A DNA stretch of 63,790 nt, filler included, from Guillardia theta CCMP2712 (lineage: Eukaryota; Protista; Cryptophyta), in NCBI RefSeq assembly GCF_000315625.1. It is 6 parts of 6 records of this genome, joined end to end, with 100 filler letters (N's around TTAATTAATTAA, not from the genome) between each part and the next. Parts side by side here need not be neighbours in the genome. Positions count along the whole stretch, not along the records: positions 26,254 to 42,958 come from NW_005434455.1; 5 more parts are not named here. One strand, written 5' to 3'. How positions within the stretch are numbered: position 1 is the stretch's first letter; each line of letters starts with the position of its first letter. The translations under genes were made by a program, and so were the position numbers. Under the pieces are notes generated by a model. That model worked only from the letters and a program-made list of their open reading frames with translations, was not told the origin of the DNA and did not search any database. Positions 1 to 63,790 of the stretch are shown piece by piece.

Positions 1-2474
1 AAGCGGATGACATTTGCCTGGGATGCCTTGACCTGCGAGGAGTGAGGAAGGGAGACAGCAGGTTGAGGTGAGGAAAGAGATCAGAAGAGGAACAGAAAGG
101 AGGAGGACAAGGGGAAGGACAAGGGGAAGGACAAGGGGGAGGACAAGGGGAAGGACAAGGGGGAGGACCAGCAGGGGGGAGGAGGAGAAGGCTCAAGTAG
201 AGCAAGGGCAAGTACATACGAAAGTTACATGAGGAAAGGGGCAAAGGCGAAAGAATTGGAGAGGGGCGGAGCAGCGGCAGCGGCAGAAGCAGCAGGGGCA
301 GGAGGAGGAGTGTTTGGTCGTGGCATGGAGATGGAGGAGAAGGTTCGAGAATGGCCGGGGTACTTTCTCTTGAGCACGAGCTTGCATGACATCAGCAATG
401 GCTCCTGGACCGACGGCAGAGAAGAGAAGAATGATCCAAGCCGTCAAACTCCCTGCTCCTGCTCCTTTCATTAGTCCTCCCCTCCCCTCTCCTCCTTTGC
501 TCTCCTTTCCCTGCCCATCTCCTCTCCTCTTGTCTCCCACACTCCTCTCTCCTACTCTCCTCTCCTCTCCTCTCCTCTCCTCTCCTCTCCTCTCCTCTCC
601 TCTCCTCTCCTCTCCCCTCCCCTCCTCTCCTCTCCTCTCCTCTCCTTTACCTGGCCATAGCGAGCTGACTGTCTGTCCGGCTCCAACAGCTTTCACAGCA
701 TCTGCGAGAGCCCACAGGCCGTACAGACCTGGAGGAACGTCAGCGGGGGCGAGCAAGAGCAGCAGCAGCTTGCAATCACCTCCAAGGATGATTGTCTTCC
801 ATGCCTGTCAAGTGTTCATGAGTTGAAGAAATAGCAATAGCAACAACAACAATAGCACCAGCACCAGCACCAGCACCAGCACCAGCACCAGCACCAGCAC
901 CAGCACCAGCACCAGCACCAGCACCAGCACCAGCACCAGCACCAGCACCAGCAGCATTTCTACCTGGATCCTGACTGAGTCTCCTCCTTTCTCCATGATG
1001 CAGGTGAGACGAAAGATGTACATGGACCAGCTCAAAGCTCCAGCAAGGCAGAAAGCGTCGCCGATGTTGATACCTCCTGCCAAACATCGTGAGAAGAAAC
1101 GAACAGAGCAGAGCAGCTAGTCTCTTCGCTTTCAAGGTTCCCTCCTCTAATAAATCACACATCTCTGCTCCTTCTTCCTGCTTCCCCTCCCCTCCTCTCC
1201 TCTCCCCTCCCCTCCCCTCCCCTCCTCTCCTCTCCTCTCCTCTCCTCTCCTCTCCTCTCCTCTCCTCTCCTCTCCTCTCCTCTCCTCTCCTCCTGCTTCC
1301 AACTCACCAAGAGTTCCAGCGGCGGCAGCAGCAGCAGCCGAGGACTCAGCAGAAGCAAGGGTGACAACGCCAATAAGGGCCAGAAGGCAGCCGAACCAAA
1401 CGTTCTTGCCGACCTGCAGGGACGTCAAACACAAACATCTGAGCTCCCCATCCTTCTCCATCTCCCTTCCCCATCTTCTTCCTCTCCCTCTCCCTCGATG
1501 CCCTTCCCCTTTCAGATCCCGTTCTCCAACCCTTTTCTTCCTCCTTAGTCTACATTCTGCTGGACCTTTTCTCTTCCCTCTGCATCTTCTATCCTTTTAC
1601 CCTCCGGCTTCGCTTCCTTTCCTCGCATCCTCCTCGTTCCAACCCCTTCCCCTCTGCCCCTCCTCCTCCTTAACCGAAACCCTTCGCCTCCTCGCCTCTC
1701 TGACTTTCCCCTTCCTTCCCTTCCTCCCTTCTTATCTCTCCCCTCCGCCTCCACCACCTCCTCTTCCTCCTCCTGCTCCTCCTCCGCCTCCTCCTCCTCC
1801 TCCTCTGCCTCCTCCTCTGCCTCCTCCTCCTCCTCCATCACCTTGTCTCCTCCCACCATTGCCACCAGCGGCGTCAGTACCACAGACGTCTGCGTCAGGA
1901 ACGACGCGCGCGAGGCCTCGGTGAAGAGGAGGCCGACGTTGAGCAGCCCCTGCGCCCCAAGATTCCACATCGCAAGTTCTGATGCTGCCAACCAGAAGGA
2001 GGAGGAGGAGGCAGAAGAGGAGGCAGAGGAGGAGGAGGAGGATTGGGTGTTCCGCAAGAGGACGGGGAGGAAGCATGCAGCAGCCATCATCCCTCTCACG
2101 AAACTAGCGACGGAGGCGCAGGGAGGGCCCTCCATGGCGTAGAGGAGACGGAAAGAGACGGTGAGTGACCCGTAGAGAGCTGCGACGAACAGCAGCTGAG
2201 CTTCGCCCCCTACCAGCTTTTCCATGACACCGCTCTCGGAGCTGGTTTCTTTCTCCTTGCCTCCTCCTCGCAGGGAGAGGAGGGAGCCGGGAGGAGACGA
2301 GCTCTTCTTGCCGTCCAGCAGGATATCTTTTGGCCTGCTGCACATGCTGGAATGCCGCATGCTCTTGCACGAGGAAGTCAACTTGGCTGTTGGGGTAACC
2401 ATGGCCAGAGTGGAAGGGGGAGATTGGAGGGAGAGGGACGACGCCGTCCTGAACGCGACCAGCCCGAGCATCAT
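1..2474 (-). CDS. EamA/DMT-superfamily membrane transporter, multi-exon, 3' end runs off contig; N-terminal leader containing LRGG
   Basis: Exon translations such as 'LLFVAALYGS', 'GLLFTEASRASFLTQTSVVLTP', 'VWFGCLLALIGVVTL', 'GGINIGDAFCLAGALSWSMYIFR', 'WIILLFSAVGPGAIADVMQARAQ' are typical of EamA repeats; exons are separated by microsatellite-filled GT-AG introns. Confidence 0.85.
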
Positions 2475-4152
2475 GGCATACCTAACATCTGCAGCAACAA
2501 GATTACAACTGGCTGGGGTATCATCACATTTATTTCAAGCCGTCTTCAAGAAGATTACAAGTCTTGCCGACTACATCGAAATTCCTTGTCCGGTCTTCAT
2601 GGTAAAAGACAGCAAGTTCTTTCTCTATCTCCTTACTGCTACGTCTCCCTCCTTCCTCATCTTCTTCCCGCTGTCCTGAGCCTCCTCTCTCTCCTCCTTC
2701 GCATCGCTCTTCCTTCCCCTACTCCACTTTCGTACATCCTTACCTGCCATGGCCGCCGTTTTCCTTGAGGCCAGTGGGCCCTTCCCAGTTGCAGCCCGGC
2801 GCCGGCCCGGGCCGGGCCGGGCCCGGCACTGCGGCAGGTCGGAGTCCCGGAACCGTCGGAACCGTTCAGGTTTCAATGCCGGCCTCGAGGTGTCGGCCCG
2901 CTCCTCGGAAGACCGCGACCGTGCCGTAACGGTCACCTGAGGCTCCGGAGTATGGTTGTCGCCATGGCGGCCGCCCGCCGGGCACCCCGGCGCGGCTGCC
3001 GCCACCACTCAGTGACTTAGCGGCCAGGAGTCCGATCCGTGCGACCCGGCGGCGGCGGCCGCAGCAGTGCGGCCAGGGGGGCCGCGGCGCCCGGCCCGGC
3101 CCGGCGGCCCCAGGCGGCCAGGCGGCGATCGGACGGTTTGACACAGATGACTGCCCGGGATCGCAACTTAGCACTGAAGCCGCACCGTCACTGCAATGGC
3201 TGTCCGATCCCAGTGGCACCGGCGGTGGGCGCCGCGGCCGCGTGCCGCAGTGCCGCAGACTCTACGGTCACGGCCGGGAGTCCGGGCCGGCGCCAGCAGT
3301 GCCCGGCCCCCGGGCCCAGTGCCGGGCCGGGCGGCGGGCTTCGGAGCCCGGCGGCCCGGCCGTGCCCGGCGGGCCCCCGGGCCCGCCGGGCCTGGCACCG
3401 TCCGTCGGCAGTATCCGACCGGCAACTTGCCGCCCGGCCGTGATCGGACCGACCACCGGCGTTTACTCAAGTTCACCGTGGCAGCCTCTTCTTTGTGGCT
3501 GCCACGGCACAGCATCCGACTCTTTACTCAAAGTGAAGTGAAAAATCCGGTGACTTCCTTACTCAAAATCAGTACCGACAGTCGCAAGGCAACCCTGGGT
3601 AACCCTCTCCGCCCCTTTGAGGTGCGATCTCCAGATAGTCATCAAATCTCCAGATAGTCATCGAGCCTGGAGATCGGCGAGGTTTTGCATACCCCACCCT
3701 CTATGAAGAACCGAATTGATCTAAAAGCAAGGGGTAGAGGTATCGCTGTAAGGGCCTGATAATGACATTGAGATATGAAAAGTCTCTTTTTCGAAACCAG
3801 CTCCGGTGGCCCGTCGCCACCCCCTGGAGCTCCTGGCATCCTTGATAACTACTAGCTTGCAGTACGTGGAACGTCCCAACCAGCCTCACGCCTTCTCGTC
3901 CTCACACACCAGCTCTCTGCCTTCCTCCTCCCTCCATCTTTCGCTCTCCTCCTGCTCTTCGTACGGGTCGAACCTTACCCAGTTGCAAAATCCCATCCCC
4001 TTCCTGCAGAGTCATGGTGTCTGCTGAGCCCTCTGCTACTCCTCCGACGTCCCCGCTCTCCTCGCATCTCCCTCCTCGACTCTTTCCTTCCTCTCAACGA
4101 CATCAAGATCCTTCTACTACTACTGGTGCCCCTGAGACTCTTCGAGACCCCG

Positions 4153-6966
4153 CACCCTACCCCTTCGACCTCCCCAAGCTTAAGTGGGACTCTCTCTCCG
4201 CCTCCCAGCAGCGGGCTCTGCGGGCTCTACGGCACTCGATGGATACGCTGCTGTCCCTGATACAGGAGAGAGGGGCGAGGACGACGGCGAGGCTACCGAG
4301 CGTACAGGACGTGACAGCATGAGCGGCTTGCTTACACGGCTATCTCCCAGTCACAAGTTTCGGGTAGCCCTATCGAGATAACAAGGGAATGCAACTAAGG
4401 TGCGAGAGCTCCTGTACAGGAGGAGAGCGTCTTGAAATGAGCCCGTCCGCCTGCCCTCAGATCAATTATGTCCCTACACAACACTCTGATTTTGCGGTGA
4501 GAGATAGACTGAAAGGTGGAGCTTCTAGTCGGACTAGCCCTTGGAAGTGTGTAGATCATTGAAGGGTCTGTGTATAATAAATCTGCTTCTGCCCTTACTT
4601 GTCCGGTGGACTTGAGAAGAGCCTCGAGCGTGTAGAGGAGAAGTAAGAGTGTCTGCACACAACTCTTCGATTGTGCGGTAAGAGATAGATGCAATGGGCA
4701 AGATACTCAGTGTAGGACTGTCCACTGGCACCGCCCATACCCGGTACAAGCGGTATGAAACTTTGAAATAAATACTTCGGTGATCGACGTGTGAGAGTAC
4801 GGCAAAGAGGCTCGAGCCTGTGTTATGAGGCAACACCGTGAAGGAACTTTGGAAGATGTAGCCTTTACACAGTGATGAGAGGAGGGCCCGGGGGGGGGGG
4901 GGGAGCCTCGGAGCCCGGCCGGGCGGCCGGGCGCCGCACAGCGGCCAGCCTGTGCGCCCGGCGCCGAGTCGGACGGCCTGCCGCAGTGGGCCGCTCAGCG
5001 GCTGCCCGCGGCGGCCTGACTTCGAGTTGGAATAGGCTCCGCTGTCGGAGCCTCTCAGGGAACGGAGTATGTGACGGTGCCGGCCAGGCGGCCAGTGCAT
5101 ACGTACGTGGTACGGTACGCTCTAGTCTATCTGGCTCATGTCAGCCGTCATCCTGGGCAGAACGAAACGTTGCATGTTTGCTGCGACTTCTCAGGATCCC
5201 TTCAGAAATGGAGTCTTCTCGCCCCCAGCTCCGCCGTCTGTCCCGTTCTTGCCCCCAGGAGTCGCTCATCGCTCCCTTCATCAGTCTGCTGCTGACCTGC
5301 CTCGGCCCACCCGCTCCCTCGCGTCCTCCCTCTCCTCCTCCGTCATCTCCTGTGGATCGATCTCCGCTCTTGTCCTCTGCCCTTCCTGCGACTCCCAAGG
5401 CCCCGATGCCTCCTGCCGCGGCATCCGATCTCCCCTTCCCTCTCCCTGCAAGCACTCCTCCCGTCCACCCTCATCCTGGCCCCACACCCTACCCCTTCGA
5501 CCTCCCCAAGCTCAAGTGGGACTCTCTCTCCGCCTCCCAGCAGCGGGCTCTGCGGGCTCTACGGCACTCGATGGATACGCTGCTGTCCCTGATACAGCAG
5601 AGAGAGGCGAGGACGACGGCGAGGCTACCGAGCGTACAGGACGTGACAGCATGAGCGGCTTGCTTACATGGCCAGTGGTACCTCGGAAGTGTGTGAATGC
5701 GGTGGGGGAGGGGTAAAAATAAACCTGCTGCTGCCCTCACTTGTCAGGCTGTGGTAAGGGAGACCTCAGGGCCTTGAGTTAGAGGGAGGGAGGGGGGAGG
5801 AATCGGCTGCATGACGGTAAACGATGAGTGGGGTCGACGTACTCGGCATCACTCCCTAGCCATCACGCATGATTCGAATACTTGTCGTGTGGTGAATTGC
5901 TGCACAAAGACAGCGAGCAGCTACGGCTGGGCTTGTGGCGGTACGCTATATGCTGGAGAGTAGGGAAAGCACCTGCTCTTGACGAATACTCATAACAACT
6001 TCCTCTTCGACTCCAAGTCTTTACCGTACATTCTCAACAGTTGCAGAGGTCTACAATCACCGATACGGTTGAATATTTTTTTATGATTGCTGAAAAACTG
6101 ACACCAAGATGAAGGGTAAGATCTTCAGGTTGTGATGAACAGATGTGACGAGTGTAGAGCAGAAACTCTCGAGGAGGCCCTGAGGAGTTGTCAACCTATC
6201 CTAGAGAGTCACGGCAAGAAATGATCGGATGGTATGACTGGCATGATGAGTCGGAAACAGTCGCGCAGCCGGTCTGTCGCGCAGCTGGTCTGACTATCTG
6301 GCCGGTCTGACGCTTCCGAAGTTGCCTGCCAGTGCTCGCTGATCACTCGCGGCCTGGCATGCACTGTTTACAGTCTGAGCCAGTCATGCACTGGGCCCGC
6401 CTCCCGGAAGTTGCGGTCAACCGGTGACCCCTAGCAAATCCTGAGGCGGGGGCCAAAGCTCAGAGGTGGGTATACCAAAATGCGGCCTGTACGTATCTCA
6501 ACGAAACGTTGCATGTTTGCTGCGACTTCTCAGGATCCCTTCAGAAATGGAGTCTTCTCGCCCCCAGCTCCGCCGTCTGTCCCGTTCTTGCCCCCAGGAG
6601 TCGCTCATCGCTCCCTTCATCAGTCTGCTGCTGACCTGCCTCGGCCCACCCGCTCCCTCGCGTCCTCCCTCTCCTCCTCCGTCATCTCCTGTGGATCGAT
6701 CTCCGCTCTTGTCCTCTGCCCTTCCTGCGACTCCCAAGGCCCCGATGCCTCCTGCCGCGGCATCCGATCTCCCCTTCCCTCTCCCTGCAAGCACTCCTCC
6801 CGTCCACCCTCATCCTGGCCCCACACCCTACCCCTTCGACCTCCCCAAGCTCAAGTGGGACTCTCTCTCCGCCTCCCAGCAGCGGGCTCTGCGGGCTCTA
6901 CGGCACTCGATGGATACGCTGCTGTCCCTGATACAGCAGAGAGAGGCGAGGACGACGGCGAGGCTA
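4153..6966 (-). repeat. Three local copies of a shared module (A ~4153-4335, B 5161-5668, C 6500-6966), probably a duplicated minus-strand exon plus downstream sequence
   Basis: B and C near-identical over ~465 bp, A shares ~180 bp. On the minus strand the shared block begins at an AG acceptor (5625-5626; 6964-6965); A and B share a 43-nt GTAAGC...TAG intron while C has a different pyrimidine-rich acceptor. Confidence 0.75.
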
Positions 6967-7244
6967 AGCCAAAAGAAAGGAAAGGAGGCGAGCTTCTGAA
7001 CAAAAGCTCAAAGGAATGAGTCGGAGTTGGACAACACTGTATGATGGAGAGCTTTTCCTCAGGTTTACGACAACAACGCGGCTCTCGGAGCGGGAAGGAA
7101 TACGTTGGGAAAACCTTCGCCCTCCTATAGTGAAAGCTGGGACGGTGAGGAGAGCAAACGAATGCTCTGCTACTCTCAACCGAGGCTGCTGGGAACCTTA
7201 AACTGCATGGTGGCGCACTATTACCACCAGGATTCAGATGAATG

Positions 7245-7327
<83 letters not shown>

Positions 7328-7789
7328 TCACACGCTATATCATATGACGACGATGGAGAGGAAGGTCTTCCTCTCGCGCTCAAGTGCAGGAGGACAGCGA
7401 AAATTCTCACGAGTGTTACTATATTTCTTACATAAAAACTCCTTTCGCGCTTTGCTTGCTGTTTCCATGACAGACTGCCTGTCAACCATCTGACAGCGAT
7501 AAAAAAGAATGAAGTTGACAGCAAACATGTCCTTGTTGTTGACAGACACAGACGCTTCTGAAATGTTCTGCTCGTCCACAAGGTGAAAGTAGCCGAGGGA
7601 TGCGCAAAGGAGAGAGCGAGTCGAAGTGGCTGGTATATCCCGCACTCACCATGATTACCCTCCTGCTCTGACAACAACCAGCTCCCTTTGCGTGCTGTTG
7701 AACTTTCCTGACACTGTCCTCTCCCTCTTTCGCATCACATCGTTAGGTGTGCTTGCAGCTGGACGAAACAACTGGTCGCGGGCTCGCTC

Positions 7790-7861
7790 ATACACCTTGA
7801 CATCCTGTACGCTATACACCTTGACATCCTGTACGCTATACACCTTGACATCCTGTACGCT
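7790..7861. repeat. 24-bp tandem repeat x3 (ATACACCTTGACATCCTGTACGCT)
   Basis: Directly visible. Confidence 0.95.
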
Positions 7862-7877
7862 CAGAAGCCCTCTCATC

Positions 7878-8130
7878 AGGGCCAACAGGCCCCCGGTGGT
7901 AACGCCGTCTAGAAGGGGTCTGCTGGACCTCACCCTACCCATCTCCATCTCCAGGGCCAACAGGGGGTGGTAATACCGCCTGAGGGTCTTCTGGGCCCCA
8001 CCCTACCCATCTCCAGGGCCAACAGGGGGTGGTAACTTGACACCGCCTGAGGGAGCCCACCCTTTGCGTTGGTAGGGCCAACAGGGGGTGGTAATAGCGC
8101 CTGAGGGGGTCTTCTGGGCCCCACCCTATG
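7878..8130. repeat. Degenerate ~60-70 bp minisatellite x4 with core AGGGCCAACAGGGGGTGGTAA
   Basis: Core seen at ~7878, 7952, 8015, 8074. Confidence 0.85.
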
Positions 8131-8221
8131 CGGTGGCAGGGCATACAGGGGGTGAGGGGGTGGTGAAGGGATAGGGACCAGAGGCAATAAAAGACAAGCG
8201 GCGGTCGCGGAGGTATCAAAC

Positions 8222-8392
8222 ATGAAGCAGAACAACCTCAACTCTAACAGCTCGAGCTACATGGCAGCGCAGAACAACCACGCCAACCAGCTCAACCCCA
8301 ACAGCTCCAGCTACATGGCAGCGCAGAACAACCACGCCAACCAGCTCAACCCCAACAACTCGGCTTATCATTCCAGCCGACAGGGCAAGTAG
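8222..8392 (+). CDS. 56-aa Asn-rich peptide with repeated NNHANQLNPN motif
   Basis: MKQNNLNSNSSSYMAAQNNHANQLNPNSSSYMAAQNNHANQLNPNNSAYHSSRQGK*; 60-bp internal repeat, host-like C-ending codons; below the ORF-track cutoff. Confidence 0.7.
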   Translation: MKQNNLNSNSSSYMAAQNNHANQLNPNSSSYMAAQNNHANQLNPNNSAYHSSRQGK

Positions 8393-9518
8393 TGCCAAGC
8401 GTGTGACGCGCATATTAGCTAGGCAGCTCCTTGACCTTGTCGAGCATTAAAGTAATGGAACCTTCCAGTTTGTTTGTCTCTGACCTTGCAAGCACCTTGA
8501 TCGAATCGTCCGCTCTACGTGCACAGCACTTGACGCACCCGAGCATGGCAGGTTGCAGTTCAAGCTCATCTCACTTTTTAACAACGCGAAGCCATCATAG
8601 ATGTTGTCTATCTGACCAAGGCTCTCATCACACACACCATTCGGCACGTGCTAGGAAAAGAGCTTCTGATTTCGTTTCAGACAAGACAGTCTAATATGGA
8701 TCCGCGGATCGATTTCAACACCTCCAGGACAGCAGCTACTAAGGCAAAAGGCGTCTACGACCTCATTCGGATCCAGATTCTTCTCCCGACAGCATCATCG
8801 ATCGTCCAGGGCCCTCGCAGACTCGTCGGGGATTTGAGCACAAATTTCAAAAGATTCTCACCAAGAGCAACGTGGACTGTACTAACTCGTCAAATGGAAA
8901 GGCTATTCAAACAGATGAGATATGCATTCGAACATGCAGCGTTCGACGCTGATGATCTTGACTGACCCTATCGTTCTCCAGCAAAGTTGCGATACAGATG
9001 CAACGACATGTCGTCGACCAGTGGGAGCGATGCGGTACGCCGGACCAAGGCGCATACCGCACATGCCTAGTGCAGAAAGATCTTCACGTCCTGGCGAGAA
9101 GTAGTAAGCTAAGCTGCTCTGCATGTTGTGATTTGATGAACGCAATTCTAATTGCTCTAATGACCATTTTTACTCGCCAAGGTCGCTCTGTACAACAACA
9201 TAACTCGGAAGCTGCTGGTGCGAGCATTCCTGAGGGGGGTGTATGCGCAAGCTTGTCTTGTCGTAGTCGAAGTAGATGTGACATAGAAGCTCGTTGCCTC
9301 GCTCTAAATGGTACTCGGTCTGACGACGCATGTGGGTAAACAAATCTTTGTACAAGCTGTTCTTTATTTTACATGCTCCACCATGCTGCTCTTCCTATTT
9401 TTCTCCCTCTCCCTCTCCCTCTCCCTCTCCCTCTCCCTCTCCCTCTGCCATTCTTTTTGCCACATCCTCGCACCTGTCCTCGTTGTCTCTCTCTCATGCT
9501 TCCATCCACAGAACCATC

Positions 9519-10632
9519 TCACTCTATTTGCACACCCGGCATTGCTGCCCACTGCAGCATACCGTCAACCCCTCCTCCTGCCTCGTACGCCCCTGTGCCT
9601 GTCGCCCAACGCATCTCCTGGCCCCCTCCTCCTCCCTCCCATCCCTGCCTCTCGGCGACCCGAGCTACCGGCATGCCTCCCTGCGCCCCGTCGGCTGCGA
9701 TAGTGCTGCTTCCAGCAGACTGGTCGCCCTGGCAGCAGATGGAGCACATGAGGATGGAGAAGGCCAGCTGATACACCACGAGGATGACGTTGAATGAGAC
9801 GATGGCCCACATGCTGCCGGAGAAGATTCTGCAGAAGCTGCTGCTGGAGGATCCGTACTTGTCTAGGAGAGGCCCATGTGAGCGACACAGGGACACGAGA
9901 ATAGCAGGAGGGGAGGGGAGGGAGAGAGGGAGAGGACGAAGAGCGGGAGGGAGGTTAGCGGAGAGGACAAGAAGTGGAGAGGGAGGAAGGCGAGATTTGG
10001 CAGAAGCAGACAGGATCGAAACAGGAGAAGATACACGGAAAGCCCTACTCACCGCAGTATAGTAAAGCGGACCAGGATTGGAAAGCTAGCATCAGCACGC
10101 CAGTCAAAGACGTGACTATCCCCGAGATGAGGATGGTCAGATGGAAGCTCCCTGCTATCTCGATGTAGCCTTTGTACTTGGCAGCAAGCCAGCCCAAGCT
10201 TCCGGACAGGAGGGGGAAGAGGGCAGGGACGGTGCCCATCACAATCATGGCTCGAAGCAAGGCTGCCGCGTGGTTTTGAACAGACTTGCACATGCTGGTC
10301 GACCTCACGTAAAGATGGAGATTGATGTCCTCCTCGGTCGTCTTGCTCCTCGACTTCATTCCTGACTGCTGCTCCTCATGGGCTTTGCTGTGCCAGCCTC
10401 TCGAGCTGTATGGGTCGTTTCCCGCCCTGCTCGCTCCAGCATAGTCATACTTGTAGCCCGAGTAGCGTTCAAGCGGCAAGTGAGGAGATGGGGCATGTCC
10501 GATTGCTGACTGGCAATAGTCTGGAATTCGACATGAAGCTGCTACTAGACCTGCTACGAGCAGGCCGATGCCGAGGACGAAGTTGATCTTGCTCATGATG
10601 ACAGGGAGAGTGGTGAAGAAGCCATCAGCCAT
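9519..10632 (-). CDS. Four-transmembrane (tetraspanin/CD20-like topology) protein, about 3 exons
   Basis: Hydrophobic segments INFVLGIGLLVAGLVAA, MIVMGTVPALFPLLSGSLGWLAA, LTILISGIVTSLTGVLMLAF, MWAIVSFNVILVVYQLAFSILM, joined across GTGAG...AG introns. Confidence 0.7.
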
Positions 10633-11270
10633 CGATTTGAAGATGAGCTGGTTGACGCGATTATTCAGATTCCTTGCAGCCCTTGAAGTTATCTCTGGAA
10701 GTACTGTCTACTCCTCATGCGCGTGATGGCTGGCACGGAGAGCTCTACTTCCATCGCAACCATCGCAACTGATAGCAACCTTCAGGTTCCTCTCCTCCTC
10801 GTGCTTCGCCCGGACCACTTCTGCCCCTCCTCCCTCTCGCGCTCCTCAACCTCCGTTTCATGATGCATGACAGGGCAGGTATCACTACTTCTGTCTGTGG
10901 GAAACAGGTGACTACCCCTTCTTTCAAAGGCTTGACTACCCCACCTTTCACCTACTAGGCACCGGTCGCCATCTGTGAAACCACCCCACCCCTCCCTTTC
11001 CCCACTAACAAGGCCCCGGCAGTGCCTCCAACTTCTGTGACGGTCAGACTAGTACGGGTCACCACTAGTACACCCCAACAGCCACCGGTACCGTGATAGT
11101 ACCCACCCCTACCAATTACTGCAAAGCACCGAAGGTACTACTATACTACCGGTACCCCTGGGGGGGGGGGGGGCGGGGGGCGCGGGGTGGACCCCTATGC
11201 CGAAGTCAACTTGACCGTACATCGGGAAGCCCGGTCACGTGGGTTCACCGAAGTTGAGTCAAGTACTACA

Positions 11271-11535
11271 GTTTTTAACTTAACTTTGAGTAAAGCACCA
11301 GGTGGATCCTCTAAAGTTTGGGGGACAGCAGTTGGCAGGATTAGGTTTGGTTCTCGCTGTCTTTTCTCTTCTCGCCGTTTGGCCTGTGCGACAGTGTCAG
11401 GGTCAAGCCTCCTCGACTCTCCTGATTGTCCTCGTACTGATCTTTAACTTAACTTTGAGTAAAGAAAGCCTAAAGTACAGTGGTCCTTGATATTCTTTTA
11501 CTTACAATTGCTTGAAGTTAAATATCAGTACGAGC
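11271..11535. repeat. Dispersed repeat family with TTAACTTTGAGTAAAG core (MITE-like or subterminal motif)
   Basis: Direct copies at ~11280 and ~11449; 19/20 inverted pair ~11431-11450 / ~11515-11534; homologous in reverse orientation to 43950-44085. Confidence 0.75.
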
Positions 11536-12070
11536 CTACAATCATCTCGTGACTCGGCCGCGGCCCGGGCGCGAAGGCCGGGCCCCCGCATTCGCTCCGA
11601 GGCTCCGAACAAACAGCATGAACTCGGTATGAACTTTGTAATTTGAGACCTTACGAAATTGATTTGAAATGTTCACTAGAATAATTTTTATTTGTCGATA
11701 ACAGTACAAAATGAAAAATATTTTATTTTGCTGCCTCCTTGTCCTTTACCCCTTCCCTGATTCTGGCATGATGCAAACCATCTGCAGTGGACCATGGATG
11801 AGAAGCAGTTGAGAGAGACAATGACACAGGTGAATCAGAAGCTCAACATGCATGTGTGCTGGAAGGCTTGCGACGGATGTGTGATTCGGAAGCTTACATG
11901 TGTGCTTTGAGTTTTTCAATGAGAGTTTTCCTCCAAAATATTTTATTTTGCTGCCTCCTTGTCCTTTGCTGATGTGGACCATTGGATGAGAAGCAGTTGA
12001 GAGAGACAATGACACAGAAGGTATCGCAGATATCTGGAAGCCATGCAGCCCAATGATCGTTGTGAGAGCA

Positions 12071-12152
12071 TTCAAACGGATAATCTCCCTGTTTCACTTC
12101 CCTTTTTACAACACTGCGCGCTGAAGTGAAACAGGGAGATTATCCGTTTGAA
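12071..12152. repeat. Perfect 30-bp inverted repeat with 22-nt loop
   Basis: TTCAAACGGATAATCTCCCTGTTTCACTTC (12071-12100) is the exact reverse complement of 12123-12152. Confidence 0.95.
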
Positions 12153-14140
12153 AGCAGCAGAGATGACTAGCTTCTCAAGAGACTTTCAGATAGAATTCCA
12201 GCAAGAAAAGCATGCAGGCTTGATTGTGACATATATATTCCTGAATTCAAATGAATAATTGCTCTGTCGCAGAAAATTATTGTTGATGCAAAGCTTGACA
12301 TCTGACTTGCAGCGAAAAGCAGCACACTTGCTGCTCAGATGCAGAGATGTTAAACCAATCTTTATTTGAGAGGACCCTCAACTTTGGTTTAGTAAACTAT
12401 CATTAAGCTCAAATTCAATCTACCATATTGAGTGGAGGAGGTTATCTAACATATGGAAACACACTCTGACAATCTGATTATTACGATCAGAAAATCACAA
12501 GTGTTGCATGAATCAGTATCGTAGACCATAAATTTTATAGGAGAACATCCGCTTCGCACCTGCCTAGAACATTTAAAATGAGGCTACCTACATCTGATTG
12601 ATGGTACAATGCAGCTATGAGGAAAGCTTAACGCATTTGGGAAATTTCCTCAAATTTTTCCTGGCCCAAACTTTCTTCATTGTCACGAGTCTTTCCATAC
12701 CATCTTCGAAGAAGCAACATCCTCTTCATACATTTACATGTGTCCATGCTTCTTCATACGTTTGCATGTGTCCATGTTAACTGTTGCAGGTTCTGACAGA
12801 AATCCTGTGTAAACCTCAGAGTAAACCTCAGAATGTGCTTCATAGGGGTTGAGAAGGTAAATATGACTGGTCATCTGCAGGAAAATCTTCAAGGCTATTC
12901 AAAACTTTCCAAACATGAGGAGGATACGATTTATCCTAGACAAACACATGACGACAACTCCTTGCGTTGTGTTGCTCCCGGCATGTAACATGCCAAAGCC
13001 CCATTGACGGTGAAATTCGCATCCTTGCTTGCCATGCAGTGTTGCTTGTAGAAAGAGAGTGCTTGGGATCGCGAGAGACTCTGCTCAATCATCACAATCT
13101 CATGCTCTGTTGTAGAATGATGCCATTCCAAACATGAATCCTCTTTGGCTGCGGTGGGACGATTTCCACCCACCCCACATAGATTTTGGGGTAAGCAGTA
13201 CCGGTATGTTGTGACATTCTGTACGGGATTGGAAGTTCCTGGTAACAATATGTAAACATCATGTATCTGTTTATAAATATAAAAATAAATAAAACGCAAA
13301 TAATACAAATGTCTAACTGACTCATACAAAAATAGCTATGAGATATTTGAACAAAAACACGCTGTATTAAAAACTAATTCAACGACCCCTCTCAAACAAT
13401 CCAGGTACCACCACCCCCTTATTCAGGGGAAACCACCGGGTCATTAGTCATAACCGGTACTGGGAGATCGAGAACTGAAAAAAAGCCCTTTTCCTTGGTT
13501 TTTCCTGGGCGAAATCCTACAGAACGGTGATCGGACGACCACGCCGTTACGGTCCGATCACCAGCCAGTCACCGTCCGAGGTACGGCACCGGTCCGATCA
13601 GCAGTGCCGTACCGTGCCGGGGCCCGCGCAGCACTCCGAGCGCCTCCAGGCTCACCGTTCAACAGTGTTCAACGGTTGCAAGTTGCCAGCCTCGCTCAGC
13701 TGCTCGGAGCTCTGCCTGGCGTACTCGGAGCACGTTTCAAAAAAAAACCCTAGACAAGCAATGGAATCAGAGTCTTGAAAGAGAAGTAGTATCGCAGCCG
13801 GCATAAACTGAGAGTCGGAACTGGCAGTCACTGGCAAGTTCCCTGGAAACGTCGCTAACTGTGAGCGAGGACCGTACTGCCCGGAGTTAGTACTCGCCAC
13901 ACCTGAACCAACCGCTGCGAGTCGCCGACTCAGCCTGTGGCACTGAGTCTCCACTGCTGAGGGCGGCTGCCCGGCCCTGGCTCGGCCGCGGCTGAGACTC
14001 TGTCAGGCCGGACTTCGGACGGGACTGGAGTCCGATCAGTTGGGCTAGGACGGGGACGAGGGTGTCATGGAAGCTCCAGGGGTTCGGGACTTGTAGGATC
14101 TGGGAAAGTTGGGAGGGGAGGGAGGGGAGGGAGGGGAGGG

Positions 14141-14240
14141 NNNNNNNNNNNNNNNNNNNNNNNNNNNNNNNNNNNNNNNNNNNNTTAATTAATTAANNNN
14201 NNNNNNNNNNNNNNNNNNNNNNNNNNNNNNNNNNNNNNNN
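14141..14240. other. Artificial contig linker (also at 26154, 42959, 56242, 61933)
   Basis: Identical 100-bp N-TTAATTAATTAA-N spacers. Confidence 0.98.
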
Positions 14241-14285
14241 AAGAGGGGGTGGTGCCCGTGTGCTTCCAGCGGCAGTCAGCCCTGG

Positions 14286-14851
14286 TTCAAATACAAAAGT
14301 TCACTGGCTGATAACGTGTTGTGTGCTTGAAATCTTCATCAAGTGAAGATAGATGCACTTGTCAGAGATCAAATGACAACATAGCAATTGATGTAAAGTA
14401 CATGGAAGCTCTCCGATATCCTTGAGTTTTGCGTAAGACGCGTTGCACAACCGTGAATTTGCTCAGCCTGTTTATTCAAATTTGCATTGTACATAAACAG
14501 ATCAAAACTTGATATGCATACTGTGAGACGAGGAACATGATCTACCACACTACAAGCTTTCAAGGTTGTTGACTGCGCGGGAAGAGAGGGAGGATGGAAG
14601 GCAGGGGCGAGCAGAGTCACGGCAGGCGTGAGCATGATGGAAGGGAACGGGGAAGGAAGGGCTTCAAATGGGTACCGGGAGATCGCAACGGTTGGGACCC
14701 TATGCTAAGCCAATCGTTGAGGTCGTTCATATTCTTAGCCACTAATTGCTAAGCACATGGCTGTAGGATGTGCTTAGCCCATTTATTAACTAAAGCATTT
14801 GTACCGAGAGGCTAAGGTCAAGGTCAAGGTTAGGTCAGCCCATAAGCCCCC
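14286..14851. mobile_element. Right-hand portion of the TIR element, with TIR at 14814-14851
   Basis: Matches 19752-20321; ends ...GGTCAGCCCATAAGCCCCC followed by TA. Confidence 0.7.
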
Positions 14852-16465
14852 TATTGAGGCGGGTTTGTAGGCTTTATCCTCGTCCTCCTTTGTTTGCTCC
14901 GGTTTACCCTTCTTTTTCAGTCAATAAAAAGTTTTGATCTACTCCACTGGTACAAAAGAATACTACCACGTGGTACCCATTGCTTGATAACAAGAGTTTT
15001 ACGTCATGCCGTCGCTTGCGTGGTTGAGTAGCGGATTCCGCTGCCTTCTCCGTTTCCGAGTATTCGACGATGAGGCGGGCTTGTGGGGTCTATAGAGAGC
15101 ATCCCTCATCACAAGAAGCATGTCATCCTGCATCAGTCATCACTGGCAGCAGGCAACGTCCCGGCATACACACATCCTAGGCATCGCTCTTACCGAAACG
15201 TTTTCAGAACAGATGACGTTTCCCAGTTACGGTCATCTTCTCGAAGCAGCCACACTTGACGAATGATCCGGTCTTGCTTGTTTGCATCGGCGTGTATCAT
15301 GTCCCATGGTGCAAGCGCAAGCAGCTCTTCCATCACGTCTGTGCGTCTGTGGTGGCCCAGGCAGGCGAGGTAAACCATTGCGGCAGATGCGACAAACCAG
15401 CACCGGAGAAGGAGAGCAGACCTTTGAAGCGCCGCCGTAAATGTGGCGTCATGCCCAATCAATCTTGGACATACTCAAAGATCCAGGCAGGAGATCGTTG
15501 GAGGGTGATCAGTACAGGGAAGCTTTCCATGATCTGGCGTCCAAGCGGGTCAATATCAGCACCCAAAGAAATGACGCATATCGTCTCCCTGCCATGCTTG
15601 ACTTGCCCAAATCCTCCAAGGCTTACGAGGTGGGCGCCCTATCCGCCGCAGGCGGCTCCTATCTAAGTGTCATTGCCTTACTTTGCTCTTGAGGCAGCCT
15701 GTACCGAAGTGAACCTGTATTAGCACATGGAGCACTACAAGGCTGTGGAGATTGACAAGTATGAGGCGACAAAGGATTGATATCGATGCGGAAGAATGAG
15801 AGAAAGAGAGTCGAAGAGAAACGGCGGGGCTTTGAAAGCAGTGGCAACTGAGGTAGGAGGTTTGGAAAGGTGTGGAGATATGCACCAGATGTTGAAGAGC
15901 TCGGATATTATCTCGCCGCATGTAAATGTTGAATTGAACATCCTGCTAGGCTTCAGAGAAGTCCCGAATAGACCGGAGCATCTCGCTGTGTAGGGGAACC
16001 ACCATGTGCGAAGTTGATTCATAGAGTAATCAGTGACGTGAGATGAAAGCAGGAGGTCACGGCAGCAACTCACACCATCATCGCAAAACAAACTTCCATC
16101 TGCGAGTTGCTAGCACGGTTCGTCAGTGGAAAAGTCTATTGGATAGCGTCGAGTCATCGCACTGCGGAAGGCGCTGTCAGGCTCAGTAGGCTCGTAGGAG
16201 ATAGAGTCATGATGGCCACGTGTGTCGTTTATCTATTCTAGCAAGCTTCTACGGCATCGCGACGAAGGTCCTCATCTCAAACGCAAAGATTGCTGGGCTC
16301 TGGCAACTTTGTATATTTCGAAATGATCGCCCACAGGAATCCTGACGATTCTAAAGTCTTGGATGCACAACCTTGCAAGGCGACTCTCTACGTGCAAAAA
16401 CTTCTCTTCTTCTGTCGCGTCCTCCCAGGTTCCAACTACTCCCTTGGCGCTGCTCTTGCGATTGA

Positions 16466-18889
16466 CTACGTACGTGGCGGAGTGACAGTCATCCGCATCG
16501 CATCCTCCTTCGAAAGCATCATGATATACTGAGTGACTCCCCTGATTTGACTCTCCTGCTCCTGGCTTGCCTTCACTCCCTGAGATGTGAAGCCTTGATC
16601 TCGTCCCCAGCAGGGCATTTCCTCATGCCCTGAAGGTACAACGAACACAAATAATTGCCTCTCAAACTTGTTCTTGGCTCGCAGAGCGTTCAAGATGTTG
16701 AGTAATGAGTCCACTTTGATAGGATGTTTCCCCGCCCGTGTCATCTGGAACATGTAGAGAACCCCGCTAGCAGACAATAACATCGCATCCATGCAAGGAA
16801 AGTTCGATGCCTTTGGCTTACAGTATGCATCCGGCATGATCACCCACTCCTCCAAGTCTCCGATTGATGACGCAAATTCAATGTACGGTTGCGATTCCTT
16901 CAACTTCAGCTTTTCTGACCCGTTTCCATCGCCCGTATCCTTATCCAGCCTTTGCAGATGGTACATTCCTCCTCCCTTCAGCACCTCATGCGCAACGTGT
17001 TCAAAAGCTACACCTGCAGCTGACTGATAGCCATAAGTAGGACTCGAAAAAGCAAAGTCGACAACATGATCCCAATCCCTTTTCACAAGGGTCTCAAATA
17101 TCATCTTCTCGGCCTTCGTCGAGCATATTCGAGCGGTAAAGGATCTGAAGTCAGTGCTGGGGGAAAGGTGAATCAGTTTCGATGGCATTCCAAGGTCGTC
17201 ATTCACTGCTGCATCCATCTTGTTCTTGAGTGATGTCACTGAATCTATTCCTCCAACAGCCTGCCCAAGTGTCTCTAAAGGTTTCACGACGATGTTTCTC
17301 GGCACATTGCCCCAATCCTCTACGATCTTCTGTACTTCGTCAGGGTCCATACCACGCTCCGATTGCATCTTGATGAAGAGTGACATCTCCTCGTCTGACC
17401 ACAACGGCAAGAAATATCTCTTCGCCGATCCAGCATTCACAATGGCCTTGAACATCCCATACTTCGGTGAAGAGATTATGATTGTCTTCGCGGTTCGTGA
17501 TATCGAATAGTTCCCCTGCTTTTTCAACAGATCACAGATATACCAGTGCCTAAACGTTTGAAGAAAGCGTTGCGCTACGGATCCATCCATGAGCAGGCTC
17601 CATGCTTCTCCATCAAAGTACCAATATTCACTCCCTATCTGATACACTACTTCCTCACCAGGCCGGAGGAGCTGAAGAAGTAAGAAGTATGCGAAGCAGG
17701 ACTTCCCGATCCCTGGAGTACCTGTGAGGATTACTTGATGGCATCCTTGAGTGGTGTCCTTGCCCTTTAGCGTCTCTGGGTCCAACTTGAAATCATTGGC
17801 AATCAACTCCCTCATCTTCAAGTAGCACGCTCGTATGAAGAGCTTGTTTCCAAGTGTCTCATAGCCTCCCAAGCATGTGGAGAAGCTGACGTATTCATTA
17901 GCCACCAAGCCCTTTCCTGCGCGTGCGGTAGTCCAGAGCTCTTTCAAGAAACTTAGCATGCCAACTAGCATCAGTCCTCTTAGTACCCATGATAGCCACA
18001 TTCAATTCTGTTTCACCTTCAGGTCTTGACAAGCTGTCTCGAAGTTGCACAGGACGTGGAATAAGCCCCTCAAGCCGCTTCTTGTCCTCTACAAGCCGCG
18101 TCTTGTCCTCTACAAGCAGCTGCTGGTACTCTACAAGCTGCGTCTTGTCCTTTACAAGCTGCGTCTTGTCCTCTACAAGCTGCGTCTCCCTTTTTATAAG
18201 CTGCTTGAGGATCTCCTCCTGCGTTGGGTCATTTTGACCTTGCATCCTTTTCAACAGATCTGTAATCTCTTTTTGTACATCTTTGATCTCTCCTTGTACA
18301 CCCTCGATCTTTCCTTGTACACCTTCGATCTTTCCTTGTACATCTTTGATCTCTCCTTGTACACCTTCGATCTTTCCTTGTACATCTTTGATCTCTCCTT
18401 GTACACCTTCGATCTTTCCTTGTACATCTCCGATCTTTCCTTGTACATCTCCGATCTTTCCTTGTACATCTCCGATCCCTCCTTGTACATCTTTGATCTC
18501 TCCTTGTACATCTCGGATCTCTTCATTCCGCCTCTCTTGTTGTTCTCCCTCCATTTCTGATTGCACTCCCTCCATCCCTGTGTGTACACCCTCCATTTCA
18601 TTCATCCATGGAGACCTCTGAGTCCTAGAGTCCTGAGCTTCAGCAGAGATGCCGGAATTGAGGATCTCCTCAGAACCCGTCTTGGAACGAGGGGTTGAAG
18701 CTTGCTTCACATCTTGTCTCTTCTTTTCAGGCCCTGGGAGGCAGCGCGCAAGGTCAGCTTCCCATATAGAAATTGAGCCTCGCACTCAGCCATCGCAGCA
18801 CGGGGGGGATCGACACTGGTACAAAATCGATAGGTCTCACCTTGGTTGTCGCGGTCTTGAGAGAGTTCGTTCGCCCTGGGCGTCTTCAT
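16466..18889 (-). CDS. Crinkler/RHS-type (CR) protein: heptad coiled coil, P-loop NTPase, C-terminal restriction-endonuclease-fold domain
   Basis: Walker A 'ILTGTPGIGKS', 'WYICD', 'YFLPLWS', 'WGNVPR', 'GVAFE', 'PKASNFPCMDAM', 'FQMTRAGKHPIK' are CR NTPase-REase motifs. A 52-nt GTGAAA...CTGATGCTAG intron (17965-18016) joins the coiled-coil ORF in frame. Start at 18889 is tentative. Confidence 0.85.
18073..18520 (-). repeat. 21-bp coding heptad repeats (DVQGKIE and LVEDKTQ types)
   Basis: Directly visible in DNA and translation. Confidence 0.9.
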
Positions 18890-19201
18890 ACTTCCCTCCC
18901 GTGGACACAACTAACGCAATGTGAGATGCCCCTACATCACAGTATCAGACCCAAACATGCGTTCGAGGATATCATCATGGGCAAACAACATACTTGCGAT
19001 CGTCAGCTACGATGCACGGCAAGGGCGGCAGCCTCCTGTCACTCTGGCCTTTCAAGGACACGTATCCTCTTTTTCATAATGTAGCTAGTGGGGTACTTTT
19101 GGGGTAGGAGGACCCGGTCCAAGCGGGTACTTCATGGATTGTAGGGGCAATACATCTCTTATTTTAGAGAGTGCAACTAAAGTTTTCCTAGTATTTTATT
19201 A

Positions 19202-20321
19202 GGGGGCTTATGGGTTGACCTAACCTTGACCTTGACCTTCGTGCTGATTTGAATCCGACGTCCGTTTTAGGAGAAATGCTGTCATGAACGGATGCAAGAT
19301 AGCTTGAAAGCAGGGTAGAAAGAACCTAAAAATTGACTGATATTTAGTACTTTGACCTTCAGTTTTAGAGTTTTAAGTTTTGTTTTTATCTCTTTCTTGG
19401 AACTGTTCGACATATCGTGAATGGCAATTGCGCTGCATGCGATGTCGGCAAAGCACCAAGATGTCCATGATGGTTGTGTTTCCTCATTTGTTAGCGGCAT
19501 GAATACTGACTAAGGATGGAGAGCATGCAGTAAGGGATCTTTCCTTCCAGGTTCCATGATGCCTTGGATACAGATAGCACTGTACAGATGGTTCAAGCAT
19601 GACAAGCACAGGCATTCGACTTTCAAACAGATAGCCTAGAGGCTTGCACCAGCCAAGCATTGCTTGATTCATGCCAAGTTTGTCTCCAATTTAGCTTCAT
19701 CTGCAGGACATCCCATCTTTGAAGGCACATCTTCAATCACTTTTCACCTCATTCAAATACAAAAGTTCACTGGCTGATAACGTGTTGTGTGCTTGAAATC
19801 TTCATCAAGTGAAGATAGATGCACTTGTCAGAGATCAAATGACAACATAGCAATTGATGTAAAGTACATGGAAGCTCTCCGATATCCTTGAGTTTTGCGT
19901 AAGACGCGTTGCACAACCGTGAATTTGCTCAGCCTGTTTATTCAAATTTGCATTGTACATAAACAGATCAAAACTTGATATGCATACTGTGAGACGAGGA
20001 ACATGATCTACCACACTACAAGCTTTCAAGGTTGTTGACTGCGCGGGAAGAGAGGGAGGATGGAAGGCAGGGGCGAGCAGAGTCACGGCAGGCGTGAGCA
20101 TGATGGAAGGGAACGGGGAAGGAAGGGCTTCAAATGGGTACCGGGAGATCGCAACGGTTGGGACCCTATGCTAAGCCAATCGTTGAGGTCGTTCATATTC
20201 TTAGCCACTAATTGCTAAGCACATGGCTGACCTTAGGATGTGCTTAGCCCATTTATTAACTAAAGCATTTGTACCGAGAGGCTAAGGTCAAGGTCAAGGT
20301 TAGGTCAGCCCATAAGCCCCC
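19202..20321. mobile_element. ~1.12-kb non-autonomous TIR element (MITE-like); 38-bp TIRs GGGGGCTTATGGGYTGACCTAACCTTGACCTTGACCTT, flanked by TA
   Basis: 19200-19239 is the 39/40 reverse complement of 20284-20323; TA on both sides (TATTA / TATTG); no transposase ORF inside. Confidence 0.75.
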
Positions 20322-21935
20322 TATTGAGGCGGGTTTGTAGGCTTTATCCTCGTCCTCCTTTGTTTGCTCCGGTTTACCCTTCTTTTTCAGTCAATAAAAA
20401 GTTTTGATCTACTCCACTGGTACAAAAGAATACTACCACGTGGTACCCATTGCTTGATAACAAGAGTTTTACGTCATGCCGTCGCTTGCGTGGTTGAGTA
20501 GCGGATTCCGCTGCCTTCTCCGTTTCCGAGTATTCGACGATGAGGCGGGCTTGTGGGGTCTATAGAGAGCATCCCTCATCACAAGAAGCATGTCATCCTG
20601 CATCAGTCATCACTGGCAGCAGGCAACGTCCCGGCATACACACATCCTAGGCATCGCTCTTACCGAAACGTTTTCAGAACAGATGACGTTTCCCAGTTAC
20701 GGTCATCTTCTCGAAGCAGCCACACTTGACGAATGATCCGGTCTTGCTTGTTTGCATCGGCGTGTATCATGTCCCATGGTGCAAGCGCAAGCAGCTCTTC
20801 CATCACGTCTGTGCGTCTGTGGTGGCCCAGGCAGGCGAGGTAAACCATTGCGGCAGATGCGACAAACCAGCACCGGAGAAGGAGAGCAGACCTTTGAAGC
20901 GCCGCCGTAAATGTGGCGTCATGCCCAATCAATCTTGGACATACTCAAAGATCCAGGCAGGAGATCGTTGGAGGGTGATCAGTACAGGGAAGCTTTCCAT
21001 GATCTGGCGTCCAAGCGGGTCAATATCAGCACCCAAAGAAATGACGCATATCGTCTCCCTGCCATGCTTGACTTGCCCAAATCCTCCAAGGCTTACGAGG
21101 TGGGCGCCCTATCCGCCGCAGGCGGCTCCTATCTAAGTGTCATTGCCTTACTTTGCTCTTGAGGCAGCCTGTACCGAAGTGAACCTGTATTAGCACATGG
21201 AGCACTACAAGGCTGTGGAGATTGACAAGTATGAGGCGACAAAGGATTGATATCGATGCGGAAGAATGAGAGAAAGAGAGTCGAAGAGAAACGGCGGGGC
21301 TTTGAAAGCAGTGGCAACTGAGGTAGGAGGTTTGGAAAGGTGTGGAGATATGCACCAGATGTTGAAGAGCTCGGATATTATCTCGCCGCATGTAAATGTT
21401 GAATTGAACATCCTGCTAGGCTTCAGAGAAGTCCCGAATAGACCGGAGCATCTCGCTGTGTAGGGGAACCACCATGTGCGAAGTTGATTCATAGAGTAAT
21501 CAGTGACGTGAGATGAAAGCAGGAGGTCACGGCAGCAACTCACACCATCATCGCAAAACAAACTTCCATCTGCGAGTTGCTAGCACGGTTCGTCAGTGGA
21601 AGAGTCTATTGGATAGCGTCGAGTCATCGCACTGCGGAAGGCGCTGTCAGGCTCAGTAGGCTCGTAGGAGATAGAGTCATGATGGCCACGTGTGTCGTTT
21701 ATCTATTCTAGCAAGCTTCTACAGCATCGCGACGAAGGTCCTCATCTCAAACGCAAAGATTGCTGGGCTCTGGCAACTTTGTATATTTCGAAATGATCGC
21801 CCACAGGAATCCTGACGATTCTAAAGTCTTGGATGCACAACCTTGCAAGGCGACTCTCTACGTGCAAAAACTTCTCTTCTTCTGTCGCGTCCTCCCAGGT
21901 TCCAACTACTCCCTTGGCGCTGCTCTTGCGATTGA

Positions 21936-23662
21936 CTACGTACGTGGCGGAGTGACAGTCATCCATCCCTTTGGCCTCCGCATCGCATCCTCCTTCGAAA
22001 GCATCATGATATACTGAGTGACTCCCCTGATTTGACTCTCCTGCTCCTGGCTTGCCTTCACTCCCTGAGATGTGAAGCCTTGATCTCGTCCCCAGCAGGG
22101 CATTTCCTCATGCCCTGAAGGTACAACGAACACAAATAATTGCCTCTCAAACTTGTTCTTGGCTCGCAGAGCGTTCAAGATGTTGAGTAATGAGTCCACT
22201 TTGATAGGATGTTTCCCCGCCCGTGTCATCTGGAACATGTAGAGAACCCCGCTAGCAGACAATAACATCGCATCCATGCAAGGAAAGTTCGATGCCTTTG
22301 GCTTACAGTATGCATCCGGCATGATCACCCACTCCTCCAAGTCTCCGATTGATGACGCAAATTCAATGTACGGTTGCGATTCCTTCAACTTCAGCTTTTC
22401 TGACCCATGGACATCTTGGTGCTTTATCCAGCCTTTGCAGATGGTACATTCCTCCTCCCTTCAGCACCTCATGCGCAACGTGTTCAAAAGCTACACCTGC
22501 AGCTGACTAACTGAAGGTCAAAGTACTAAGATGATGTTAGGGTTTAGGGTTTAGGGTTTAGGGTTTAGGAGGTTCCTTATTTCCTGGCAGGTTCCTTCGT
22601 CGAGCATATTCGAGCGGTAAAGGATCTGAAGTCAGTGCTGGGGGAAAGGTGAATCAGTTTCGATGGCATTCCAAGGTCGTCATTCACTGCTGCATCCATC
22701 TTGTTCTTGAGTGATATCACTGAATCTATTCCTCCAACAGCCTGCCCAAGTGTCTCTAAAGGTTTCACGACGATGTTTCTCGGCACATTGCCCCAATCCT
22801 CTACGATCTTCTGTACTTCGTCAGGGTCCATACCACGCTCCGATTGCATCTTGATGAAGAGTGACATCTCCTCGTCTGACCACAACGGCAAGAAATATCT
22901 CTTCGCCGATCCAGCATTCACAATGGCCTTGAACATCCCATACTTCGGTGAAGAGATTATGATTGTCTTCGCGGTTCGTGATATCGAATAGTTCCCCTGC
23001 TTTTTCAACAGATCACAGATATACCAGTGCCTAAACGTTTGAAGAAAGCGTTGCGCTACGGATCCATCCATGAGCAGGCTCCATGCTTCTCCATCAAAGT
23101 ACCAATATTCACTCCCTATCTGATACACTACTTCCTCACCAGGCCGGAGGAGCTGAAGAAGTAAGAAGTATGCGAAGCAGGACTTCCCGATCCCTGGAGT
23201 ACCTGTGAGGATTACTTGATGGCATCCTTGAGTGGAGTCCTTGCCCTTTAGCGTCTCTGGGTCCAACTTGAAATCATTGGCAATCAACTCCCTCATCTTC
23301 AAGTAGCACGCTCGTATGAAGAGCTTGTTTCCAAGTGTCTCATAGCCTCCCAAGCATGTGGAGAAGCTGACGTATTCATTAGCCACCAAGCCCTTTCCTG
23401 CGCGTGCGGTAGTCCAGAGCTCTTTCAAGAAACTTAGCATGCCAACTAGCATCAGTCCTCTTAGTACCCATGATAGCCACATTCAATTCTGTTTCACCTT
23501 CAGGTCTTGACAAGCTGTCTCGAAGTTGCACAGGACGTGGAATAAGCCCCTCAAGCCGCTTCTTGTCCTCTACAAGCCGCTTCTCCCTGTCTACAAGCAG
23601 CTGCTGGTACTCTACAAGCTGCGTCTTGTCCTTTACAAGCTGCGTCTTGTCCTTTACAAGCT
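21936..23662 (-). pseudogene. Disrupted second copy of the CR gene
   Basis: 5' part lost at the telomeric tract 23663; ~87 bp replaced by filler and telomere repeats at 22509-22593; frameshifting replacement at 22407-22423; 15-bp insertion near 21965. Confidence 0.9.
22537..22569 (+). repeat. Interstitial telomeric tract (TTTAGGG) x ~4.7
   Basis: Directly visible. Confidence 0.95.
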
Positions 23663-23691
23663 GGTTTAGGGTTTAGGGTTTAGGGTTTAGG
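23663..23691 (+). repeat. Interstitial telomeric tract (TTTAGGG) x ~4
   Basis: Directly visible, at the truncation point of CR copy 2. Confidence 0.95.
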
Positions 23692-25140
23692 AGGCCGCTG
23701 GAGTAACAGACAGGCCGCTGGAGTAACAGACATGCTCTCCTCCCCTGCAGTTTGAGGGGATCCCTGCGAGCTAGGGTGCTGAACAGGATATTTTTCTGTG
23801 CAGAAACGGTTGTTTGATCATGTGGTATCTATCCAAAGAGGAAAGGAAACAGATTGCTCGTGTCCGAGTTTCCCAGTTCCTAAACAAGGACACGACACCT
23901 TCAGCACCTTCGCTAGGAGAGCTGATCCGAAGATTGGAACACTTCGTCAGGCAGTACCCTCAGAGCAGGACAGGCAGAGCCTTGCAGTCCAAGGAAGTCT
24001 CGATGAACGCCTTAGCCGAAGCCATTCGACAGACCTGCAAACATGCTGAAGTCAGGAGCCAGGAGGATGCCATCAAAGAATGGGGGGAAGAAGGACAGTC
24101 GTGGTATGTCTCTGCATGGAACGCAGACAAACAGGAGGTACTAGACAAGAGTGCCTGCATCGATGCTTCAGGAGCGTCCCCCGAGAGTGGTAAACTGATT
24201 ACCATGGCTATCCTCGGAGTTCCTACCCAGTACATAAAACAAGTTGAGGTACTGTGTGAGAAGTTGAAGGATCAAGGACTCTTGGTGCACGAGGAGCAGG
24301 GCAAGAAATGCATCTCGTGGAGAGCCCCGATCAAGAAAGATTTGATTCCGACAGTGGATGAAATCCCAGTCGTGGCAACACTCCAATTGAACGACGCAGC
24401 AGAACTGCTGTGGAAAGGACAGACGAACTTCAGGATCGACGGAAAGATGATCCGCGCGGTGAACGCGCATTCGAAGCATCCTTGTTCCTTCAAGATAAGG
24501 CCACAGAAGGATAAGCACTCTGGCAAGGCGGGGGCCCTAGCTGAGTTCTCTCACCTCCTCAAGATGAATCATGGCATGAACTCAGCTGGGATTACGGAGA
24601 TCTATCGTCAACACCTGCTGCAACAAGGAATAGCTGTGTTGGAGGTGCAGCCGGAAGCGGGCATGCAGCTAGAGGTCAAGACGAAGAGGAGACCTCAAGG
24701 TCAGCCCAACAAACGCACTTGGAAGAGAGATCGATTGGATTGCGAGATGCTCTTCGACGGACGTCCTGAGCACCACGCTACGGATGTTTGAGGGAGACGA
24801 CAGGAATGGAGGAAGCATACACCTCGGACTGATGTCGGAAGATGAAAAAATCCTCAAATGGTTCACTACTCAGGTTAGTGCAATCACCAGGGTAACGAGA
24901 CAGCATCCAATTAGGTTGGACTTCTTGCCCGACGCGCCAGGAGCAGTACCACGAAGAGTGACCTATGAGGTACTGGTCAAGAGTAAAGCACAGAAGGGAA
25001 GGTTCACCAGAGAGGAAGCTGAACAGATCTGCGACGGGGAGGATCTCTCTATGGGCATGACAATTCGAGGACTGAGACGGATCGTGGCGAGCTGGAAGGA
25101 GTCAGCGGCTGAGCACATCGTCAAGATCTCCTCGAAAGAA
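23692..25140 (+). mobile_element. Telomere-tract-bounded unit 1, putative retroelement 5' part; ORF 23820-24791 continuing in another frame to ~25155, 3'-truncated
   Basis: Begins with a 20-bp tandem duplication, intronless purine-rich ORF, paralogous to ORF 25263, runs directly into telomeric repeats. Confidence 0.55.
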
Positions 25141-25155
25141 GGGTTTAGGGTTTAG
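23820..25155 (+). CDS. ORF1/gag-like protein with possible RRM-like fold; frameshift near 24785; C-terminus cut by telomere repeats
   Basis: 'ITMAILGVP...VVATLQLNDAAELLWKGQTNFRIDGKMIRAVN' has RRM-like beta/alpha spacing; aligns with ORF 25263. Confidence 0.55.
25141..25155 (+). repeat. Telomeric tract GGGTTTAGGGTTTAG
   Basis: Directly visible at the unit 1/unit 2 junction. Confidence 0.85.
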
Positions 25156-25262
25156 ATCTGAGGCATGCAGATCAGCGGATCTGAGGCATGCAGATCAGCG
25201 GGGTCCCTGCGTGGTAGAGCAAGAGTCGCCAGGAACGCAGGAAGCTCGGGAAACCATCGAGA

Positions 25263-26153
25263 ATGCTTCGAAACATGTGGCCAATATCTATTGTGAACCC
25301 TGACGAGATCGTGCAGTACCGTACCTCCAGCTACCTCAAGAGGCAGACGGAAGCTGCCACGATGCCGTCATCAGCCGAACTGATGCGGAGACTGGATGAA
25401 TTCGCAAGGCAGAACCCCAAAAGCAGGACGAGCAAAGCTCTGAAAGCCAAAGAAATATCCTTGGAAGCCTTAGCCGAAGCCATCAGTCAGACATGCAGCT
25501 TTGCTGAACCCTCGTCACTGGAGAATCCGAAAGGGCTCAGGCAGTGGGGTGACGATGTCAGGCAGTGGTACCTGTCAGAGTTCCAAGCTGACAGACAAAG
25601 GCAGATGGAGGCCAGATCATATGATGACCAGGGCACAAGTGTGCAGACGATTACCATGAAGGTACTTGGGATCCCTGCATACTTTTCCAGACAGGTGGAA
25701 AACTTATGCCTCAAGCTTGAAGAGCAAGGCTTGATCGTCGATCAGACGCAAGACAGCAGGAGCCTGATCTTCAAGGCTCCCTTGAAGCCTGACCTTGTGC
25801 AGGCAGCGGAGATCCCAGCAGTGATCACATTTGTCCGCAATGAGGCGGCTGAGAAACTCTGGAAAGGAGAAGGTACCTTCAAGGTGGCAGGCAGGAGGAT
25901 TCTAGCAGTGAACCCAGCAGCCAACCCACCGATCTCGTTCAAGATGCGGCCAAAGAAGGAGAACATGGGCAGAGTTGGAATCCTAGCTGAGGTGGCCCAA
26001 CTCCTGATGCTCAACGATTCGAGCACAGGTGACATATGTGAGATCTACAGGCAGCTATGCCTGAAGCAGGGATTAGCGATCATTGATCTGATCCCAAACG
26101 CGGGAATGACAGTGAACCTCCCCCCCAAGAGGAACCTACCGCCAAAGAAGGTG
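25263..26153 (+). CDS. Divergent paralog of ORF 23820 (unit 2 starts at 25155), runs off contig
   Basis: 'ELMRRLDEFARQNPKSRTSKALKAKEISLEALAEAISQTC' vs 'ELIRRLEHFVRQYPQSRTGRALQSKEVSMNALAEAIRQTC', with similar blocks throughout. Confidence 0.75.
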
Positions 26154-26641
26154 NNNNNNNNNNNNNNNNNNNNNNNNNNNNNNNNNNNNNNNNNNNNTTA
26201 ATTAATTAANNNNNNNNNNNNNNNNNNNNNNNNNNNNNNNNNNNNNNNNNNNNCCCCCGCCCCAATCTCCCTTCACCATCTTCTCCCTTCACCATCTTCT
26301 TCCCCTCCTCTCCTCTTCTCTCCTCTTCTCTCCTGTTCTCTCCTCTCCTCTCCTCTCCTCTCCTCTCCTCTCCTGTCCTCTCCTGTCCTCTCCTGTCCTC
26401 TCTTCCCTTCCCTGCCATCCTGGGCAACTTGTCTCAGTGTCAAGTTCGTAGCATCTTCTGATCCACGGGTGGGTCACAAGACTACCCCTATTTCATAGTG
26501 TGTTTAATGGGGTTATATTGAATTTTTGAACCGGATCACCCCTCCTACCAGATTCCCTAGTCGAGATGAGAGGGCAGAAATGAAGCACTAGGTCAACCAG
26601 ATAGGGAGAGCATTGCTGCCCCAGCACCTGCCGCTGCCACA

Positions 26642-29540
26642 ATGGTGACGAAGGCTGGATTTCTTCGCAGGGTCGTGAGGGTAGTAGCGAGCTCCTCCTC
26701 CTCCTCCTCCACGTCCTTCTCCTCGCGCTTCGTATCCTCCTCCTCCTCCTTCTCCTCCTCCCAGAGTTCTTCTTGCTTCTCGAGACCTGGCTGTGTCGCA
26801 CGACTCCCCGCTGCACCTCGCCCCACGCCCCTCAGAGGATCTTGGAGCAAGTCCAGGGCTGAGGGGCACGCGCAACCTCGCTCCGGAGTCAAGCAGCAGG
26901 AGAACATCTTGCTGCATGCACAGGCACGTGCCAGGCTGCCGGGTCAGCTCGGGTGGACCAGGAGGAGCATGAGCACGACGAACGAGATCCCTAAGATTGA
27001 CGACATGATCTACGAGCTCGGAAAGACCAAAGACGGTCAAGACGACGATTCTCCTTCTATCGTGTCGGACCTCATCAAGCTGTCCGAGAAGTATCTTGTG
27101 GAGATGGGGGAGCTGTCGCACCAGGGGAAGCATTATGAAGTCATCATGTTGTGCGAGGACGCCATGCAGGAGTACAAGAAGTACCAGGAGGAGCTCAGGG
27201 CAGACAGCGTTGAGAACAATGCAGCCAAGCTTCAGATCCTGCATTCCATTGCCGCCATGAACTTCACCGCCTCCACCTCAGCAGAAATAATCAAAGACTA
27301 CCGCAAGGCCATCGACTGTCTCAACGTTGTCATGCAAGCGTTTCCTCACGTTGCCAACCTCCTGCCCATGTTCTACTTGGTGAGGGCTGCCAACTATGGT
27401 CTCATCGGAGAGCACAAAAACTCTATCAGTGACCTGGAGGTGAGAGCGCGGCAGCTCCTCTGTGGAGGCTCCAACCTCTTCTGCCAGAACTGACTCGATC
27501 GCCAGAACTATGAGGCCATGATGGATAAGCAAGACAGGAAGATCGAAGATCTCACGGTAGGTCGATGCGCCTTAGGGTGCAGATCAGATACAACTCGAGT
27601 GATGGGTCTCTTCTTGTTGGCGTCCAACATCATCGCCTGCTGCTCTTTCACCCTCGTTGATGGTTGCTTCTAGTGCTGACACGTTCACCCTGCAGAGGAT
27701 TTTGATCATGTCACAGAAGATTCAAATGAATCTTGCGATGGACAAGCACGTCGAAGCCCTCACGATCCTGAGTAAGCTACGAAAGGTTCGGATGCTCGAT
27801 CGAGCTCCTGCTCCCTCACGCTCGTCTGTGCGCATCAGGTAGAGTTTGAGGATGTCAAACCCGAGGAGCCGGCACAAGGTGTACGTGAAGGCGAGACTGA
27901 GGAGGACAAGAAGTACGTCGACCCGCGCCTCAAGAAGAGCGTCTGCCAATCGACTGCTGACTTCTGGAGTGGAGTTCTGCATTTCAAGCAGGTTGACATT
28001 TCGCTTCTTTCTTTGTTGTTCCCACGAGCGAAAGAGCAAGAGGTTGAGGTTGACAAGAGTTTGGGGTTGACAAGCTTTTGGTTGTCAGGGCAACTATGCT
28101 GGAGCCATTGAGTATTTTGAATCCTTCGATCGACATCGAGAAGCTGGTACGGTCAACGAGCTGTTCTTGGTTCAGGTCTCAAACTCTCCCGAAGGCTTGA
28201 AGTGAACTGAATCTTCCTAGGACTGGTATGAGAAGTACCTTCGACAGCTCTTCGGTGCTTGCCATGCAACCGGTGCTTGTCCTTCTCTCACCCCCCCGGA
28301 TGTCCCATAGTCTCCTCTTCCCTCTTTCACCGTCGCTTTTCTTGCCTTTTCCGTATGCCTGCTACTGTGTCGCCTGCGTGCGCCTTCGGGCCTGGGCCTG
28401 TGAATTGCTCTTGTCTTTACTATCATCCTCCTCCTCCTCCTCCTCGCGCCCTCCTATCCTTCTCCTTCTCCTCTCCTTACTCGCCTGCCGCAGGGAACTA
28501 CCAAGGCTCAGCAAAGTACCTAAAGATACTGTGCGACATGTTTCCAGACGAAATTCAGGTTGAGCTTGCAGCATGTTTGCGTACCTCTGACAGCGCTGCA
28601 GTACCAGCAACTGTATGCAGAGACTTTGATGGTGTGCCAGAAACCAGGCGAGGCCAGGGCGATCTACGAGAATCTCGAGAAGAAGTACAGCAACGAGTCT
28701 TGTTGGCTCAAGCACTGACCCCTTGGCAGGAACAACTTGGCCGACTACAACCCAACCATCACGGCCTCGTACGCAAACTGCCTGGTGGGGCTGCACGACT
28801 TCGCCAAGGCGTACAGGTGAGCGAGATGCCTGCCCAGGGGCTGCTGGGCTGAAGTAGCGGCAGCGTCACGAAGAAGGCGATGGACCTGAACCCGGGGGAC
28901 TCGACGCTTGAGTTCTTCTTCCTCGAACTGCGCATGCAGTGCCTCATTCACTGCAGTCAGTCTCGGGGACGGTCGCTCCTGGGGATCTGATCTGATGCCT
29001 TGCAGGTACTGCCAAGGACACGTCCACCATGCCGTTCAAACCCGACCAGCTCTACCAGGAGCTGAAAACCCTCGTCCCCACCATGCGGGGAGGGCTCAAG
29101 GACGGCACTGACGAAGTCAGCCTCTACAAGCGCTCGCAGCTGGACGTGTTGGAGGCGAGCTGAGAAAGCCCCTGAGCCGCTCGATACTGACACTCACCGC
29201 AGGCCCAGCTGCTCTCGTGGAAGAACGAGGACGAGCCCAAGGTGACGGCTGCTCGTCTGCTCCTGCAGCCATGACCCCCCACGCAGCAATTCGAGTTCCT
29301 GAATCGAGCCACCTTGACCTGCCCCACCAACTTCCACGCATGGATGAACACAGGCCTCCTTCAGCAGGCCAATGTGAGCTGCCTCCTCGCGCTGACTTGC
29401 TCTGCTGCTCACGATAGAGGCAGGGAGACGATAAGGGTGTGATGGACACGCTGAACAAGATCAAGGCCATCCTCGGGGAGAAGGCGGCGCAGGCAGCCAA
29501 GCAGCACTTTGACAGTGTGAGGAATGAGGGTAAGGCCTGA
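26642..29540 (+). CDS. TPR-repeat protein, multi-exon, with an Arg/Ser-rich N-terminal leader (possible mitochondrial presequence)
   Basis: Helical TPR-like exons (DYRKAIDCLN, GNYAGAIEYF, GNYQGSAKYL, KKAMDLNPGD); many ~50-nt introns; exact 3' end uncertain (29540 or ~29660). Confidence 0.7.
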
Positions 29541-29610
29541 GCGTGACAAGGCGAAAGGAGGAACAACGTGCTCCGCCGCGCAGAGAGAAGGGAAGGATCG
29601 TTAGCTGCTG

Positions 29611-31208
29611 CTAATGAAAACGAGTATATCTCCTCCTCATCCTCGCTTGACTCACTGTAGCTACAAGAGCCGCAGCTGCGATCATCATCGTAGCCAGTAG
29701 GAGGTTACTGATCCTCCATGAGCTCGAGCTGGCCTTCACCTGAGGAAAGGAGGAGGTCAGGAGGAGAGGCGCAAGTCACGTTTGAGTTTCACCTGCATGC
29801 TGGAGATGACGTCATCAGAGCTGCAGGAAGCCGGTGCTGCGAACACAGCGAGCATGTACGAGCCCGTGTCGAAGATGAGCCTCCTCTTCTGAGGCGGGGT
29901 TCCAACTCCGATGTCGATGGCGTACACGATCTTGTTGGTTTCCATGCGAACCTTCTCCAGCCTGTCCTCCTCCTCCCATCTGTACTCAGGCTCCAAGAAC
30001 GACAAGGTTGAGGAGGAAGACGGGGATGGCTTGGGCAAGTATCCTCTACTCGCTGAGAGCTTGTAGACCTGGTTGTGCGACAGTCTCCTCTTCTCCTCTC
30101 TCACCGCCTGCCTCAAGTGCTTGAGGAACTTCTTCTGGCCGCGCGAGCTCTTCAAACTTGTCGTTGGCGTGACGGCAGCACGCAGCTTGTCGACGTCCTT
30201 GTCGTAGGAGAAAGCCCCGAGGTAATCTTCGTCGATCTCGTCCTTGAGCGTGTAGTCTGCCGACCTCACCGCCAGCCCCATCCTCGGCTTGTCCATCTTC
30301 CGCAGATCGTGCATGACGACAAACTTGCGAAACCAAGGGTCCCCGAGGATAAGGCGTTCCTCCGAAGGCTCCACACATCCCTCGTACTCAATCTCAAACT
30401 TGCGGGGAGCACCGTCCTCGTCGATGATGGTGAAGTACAGGCTCCTCTTAATCCCCTTGAGCTGCATGTGCAGGAGCTTCTCGAAGGGACTAAACTCCAG
30501 CTGCTTCCCGACTGTCGTGTTGGGCATCAGGATGCAGGTCGTCCCGCTGTCGAACTTGCCGATGTACCCCAACTTCCTGTCCTTGTTCGTGAAGCTCAGC
30601 AGCTCCACCGCATCGCTGCCATCACCGTATGAGATCGACGCGACCTGCACACCATAGTCGATGCCCTTCATCGGCAGCCATGCGACCGGTCCCGACACTG
30701 AGGAAGGGTCGTAGTCCCCCAGCTGGATCTCAGCTTTCCACTCGTTGACTGCCATGGCGAAGAAGCGCGGCATGGGCTGGAACTCGTAAGGCTGCTCGAT
30801 CTCCCACTCACTTCTCGCCGACTGTGTCAGCGTCTTGAACAGGGAGGGACTCCCTGGTGTATCCTGCCAACCGAAGCCCAGGATGCCGTCAACCTGGCGC
30901 ACAGCAGGTCAGTCAGCCTCACAGCAAGCGCTCCTCCTCCTCACCCGCTTGCAGATCTGCTTGTTGCAAGAGGTGATCAACCCGAGGCGGGTCTCGACGG
31001 TGTACGGCCCGAAGCTGATAAGGTCCTGCCCCGTACATCCCTGCATGCGCGTCTTGTCCAGGAAGTGGAGGTCCACGTGGGAAGAAGGGACGGGGGAGAA
31101 AGTCAGGCTGTCCTCGGGATCAAAGAAGGACCGTTTCCCCCCTATAGCTTTTCCAGAGCACAGCAGGCACCCCAATAGAAGGTGGAGCCAGCCCTTTTGA
31201 AGGACCAT
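29611..31208 (-). CDS. Pepsin-family (A1) aspartic protease with signal peptide and C-terminal TM anchor; catalytic motifs in permuted order
   Basis: VDGILGFG, FDSGTT, LILGDPWFRKF, then YAIDIGVGTPPQ...IFDTGS; in-frame introns 30894-30944 and 29740-29792. Confidence 0.85.
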
Positions 31209-31799
31209 GGTCCAATAACCCGACTCCCTGGTCCTGGTCCTGGTCCTGGTCTGATGTGTCCCTCACTAACCTCTTCCTCTTCCTCTCCCTCTCCCTCTCC
31301 CTCTTCCTCTTCCTCTTCCTCTTCCTCTTCCTCTTCCTCTTCCTGCTTGTCCTTCCTCTCTCTGATTCTTCACCCCTAACAGCGTTGAGCCATCCTGTGT
31401 GCAACAACGATAAAATAAGATTTAGTAAAGTTTGTTCTATAATATTTATAAGATAAATTTCAGTACCAGAGATAAAAAAACTACAGAAGTCTAGATACAG
31501 CGATCGTCACTTTTCAAGAGACATGCGACCTCATCCCCGCTTCTGCTGAGGATCTGAGGAGGGATGAGGGTCAGTTGGACATGTATGGCGACGCAAGAGG
31601 AGGGGAGGGAGGAGGGGGAAAGACGAGGGAGGGAGGGAGGGAGGGGGAGTATGAAACATGAGAACAAGAGAGAGAAGGAAAGATTCATATCATCAGGTGC
31701 TGCGCTCACGCAAAACCCGCTGCGCGAGTTGGCGGAGGAGCAAGAGGATGCGAAGCAGTTTGGAGAGCACTTCTATGCAGCTGATTGTGTTGCCTCCAG

Positions 31800-34700
31800 A
31801 TGGTTTCTCGTCTTATCCCGGATTCGATCAAATATGGTCAGGTGTCGCGCGAGCTCTGAAGAGGAAGCATGTCAACTGAGCCTCCTTGCGTGTAGGTTGT
31901 CGCCAAAGCTACCACTGATGACGAGATCCCTTGCCCGGGTTACATCCAGGCAGATCAGATGTCTTGCATGCCAGGAGTGCTTGCTCACTTTGATGCAGGA
32001 GGAGTTGAAGAAACTCTCCTTCGACATGGATGCGTGTAGGTGAGCTTTACAGGATTGAAATATGCCCCCATGTAACCGGCCTGGCAGTGTGATTGAAGAC
32101 CAGCTTCTAGGCGAGGAAGAGCCTGCTGGGGCTGCCCTGATGTTGATGTGCAGCCCGTCTCGACAAGAAGTCCTCCAATGTCAAACTCAAGACCCTCAGG
32201 ATTATCAAGCTGCTCTGCGACAGCGGTTCCCCCAGGTGGCTGCAGCCATGGCAATGAACGATCAGTCGAGCTCCTGACACGGTCTTCAGCTTCAAGAGGG
32301 ACATGCAGCGTCGGACTACAGCGGTGAGTTCATGCAGGAGCACGGCAAGACACGGCTGAGCTGCACTCAGATACGAGAATGTCTCCACTGGCGCGGCGAT
32401 CCTCACCCCACCATGGGAGAACTCCCTTCACAGATGGTGCGAGAGACGGCGCAGCAGGTCGGGGGTCTGCTAGAGGCGGATGAAGATGGTTGATACGTGA
32501 GCATCTAGGTTATCAACGCCGTCTTCGACACTGAGACCCAGCAGTTGAGGAGCAACCCTCCTCCGACGGCTGCAGCTCCTCCTCCTCTTTCAACCATCAG
32601 TGACAACGCAAGAGTCACGTCGGCGGTAGCATTGGGTTGACCTGGTGTGCAGGTGATGGGTTTGAAAGACACACAACCCCATGTCGAATCGAAGAGGTAT
32701 AGCCGGCCGGATGTCCGGCATGACGCTTATCCGTCTGTCGTGCAGATACGAAGGGTTCGGCAGCGACACGTCGCGGTCGACTGACGACGGTCATCGCTCG
32801 CTCAACAGCTACTTCAGCCATCACGTCCAGCAGGTGTCTGCTACTCGCACATGCTACCACTTGCCCTCAACTACTCGCACGTGCTACCACTTGTCCTGAG
32901 CCGCTGGCTAATGTCGATCGTCCTGAGTGTTTGTGCTCGCAGAATTCCGCGCAGCACGGCAACAACTCTCGCATGGCAGGTATTGCTGCAACAAGATGCG
33001 GCTCGTTGAACCTCTGACTCCTGACAGGTTTTGGGACCGTCTCGAAGGATCAAGGGGGTTTGGGACTGGTGAAGGTCAGCTGGAGTTGTCGGCTCTCCCC
33101 AGCATGATACTTGTCGTCCTAGGGTGCAGCCACTGTCCTGTCAAGCGGATTGACTCAGTTCAAGGACAAGGTGCTCGGCCCAGCTAGGGCTCCAGCTCGA
33201 CCCTGCTGACATGAGCACTTAAGATTACAAAGCCTGCCGGCTCTAGTGATCTCCCGGACAGCACGAGCGGAAGGGGCCAAGGCGGCATGTCCGGAGGAGG
33301 AAGCTACACTGGAGGGCAGGCGGTGATGGGCAACATGGTGCAGGAGGTTCAACGACTGCCTCAGGTGATGGCTGCGCAAGAGAAGCATGCAATGCTCACG
33401 ATCCTTCCACAGGCTCCTCCTCCGTCCTCCGCCTCATCCCACGAGAGCTCCTCCCTCAACGCGAACTCCCTCGGTCGCCAAGTCCCCGCGTTTGCGGAGC
33501 CACAGGTTGAGCCTGTCAGGCCAGCAGTGGGAGCATACGAAGAGAGCGTTGTTCAGGTCCTCCTCCTCCTCCTCCTCCTCCTCCTCCTCCTCCTCCTCCT
33601 CCTCCTCCTCTTCAGAACGTGGGGGGCTGATGCTGCAGCAGGCGCTGACTGCTCCCGGGGGACTGAGAGCGGCCCCACCAAAGGAGGAGTTGAGGGACCT
33701 AGTGAACAAATGCCCCTCCCTCGACCTGCCGCTGCTCGTCGCACTTCTTTGCAGCAAGCTCGAAGCGGATGCCTGGCAGTCCCGCCTGAAGACGTTGCAC
33801 GTGCTGGATGCCCTGCTGAAAGCGGAGAACACGGAAGTGAAGCACAAAGTTCACAAGCTGCTGCAGCACAGGCTCGCTCTCATTGAGAGTCTCTCGTCGA
33901 GCCCGCAAGCCGCCCTCGCCGACATGTCACAGAAAGTCTTGAAGGAGATCTCATCCATCTCGGCCGAACCCGCGCAGCCGCAGACTTCTAGGAACGCGAG
34001 CAACGACCTGCTCGACCTCGGGCTGGAGGTCAAGCAACCCGTCGCTCCCACCTCGCTGTTCGCGGGGCTGACGATCGCTGCCGAATCCAACGGGAATCCG
34101 TCGGGGGCTGCAGGAGGGAACCAAAGGGATCCTTCCTCTGTCGACTCGCTGGTGTGCTGCCCGTTGCGATGCTGCTGATCTTGACGTGCTGACAGTTCGA
34201 GATGAGCCATGGAACCTCCCGGCAGCTCCCCAGCAACCAGTCGACCAACGACCTGCTGCAAGGCATCTTTTCCTCGAGCGCATCGGTACCTCCTGCTTGC
34301 TCTCCCTCCTCCCTGACACGTCCATGCAGGCCAAGCCCCCTCCGGATCCACTCTCTGACCTGCTGGGCATGCCAACGGTCAGGAGCGACTTGTTTCGGAG
34401 GCAACTGAGTTGGCGGCAGGGGGGTGCGAGCGCAGAGAACAAGATGCAGGCTGCTTTCTCGGGCTTCGACTTCCTCAACCCATCCGCTGCAGGTCATCCT
34501 CAAGCCACAGGGCCCAGCATTCCGATGATGGGGCAGAACCAGCTCGGGGGGCAGGTGGTGCCGTTGCTTGAACTCACCGGCGAGCTCATGTCTCGTAGGC
34601 TACAGGCGGACTGAACAACGTGCTCTCGAGCCTCGAGTCCGATTTCTTTGCCCCACAGGTCTTCCCTCGGGTTGCTCATCAGCTGCCGCGCCTTAACGCC

Positions 34701-34870
34701 ATTGCAGCTCGTCCACGAACACCAACAGCAGGAGCCTGACAGCAAAAGCGCTGGCACGTCAGCGGGATCGGTACCGCGGGCTCCTGCGCTTGAGGCCTCT
34801 GACAGGATCTGTCAGGATCATTTCTCTTTCATCTCGACCAACACATGTCCTCCCTCTCTCCTGTAACTTA
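31800..34870 (+). CDS. TEPSIN: Tepsin (AP-4 accessory ENTH + VHS-like protein), multi-exon
   Basis: 'VAKATTDDEIPCPGY', 'RLDKKSSNVKLKTLRIIKLLCDSGS', 'FKRDMQR', and second domain 'TAPGGLRAAPPKEEL...KLEADAWQSRLKTL'; disordered tail. End coordinate approximate. Confidence 0.8.
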
Positions 34871-34994
34871 GTTTTACTAGAACAAGACTGATGAGTCAAC
34901 ACACTGATCAGAGTCGCTACTCGTGAAGATTGGGAAGCAGATTGGGAAGATTGAAATCGAGTATGAGGGGGATGAGTAGGGGCAGAAGAAAGCG

Positions 34995-37818
34995 ATGCCA
35001 GTGAGGGAGAGGTTGGGGAAGAGGTGGAGGAAGGATGGAGAAGAAGAGAAAGAAGAAGAGAAGGACGAGACAGAAGACCATCAGAGACCACAAAAGAGAC
35101 GGAGAACTAAAGCTGTATGCCAGCACGGGCGGCAGCGATCAGCATGCAAGGACTGCGGGGGGAGCGGCATATGCGAGCACGGGCGGGTCCGATCAGCATG
35201 CAAGGACTGCGGGGGGAGCAGCATATGCGAGCACGGGCGGCAGCGATCAGCATGCAAGGACTGCGGGGGGAGCAGCATATGCGAGCACGGGCGGCGGCGA
35301 TCACGATGCAAGGACTGCGGGGGTAGCGGCATATGCGAGCACGGGCGGCAGCGATCACGATGCAAGGACTGCGGGGGGAGCAGCATATGCGAGCACGGGC
35401 GGCAGCGATCAGCATGAAAGGACTGCGGGGGCAGCGGCATATGCGAGCACGGGCGGCGGCGATCAGCATGCAAGGACTGCGGGGGCGGCAGCATATGCGA
35501 GCACGGGCGGGTCCGATCAGCATGCAAGGACTGCGGGGGGAGCAGCATATGCGAGCACGGGCGGGTCCGATCACGATGCAAGGACTGCAGGGGCAGCAGC
35601 ATATGCGAGCACGGGCGGCGGCGATCGCTATGCAAAGGTTGCAGGGGCAGCAGCATATGCGAGCACGGGCGGCGGCGATCACGATGCAAGGACTGCGGGG
35701 GGAGCAGCATATGCGAGCACGGGCGGGTCCGATCAGCATGCAAGGACTGCGGGGGAAGCAGCATATGCGAGCACGGGCGGCGGCGATCGACATGCAAGGA
35801 CTGCGGGGGGAGCAGCATATGCGAGCACGGGCGGCAGCGATCAGCATGCAAGGACTGCGGGGGGAGCAGCATATGCGAGCACGGGCGGCGGCGATCGAAA
35901 TGCAAGGACTGCGGGGGGAGCAGCATATGCGAGCACGGGCGGGTCCGATCACGATGCAAGGACTGCGGGGGAAGCAGCATATGCGAGCACGGGCGGCGGC
36001 GATTGAAATGCAAGGACTGCGGGGGTAGCAGCATATGCGAGCACGGGCGGCGGCGATCGAAATGCAAGGACTGCGGGGGGAGCGGCATATGCGAGCACGG
36101 GCGGCAGCGATCAGCATGCAAGGACTGCGGGGGGAGCAGCATATGCGAGCACGGGCGGCGGCGATCGAAATGCAAGGACTGCGGGGGGAGCGGCATATGC
36201 GAGCACGGGCGGCAGCGATCAGCATGCAAGGACTGCGGGGGGAGCGGCATATGCGAGCACGGGCGGCGGCGATCAGCATGCAAGGACTGCGGGGGGAGCA
36301 GCATATGCGAGCACGGGCGAGTCCGATCAGCATGCAAGGACTGCGGGGGGAGCAGCATATGCGAGCACGGGCGGCGGCGATCAGCATGCAAGGACTGCGG
36401 GGGGAGCAGCATATGCGAGCACGGGCGGCGGCGATCAGCATGCAAGGACTGCGGGGGTAGCAGCATATGCGAGCACGGGCGGCGGCGATCGAAATGCAAG
36501 GACTGCGGGGGGAGCAGCATATGCGAGCACGGGCGGCGGCGATCGAAATGCAAGGACTGCGGGGGGAGCGGCATATGCGAGCACGGGCGGGTCCGATCAG
36601 CATGCAAGGACTGCGGGGGGAGCAGCATATGCGAGCACGGGCGGCGGCGATCGCTATGCAAGGACTGCGGGGGGAGCAGCATATGCGAGCACGGGCGGCG
36701 GCGATCGAAATGCAAGGACTGCGGGGGGAGCGGCATATGCGAGCACGGGCGGCGGCGATCGAAATGCAAGGACTGCGGGGGGAGCGGCATATGCGAGCAC
36801 GGGCGGGTCCGATCAGCATGCAAGGACTGCGGGGGGAGCAGCATATGCGAGCACGGGCGGCGGCGATCGCTATGCAAGGACTGCGGGGGGAGCAGCATAT
36901 GCGAGCACGGGCGGCGGCGATCGAAATGCAAGGACTGCGGGGGGAGCAGCATATGCGAGCACGGGCGGCGGCGATCGAAATGCAAGGACTGCGGGGGGAG
37001 CGGCATATGCGAGCACGGGCGGGTCCGATCAGCATGCAAGGACTGCGGGGGGAGCAGCATATGCGAGCACGGGCGGCGGCGATCGCTATGCAAGGACTGC
37101 GGGGGGAGCAGCATATGCGAGCACGGGCGGCAGCGATCAGCATGCAAGGACTGCGGGGGGAGCAGCATATGCGAGCACGGGCGGCGGCGATCGAAATGCA
37201 AGGACTGCGGGGGGAGCAGCATATGCGAGCACGGGCGGGGGAGCGGCATATGCGAGCACGGGCGGCAGCGATCAGCATGCAAGGACTGCGGGGGTAGCGG
37301 CATATGCGAGCACGGGCGGGTCCGATCAGCATGCAAGGACTGCGGGGGGAGCAGCATATGCGAGCACGGGCGGCAGCGATCAGCATGCAAGGACTGCGGG
37401 GTAGCGGCATATGCCAGCACGGGCGGGTCTGATGAGCATGCAAGGACTGCTGGGGCAGCAGCATATGCGAGCACGGGCGGCAGCGATCAGCATGCAAGGA
37501 CTGCGGGGGGAGCAGCATATGCGAGCACGGGCGGCAGCGATCAGCATGCAAGGACTGCGGGGGGAGCAGCATATGCGAGCACGAGCGGCGGCGATCAGCA
37601 TGCAAGGACTGCGGGGGGAGCAGCATATGCGAGCACGGGCGGGTCCGATCAGCATGCAAGGACTGCGGGGGCAGCGGCATTTGCGAGCACGGGAGGGTCC
37701 GATCACGATATGCAAGGACTGCGGGGGGAGCGGCATATGCGAGCACGGGCGGCAGCGATCAGCATGCAAGGACTGCAAGGGAGGGAGCAGAAGTGGCTTG
37801 AAGCAGGCGAAGGTCTAA
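34995..37818 (+). pseudogene. Cys/His zinc-binding repeat protein (CEHGRxRSxCKDCGGSxI x ~49; 54-bp unit), with internal stop and frameshifts
   Basis: 54-bp tandem array ~35117-37780; TGC>TGA at 35415-35417; partial unit and indels at ~37235-37440 and ~37710. Confidence 0.8.
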
Positions 37819-39194
37819 TCGCCTGGGCCCTACCCTGTGGCTCTGGATGCTGGATGCAGGCGTAGGGAACATACGGCCTCGGTTGAATCGAGGGAGGGTG
37901 ACTGGAGGTACGGAGAGAGACTCTCGAGTGTCAGAAACCTCGCGATCTTATCGTGTCTACACCTTCAGCAGAGGTCAAGTTAGAGTCTCAACTTGACCTC
38001 CTTCTGGTCGGCTGGGCTTGTCAGGCTCGCTGAGTCCGCCCCAGCAGCTGCTGGAGGTGGGACGGAAGGATGCAGGCATGCGGTGCTGAGAGGGGTGAGG
38101 CAGAAACAGTAGAGCATGCAGCCCGTGCGTCAAAGAGCCGTTTGACGCCGCTACAGGGGCATCGCCCTTGCGTCACTGGGAGCTGAGACCTTCCGGTGGC
38201 GGCGACTCAGTGACAGTGTCTGGAAGCTTAAAAGTTGCAATAAGCACCTCATGACAGCATCATGATAGCACGGTACGCGTGCGGGTGTAGCAGTCAGTGC
38301 ACGTGTAGGGTGTGTTCAACGGTGAGTCACAGTCTTTGCCTTGAGATCGGATGGAGGGACTTATAAGCATGATAGTGGTCAAGTTGCAGCCCGGCCGGCG
38401 GGCTCCAATCATTTGTTTGTCGGATCCGACCAGGAACAAGTCCTTGGGCGGTCACCCGGTACAGGTAACTTGCCTAAAGGGGACCGTGCCTCGGACTGAA
38501 AACAAGCTGCTGCAATGGATGCGAAGAGCGTCTACCGTAGGACTTTGAACCCGGCGTCGGAACCGTGGGACCTGGTCTGACAGGTGACCCCGCCTGCCAG
38601 TGCCGCCGCCGAAGTTCCGCCGGGCCGCAGCTCTGAGGCTGACTCTGTGGCGGCCGGCGGGCCCGGGCGGCCAGCCCGCCGGGGTGCGCCACTGCGCCAG
38701 CCTCTGAGACTCGGAGCATGAGGGTGATGATATGAGTTAAGTAAAATATGAACCAAGGGAAATGGACAGCGTTTATGGCGCCGCACATCGCAATGCCGCG
38801 TTGATGGACATTATTGATGCAGCCTGGGCGGCTGACCAGCTCTCAGATGATGGTAAGATATCAATGATAAGACGTGGGGAATCTGGTGTGAAGACGTGAG
38901 GTTCAAAGCGCCAAGCAAGTAGTTTCCATGGCTGAACCCTCCCTTGCAACGAGTTCGGTTTAGAGTGCTTCTATTGTAGAAGAGCATATGATTGCATGAT
39001 CCTGCTCAGCAGGTGTAAATCTTCATGTACATTACAGGGATGCATTGAAGCATTCAGAAATTTCATTTCACAAGCAGAGTATCACCAATGGCATGGATAA
39101 TGAAGTAGAGCATAGATCTTTTTTGAATGCACTCTCCTAGTCCAGTCTTGTGCGTGAAGTTTTCTACTTTGCTCGGCATTTCATGTGATAACAA

Positions 39195-39250
39195 TGAAAT
39201 CTTCGCTTTGAAATCTTCGCTTTGAAATCTTCGCTTTGAAATCTTCGCTT
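39195..39250. repeat. 14-bp tandem repeat x4 (TGAAATCTTCGCTT)
   Basis: Directly visible. Confidence 0.95.
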
Positions 39251-40499
39251 TGGTGTTTGCGTACCTGAATCGATCGTTCAGATGTAGATCTGCCAAATTT
39301 GGATACCAACGATGAGAGCGACGATCTAAATGGTGAGCAAGGTTCTGAATGCATCAATTACTTCGCTGACGAGCTCGTGCAGATCAAGAGCAAGATGACG
39401 ACAAGTGGAACGAGATGGGGCTGCCAGAGTTTCAGAACGACGTCATCTAGGGAGTTGGACTACGGGCGGACGATCAAGGTCAGAAGCGAAGTCGATGCTG
39501 GAGCAACCTGAGGGCGCTCTCTCAGAGCATCTCAGTGTTATTTGTGTGTGATTCGGTTAAGGTCACATGTTCTCCAAGTCAAATATAGTTTAGATCACAC
39601 ATGATGTCAAAGTTCATCGAGAAATTCTTGTAGTAGCTCCTCAGGTGATGTCTGGAAACAATCCTTCACCTTCTTGACGGTACAGGAGACATTGACATCG
39701 AAACCAAAGCCTTGCCAAGTTGCACAGCCCGTGTCGATCAGTCACTGTCACAGCCTCCTGCTCAGTGCAGCTGGACATTCAAGTTTGCGGTGCTCTTGGA
39801 ATCACTGAGTCAAAAGGATTCAGGCACCAGCACGTCGAACTCAGGAACTGTTGACGTGACGCGTCCTCAGCGGCCGTGGGTCTGAGCTGAGCCGCGCGCC
39901 GGCCTGCCAGGCTGCCGCCGCCGCCGCGGCGCGGGCCGGGGGCCGGGCCGCTGGCTGCCAGTGACAGTGAGTCAACTTGAACTGCCAGGGAACTTCGGAA
40001 CTTGAACGCCCACAGCCACGGGCCGCGCTGCCGAGCCTCGGAGTGACGGTGCATGGCCGCCCTGCCGGGCCGCGGCCGCTGACGGTGCGCCGGGGCCGCC
40101 TCGGCAGCCTCTGAAGTTCCTGCCACCCGGCTAGTGATAGTAGCCAGTGGCGATGCTGGCCCCCGACCCCGGGGCCCGGCCATATAAGATGCTCTGAGGC
40201 GCTTTACTGACGGGAAGAGATGTTGGGAGAGAGGGCGGGGGCATGCTGGGGAACATGGCGTTGGTAGAGGAGAGAGAAGAGAGAGAGGAAGAAGGCAAGC
40301 GGAGAGAGGAGAGAAGAGAGAGGAAGAAGGCAAGAGGAGGGAGGAGAGAAGAGAGAGGAAGAAGGCAAGAGGAGAGAGGAGAGAAGAGAGAGGAAGAAGG
40401 CAAGAGGAGGGAGGAGAGAAGAGAGAGGAAGAAGGCAAGAGGAGGGAGGAGAGAAGAGAGAGGAAGAAGGCAAGCGGAGGAGGCAGGATCAGAGAAAAG

Positions 40500-42700
40500 A
40501 TGAAGAGAAAAGACTTTGAGATCGCGCAGCGACATGGAGTGCAGGGCAAACCACAGCATGTGAATTCCAGGACATCCTGGCAGAGGATGTATCAGGTGCC
40601 CTTGTTTGCGGCGATACTTGCTAGTTCAATCCAACGCGGAGAGGGAGCGACCGGGTTTCATGTTTCCTTCCTTCACGGAGTAGCGTCAGGAGACCCACTT
40701 CCCGGCAGCGTTATCATATGGTTGTCACCCCCCTCCCTCTCCGACGACTTCCTCTCTCCTCTCCTTGTCTGTCCTCCTCTCCCTTCTTCCCCTATCTCAT
40801 TCTCCCCTCCTTCCCTGCATCTCCCCACGAACTCATCCTCGCTTGCAGGACGAGGGTCACCCCGCGCGACCCGACCACCTCCTCCATCCCCGTGCACTGG
40901 AGAGTTTCAGGGAGTGCGAGGGCGCTCTCAGCTGATAATCTGCCTCCCCCTAACGGCACTGTCATGGCGCTTCAAGTCAACGACTACGTGCTCAAAGTGG
41001 ACGTGAAAGGTCTGGAGGAAGGGAAGGATTACTTCTACTGCTTCGCTGTGGGACCCTCCCGCTCTCCCATTGGTCGGTTCCGCGTGCCAAGGGGAGCAGG
41101 AGCCAGGGTCGATCGCCTGCGGTACGCCGTTATGTCCTGCTCGAACTGGGGCTGGGGATACTTCAACGTGTACGAGGCTGCCGCGAGGTACGACCTGGAC
41201 TTCTGGATGCATGTTGGCGACTTTCTCTATGAGAATGGGCAGGATGTGTATCCCTCCCCTGCTCAGGCTGTTCGCTTCGCTCCTCCTCCCCTCGGCCTGC
41301 AGCCCCCGCATGAGGCCATCACTCTTGAGGACTACCGAGCGAGACATGCTCTTTACAGGTCTTTCGCTTCCGCTACCTTCTTTTCCCCTCCCTGCTCTCA
41401 TCGCTCCCCCCCCCCCGCCCCCCCCACTCCCTCTCGTTGTATCTTTTTCCTCTCCTCACTCGTCAATTCCCTGTCCTCCTCCTGTCCTCTCCCTCCCGCG
41501 CTCAGAAATCTCTTCTACATACTCTCTGTACTACCTTCCCATCGTTCTAACGCCTTTCTTCTATCCCGCACAAAAACCTCCTCCTCTCCTCTCCTCTCCT
41601 CTGCTCTCCTCTGCTCTCCTCTGCTCTCGTCCTCTCGTCCTCTCGTCCTCTCGTCCTCTCGTCCTCTCCTCCTCTCCTCCTCTCCTCCTCTCCTCCTCTC
41701 CTCTTTCCTCCTCTTCCTCTTTTCCTCTGCCTCTCTTCTCACCCTCCTCCTACAGGCAGGATCCTGGTCTGCAGAGCCTGAGCGCGAGCGCAGCTCTCAT
41801 CGCGATCTGGGATGACCACGAGATCGCAAACAACCCGTGGACCGGAGGAGCGCTGAACCACAACCCAGGGGAAGGCGAGTGGGAGGACAGGAAGGTAAAT
41901 GCTATCAGAGCTTACCATGAGTGGATGCCGACAAGGGCCGAACCTCTCGCTCCTCCCGTCGGCCCCAAGTTCTTCCGCTCCTTCGTCTTCGGGGACCTCG
42001 CTCGCCTGCTGGTGCTCGAGACGAGGCTGGTGAACAGAACCAACGGGGAGGCCGATCCCTTCCCCCTCGAAGACGACGACGGGGACGGGGATCCCTCTAA
42101 CGAGACGCCTTTCGGGTCACTTGCGGTGAGAGTCCGAGAGCTGCTGCAGGGCGTCGCTCCTCGGGACTGGGAGCAGACGCCTGGAGTGTTGGAGGGAGCG
42201 GAGAGGCTAAGGAAGGCCTTCACCAACTACTCGGAGGATGAGAACAAGCTCCTGCTGGGAGAGGAGCAGCTGGCGTGGCTGCGGAGCAACGTGGAGGGGA
42301 TGCAGCAGGAGGGGACGAGGTGGTTGATAGTAGGGCAGCAGCTCGTGATGTTCGACATGTTCCAGGACTTCGATGCCGTGCTCGATGGGTCTGCTGCTCC
42401 TGCTGGGATGAGGCCGGAGCGGAGGAGGGAGCTGCGCGACCTGCTGCAGAACGTGACGGGCTGGGGATGCACGAATCGCGCTTCCTGTACGTCCCAACGG
42501 CGGACGTACATGGGGGTAGACCCTACGGCGTACAAGGCAGAGGAGTTGGGGAAGGAGCAGGAGGTGACTGACGAGGACCGGGAGGTAGCAAGGCTCTTCT
42601 ACGCGCTCTCCAAGTTTGAAATCCCTTCCTCCTTCGACTCTTGGCAGGGGTATGCTGTCGAACGTCAAAGGTGAAGTGTGCTCCTGCCTTCTTCTCCCTC

Positions 42701-42741
<41 letters not shown>

Positions 42742-42958
42742 CTCGTTCATCTTCCGTCCTCCTGCTTGTCCTCTTCCTCTCTTCCCCTCCTTCGCTCCTC
42801 CTCCCTCGTGACGCACCTCCCATCTCAGGTTCCTCTCCTCCCTCACGGCCGCCCGGGGTCGCGCGGTGGTCTACGGGGGGGACAGTCACAACTCGTGGGC
42901 GGGAGTTCATCGCCGAGAGGACGGAAGCATCCTGTGTGCCGAGTACGACACGACCTCC
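40500..42958 (+). CDS. phoD: Alkaline phosphatase D family, multi-exon, 3' partial
   Basis: FLHGVASGDP, SCSNWGWGYF, HVGDFLYE, WDDHEIANN, AYHEWMP, LLGEEQLAWL, DSWQGY, GGDSHNSW. Confidence 0.95.
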
Positions 42959-43275
42959 NNNNNNNNNNNNNNNNNNNNNNNNNNNNNNNNNNNNNNNNNN
43001 NNTTAATTAATTAANNNNNNNNNNNNNNNNNNNNNNNNNNNNNNNNNNNNNNNNNNNNTCATCATCATCAACAACAACAACAACATCATCATCATCATCA
43101 TCATCTCCATCTCCATCTCCATCTCCATCATCGTTCTCTTCATCATCATCATTTCAATCACCTCTGAGCATCCAGCTCTATCTCCATCGGAAGTGTTGAC
43201 TCTCCAGTACCAGCCCATTCAAGAATCGCATTTCCTTGCTCCATGGCGAGCCCATCTGAATTTTCTGCTCCTCCT

Positions 43276-43320
<45 letters not shown>

Positions 43321-43767
43321 GATCCTGCTGATCCTGCTGATCCTGCTGCTGCTGTTGCTTCTGAAGCTCCTGCCTGTGCTTCTATTCCTTCGCTTCCACC
43401 CGTGTGCTCACCGCCATTTCCATCGATTTTTGATTTTGAAGAAGTTGCAGCAGTTGCTTGCACCCCATGAGCACAGCTGAATTCTTCGCCTGTTCCATCT
43501 CCACTACATCCTGCTCCTGATCCTCCTGCTCCTCCTCCTGCTGCTCCTCCTGCTCCTCCTCTCCGCCGCCTTGCAACGCCTGTACAGCTTTCTAAGCGCG
43601 CCATTTTTTCAAATGTGCAGTCCCGGAGGTTTTCCGGCCAGCCGCCGGGCGGGCCCAGTTCGGAAGTTCCGGCGGGCCCGGAGTTACGTGACCGGGGCCG
43701 GGGTAGTACTCAGTGACTAATAACTCTGACTCAGTGAGCACCGTAGCCTGTACCCAAAACTTCGGTC

Positions 43768-44085
43768 CTTTACTCAAAGTTCAGTCTCCACTGCTGACTG
43801 ACTTAACTTTGAGTAATCTGATTTTTAAAAATCAAGTCACAAGTTGAGTAAAAACCGTGTCCGAGTCGACCGTCGGACCTTTTCTACCTGTAGTTTCACT
43901 ATTACTCAGGGCAAAGTAAAAACTCTACCTCAGGAACGCTACCTGAGTTCACTCAAAGTTAAGTTAAAAATCAGTACGAGGAAAAAGACAGCGAGAACCA
44001 AACCTAATCATCGGGCCCGCCAACTGCTGTCCCCCAAACTTAACTGAGTACTCCTTTACTCAGTCCAAAGTGAAGTTTTAACAGT
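43768..44085. repeat. Cluster of TTAACTTTGAGTAAAG-family repeats; 43950-44085 is a reverse copy of 11271-11464
   Basis: Shared blocks GGGGACAGCAGTTGGC, GATTAGGTTTGGTTCTCGCTGTCTTTT, CCTCGTACTGAT. Confidence 0.8.
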
Positions 44086-44253
44086 AAAATACTACTAGCC
44101 GCTAGTACTACTACTGGCGCTGAGTAGTAGCGGCCCGCAGCCTGGCCGGGCCCCCGGCGGGGGGGGGGGGGGGGGGGGGAAATTCCCCTAAAAAATTGTT
44201 TGTTTTTTTTTAAAATATTTCAAACCCTAAATCAAAAAATATGTTGGGAAAAT

Positions 44254-46260
44254 TTAACGAGCCATCTGGCCTATGAGTTGATAATCTAGATAACAAATAA
44301 ACCCTCTATTATTAGGTATATTCTCGGTTGTTAAACCACCTAAATAGTAATTGAAAAGATTGTATTTGCCGCTGTAATATTTGCGGTTCATAACATTTGT
44401 ACTAGGTATAAATTGATAATAAAAATAGATAGAGAATTTATTCGTAAAACTAATGTCAAAACATTCGATATAAAAATTGTCTGGGATGGCAGTTGTTCTA
44501 TTAGCGAAAGAATACCTTACCCATTCCCTATCTTGTGCTGGATATGTTGGCACTGTTTCATAGGGAGAACCACCACTCCAAAAGTCCCAATTATCATAAG
44601 TGACTGTGTATGTATCATTCAATTGATTTTTAATAAGATTTGGTGGTATCAATTGATTTCCCTGTAATTTAAGGAAGATATCGGCTATATATAGACTATC
44701 AGGACCCGTAACAGTAAGCTTTTTTGTTGTGAATGATTCGCCAATTAGAGCAAATTGATTTGCCATTTGGGTTTGATTGACATAATTTGAGCTATTGATA
44801 AAGTTTGTGTAGGTATCCGTTTTAAGGAAATTAGAGCTATTGAGATAACTTGTATAGACATCAGTTTTAAGAAAGTTAGAGCTTGCCAGATTTTGATATG
44901 ATAGAAATGTATCCAATCCCTGTTGTCTTGTGTAAAAATCGGTTGATAATTCCCATTCTTGATTATCATTAAAATAAAGGTTGCCTATAAACCCTGGATT
45001 GACATCATTTATAAGTGTGCTAGCTGTATGTTTTGTTCTTATGTGATTGTATAATACATTTGACTGTTCATATATTTTGTCATATAGTATATTAGACTCA
45101 GTCAATATATGGTCAAATAGTATATTAGACTCTTCATATATGTAATCATATAATATGTTAGATGTATTTTTAATGGATAAATCTGTCTCATATTTGTTAT
45201 AGACATTAGGTATGATAACATCATCAATAAAAAAAGTTTTTCCTTTAAATACAATCTTGTATTCTTTAAGGTTTTCATTATTAATCCCAAAAATATATTC
45301 ATCCAATTCTTGTTGTGTCAATTCATTGCCTAATGTTATTACTTCTTCACCTTGAAAAAGAATATTTCTTTCGTCTAAAACTGTTTGTTCTTGTCCATCA
45401 ATGACAAGGGTTTTATAAGTGTCGTCATATATAAATGCCTGATTAGGGACTAAATCAAGCTTTTGACCATCTGTAAGATTCCTAGAATATATTTTAATAA
45501 CTCTACCTTGTAATTTAGTATTTATAACCTCATCTTCAAGAACCGATATAACAACACCCAATGATAATCGTAAAATATTAATCCATGAGAGAATAAATAG
45601 GCCATCAGCCTTTGATGTGCTTGTTCCAGATGCGATAAGGCCACCGATAAAGCCCGTACCAATTGCGAGACCTCCTTTTATAATTTCACCTAAACCACTA
45701 AATAAATTAAAGCCATTGTCTGCAGTTTCATCAATATTTTCCAAAGCATCAGCTGCATCAGCTGTTTCTTTTGCTGCCGCATTATTTTTTAAATCATCTA
45801 ATTGTTGTTTAATCTGTTGAATTGTAATAAATGAACCATTTTCAAGTGTGAATTTAATGATATATTTATTAGGGTTAGTCTGATATTTGACATATAATAT
45901 ATTTCTATCATTGTTTGTAATTACAGTTTCATTAGTGTCTGGTATAAATTTTATAAGTGTCTGTAAATCAAGAACATCATTTGATGTATTAAATAAGATA
46001 TCGTTTGTTTCTATCAAGTAATTACTAGTTTCTATTAGCAAATCATTAGTTTCAATCAAGTTATTGCTAGTTTCAATGGTTTTAATTTCAAGAGCGTTTG
46101 TTTGTTGAAATAGGAGTGTGACCTCATCATTGAGCACATTTACATTCCCATATAAAACAGTAATATCAGCATTAATGGCATCTAATTCAGGCTGCAATGT
46201 GGTTTGATTGTTATTGCCTATGTATTGATATATATTCTCCTTTTGGTTATTACATGCCAT
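44254..46260 (-). CDS. 668-aa Asn/Ile-rich virus-like protein with coiled coil and TSN/ESN/SSN repeats; possible fibre or structural protein, maybe 3'-truncated
   Basis: Long intact ORF in AT-rich DNA; repeats ETSNNLI/ETSNYLI, ESNILF/ESNILY, SSNFLKTD x2; Gly-rich hydrophobic segment. Confidence 0.75.
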   Translation of the reverse strand: MACNNQKENIYQYIGNNNQTTLQPELDAINADITVLYGNVNVLNDEVTLLFQQTNALEIKTIETSNNLIETNDLLIETSNYLIETNDILFNTSNDVLDLQTLIKFIPDTNETVITNNDRNILYVKYQTNPNKYIIKFTLENGSFITIQQIKQQLDDLKNNAAAKETADAADALENIDETADNGFNLFSGLGEIIKGGLAIGTGFIGGLIASGTSTSKADGLFILSWINILRLSLGVVISVLEDEVINTKLQGRVIKIYSRNLTDGQKLDLVPNQAFIYDDTYKTLVIDGQEQTVLDERNILFQGEEVITLGNELTQQELDEYIFGINNENLKEYKIVFKGKTFFIDDVIIPNVYNKYETDLSIKNTSNILYDYIYEESNILFDHILTESNILYDKIYEQSNVLYNHIRTKHTASTLINDVNPGFIGNLYFNDNQEWELSTDFYTRQQGLDTFLSYQNLASSNFLKTDVYTSYLNSSNFLKTDTYTNFINSSNYVNQTQMANQFALIGESFTTKKLTVTGPDSLYIADIFLKLQGNQLIPPNLIKNQLNDTYTVTYDNWDFWSGGSPYETVPTYPAQDREWVRYSFANRTTAIPDNFYIECFDISFTNKFSIYFYYQFIPSTNVMNRKYYSGKYNLFNYYLGGLTTENIPNNRGFICYLDYQLIGQMAR

Positions 46261-46282
46261 GTCTATTTTATTAATTAAAATA

Positions 46283-46522
46283 TTAAAATATTAGTTTGAC
46301 AGGGTTATGTATTATCAATATTCCAGAAGTCTGTTTTAAAGCTCTAGCGGTTTCTTTATGCGTTTTAAGGTATTCTATATCATCTTGAGTAATAAGATTA
46401 GCATTTAAAAGCGTGGATAATGCTTTATCATCGCGTAGTATTTTAAGAAGAATGTCCTGTATATAGTTAATATAATCACGTTTATATTTTCTGTATTGTT
46501 TCATATAGATATCTTTATTCAT
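46283..46522 (-). CDS. 79-aa basic hypothetical protein (MNKDIYMKQYRKYK...)
   Basis: ATG preceded by an A-rich context; ends just upstream of the 668-aa ORF. Confidence 0.6.
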   Translation of the reverse strand: MNKDIYMKQYRKYKRDYINYIQDILLKILRDDKALSTLLNANLITQDDIEYLKTHKETARALKQTSGILIIHNPVKLIF

Positions 46523-48571
46523 TTTGATTTTTGGAGAGAAAAGAAATAAATAAATATGGGCCAGTGGTGGGTGACAATAATAAACCAAAAGTTAAAATCA
46601 ATTTATAATAAAAGGTAAATGGTGTATTTACTATTAGAAGAGGATAAAATAGCCAATTATATTATAAGACCAGAACTAGAGAGAGAGATTAAAGGTAAGC
46701 ATAAACCCTCCACAATAAAAGGAACCCTCCACAAACCTTCCACATATATTTGAAGAGTGAAATGGTAATAGAGAAAGGGGTTGTGTGGAGGGTGTGGAGG
46801 GTTTGGAGGGTGTGGAGGGTTGAAAGTTGAATTGGGGAAAATCAAAAAATATTTGGGAGGAGCAAAATCAAACCCTCCACCCTCCACACCTGCCACGGTG
46901 TGCTCAAAGAGCACTGTGCAGAACGGCAGAGTTTCATCAATGATGATTGTTTTCTTTTTATTCGGTTCAGGTCATCGGTAGGGTGCTCCGGGGTCACCGT
47001 GCAGAACGGCAGAACGGCAGAAGGGAAGAACGGCCATTGGTCACCAAGGGGGGAGCAAGCTCCCGCGGCAAGGCTGCGCCATGCCTTTCCGCCCCCTTGC
47101 TGAAATCATGTGAAAGCCTGACGAGAATGATAAGGGAAAGTGATAGAGATAAGAAGGCAATGTTGTTCATAGTTGAGTCACGAAGGAAAAGTGTAATACG
47201 TCAAAAAAGTCACGAAGAAAAAGTGTGATACCCAAAACGGTCAAATAAGTCAAGTGGTATTAAGCTGCTAGCGGCTCTTAACTTTGAGTAAAGGGCTCAT
47301 AGTACAGTCTACCCGGTACCGTACGGTGATGAGGCTCAAACCCCCGTGAGCGCGTGGGCGGCTGCCAGGCTGTGGGGTTATTAGCAAGATCCTACCACCC
47401 CCCTCTGTGTACTGCCGTGGTACGGTACCGCAGGTGAACTGGTGATTTCACTTAACCTTGAGTAAAAGATGTGACAGTGAACAAACTTTGAAGTCCGTCA
47501 GGGGAAAAGTTGACAACTTGACCAGCTAACGGCGGGGCCACAGCCTCAAGCTCGACTCCCTTCGGTCTGGCTGGGCCGGGGAGTCGTGAATCCACTTGTC
47601 AAGATTTTGACGCTGAGGAGTTCAAAAGTCGCATTCATGTGACCTCCAGAGTACGTACTTTGCCCTGGGGCTCTGGAAAGAGTTTTTTTCGAGGGCATAC
47701 TATCAATAAGTGCTTTTAAAAATTGTTTTTTCTTCATTGGTACAACATTTAAAAATAGGAGACTTGAAAAGTGCAATCAACTTTCTCTTGCACCCCACCC
47801 CTTCTACTACTATGAAGTGGGGGTAGAAAGTCACTTCGAGCATCCCCACCCATGAATTCATATCACCCCCTCCTTACCCGTACCCTACCTCAAATTCCAA
47901 GGAGGTTGAGTCTGAAAAGGGAGGTAGGGGTTATCAACTTTTCAAACGCCCCGATCTTCCGAAGTCGTGGATCGCCTCTCCCAGATGTGTACCCCTGAAC
48001 CCGAGAGGACCCCACTAAACTACCATAAACTACCCTACCTTTCCTAACGCTACCCAATGCAATGTATCTTTGGACCCGTCCTGGAAGCCACACGGCCCCG
48101 CCCTTCACCCCATAGAGCCGTTACGACCAAGCTAGAATCCCAGGGTGGGGTAGTCCATGACCCCACCCAATCTTTTGAGAGGCGAAATTTGCTACTTGGA
48201 AGGGGTACTCACTAATAATGAACTTCAGTGATGTCTCGTTCCTTCAAACCAGCTGCCGACGGGTCAGAAAGTAAACACTACCCCTGTAATCTGCTGCTAG
48301 GGAATCTGAAATGGACCCGTCCCTTTCGGACCACCACCCCACTCTGACGGGGGCATTGAAGTACCGTTACCACCCTCGAATAACCATATCACCCCTACCC
48401 CCCAAAGCAATTTTACCACCGAGCAAAATTCAAGGGAATCACCAGGCTCTGACCTGATTCCTAGGTACCCCCACCCACCGTCTGTGTACCCCCACCCCTC
48501 CATTCCCCCTGCGGGATTCCCTTTTTCAAAGCATCTCTTACCCAACGCTAACACGTTCGTTCTCCCCCACC

Positions 48572-51306
48572 ATGCGGAGTCGCTCGTCCCTGATGGGGCT
48601 GTCCTCCGTCCTCCTCCTCCTCCTCCTCTCCCACAACGCTCTCGCTGCTGACTACGGCCAGCTCTGCTACTCGGCTGAGGAATGCCGCTCAGAAGAAGCT
48701 CCCTACTGCCAGTACTTCTTCACTGACAACACGTACAAGGACAACACTCAGTCCCGAGGTTGGAGCAAGCCAGCGGATGAGACAAGGCCGCGCAAGTTCG
48801 GTCTCTGCGTGCAGTGCATCTCCGACTGCGACTGCGGCGTCAACGAGTACTGCGGCATCGACAACAAGAACCCTGTTGTGATCCCCTACAACCTGACGTC
48901 CAACAACACTGGCACTGGCCTCACCCCCGGAAGGAAGCTCACCATGATGGTGTATGCGAAGCAGTTCGAGGGCCTCCCCCTCCGCTCCAAGTGCAAGAGC
49001 TACGACCTTCCCAAGTCCAACTGCGACACCTCCCTTGACAAGAGCGCTTACGTCATGAGGGTCAACACGACTGTGCCAGTGACCTCTGCCAGCGATACCT
49101 CAAAGGTCTTGTACATCGACAATCGTGTCCCATCGGGATGGCCCAAGGAGGCAGAAGGTAGGACGAGGATGTAGCTTCCGCATGCCATGGCGACCTGACT
49201 CTTCTCGAATCCTCAGACAGGTACTGTGGCCGAGTAAACTCTTGGGCTCCCGCGTTCTACCGTGCGGTAGTCATGGGCAATAAGCCTGAGGCGTTCCTGG
49301 CATCGAACGCTGTGTATCTGAACTCCACCGCCATGTCCACAGGAGGCCTGTACAACACTCCAGCTACCTGCGTTCCTGTGAGTTTCTGTCTTTCTTCCTT
49401 TCTGTCAGGATGTTCTCACCCTTTGGAACAGCACGTGGCTTACCGAAATCTCACGGCCTACCCGTCTTGTCAGTATGTCAAAGACTCGTTGACCCACACC
49501 GACAGCTTCTGCTGCAAGGTGAGGGAGCAGTCCCGACCATGTCTCTGTGAGCGCTAAACTTGGTTAGGATACCTCCGCGTTCGCTACGCACAGTCGCGCT
49601 TGTGGATCCTTCGAAACCTCCTACAGAGATTGCGTGGAGGCCTGCCAGCCACTCTACATGATGGGCGGGAGTACCTACAACGCTGCTTCCTGCACGGTGA
49701 GGCCCTTGCAGTACAGTGTCGGCCATCTGACAATAGCAGGGTACTAGTTCGGATGCCACTGTCCAGAAGTTCTGCTCCTGCTTGAATACCTGCAAGGCTT
49801 GCGTCAAAAATGCTAACGGTGGGAAGAGAGAGGAAAAGCAGGAATGGGAGTTTATGCGAGGAAGGGTGTGGGGGAAGTAGGAGGGAGTGAGAGCGAGGAC
49901 TAAACCCTTTCTCTTCAGGCTGCTCTTCAGATACAGTACAAGGAGAGTGCAAACCTTGTACCTTGCCGCCAAGCAATCCTGGAACTAATGATGTTCAAAC
50001 TGCGTCTTCTCCTATCACCGACGGCTACTTTTGCCCTACTACCGCCGTCCAAACACAGACAAACGATGCAACAAAGCCCCTATGGTCCTCGACTGTTCCA
50101 GACACTTACTGCAGGTAGCAGACAGCTAGAGGGTAGGTGGGGGTGTGCTGATAATGTGATGCAGGCCCACATGCGTCGACTGCCTGGTAAACGCAGCTCG
50201 TAACTGCCGGAACAACGGAACTTGCATGGACATGGTCATGGAATTGGAGGTAATAGGAGGAAAGGGGGAGAGGAACAGCGACAGGAGGAGGGGGGGCGGG
50301 GGGGGAGGCAGGAGAGTGAGTGACGATTCCGGTCGGCAGGTGAAGCCACAGTGCTCGACGACGGGAGAGTTCAAAGTGACCATGGACTACTTCTCCTTCC
50401 ACTTCATCTCTCCTCCTATCGACTACACCGGCCACTGCACCCAGACCGACTGCAAGATTTGCTTGTACGGATCTCCTCCTCCCCTTCCGAAATATATCTC
50501 CTGCTCCATCTTTTTCTTTTGCTCCTCCTGCTCCTTAATGAGCCTCCTGATCCTCCTCCCTCCTCTACCTCGTCCTGTTTCTCTTCTCGTTCTCCTCCTA
50601 CTCTGTTTTCCTCCTCTTGCTCTTCCTCTGTCTCCCTTCCCTGGTCGTCCTCCTCCAGCTCGTCCTGATCCCTCCTCCTCATCTGACGCCTGTACTTCAG
50701 GGACGGGCAGGAGCGATGTACTGCCACCGACAACAAGGGACCTAGGCAGATCTGCATCAGCAACGAGTGGGTGTCCTGGACGTCCAAGGAGATCAAGCAG
50801 CCCGCGGTCGACGTTGGCTCCCGTGCTCTCATCGCCATTGCGGTACCTACAACCCTCTCTACGTCTCCCTCCTCTTCATCGCATGCTCCCTCCCCTTCGT
50901 CTGCTCCTCCTTCCCTCCCTTCTGTCACCTTCTCCCTCCCCTTCGGATCTCCTTGTCTCCTTCTCCTTTCACCATCGTTTTTATCTTTCTTCCTCATCTC
51001 TTCTCTTCCTTCCCTCCCCTCCCTCCCTCCCTCCCTCTCGCCCTCCCTCCCTCCCGTCCTCTTTGTTGTGCTTCTTCTTAACTCCTGACTCAGGTCTTCA
51101 CTGCCTTCACCTTCGTCGCTGGGCTCCTCGTGGCCATAACCATCATGCATCAGAAGCCAGCAGCTCCCCAGCAGTTGTACCTCCCAGCTCCCCAGCAGGA
51201 GAAGTACGGAGGCGAGCCTGCTGCCTTCGTGCAGACCCCAGGTGACTACCAGCAGCCCGGGTACGTTCCGACAGTCACGACCGGGCAGCTTGGACAGTAT
51301 GCGTAG
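48572..51306 (+). CDS. Secreted or cell-surface Cys-rich glycoprotein with signal peptide and C-terminal TM, multi-exon
   Basis: Signal 'MRSRSSLMGLSSVLLLLLLSHNALA'; CVQCISDCDCGVNEYC; many N-x-S/T sites; final hydrophobic exon 'VFTAFTFVAGLLVAITIM'. Confidence 0.75.
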
Positions 51307-51849
51307 ACAGTGAGATGTGTTATCATAAACTAGTGAAAGATTGGTGATGGTGGTGGTGAGGAGGGGAGGATGTGAATCTGGTGATGATAGGAGGGGAAAG
51401 AGAGCAGGAAGGGAGAATAATAGAATGAGATCGAGATGTTGTAGTGGAAGTTGAAGGGATCGATAAACTGTTTGCTCAGTGTTCAGAAACGAAAGGACTT
51501 GAGAAGCCGTGTCATGTCGTTAGTGAGGGGTTTGAGGCATATTGCAGCTGGGGAAGACAACCATGAAATGATGGATGAGAAGTGATGGAAATCTTTTGAA
51601 ATTTGAGAAGATGGAAGAGGGTTTTGACATCATCACGACATGCAAACGTGAGTTGAAATGATTGCAAGATCAATCAATCATATTCAAGTTCCTCTCATAC
51701 GCCATTGAAGAATATCAATTCACTTTTCGTGACTTGACACATGTCAACCTCAGAGACGTAAAATCACAAAATTCTTTTCATCTCAAACTATAAATCATAC
51801 GATCTAATGGCACATCTAAAATTCTTTAGCTGCATAAGTTTACCTCGAT

Positions 51850-52320
51850 TTCCCAGCATACCCTGTTACAGAGAAGAGAGACTTTCTCAGCTTCAGTCCA
51901 GCTGATCTGTTGAACACCTTTTCCCAGCTCACACCTCCATCGTCCGTCATGTATCTGACAGCGGAATGTCAAACGCTCAGTTGCAAATAGACATGAGAAC
52001 AACATGTTGTTTCCATGGTCAGCTACAAACCCTCGGGACTCTTCGCAGAAGTCAATGATGTCCGAGGCCTGTTGTGTTTGTGTCTGTTAGCTCTTTCCCC
52101 TCGTTTGTAGCTTCTTTGCAAGCTCAAGAAGATAAAATACTCACAGCAACGTTGTGGGGGTGAATGTTTTGAAGATTTTCCCATGTGCGCCCTGAGTTCG
52201 ACGATTTGAAGATTCTGCCGTTGAAGAGGATGAAGATGGTATTACCAACCTGAACAAAGTGAGAGAAATGGACTTCAACGGGGAGGATGGGAAGCAAGTA
52301 GAATTGATGATTATGATGGC

Positions 52321-52401
<81 letters not shown>

Positions 52402-52691
52402 GATGGCGATGATGATGGCGATGATGATGATCAAGAGGAGGAGGCGAAGGAGGAGGAGGAGGAGGAGGAGGAGTAGCAGCGGCATTGAAGTAATCAGTTC
52501 AACTCACTCTCACAAGACGATCGATTGTTTGGTCAACATCCAATTTGAATGTTCTTGACCAACTCAAACCTGAGGGATCTTAGGCATAAGAAGCATGAAC
52601 GATTCCTCCTGCTCCTGCTTCTGTCTCTAGTCCTACTCCTCTTCCTGCTGCTGCTGCTGCTGCTCCTGCTGCTCCTGCTGCTGCTGCTGCT

Positions 52692-52742
<51 letters not shown>

Positions 52743-52752
52743 TCTGCTCCTG

Positions 52753-52796
<44 letters not shown>

Positions 52797-53382
52797 CCTG
52801 CTCTTCATGCTGCTGCTCCTCCTCCTCCTCCTCCTCCATTACCTTGATCTTCGCTTCTTTGTACACCTCCAGCTCCTGCTCAACTGAATGAGGTGCTGAG
52901 ATGGAAAATCGCGCAGCAAACGCACCAGCAACGAGCAAAGTCCCATCGTCCGCAACGCAAACATGTTCCAGGAAATAACCGCAACACAGTAAACTTGTTG
53001 CGATCTGCCTCCGTCCATGTTCATAACAACCTCCCCACCTAAATTGGAACATCATTGAGTTGTTTGCAAATGACAAAATCAAGCTGCTGTTACGATTCGT
53101 CAATTCTTTGTTGTGTAATTCGCTCCATCACGATTTTCTCTTGCGCCTCATCCTGGAACGAAAGTGATGACAATGATGATGGAGATGATAATGATGATGA
53201 AAAACTGATGATGGAGGAGGAGCAGGAGGAGCTGGAGGAGCTGGAGGAGCTGGAAGGAGCGGAGGAGGAGCAGGAGGAGCAGGAGGAGCAGGAGGAGCAG
53301 GAGGAGCAGGAGGAGCAGGAGGAGCAGGAGGAGCAGGAGCAGGAGCAGGAGCAGGAGGAGCAGGAGGAGCAGGAGGAGCAGG

Positions 53383-53424
<42 letters not shown>

Positions 53425-54950
53425 AGGGAGATGATGATCCAATCTGCGATAACATACATTCTCAATTTCCTTCTTCTTTTCAACACAACGTGTCTTGCTG
53501 ATCTCAAGCTTGTCGATTTCTTTAAGGATCGATCGTCTCCTGTTCTGCTTGTCTTTGCTGCAGAGACATCATCAGCGCAAGCACCATCAACAGAAGTTTT
53601 ATCTTACTCTTCCACATCAGTCCTCTTGCTCGTAAGATTTCTATCGACTTCCTGGATTCACCCATGTCAATCACCAACATCATATAAAAGATGTGACAAA
53701 CCTCAATCGACATGTTGTTCAATTCTGCTATCTTCCGTAGTCCCTCCAGATTTCTCTCACATTTCTCCTTCACGCGTTGCAAAAATCTACCATCATCCAT
53801 CATTGCCACTTGCGATTACAAACAATCACCTTGCCTCTGCAATCTTTCTTCATTCTCCACAAATTCCTTCTTCTTCATTATCCACTTTCCTGTTTCTTTC
53901 CCTCCACCGCTCCCTTCCTCCTTCGCACGAAGGGAGCACCTCTGAACCGTCAAGTTCTTAGTTGAAACTTCAAACAGGATGAACAAAAAAGATCACATGA
54001 ATGTCAAACTGCAACTCTCTTCTTCTACATTCCAGCAAGTCCAGAAACTCCAACAATTTCTCCGATATGCGAGAAAGCAATCTATTTGAAGGCGAAACAT
54101 CTCATCAAATTTTCAATCTTTGACTCGCCATTCCGATACCTCAACTCTCCGTCGTTGTCCTCACCCCAAAGAGCAGATTCAGCCTCGTCGAAATTGAAAT
54201 ACTGTAGCAATACAAGTGAGGACACGAGCCGTTGGATGGAAAACAATCAACAAACCTCACGATCTCTTGAATATTCTTGCAAGATGCTCCCGTGCTCAAT
54301 CTTGAAACCCTCGACTGATTCTGAGAAAAATGTCTCAGGTAGAGTATGCGAAAGCAAGTGTTTGTTGGTGAATGTGAAGGCAACAGATGATGAATGTTTA
54401 CCCTCCTCGCTCCTGCTTTCTACGTTTTCCTTCTGACTGCCCCCATCAATCTTGTCCGGTTGTAAAGCCTTCCAGTTTCTGCCGTTGTCCTCGCTCAAAA
54501 CAAGAAACGACCTTCCTTGTCCTGTTTGTACAAGAACACAACCCAGCTCGTTTTCCTTCCCACCGAAGCCCACATCCATCATACGGCATTCACTCTCATT
54601 TTCACCGTTTTGCAATGCTTGCATGATGAACAACTCAACGAGTGAAAATGACCTCCCACCGTTCCTTGAACAATACATCTTCAACACGAGTGATTCTTCA
54701 TCCCCATGCACAGACACAGAGGTCGGAGTTTCGTCCCAAAAGTACATGTGGGATGAGTCAACAATGTACAGTTTGCTGTTTGATGACAGACTTGACATGT
54801 CGTGTATCCTGAGATGTTCTTTGAGCTGTTGTTGCTACAGACATCAAAGATTTTACCTGTCTCCCTTCTTACATTCTTGCGCACATTCCACGTTTTTCAG
54901 ACCATCTTGACTGATGTACACCTTTCCATCTGCCTGCGCTATGATGCATG
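51850..54950 (-). CDS. Large low-complexity protein with Asp-box/BNR repeats; boundaries and exon structure uncertain
   Basis: Asp-box-like motifs CSRNGGRSF, SEDNGRNW, and TDDGGVSW (~51920-51950). Confidence 0.5.
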
Positions 54951-55267
54951 TTCCTGCACTGAGTGAAAAAAATGTCAAGGATGTTGAATCACAGCAGTTA
55001 TGTAGAATTTGTTCATAACACTACATGACAGCAAACAAGCGAAGTATGAACCTTCCAGACAACGACATCAACGTGTAAAGTGCAACCCATTACAACCATT
55101 TCAATTTCGTTGCATCACAGTCATATGATGAGGAGTACCTTGTGACCGAGCAAGAAGCAAGAGGAGGAAACTTCCTCGAGGAAGAAAAACTTCGGAAACC
55201 GTCTCGACTCAACTTCACTTCGCACTTCTGCTCGTCTTCATCATATAGCCCGAGAAGAAACCAACCC

Positions 55268-55297
55268 CTAACAGCAACTTGTCACCCTCCTCACAAC

Positions 55298-55341
<44 letters not shown>

Positions 55342-55342
55342 T

Positions 55343-55375
<33 letters not shown>

Positions 55376-56143
55376 TCCATCATCACCATCATCATCATCA
55401 TCATCATCGTCATCATCATCATCATCATCGTCGTCGTCATTATCAAAAACAACATGTACTGACTGAGCTCGTGAAGAAAACGCCATCGAGACCTCTCCTG
55501 ACAACTCCCTCTTGCCCTCCCCAACCAAACAGACAGCCATCTTCTCCGTCCTTGCCCGGTGAAGCTCCGCCTCAAACTGCAGGTACCCCATCATTTTCAT
55601 CTTCAACCCTGCACCCTCCTCGCTGACGTCCATGGGCGTCTTCCCTTCCTTGTTCTTCAATGCTGGACTTGCTCCAGCATCCAACAGGTACTCCACCAGC
55701 TCCTCCTCCTGCGCCTTCACGGCAATATGCAGCGCCGAGTTCCCGTCGATGTCCGCCATGTTCACGTCAGCACTTGCGTTGATCAGTTGCATGGCAACTG
55801 CCGCTTGCCTCGCATGCACAGCATGCCATAGCGCCGTCCGTCCTGTTCGATCCGCCTTGTTCACCTGAGCATGCAGCTCGTGGCAGAGGAAGGAGACAAG
55901 CTCTTCATGGCCGCTTGCCGCTGCGACATGCAGGACAGTCCGCCCAAGGTTGCCTCCAGCGAGATCTACTGTCTGCTCTCCTCCTCCTCCTCCTCCTCCT
56001 CCTCCTCCTCCTCCTCCTCCTCCTCCTCCTCCTCCTCCTCCTCCTCCTCCTCCCATCTGTACCATCATCCTTTTGAAGTAACTCACGTCTCCTGGGATTA
56101 CAAACCGCCGGCTCCTGTTTGAGATCCCTTGGCGAGGTTGCAT
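55268..56143 (-). CDS. Ankyrin-repeat protein, probably partial and multi-exon
   Basis: GRTVLHVAAASGH, GRTALWHAV, GNSALHIAV, GKTPMD. Confidence 0.9.
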
Positions 56144-56341
56144 GCAGCTACAACTTCATCATGAAGGAGTAAAGTGGACTCGAGACTGCTGGCCTCTGCT
56201 CTCCTGATGGCGTTTGAGGGTTTGGTTCGTCACCCGGACTTNNNNNNNNNNNNNNNNNNNNNNNNNNNNNNNNNNNNNNNNNNNNTTAATTAATTAANNN
56301 NNNNNNNNNNNNNNNNNNNNNNNNNNNNNNNNNNNNNNNNN

Positions 56342-58283
56342 CGTGATCACTTCACCACCATGTTGTCTTACAGGAATCATAAGCAGATCCTTCGATTCCT
56401 CGAACCCAACGTTTCCTTCAAACCCGATGGACTTGTCCACTTCAAACCCCCTGCAATCATCCGCATCCTCTCTTAGAGCCTTTTCCAGCTCCTCCATATC
56501 CTCGCTGAGGCTCTTGTCCTGGATATCTTCCTCCTTGTCCTGCTCTTCTTCCTCCCATTCCCTCAACTCCTCCTCCTCCTCCTTGCTCCGCTTCTTGACG
56601 GGACGATCCATCTGTGTACTAGACGCTTTCATCTCCGAAGTGACATATTCAGCAAGGTCCTGCCACGGATCTTTCTCCACCTCCTGCTCTGCTGTGTTAG
56701 AGGGCGAAGTGGTGGGAGATGGAGGAGAAATGGAAGTGAGACGATGAAGAGTGAGAAGAGGAGAGAGAGAAGGAGGAGAAGTGAGATGAGGTGGAGAAGA
56801 GAGAGGGAGGACAGAAGAGAGCGAAAGTAAGATCGAAGGGGAGGGTAGTAATAGCGGGAGTAGCGCAGGGGAGCGAGGGACGAGAGCGTAGAAAGAATAT
56901 GTGGAGGGGGATTTGGCAGCTAAGAATTACCTCGTCCTCGTCATCATCCTTATTTTTCGCAGTCTTCATCTGTTCCCTCAACGCTCGTGATGGATTTTTC
57001 TCTTTCACCAACGATGGTGCTGGTTGTTTCCCGACGACACATGCCCATGGGCTCGAAGTCGCCTCTTCTAGACTTCCAAACTGACAAGAGAAGCTGATCA
57101 GGCGCGAATGATGCGATCGAATGCAGGAGAATGTGTGGGAGAGGATGAGAACAAGCAGTGATAGAAGAGGCAGGGGAGGCAGGAGAGAGGAGACGAGAGT
57201 AGGGAGGGAAGAACAGCAAGGCTTGCAAAGATCATCAGACATTCGTCAGAGACAGCAGGGGTTCTTGAGCATCACCGCTTGATAGTAAGGCCTTTCTCTC
57301 TTCACACCAGCGCTGTTGCAAAAGATAACCCATCTCCCCATCCTCCTCGCCCCCTTGCCCTTCCCTTTCACTTGACCCCTTGCTTCATCCTTGACGAACA
57401 GCAGGGTGAAAGTCCCTTCACTTGACTTCATCTTGTATCTTGCCGTGTCTGTGAACAGGTCGCGACGATCCCTCTCATACATGCCGTTCACCTCGCTCGA
57501 TCCTGCGCCCGAGACGATGAAGCATGCCCCAGGATCTCCTTCCGCTGCCCCCTTGCAGAACTCTTCCTTGAAGATCGCCTTTGCCATCTGATCCAGATTC
57601 CCATCCTTTGTAGATTTCTGACTCTGACTCTGACTCTGACTCTGACTCTGACTCTGACTGGCCTGTTCCTTCTTCAATGCCCGTAACGCTTCATGGTCGT
57701 CTTCAGGAGACGACGTCATGTTCAGCCTCTTTCGAAGCTGATTCACTTTCTCCATCAGACCCTCTGGAGTGAAGGTTTCCTCCTCCATCGCATTCTCTTC
57801 CTGCGTGCGCTCGAACTCCTCAGAAACTGCCCCTCCCTCTCCTCCTTTCCTCTGCTTCTTTTCTCTCTCCGCGATCTCCTTCGCTGCATCGCCGTACTCC
57901 TGCTTCCACTTCCTCTTCTGCCTCCTCATCTGCGACCTGCTGAAAGTGAACCCATCGGGGGTTCGTAGCAGCTTGATCTTCCTATCTCCCTTGGACCACT
58001 TCCCCCCGATGTTCCATGATCCGTACTTGTTGAGCCCTACCGCATTCTTTTTCCCTCCTCGAAGGATGACGCGGCTGAAAGAAGAAATCAAAAGGCCGCG
58101 CGATGTCCTTGCTATGACTTCAGACTCGCTGGGACATTGTGTACTTGTTCTTTCCCATTCCTGGTTCGTCTTGCCGTTGTTGTACAATGTAACGCAGGTC
58201 GAAATTGGAGTACTTCCCTCCAAAGTCATGGACAGTGTCAACAACAACAAGATCATCGTCGCCTTCAGATTAGTCGACGCCAT
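56342..58283 (-). CDS. Hypothetical protein with signal peptide, LRGG motif and 'GAGSSEVNGMY' domain; multi-exon, 3' partial
   Basis: ORFs 57246-58283, exon ~56930-57080 and 56342-56690 are linked by pyrimidine-rich introns. Confidence 0.65.
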
Positions 58284-59127
58284 CTAAATCCTCTCCTCTC
58301 CTCTCCTCTCCTCTCCTCTCCTCTCCTCTCCTCTCCTCTCCTCTCCTCTCCTCTCCTCTCCTCTCCTCTCCTCTCCTCTCCTCTCCTCTCCTGCTCTCTT
58401 CACGCCATGGTTTAGTTTGCATGTGGATCCGCCTGCTCGATCACCCCACCCCTCGAATTACTAATACCCTACCACTCAAGATACCCCTATATTGGCATAT
58501 CTGGACCCCACCTTACACAGGGGTCTTACTACCCCACCCACCATTCTGAACCTAGACATTCATGAGGAATCGAGATGCGCAGCAGATTGGGGAATGAGAA
58601 GAGGAAGAGGGAGGAGGAGGAGGGAGGAGGGAGGAGGGAGGAGGGAGGAGGGAGGAGGGAGGAGGGAGGAGCGAGGAGGGAGGAGCGAGGAGGGAGGAGC
58701 GAGGAGCGAGGGTGAGGGATAGTCAGTAGCGGAAGGAGGAGCCAGCATCAGGAGGGCAAGTTGGAGCACTCCTGACAGTTCGGCCTAGTTGGCAGGGGGA
58801 TCATGTCAAGCACATCGAAAGAGGGAGTATCGAGCAAGGTTTGCTCGTTTCTCAGCTAATCTCAAGATTCTGAGAGCCCTTTCAGCCGGGATTCGGCTCG
58901 TTCAACTCGGGAAACGTAGAGGAGATCATAAAGACCCGGTGAACTCGAAGACCACCTCCTCCCTCTTCCCTCCTCCCTCCTCCCTCCTCCCTCCTCCCTC
59001 CTCCCTCCTCCCTCCTCCTCCACCGCCCTTCTCTTCCTCCCTTCTTCCTCCTCCTTCCACTTCTTATCCCCCTCTCAGCTCTTTTCCTACACCCATCCTT
59101 ATCCTCTCGTGACCTTCCTGTCGCAGA

Positions 59128-61932
<2,805 letters not shown>

Positions 61933-62031
61933 NNNNNNNNNNNNNNNNNNNNNNNNNNNNNNNNNNNNNNNNNNNTTAATTAATTAANNNNNNNNNNNNN
62001 NNNNNNNNNNNNNNNNNNNNNNNNNNNNNNN

Positions 62032-62667
62032 CTTAGCCTCCTGGCGGGCCTCCAGGGGGTCTGAGGCGGGGCTGAAGGCTGCAGTCGGTCTACTGACGGG
62101 CCCGGCCGGCAGGATCCGTCGAGAAACAGGGGGGTCAAGGGAGGTTTTCTTCCCCCTGGGAGAAATGTCCTATGGGTTTTTGGATCTGCGATATAAAAAA
62201 GTCTTGTCTCGGTCACGTGATGTGTCACGTGACCGGTCAGGTGAGCCTGTCAGCCGGGTCACGGCCCCTGTCAGCCGGCTGACATGTCACGGGCCTGCTG
62301 ACACGGTCCGCTGACCGGTCACGGCCGCCCGGAGAGATCAGGCCCCCGGCCAATCTCCGGACACTTAGCCTCCTGGCGGGCCTCCAGGGGGTCTGAGGCG
62401 GGGCTGAAGGCTGCAGTCGGTCTACTGACGGGCCCGGCCGGCAGGATCCGTCGAGAAACAGGGGGGTCAAGGGAGGTTTTCTTCCCCCTGGGAGAAATGT
62501 CCTATGGGTTTTTGGATCTGCGATATAAAAAAGTCTTGTCTCGGTCACGTGATGTGTCACGTGACCGGTCAGGTGAGCCTGTCAGCCGGGTCACGGCCCC
62601 TGTCAGCCGGCTGACATGTCACGGGCCTGCTGACACGGTCCGCTGACCGGTCACGGCCGCCCGGAGA
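62032..62667. repeat. 332-bp tandem repeat (at least 1.9 copies, cut by contig start), palindrome-rich
   Basis: 62032 and 62364 start identical units; contains CGGTCACGTGA-TGTG-TCACGTGACCG. Confidence 0.95.
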
Positions 62668-63451
62668 AAGCGGAAGGTGTACCTGCTTATCGACCGGCTC
62701 ATCTGCTTCTCCCTTGCTCCCGGGGAGGTTGCGTGCCCTGACATGCGGAACATGCGGAGGCTGCTTTCCTGTCTCCTTGAGGAGAAGGTGGTAGGGAAGG
62801 AGCGGGTGGTGAACTACTACCGCGCCGCCGTGCTGCCCGAGCACCTGCGCCAGGCACTGGAGGAGTGTGGCAGCGAGGTGAACTCGTTCATCCGGAGGGT
62901 GGTGCTGCGCTGGTTCAGGGACGTGAACAACAGCTCCCCGGTCTTCCGCCATCCCAACACCGCCTACATCGTGCGGAAGGCGCTGGGGTGGACGAAATGG
63001 GATAGCAGCGTGCGGGTGTGTATTAAACGTGATGGCAACGAATGGGATGGCGAGGAGGACGAAGATGCAACACTCGGGTGTGATGAGCTCGGGAGCCCCG
63101 GTGACGGCGCCTGACACCACCCTGGAGGTGTGCTGCGTGGTCATCGCCGATCCGCAGTATATGCCCGAAGCGCTGCACGAGGTGGAGCGGAGGGTGAGGG
63201 CGGAGGCGCTGGCGGAGGCGGAGGGAGTGCCCTGTGCCGCGCTGGAGGCCGGGAGCTGGAAGGAGTTTCGCGGGAGCGCGCTGGCCTGGGCCCGTGGGTA
63301 CCGTTCCTCTCCTCCCTCGGGCTGTGTCCTTCCGCAAAACCTTGGCGTGGTCTCCTTCGTGAGCGGCATGCTCTCGTACCGTGTGCCGCAGGTGGAGGCA
63401 AGGGAGCCCGAGACGGGGAGGAAGAGGAAGGATTACGAGGAGGAATGCTAG
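62668..63451 (+). CDS. Hypothetical protein lacking a clear start (abuts the repeat), in two frames (intron or frameshift near 63015-63090)
   Basis: Strong GC3 coding pattern in ORFs 62677-63114 and 63029-63451; AATAAA 8 bp after the stop. Confidence 0.55.
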
Positions 63452-63544
63452 TGTTTTCCAATAAAGTAAGGATGTTTCGTCTCCATCGCCTCCACCACCC
63501 CTTCTATGCATGTATATAAATCGCTTGCTTGCCTAGCACCCAAG

Positions 63545-63790
63545 ATGTCGGCCAGGATCCGCGTGCGTGCGAGGTTGTCGGGTGCGGCAGGGGGTGACGT
63601 GAAGGACGACATCTTGAACGTGAAGGGGGCGAAGATGCCCTTCGTCGGGGCGGTTCGCATCGTGTGCGAGAGGAAGGGCGTGGAGCACGACATCATTGAG
63701 CACGCGATGGCGTGGGTGGGCTGCCGGAACTCGTACTCGGCGGTGCCGCTGGGCGAGGGGCTGTTCGTCGTGTCGGGTGACCTGGCGGAG
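63545..63790 (+). CDS. Hypothetical protein (MSARIRVRARLSG...), runs off the window
   Basis: ATG ~25-30 bp after TATATAAA; open to the window end with GC3-rich codons. Confidence 0.6.
   Translation, partial: MSARIRVRARLSGAAGGDVKDDILNVKGAKMPFVGAVRIVCERKGVEHDIIEHAMAWVGCRNSYSAVPLGEGLFVVSGDLAE

What the first reader, a model, noticed from the sequence alone, without database searches (positions are those of the whole stretch)
29611..31208. Apparently circularly permuted, membrane-anchored pepsin-like protease
Seen order: signal-like peptide; 'FFDPEDSLTF' (normally just after the first catalytic motif); flap; DGILGFG; second motif DSGT; ILGDPWF; a ~100-aa basic linker; then the normal N-terminal strands 'YAIDIGVGTPPQ...IFDTGS'; then a TM helix and short tail. 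Known: A1 proteases have the GTPPQ-DTGS segment first. No DTG-bearing exon is visible upstream before the divergent tepsin gene. Inference: the two catalytic Asp motifs are in swapped order, and the basic linker may be an internalised propeptide whose cleavage leaves a two-chain enzyme tethered by its catalytic strand.
Basis: partly seen in the sequence, partly recalled or inferred. Interest (0 to 1): 0.75.

Follow-up and report, generated by a model that had tools for sequence, protein, structure and literature searches.

The report
Circularly permuted membrane-anchored pepsin-like protease
This alga (Guillardia theta) expresses a pepsin-type protease whose first ~40 residues, including one of the two catalytic aspartates, sit at the end of the chain next to a membrane anchor; the same order is conserved in about 180 relatives, and I found no description of it in the paper library.

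Summary
The gene is Guillardia theta GUITHDRAFT_121265, on the minus strand at 31208-29611, with three exons encoding 497 aa.

- **Gene model:** a public spliced transcript contig carries the three exons joined exactly, with both introns (51 and 53 nt, GT..AG) removed.
- **Domain order:** signal peptide, then the equivalent of pepsin residues ~51-326 (flap, DGILGFG, DSGT, ILGD), a 110-aa linker, the equivalent of pepsin ~5-41 (GTPPQ..FDTGS), a stalk, a TM helix and a basic tail ending in YTRF.
- **Independent support:** a family profile against solved structures, Pfam, and two separate HMMs all give the swapped order, with each part present once.
- **Structure:** AlphaFold2 models the C-terminal DTGS segment at pLDDT 94-95. 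The body superposes on pepsin 51-326 and BACE1 (Z about 21).
- **Family:** 179 fetched homologues share the order. Named sources are transcriptomes of five cryptophyte genera, the jakobid Andalucia and Ancoracysta. In a tree they separate from canonical A1 proteases on one branch (support 99). Both catalytic Asp are essentially invariant.
- **Artefacts excluded:** there is no upstream DTG exon, no second domain and no misassembly in the coding region.
- **Still inferred:** the idea that the linker is an internal propeptide, cleaved to give a two-chain enzyme. A conserved, confidently modelled strand resembles the canonical pro-strand, but the similarity is not significant on its own.
- **Literature:** seven full-text searches found no description of a permuted pepsin fold.

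The parts
29611..31208 (-). Whole coding span of Guillardia theta GUITHDRAFT_121265: three exons, 497 aa plus stop.
   Evidence: The 100 % hit P0001 is named by NCBI. P0321, a 497-aa member of the same cluster, equals exon 1 + exon 2 + exon 3.
30945..31208 (-). Exon 1 (aa 1-88): signal peptide, FFDPEDSLTF, flap strands.
   Evidence: Translation. Exact match to transcript contig L001 2061-2324.
30894..30944 (-). Intron 1, 51 nt, GT..AG, phase 0, with an in-frame TGA.
   Evidence: Sequence. Absent from L001.
29793..30893 (-). Exon 2 (aa 89-455): DGILGFG, DSGT, ILGD, linker, GTPPQ..DTGS.
   Evidence: Exact match to L001 2325-3425. Used as the homologue search query.
29740..29792 (-). Intron 2, 53 nt, GT..AG, phase 0.
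   Evidence: Sequence. Absent from L001. The NCBI model reads through it.
29611..29739 (-). Exon 3 (aa 456-497 plus stop): end of stalk, TM helix, basic tail.
   Evidence: Translation. Exact match to L001 3426-3554.
31140..31208 (-). Signal-like peptide, aa 1-23.
   Evidence: Hydrophobic N-terminus, modelled as helix 5-19 at low pLDDT. Homologues also start with a hydrophobic leader. No dedicated signal-peptide predictor was available.
30264..31139 (-). Body, aa 24-298, equivalent to pepsin residues ~51-326 (rest of N lobe plus whole C lobe). Interrupted by intron 1.
   Evidence: Profile against PDB. Pfam Asp profile 41-219 on aa 25-218. VIA-align: aa 24-299 on human pepsin 51-326, Z 20.7; aa 25-300 on BACE1, Z 20.9.
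31062..31064 (-). Phe49 at the flap position equivalent to pepsin Tyr75.
   Evidence: Column counts over the family: Tyr 74, Phe 51. Alignment to pepsin ITYGTG.
30549..30551 (-). Asp203 of DSGT, the C-lobe catalytic aspartate (pepsin Asp215 equivalent).
   Evidence: Asp in 169 of 170 family members. Invariant in alignments A1, A2 and A4.
29934..30263 (-). Linker, aa 299-408 (110 aa): acidic flank, basic helical core, conserved strand, then a variable disordered stretch.
   Evidence: Composition. Model helices 312-361 at pLDDT 51-82, and 381-405 below 50. Family linker lengths run 29-258 aa, median 61.
30042..30068 (-). Conserved linker strand VYKLSASRG (aa 364-372), a candidate remnant of the propeptide's first strand.
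   Evidence: Strand E365-373; the 361-370 block has mean pLDDT 87. Family consensus v-K-l-x-a-x-R aligns with canonical r-i-P-L-x-K. Linker-only comparison gives E 0.088.
29838..29933 (-). Relocated N-terminal segment, aa 409-440, equivalent to pepsin ~5-41: first strands and the psi-loop with DTGS.
   Evidence: Family profile 383-416 matches pepsinogen 49-82. Pfam TAXi_N profile 1-42 on aa 412-452. pLDDT 94-95.
29868..29870 (-). Asp430 of DTGS, the N-lobe catalytic aspartate (pepsin Asp32 equivalent), now near the C-terminus.
   Evidence: Asp in 177 of 177, Thr in 175 of 177, Gly in 174 of 175 family members.
29719..29837 (-). Stalk, aa 441-462, between the DTGS strand and the membrane. Interrupted by intron 2.
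   Evidence: pLDDT 47-66. In the family the gap from the segment to the TM helix has a median of 49 aa.
29647..29718 (-). Transmembrane helix, aa 463-486.
   Evidence: Model helix 463-496 at pLDDT 84-89. 135 of 171 permuted homologues have a C-terminal hydrophobic 19-mer with mean Kyte-Doolittle score of at least 1.9.
29614..29646 (-). Cytosolic tail, aa 487-497, basic, with YTRF (a Yxx-hydrophobic motif) at 29617-29628.
   Evidence: Yxx-hydrophobic or acidic-dileucine motifs occur in 79 of 132 family tails, against 23.8 in shuffled tails (maximum 34 in 200 shuffles).
31209..31315 (-). Transcript-supported 5' untranslated region, up to a purine-rich (GAAGAG)n repeat.
   Evidence: Exact collinearity with L001 for 107 nt upstream of the ATG.
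29424..29610 (-). Transcript-supported 3' untranslated region; overlaps the 3' end of a convergent plus-strand gene.
   Evidence: Exact collinearity with L001 for 187 nt after the stop. The neighbouring TPR gene call on L001 ends 70 nt after the stop.

Best explanation
The gene encodes a type I membrane-anchored aspartic protease of the pepsin (A1) family whose chain order is circularly permuted.

**Architecture.** After a signal peptide comes the equivalent of pepsin residues ~51-326. This covers the flap, the rest of the N lobe and the whole C lobe with catalytic Asp203 (DSGT). A 110-residue linker follows, then the equivalent of pepsin ~5-41: the first beta-strands and the psi-loop carrying catalytic Asp430 (DTGS). 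Last come a short stalk, a TM helix and an 11-residue basic tail with YTRF. The break falls in the surface loop that in pepsin holds the Cys45-Cys50 disulfide.

**Mechanism (inferred).**
- The C-terminal segment folds back into the N lobe and completes an ordinary two-aspartate active site.
- The enzyme therefore works as a normal acid endopeptidase in the lumen of the secretory or endolysosomal system.
- It is tethered to the membrane through the very segment that carries one catalytic Asp.
- The tail motifs suggest adaptor-mediated sorting to endosomes or lysosomes.

**Origin (inferred).** A tandem duplication or fusion of an A1 zymogen gene, followed by loss of the two outer ends. The linker would then descend from the second copy's leader and propeptide.

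**Sub-claims and odds.**
- Permutation real, expressed and conserved: 0.95.
- Catalytically active: 0.7.
- Linker acts as an internal prosegment whose cleavage gives a two-chain enzyme: 0.35.

The confidence value given for this explanation (0.8) refers to the core claim: an expressed, conserved, circularly permuted, membrane-anchored A1 protease whose relocated segment completes the fold.
For: **Shown**
- Exact spliced transcript. P0321 and contig L001 carry the three exons contiguously at 100 % identity, with both introns removed.
- Swapped order by three independent methods:
  - Family profile against solved structures: profile 383-416 matches pepsinogen 49-82, and profile 39-304 matches pepsinogen 95-368.
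  - Pfam: Asp profile 41-219 on aa 25-218, and TAXi_N profile 1-42 on aa 412-452.
  - Separate body and N-segment HMMs: one hit each in P0321, with the N-segment after the body.
- No other A1 segment in the 16.7-kb piece.
- AlphaFold2 model of the window's own protein: pTM 0.75, body pLDDT 86-98, C-terminal DTGS segment 94-95. The Hanusia orthologue gives the same picture.
- Body superposes on human pepsin 51-326 (Z 20.7, rmsd 2.3 A over 234 residues) and on BACE1 (Z 20.9).
- 179 of the fetched homologues have the same order. They include transcriptome proteins from Hanusia, Rhodomonas, Hemiselmis and Guillardia, genome models from Baffinella and Andalucia godoyi, and a transcript from Ancoracysta twista.
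- Permuted and canonical proteins split on a single tree branch, SH-aLRT 99.
- Catalytic residues are essentially invariant: Asp of DTGS 177/177, Asp of DSGT 169/170.
- A C-terminal TM helix in 135 of 171 homologues. Sorting-type tail motifs in 79 of 132 tails against 23.8 expected.

**Supporting the origin and linker inference**
- A natural two-domain tandem A1 protein exists (Entomortierella P0189; its two copies are sister but diverged).
- The conserved linker strand aligns with the canonical pro-strand at the canonical spacing from GTPPQ.
- That strand is modelled as a beta-strand at pLDDT ~87.
Against: - Model coordinates could not be inspected. The position of Asp430 next to Asp203 is inferred from high pLDDT and pTM and from homology, not measured.
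- The flap tyrosine (pepsin Tyr75) is Phe49 in this protein and in 51 family members. From memory, that change weakens but does not abolish activity in fungal pepsins.
- The propeptide reading of the linker is weak. Linker-only against propeptide-only gives hhalign E 0.088, probability below 1 %; a reversed control gives E 0.43.
- Linker length and sequence vary widely, 29-258 aa.
- No proteomic, activity or localisation data were found.
- The canonical proteins in the tree are only those the searches happened to return, so the sister group and the single origin are not firmly established.
- The signal peptide was judged by hydrophobicity only.
Confidence: 0.8

Rival explanations
1. Same permuted fold, but the linker is only a passive tether. 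The protein is a single-chain enzyme with no zymogen stage and no cleavage into two chains.
For: - Linker length ranges 29-258 aa and its sequence is mostly unconserved.
- Much of it is modelled at low confidence.
- The propeptide similarity is not significant on its own.
- From memory of the pepsin structure, the canonical N- and C-terminal strands lie in the same sheet, so a short tether would suffice.
Against: - A strand motif (v-K-l-x-a-x-R) is conserved within an otherwise variable linker and is modelled at pLDDT ~87.
- It aligns to the canonical pro-strand at canonical spacing when anchored on the N-segment.
- From established knowledge, almost all A1 enzymes are made as zymogens.
Confidence: 0.4
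2. A catalytically dead pepsin-fold protein, acting as a binding protein or inhibitor like the xylanase inhibitor TAXI-I or the pregnancy-associated glycoproteins, that merely keeps the fold.
For: - The flap Tyr is replaced by Phe in this protein and its clade.
- No activity data exist.
- Some deep members carry altered motifs, for example DSAT and LGA in the Andalucia protein.
Against: - Both D-T/S-G motifs, the hydrophobic-hydrophobic-Gly motifs and GTPxQ are essentially invariant over about 180 diverged sequences, which is the pattern expected under selection for catalysis.
- 74 family members keep the flap Tyr.
Confidence: 0.12
3. An artefact: a misassembly, a truncated tandem pair, a pseudogene, or a mispredicted gene whose real mRNA has the DTG exon first.
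For: - The NCBI model of this gene is wrong at both ends.
- The transcript contig L001 diverges from the window upstream of a purine-rich repeat.
Against: - The three exons are contiguous and identical in a spliced transcript contig.
- The divergence lies 107 nt upstream of the ATG, outside the coding region.
- There is no other A1 segment in the piece.
- The same order, with an N-terminal leader and a C-terminal TM helix, recurs in complete ORFs from independent transcriptomes and genomes.
Confidence: 0.02

Closest known systems
Pepsin, chymosin and cathepsin D (canonical family A1 aspartic proteases)
   Same: - Same bilobal fold: Z 20.6-20.8 to pepsin over residues 51-326.
- Same two D-T/S-G catalytic motifs, the same hydrophobic-hydrophobic-Gly motifs and GTPxQ.
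- From established knowledge, mature cathepsin D is itself a non-covalent two-chain enzyme, with one catalytic Asp on each chain. That is a precedent for the proposed two-chain form.
   Different: - Chain order. The first ~40 residues, with the Asp32 equivalent, come last, after a 110-aa linker.
- No N-terminal propeptide.
- The Cys45-Cys50 loop is replaced by the new termini.
- The flap Tyr is Phe here.
- A C-terminal membrane anchor is present.
BACE1/BACE2 (memapsins) and plasmepsin V: type I membrane-anchored A1 proteases
   Same: - Luminal catalytic domain, a single C-terminal TM helix and a short cytosolic tail.
- Family tails carry sorting-type motifs. From established knowledge, the BACE1 tail has an acidic dileucine signal.
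- They are the top structural matches, tied with pepsin (Z 20.7-21.0).
   Different: - BACE has the canonical order and its anchor leaves from the C lobe. Here the anchor follows the relocated N-lobe segment and leaves at the position of the pepsin 42-55 loop, so the domain should face the membrane differently.
- Sequence identity is only ~20 %. Orthology was not tested.
Swaposin: the plant-specific insert of plant aspartic proteases
   Same: It is a natural circular permutation found within an A1 protease precursor, and the only permutation linked to aspartic proteases that the literature searches returned.
   Different: The permuted unit there is the inserted saposin-like domain, not the protease fold, which keeps the canonical order.
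Tandem two-domain A1 proteins (e.g. Entomortierella beljakovae KAF9434555.1, P0189)
   Same: Two complete A1 domains in one chain. This is the type of intermediate that the permutation-by-duplication model requires.
   Different: - Both copies are complete and in canonical order.
- It is not closely related to the permuted family in the tree.

Membership tests
Peptidase family A1 (pepsin-like; Pfam PF00026) | Bilobal pepsin fold | tested here: met
   AlphaFold2 model with pTM 0.75. aa 24-299 superpose on human pepsin 51-326 (Z 20.7, rmsd 2.3 A over 234 residues) and aa 25-300 on BACE1 (Z 20.9). Pfam Asp E 5.4e-20, above the curated cut-off.
Peptidase family A1 (pepsin-like; Pfam PF00026) | Two catalytic Asp in D-T/S-G-T/S motifs, one per lobe | tested here: met
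   DTGS (Asp430) and DSGT (Asp203). Asp is conserved in 177/177 and 169/170 family members.
Peptidase family A1 (pepsin-like; Pfam PF00026) | Canonical order: the N-lobe DTG segment precedes the flap and the C lobe | tested here: not met
   The order is swapped. This is the point of difference: the protein is homologous to A1 but topologically a permuted variant.
Peptidase family A1 (pepsin-like; Pfam PF00026) | Flap tyrosine (pepsin Tyr75) | tested here: not met
   Phe49 in this protein. Across the family the column holds Tyr in 74 and Phe in 51 members.
Peptidase family A1 (pepsin-like; Pfam PF00026) | N-terminal propeptide (zymogen) | tested here: inconclusive
   There is none at the N-terminus: the fold starts about 5 residues after the leader. 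A candidate internal remnant lies in the linker, but it is not significant alone.
Peptidase family A1 (pepsin-like; Pfam PF00026) | Pepstatin-sensitive endopeptidase activity at acid pH | not testable with these tools
   Needs recombinant protein and an assay.
Natural circular permutant of a known fold | Two segments homologous to one canonical domain, in swapped order, each present once | tested here: met
   One body hit and one N-segment hit in P0321. Together they cover pepsin ~5-41 and ~51-326.
Natural circular permutant of a known fold | The relocated segment occupies its canonical place in the 3D fold | tested here: inconclusive
   pLDDT 94-95 for aa 411-440 in a model with pTM 0.75 argues that the segment is docked.
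Natural circular permutant of a known fold | Order conserved in independent homologues, so not an artefact of one record | tested here: met
   179 proteins share the order. Named sources come from three eukaryotic supergroups. A spliced transcript exists for this very gene.
Type I membrane-anchored A1 protease (BACE-like architecture) | Signal peptide, luminal domain, single C-terminal TM helix, short cytosolic tail with a sorting motif | tested here: met
   This is an architectural resemblance only; orthology to BACE was not tested.

The most novel reading that the evidence does not exclude
The linker is an internal prosegment. In an acidic compartment the enzyme excises or cuts it, leaving a two-chain protease. 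A small membrane-anchored chain of roughly 10 kDa would supply the Asp32-equivalent and the first strands, while the soluble ~30-kDa body supplies the other Asp. Catalysis would then depend physically on staying docked to the membrane fragment, which gives a built-in spatial restriction with no counterpart in known aspartic proteases. The family would also be ancient, being present in Cryptista, Provora and Discoba.
Probability: 0.3. Interest if true: 0.85.

Novelty: new variant of a known kind. Interest (0 to 1): 0.7.

Why it matters
The pepsin fold is one of the most studied enzyme folds and a major drug-target class. As far as the held literature shows, it has been known only in one chain order.

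- **Protein evolution.** The break lies inside the N lobe and moves a catalytic aspartate to the far end of the chain. That shows the fold tolerates this rewiring in nature. It also gives a worked example of permutation by duplication in a two-lobed enzyme that itself arose by duplication.
- **Testable biology.** It raises a concrete question: is there an internal prosegment, and a two-chain enzyme tethered by its catalytic strand?
- **Annotation.** Domain models report only a partial Asp domain. The NCBI model of this gene lacks both its leader and its anchor.
- **Scale.** The family has at least 128 clusters at 50 % identity with E below 1e-30, and is unannotated beyond 'Peptidase A1 domain-containing protein'.

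Tried and rejected
- **Spliced protein never typed or joined by hand.** Exons were searched and translated separately by reference. The full-length protein used for folding is P0321, returned by the listing of cluster members. It turned out to equal the three exons.
- **Third homologue search.** A profile of the deepest-branching members (A6) returned only two proteins, because the candidate cap filled up. It added nothing on taxonomic range.
- **P0172 as an evolutionary intermediate.** This 704-aa protein with two A1 domains was rejected because its two halves are letter-for-letter repeats, most likely an assembly artefact.
- **Linker against propeptide.** Without the N-segment anchor, the comparison picks the same strand but at E 0.088, so I treat it as a lead only.
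- **ESM Atlas.** The look-up gave only generic aspartic protease clusters.
- **Model coordinates.** They are not exposed and the structural aligners are sequential. The Asp-Asp distance and a permutation-aware superposition could not be computed.
- **Literature.** Seven full-text searches and a look inside the CIRPIN paper gave no description of a permuted pepsin fold. They returned only the swaposin insert.
- **Plastid targeting.** Considered and judged unlikely, because only about 5 residues separate the leader from the first fold element, leaving no room for a transit peptide. This is inference.
Full report
**What is at the coordinates.** On the minus strand, three open pieces (31208-30909, 30902-29757, 29739-29611) are joined by two short GT..AG introns that I read from the sequence:
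- intron 1, 30944-30894, 51 nt, containing an in-frame TGA;
- intron 2, 29792-29740, 53 nt.

Both are in phase 0. The exons are 31208-30945 (88 aa), 30893-29793 (367 aa) and 29739-29611 (42 aa plus stop).

Exon 2 finds a 100 % match in Guillardia theta CCMP2712, GUITHDRAFT_121265 (P0001, 412 aa).

**The gene model is confirmed by a transcript.** The 90 % cluster of P0001 holds a 497-aa member, P0321. Its sequence is exon 1 + exon 2 + exon 3. It is encoded as one uninterrupted reading frame on JGI contig Ga0186123_100177 (L001).

Exact string matching places the three exons at L001 2061-2324, 2325-3425 and 3426-3554. They are directly adjacent, with both introns gone. Exact collinearity continues for 107 nt upstream of the ATG and 187 nt after the stop. 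Blocks further downstream are also 100 % identical with short gaps, so L001 is spliced G. theta RNA.

Upstream of a purine-rich (GAAGAG)n repeat, L001 and the window diverge completely. This junction is outside the coding region and is most simply an assembly chimera at a low-complexity repeat.

The NCBI model is wrong at both ends. It starts at internal Met55 and reads through intron 2. It therefore lacks the leader, the first fold strands and the membrane anchor.

**The order of parts is truly permuted.** Three independent tests agree.
1. A profile of 46 family members matches pepsinogen in two stretches in swapped order. Profile 383-416 matches pepsinogen 49-82, which is mature pepsin 5-38 including DTGS. 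Profile 39-304 matches pepsinogen 95-368, which is mature 51-324.
2. Pfam places Asp-profile positions 41-219 on aa 25-218. It places the start of the fold (TAXi_N positions 1-42) on aa 412-452.
3. Separate HMMs for the body and for the N-terminal segment each hit P0321 once, with the segment after the body.

The pepsin fold is therefore covered once. The break falls in the loop between pepsin residues ~42 and ~55, which in pepsin carries the Cys45-Cys50 disulfide (residue numbering from my knowledge of pepsin). tblastn with seven family proteins finds no further A1-like segment anywhere in 26254-42958. That excludes both an upstream DTG exon and a continuing second domain.

**Structure.** AlphaFold2 on P0321 with 66 aligned homologues gives mean pLDDT 82.6 and pTM 0.75.

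| Region (aa) | pLDDT |
|---|---|
| Body, 31-300 | 86-98 |
| C-terminal GTPPQ..DTGS segment, 411-440 | 94-95 |
| Linker strand, 365-373 | about 87 |
| Linker, 381-405 | below 50 |
| Helix, 463-496 | 84-89 |

The Hanusia orthologue gives the same picture. VIA-align puts aa 24-299 on human pepsin 51-326 (Z 20.7, rmsd 2.3 A over 234 residues) and aa 25-300 on BACE1 (Z 20.9, rmsd 2.1 A over 240).

A 30-residue hairpin would not be modelled at pLDDT 95 unless it were packed into the fold, so I infer that it completes the N lobe. I could not read coordinates, however, and the aligners are sequential. The Asp-Asp geometry is inferred, not measured.

**It is a family, not a one-off.**
- All 75 first-round hits that span both regions show the same order.
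- A profile search of 1.84 billion representatives gives 128 clusters at E below 1e-30, many matched end to end in one stretch.
- Of all the proteins fetched, 179 are permuted and 76 canonical by the two-HMM test. Body scores are above 195 bits for the permuted examples printed, against 81 bits or less for the canonical examples printed.
- Named members come from the cryptophytes Guillardia (at least five further paralogues), Hanusia, Rhodomonas, Hemiselmis and Baffinella. Others come from Ancoracysta twista (Provora) and the jakobid Andalucia godoyi (Discoba).
- A maximum-likelihood tree of the collinear body region (269 columns, 46 permuted and 29 canonical rows) separates the two classes on one branch with SH-aLRT 99. 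This fits a single origin. The caveat is that the canonical sample is only what the searches returned.

**Is it an enzyme?** Over the permuted set the Asp of DTGS is present in 177 of 177 members, its Thr in 175 of 177 and its Gly in 174 of 175. The Asp of DSGT is present in 169 of 170. The Gly of ILGD is present in 177 of 177, and GTPxQ is nearly invariant. That pattern indicates selection for catalysis.

The one departure in this protein is Phe49 at the flap tyrosine position. The family column holds Tyr in 74 members and Phe in 51. From memory, Tyr75Phe mutants of fungal pepsins keep reduced activity. I put the odds of activity at about 0.7.

**Topology and destination.**
- The fold starts about 5 residues after the hydrophobic leader, leaving no room for a plastid transit peptide (inference).
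- 135 of 171 permuted homologues have a C-terminal TM-like helix, usually followed by a basic cluster.
- Tails carry Yxx-hydrophobic or acidic-dileucine motifs in 79 of 132 cases, against 23.8 in shuffled tails (maximum 34 in 200 shuffles).
- This protein has YTRF near the end of an 11-residue tail. Its closest relatives have E-x-x-P-L-L type motifs.

By the established rules for adaptor-dependent sorting signals, this points to traffic between the surface and endosomes or lysosomes, as for BACE1. This is inference only.

**The linker.** It is 110 aa and about neutral overall. Acidic flanks surround a basic core (aa 331-375: 12 K/R against 2 D/E). Family linkers range from 29 to 258 aa.

Within this variability one strand motif is conserved: v-K-l-x-a-x-R, which here reads VYKLSASRG at aa 364-372. 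It is modelled as a strand at pLDDT ~87.

Two profile-profile comparisons were run.
- Linker plus N-segment against the N-terminal region of canonical zymogens. The alignment extends back from GTPPQ and puts this strand on the canonical pro-strand (r-i-P-L-x-K) at matching spacing, with high posterior confidence.
- The same comparison with the N-segment removed. The same pairing is the best hit, but at E 0.088 and probability below 1 %. A reversed control gives E 0.43.

This fits a permutation-by-duplication origin in which the linker descends from the second copy's leader and propeptide. A natural tandem two-domain A1 protein exists, Entomortierella P0189. Whether the linker blocks the cleft and is cleaved remains untested. 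From established knowledge, cathepsin D shows that an A1 enzyme with its two catalytic Asp on separate non-covalently bound chains can work.

**Comparison with what is known.** The protein is homologous to family A1 and most likely works like an A1 protease. It fails the family's canonical order, lacks an N-terminal propeptide, and here lacks the flap Tyr. In architecture it resembles BACE (a type I anchor and a sorting tail), but the anchor leaves from a different point of the fold.

The only permutation linked to aspartic proteases that seven full-text searches returned is the swaposin insert of plant enzymes. That is a different domain. Absence from the held library is not proof that the permuted fold is undescribed.

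**Verdict.** The gene is real, expressed and a member of a large conserved family. The internal-propeptide, two-chain idea is plausible but open. I file it as a new variant of a known kind, with interest 0.7.

Noticed in passing
window 29611-31208 (minus strand), NCBI model XP_005819536.1 / EKX32556.1 (P0001): The public gene model (412 aa) starts at internal Met55 and reads through the 53-nt second intron. It therefore lacks the signal peptide, the first fold strands and the TM anchor. The transcript-supported product is 497 aa (P0321).
   Followed up: yes
L001 1-1948 against window 31316 onward: The transcript contig and the window are identical from a purine-rich (GAAGAG)n repeat down through the gene. 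Upstream of the repeat they are unrelated: L001 carries a thioredoxin-like gene there that has no match anywhere in the piece. This is probably an assembly chimera at the repeat, in either the contig or the genome record.
   Followed up: partly
P0002 (Hanusia phi, EukProt EP00960 P035562), C-terminal ~50 aa: The orthologue's C-terminus aligns with a read-through of the equivalent of intron 2, followed by exon 3 in the wrong frame. That record seems to come from an intron-retaining transcript, and its TM anchor is hidden.
   Followed up: partly
window 29424-29610 and L001 3555-3741: The convergent plus-strand neighbour (a gene with faint TPR hits) ends about 70 nt from the protease stop codon. 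The two mRNAs must overlap at their 3' ends, which probably explains why one transcript contig spans genes on both strands.
   Followed up: no
window ~34995-37750: A stretch of about 2.7 kb with strong GC and AT skew. On the plus strand it encodes many tandem copies of a cysteine-rich unit (C-E-H-G-R-x-R-S-x-C-K-D-C-G-G-S-x-I), with only a weak Pfam DUF7895 hit (E 1.3e-4, below cut-off).
   Followed up: no
window 33387-34178 (plus strand): This ORF has a weak match to the tepsin VHS/ENTH-like domain (PF25827, E 0.0014, below cut-off).
   Followed up: partly
P0172 (JGI metagenome) and P0189 (Entomortierella beljakovae KAF9434555.1): Two proteins carry two full canonical A1 domains in tandem. 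P0172 is an exact repeat and likely an assembly artefact. P0189 has diverged copies and looks like a real tandem A1 protease.
   Followed up: partly
P0138 (Andalucia godoyi ANDGO_05950) and P0160: These deep-branching permuted members have DSAT in place of DSGT. In P0138 the ILGD motif also reads LGA. They may be inactive or atypical.
   Followed up: no
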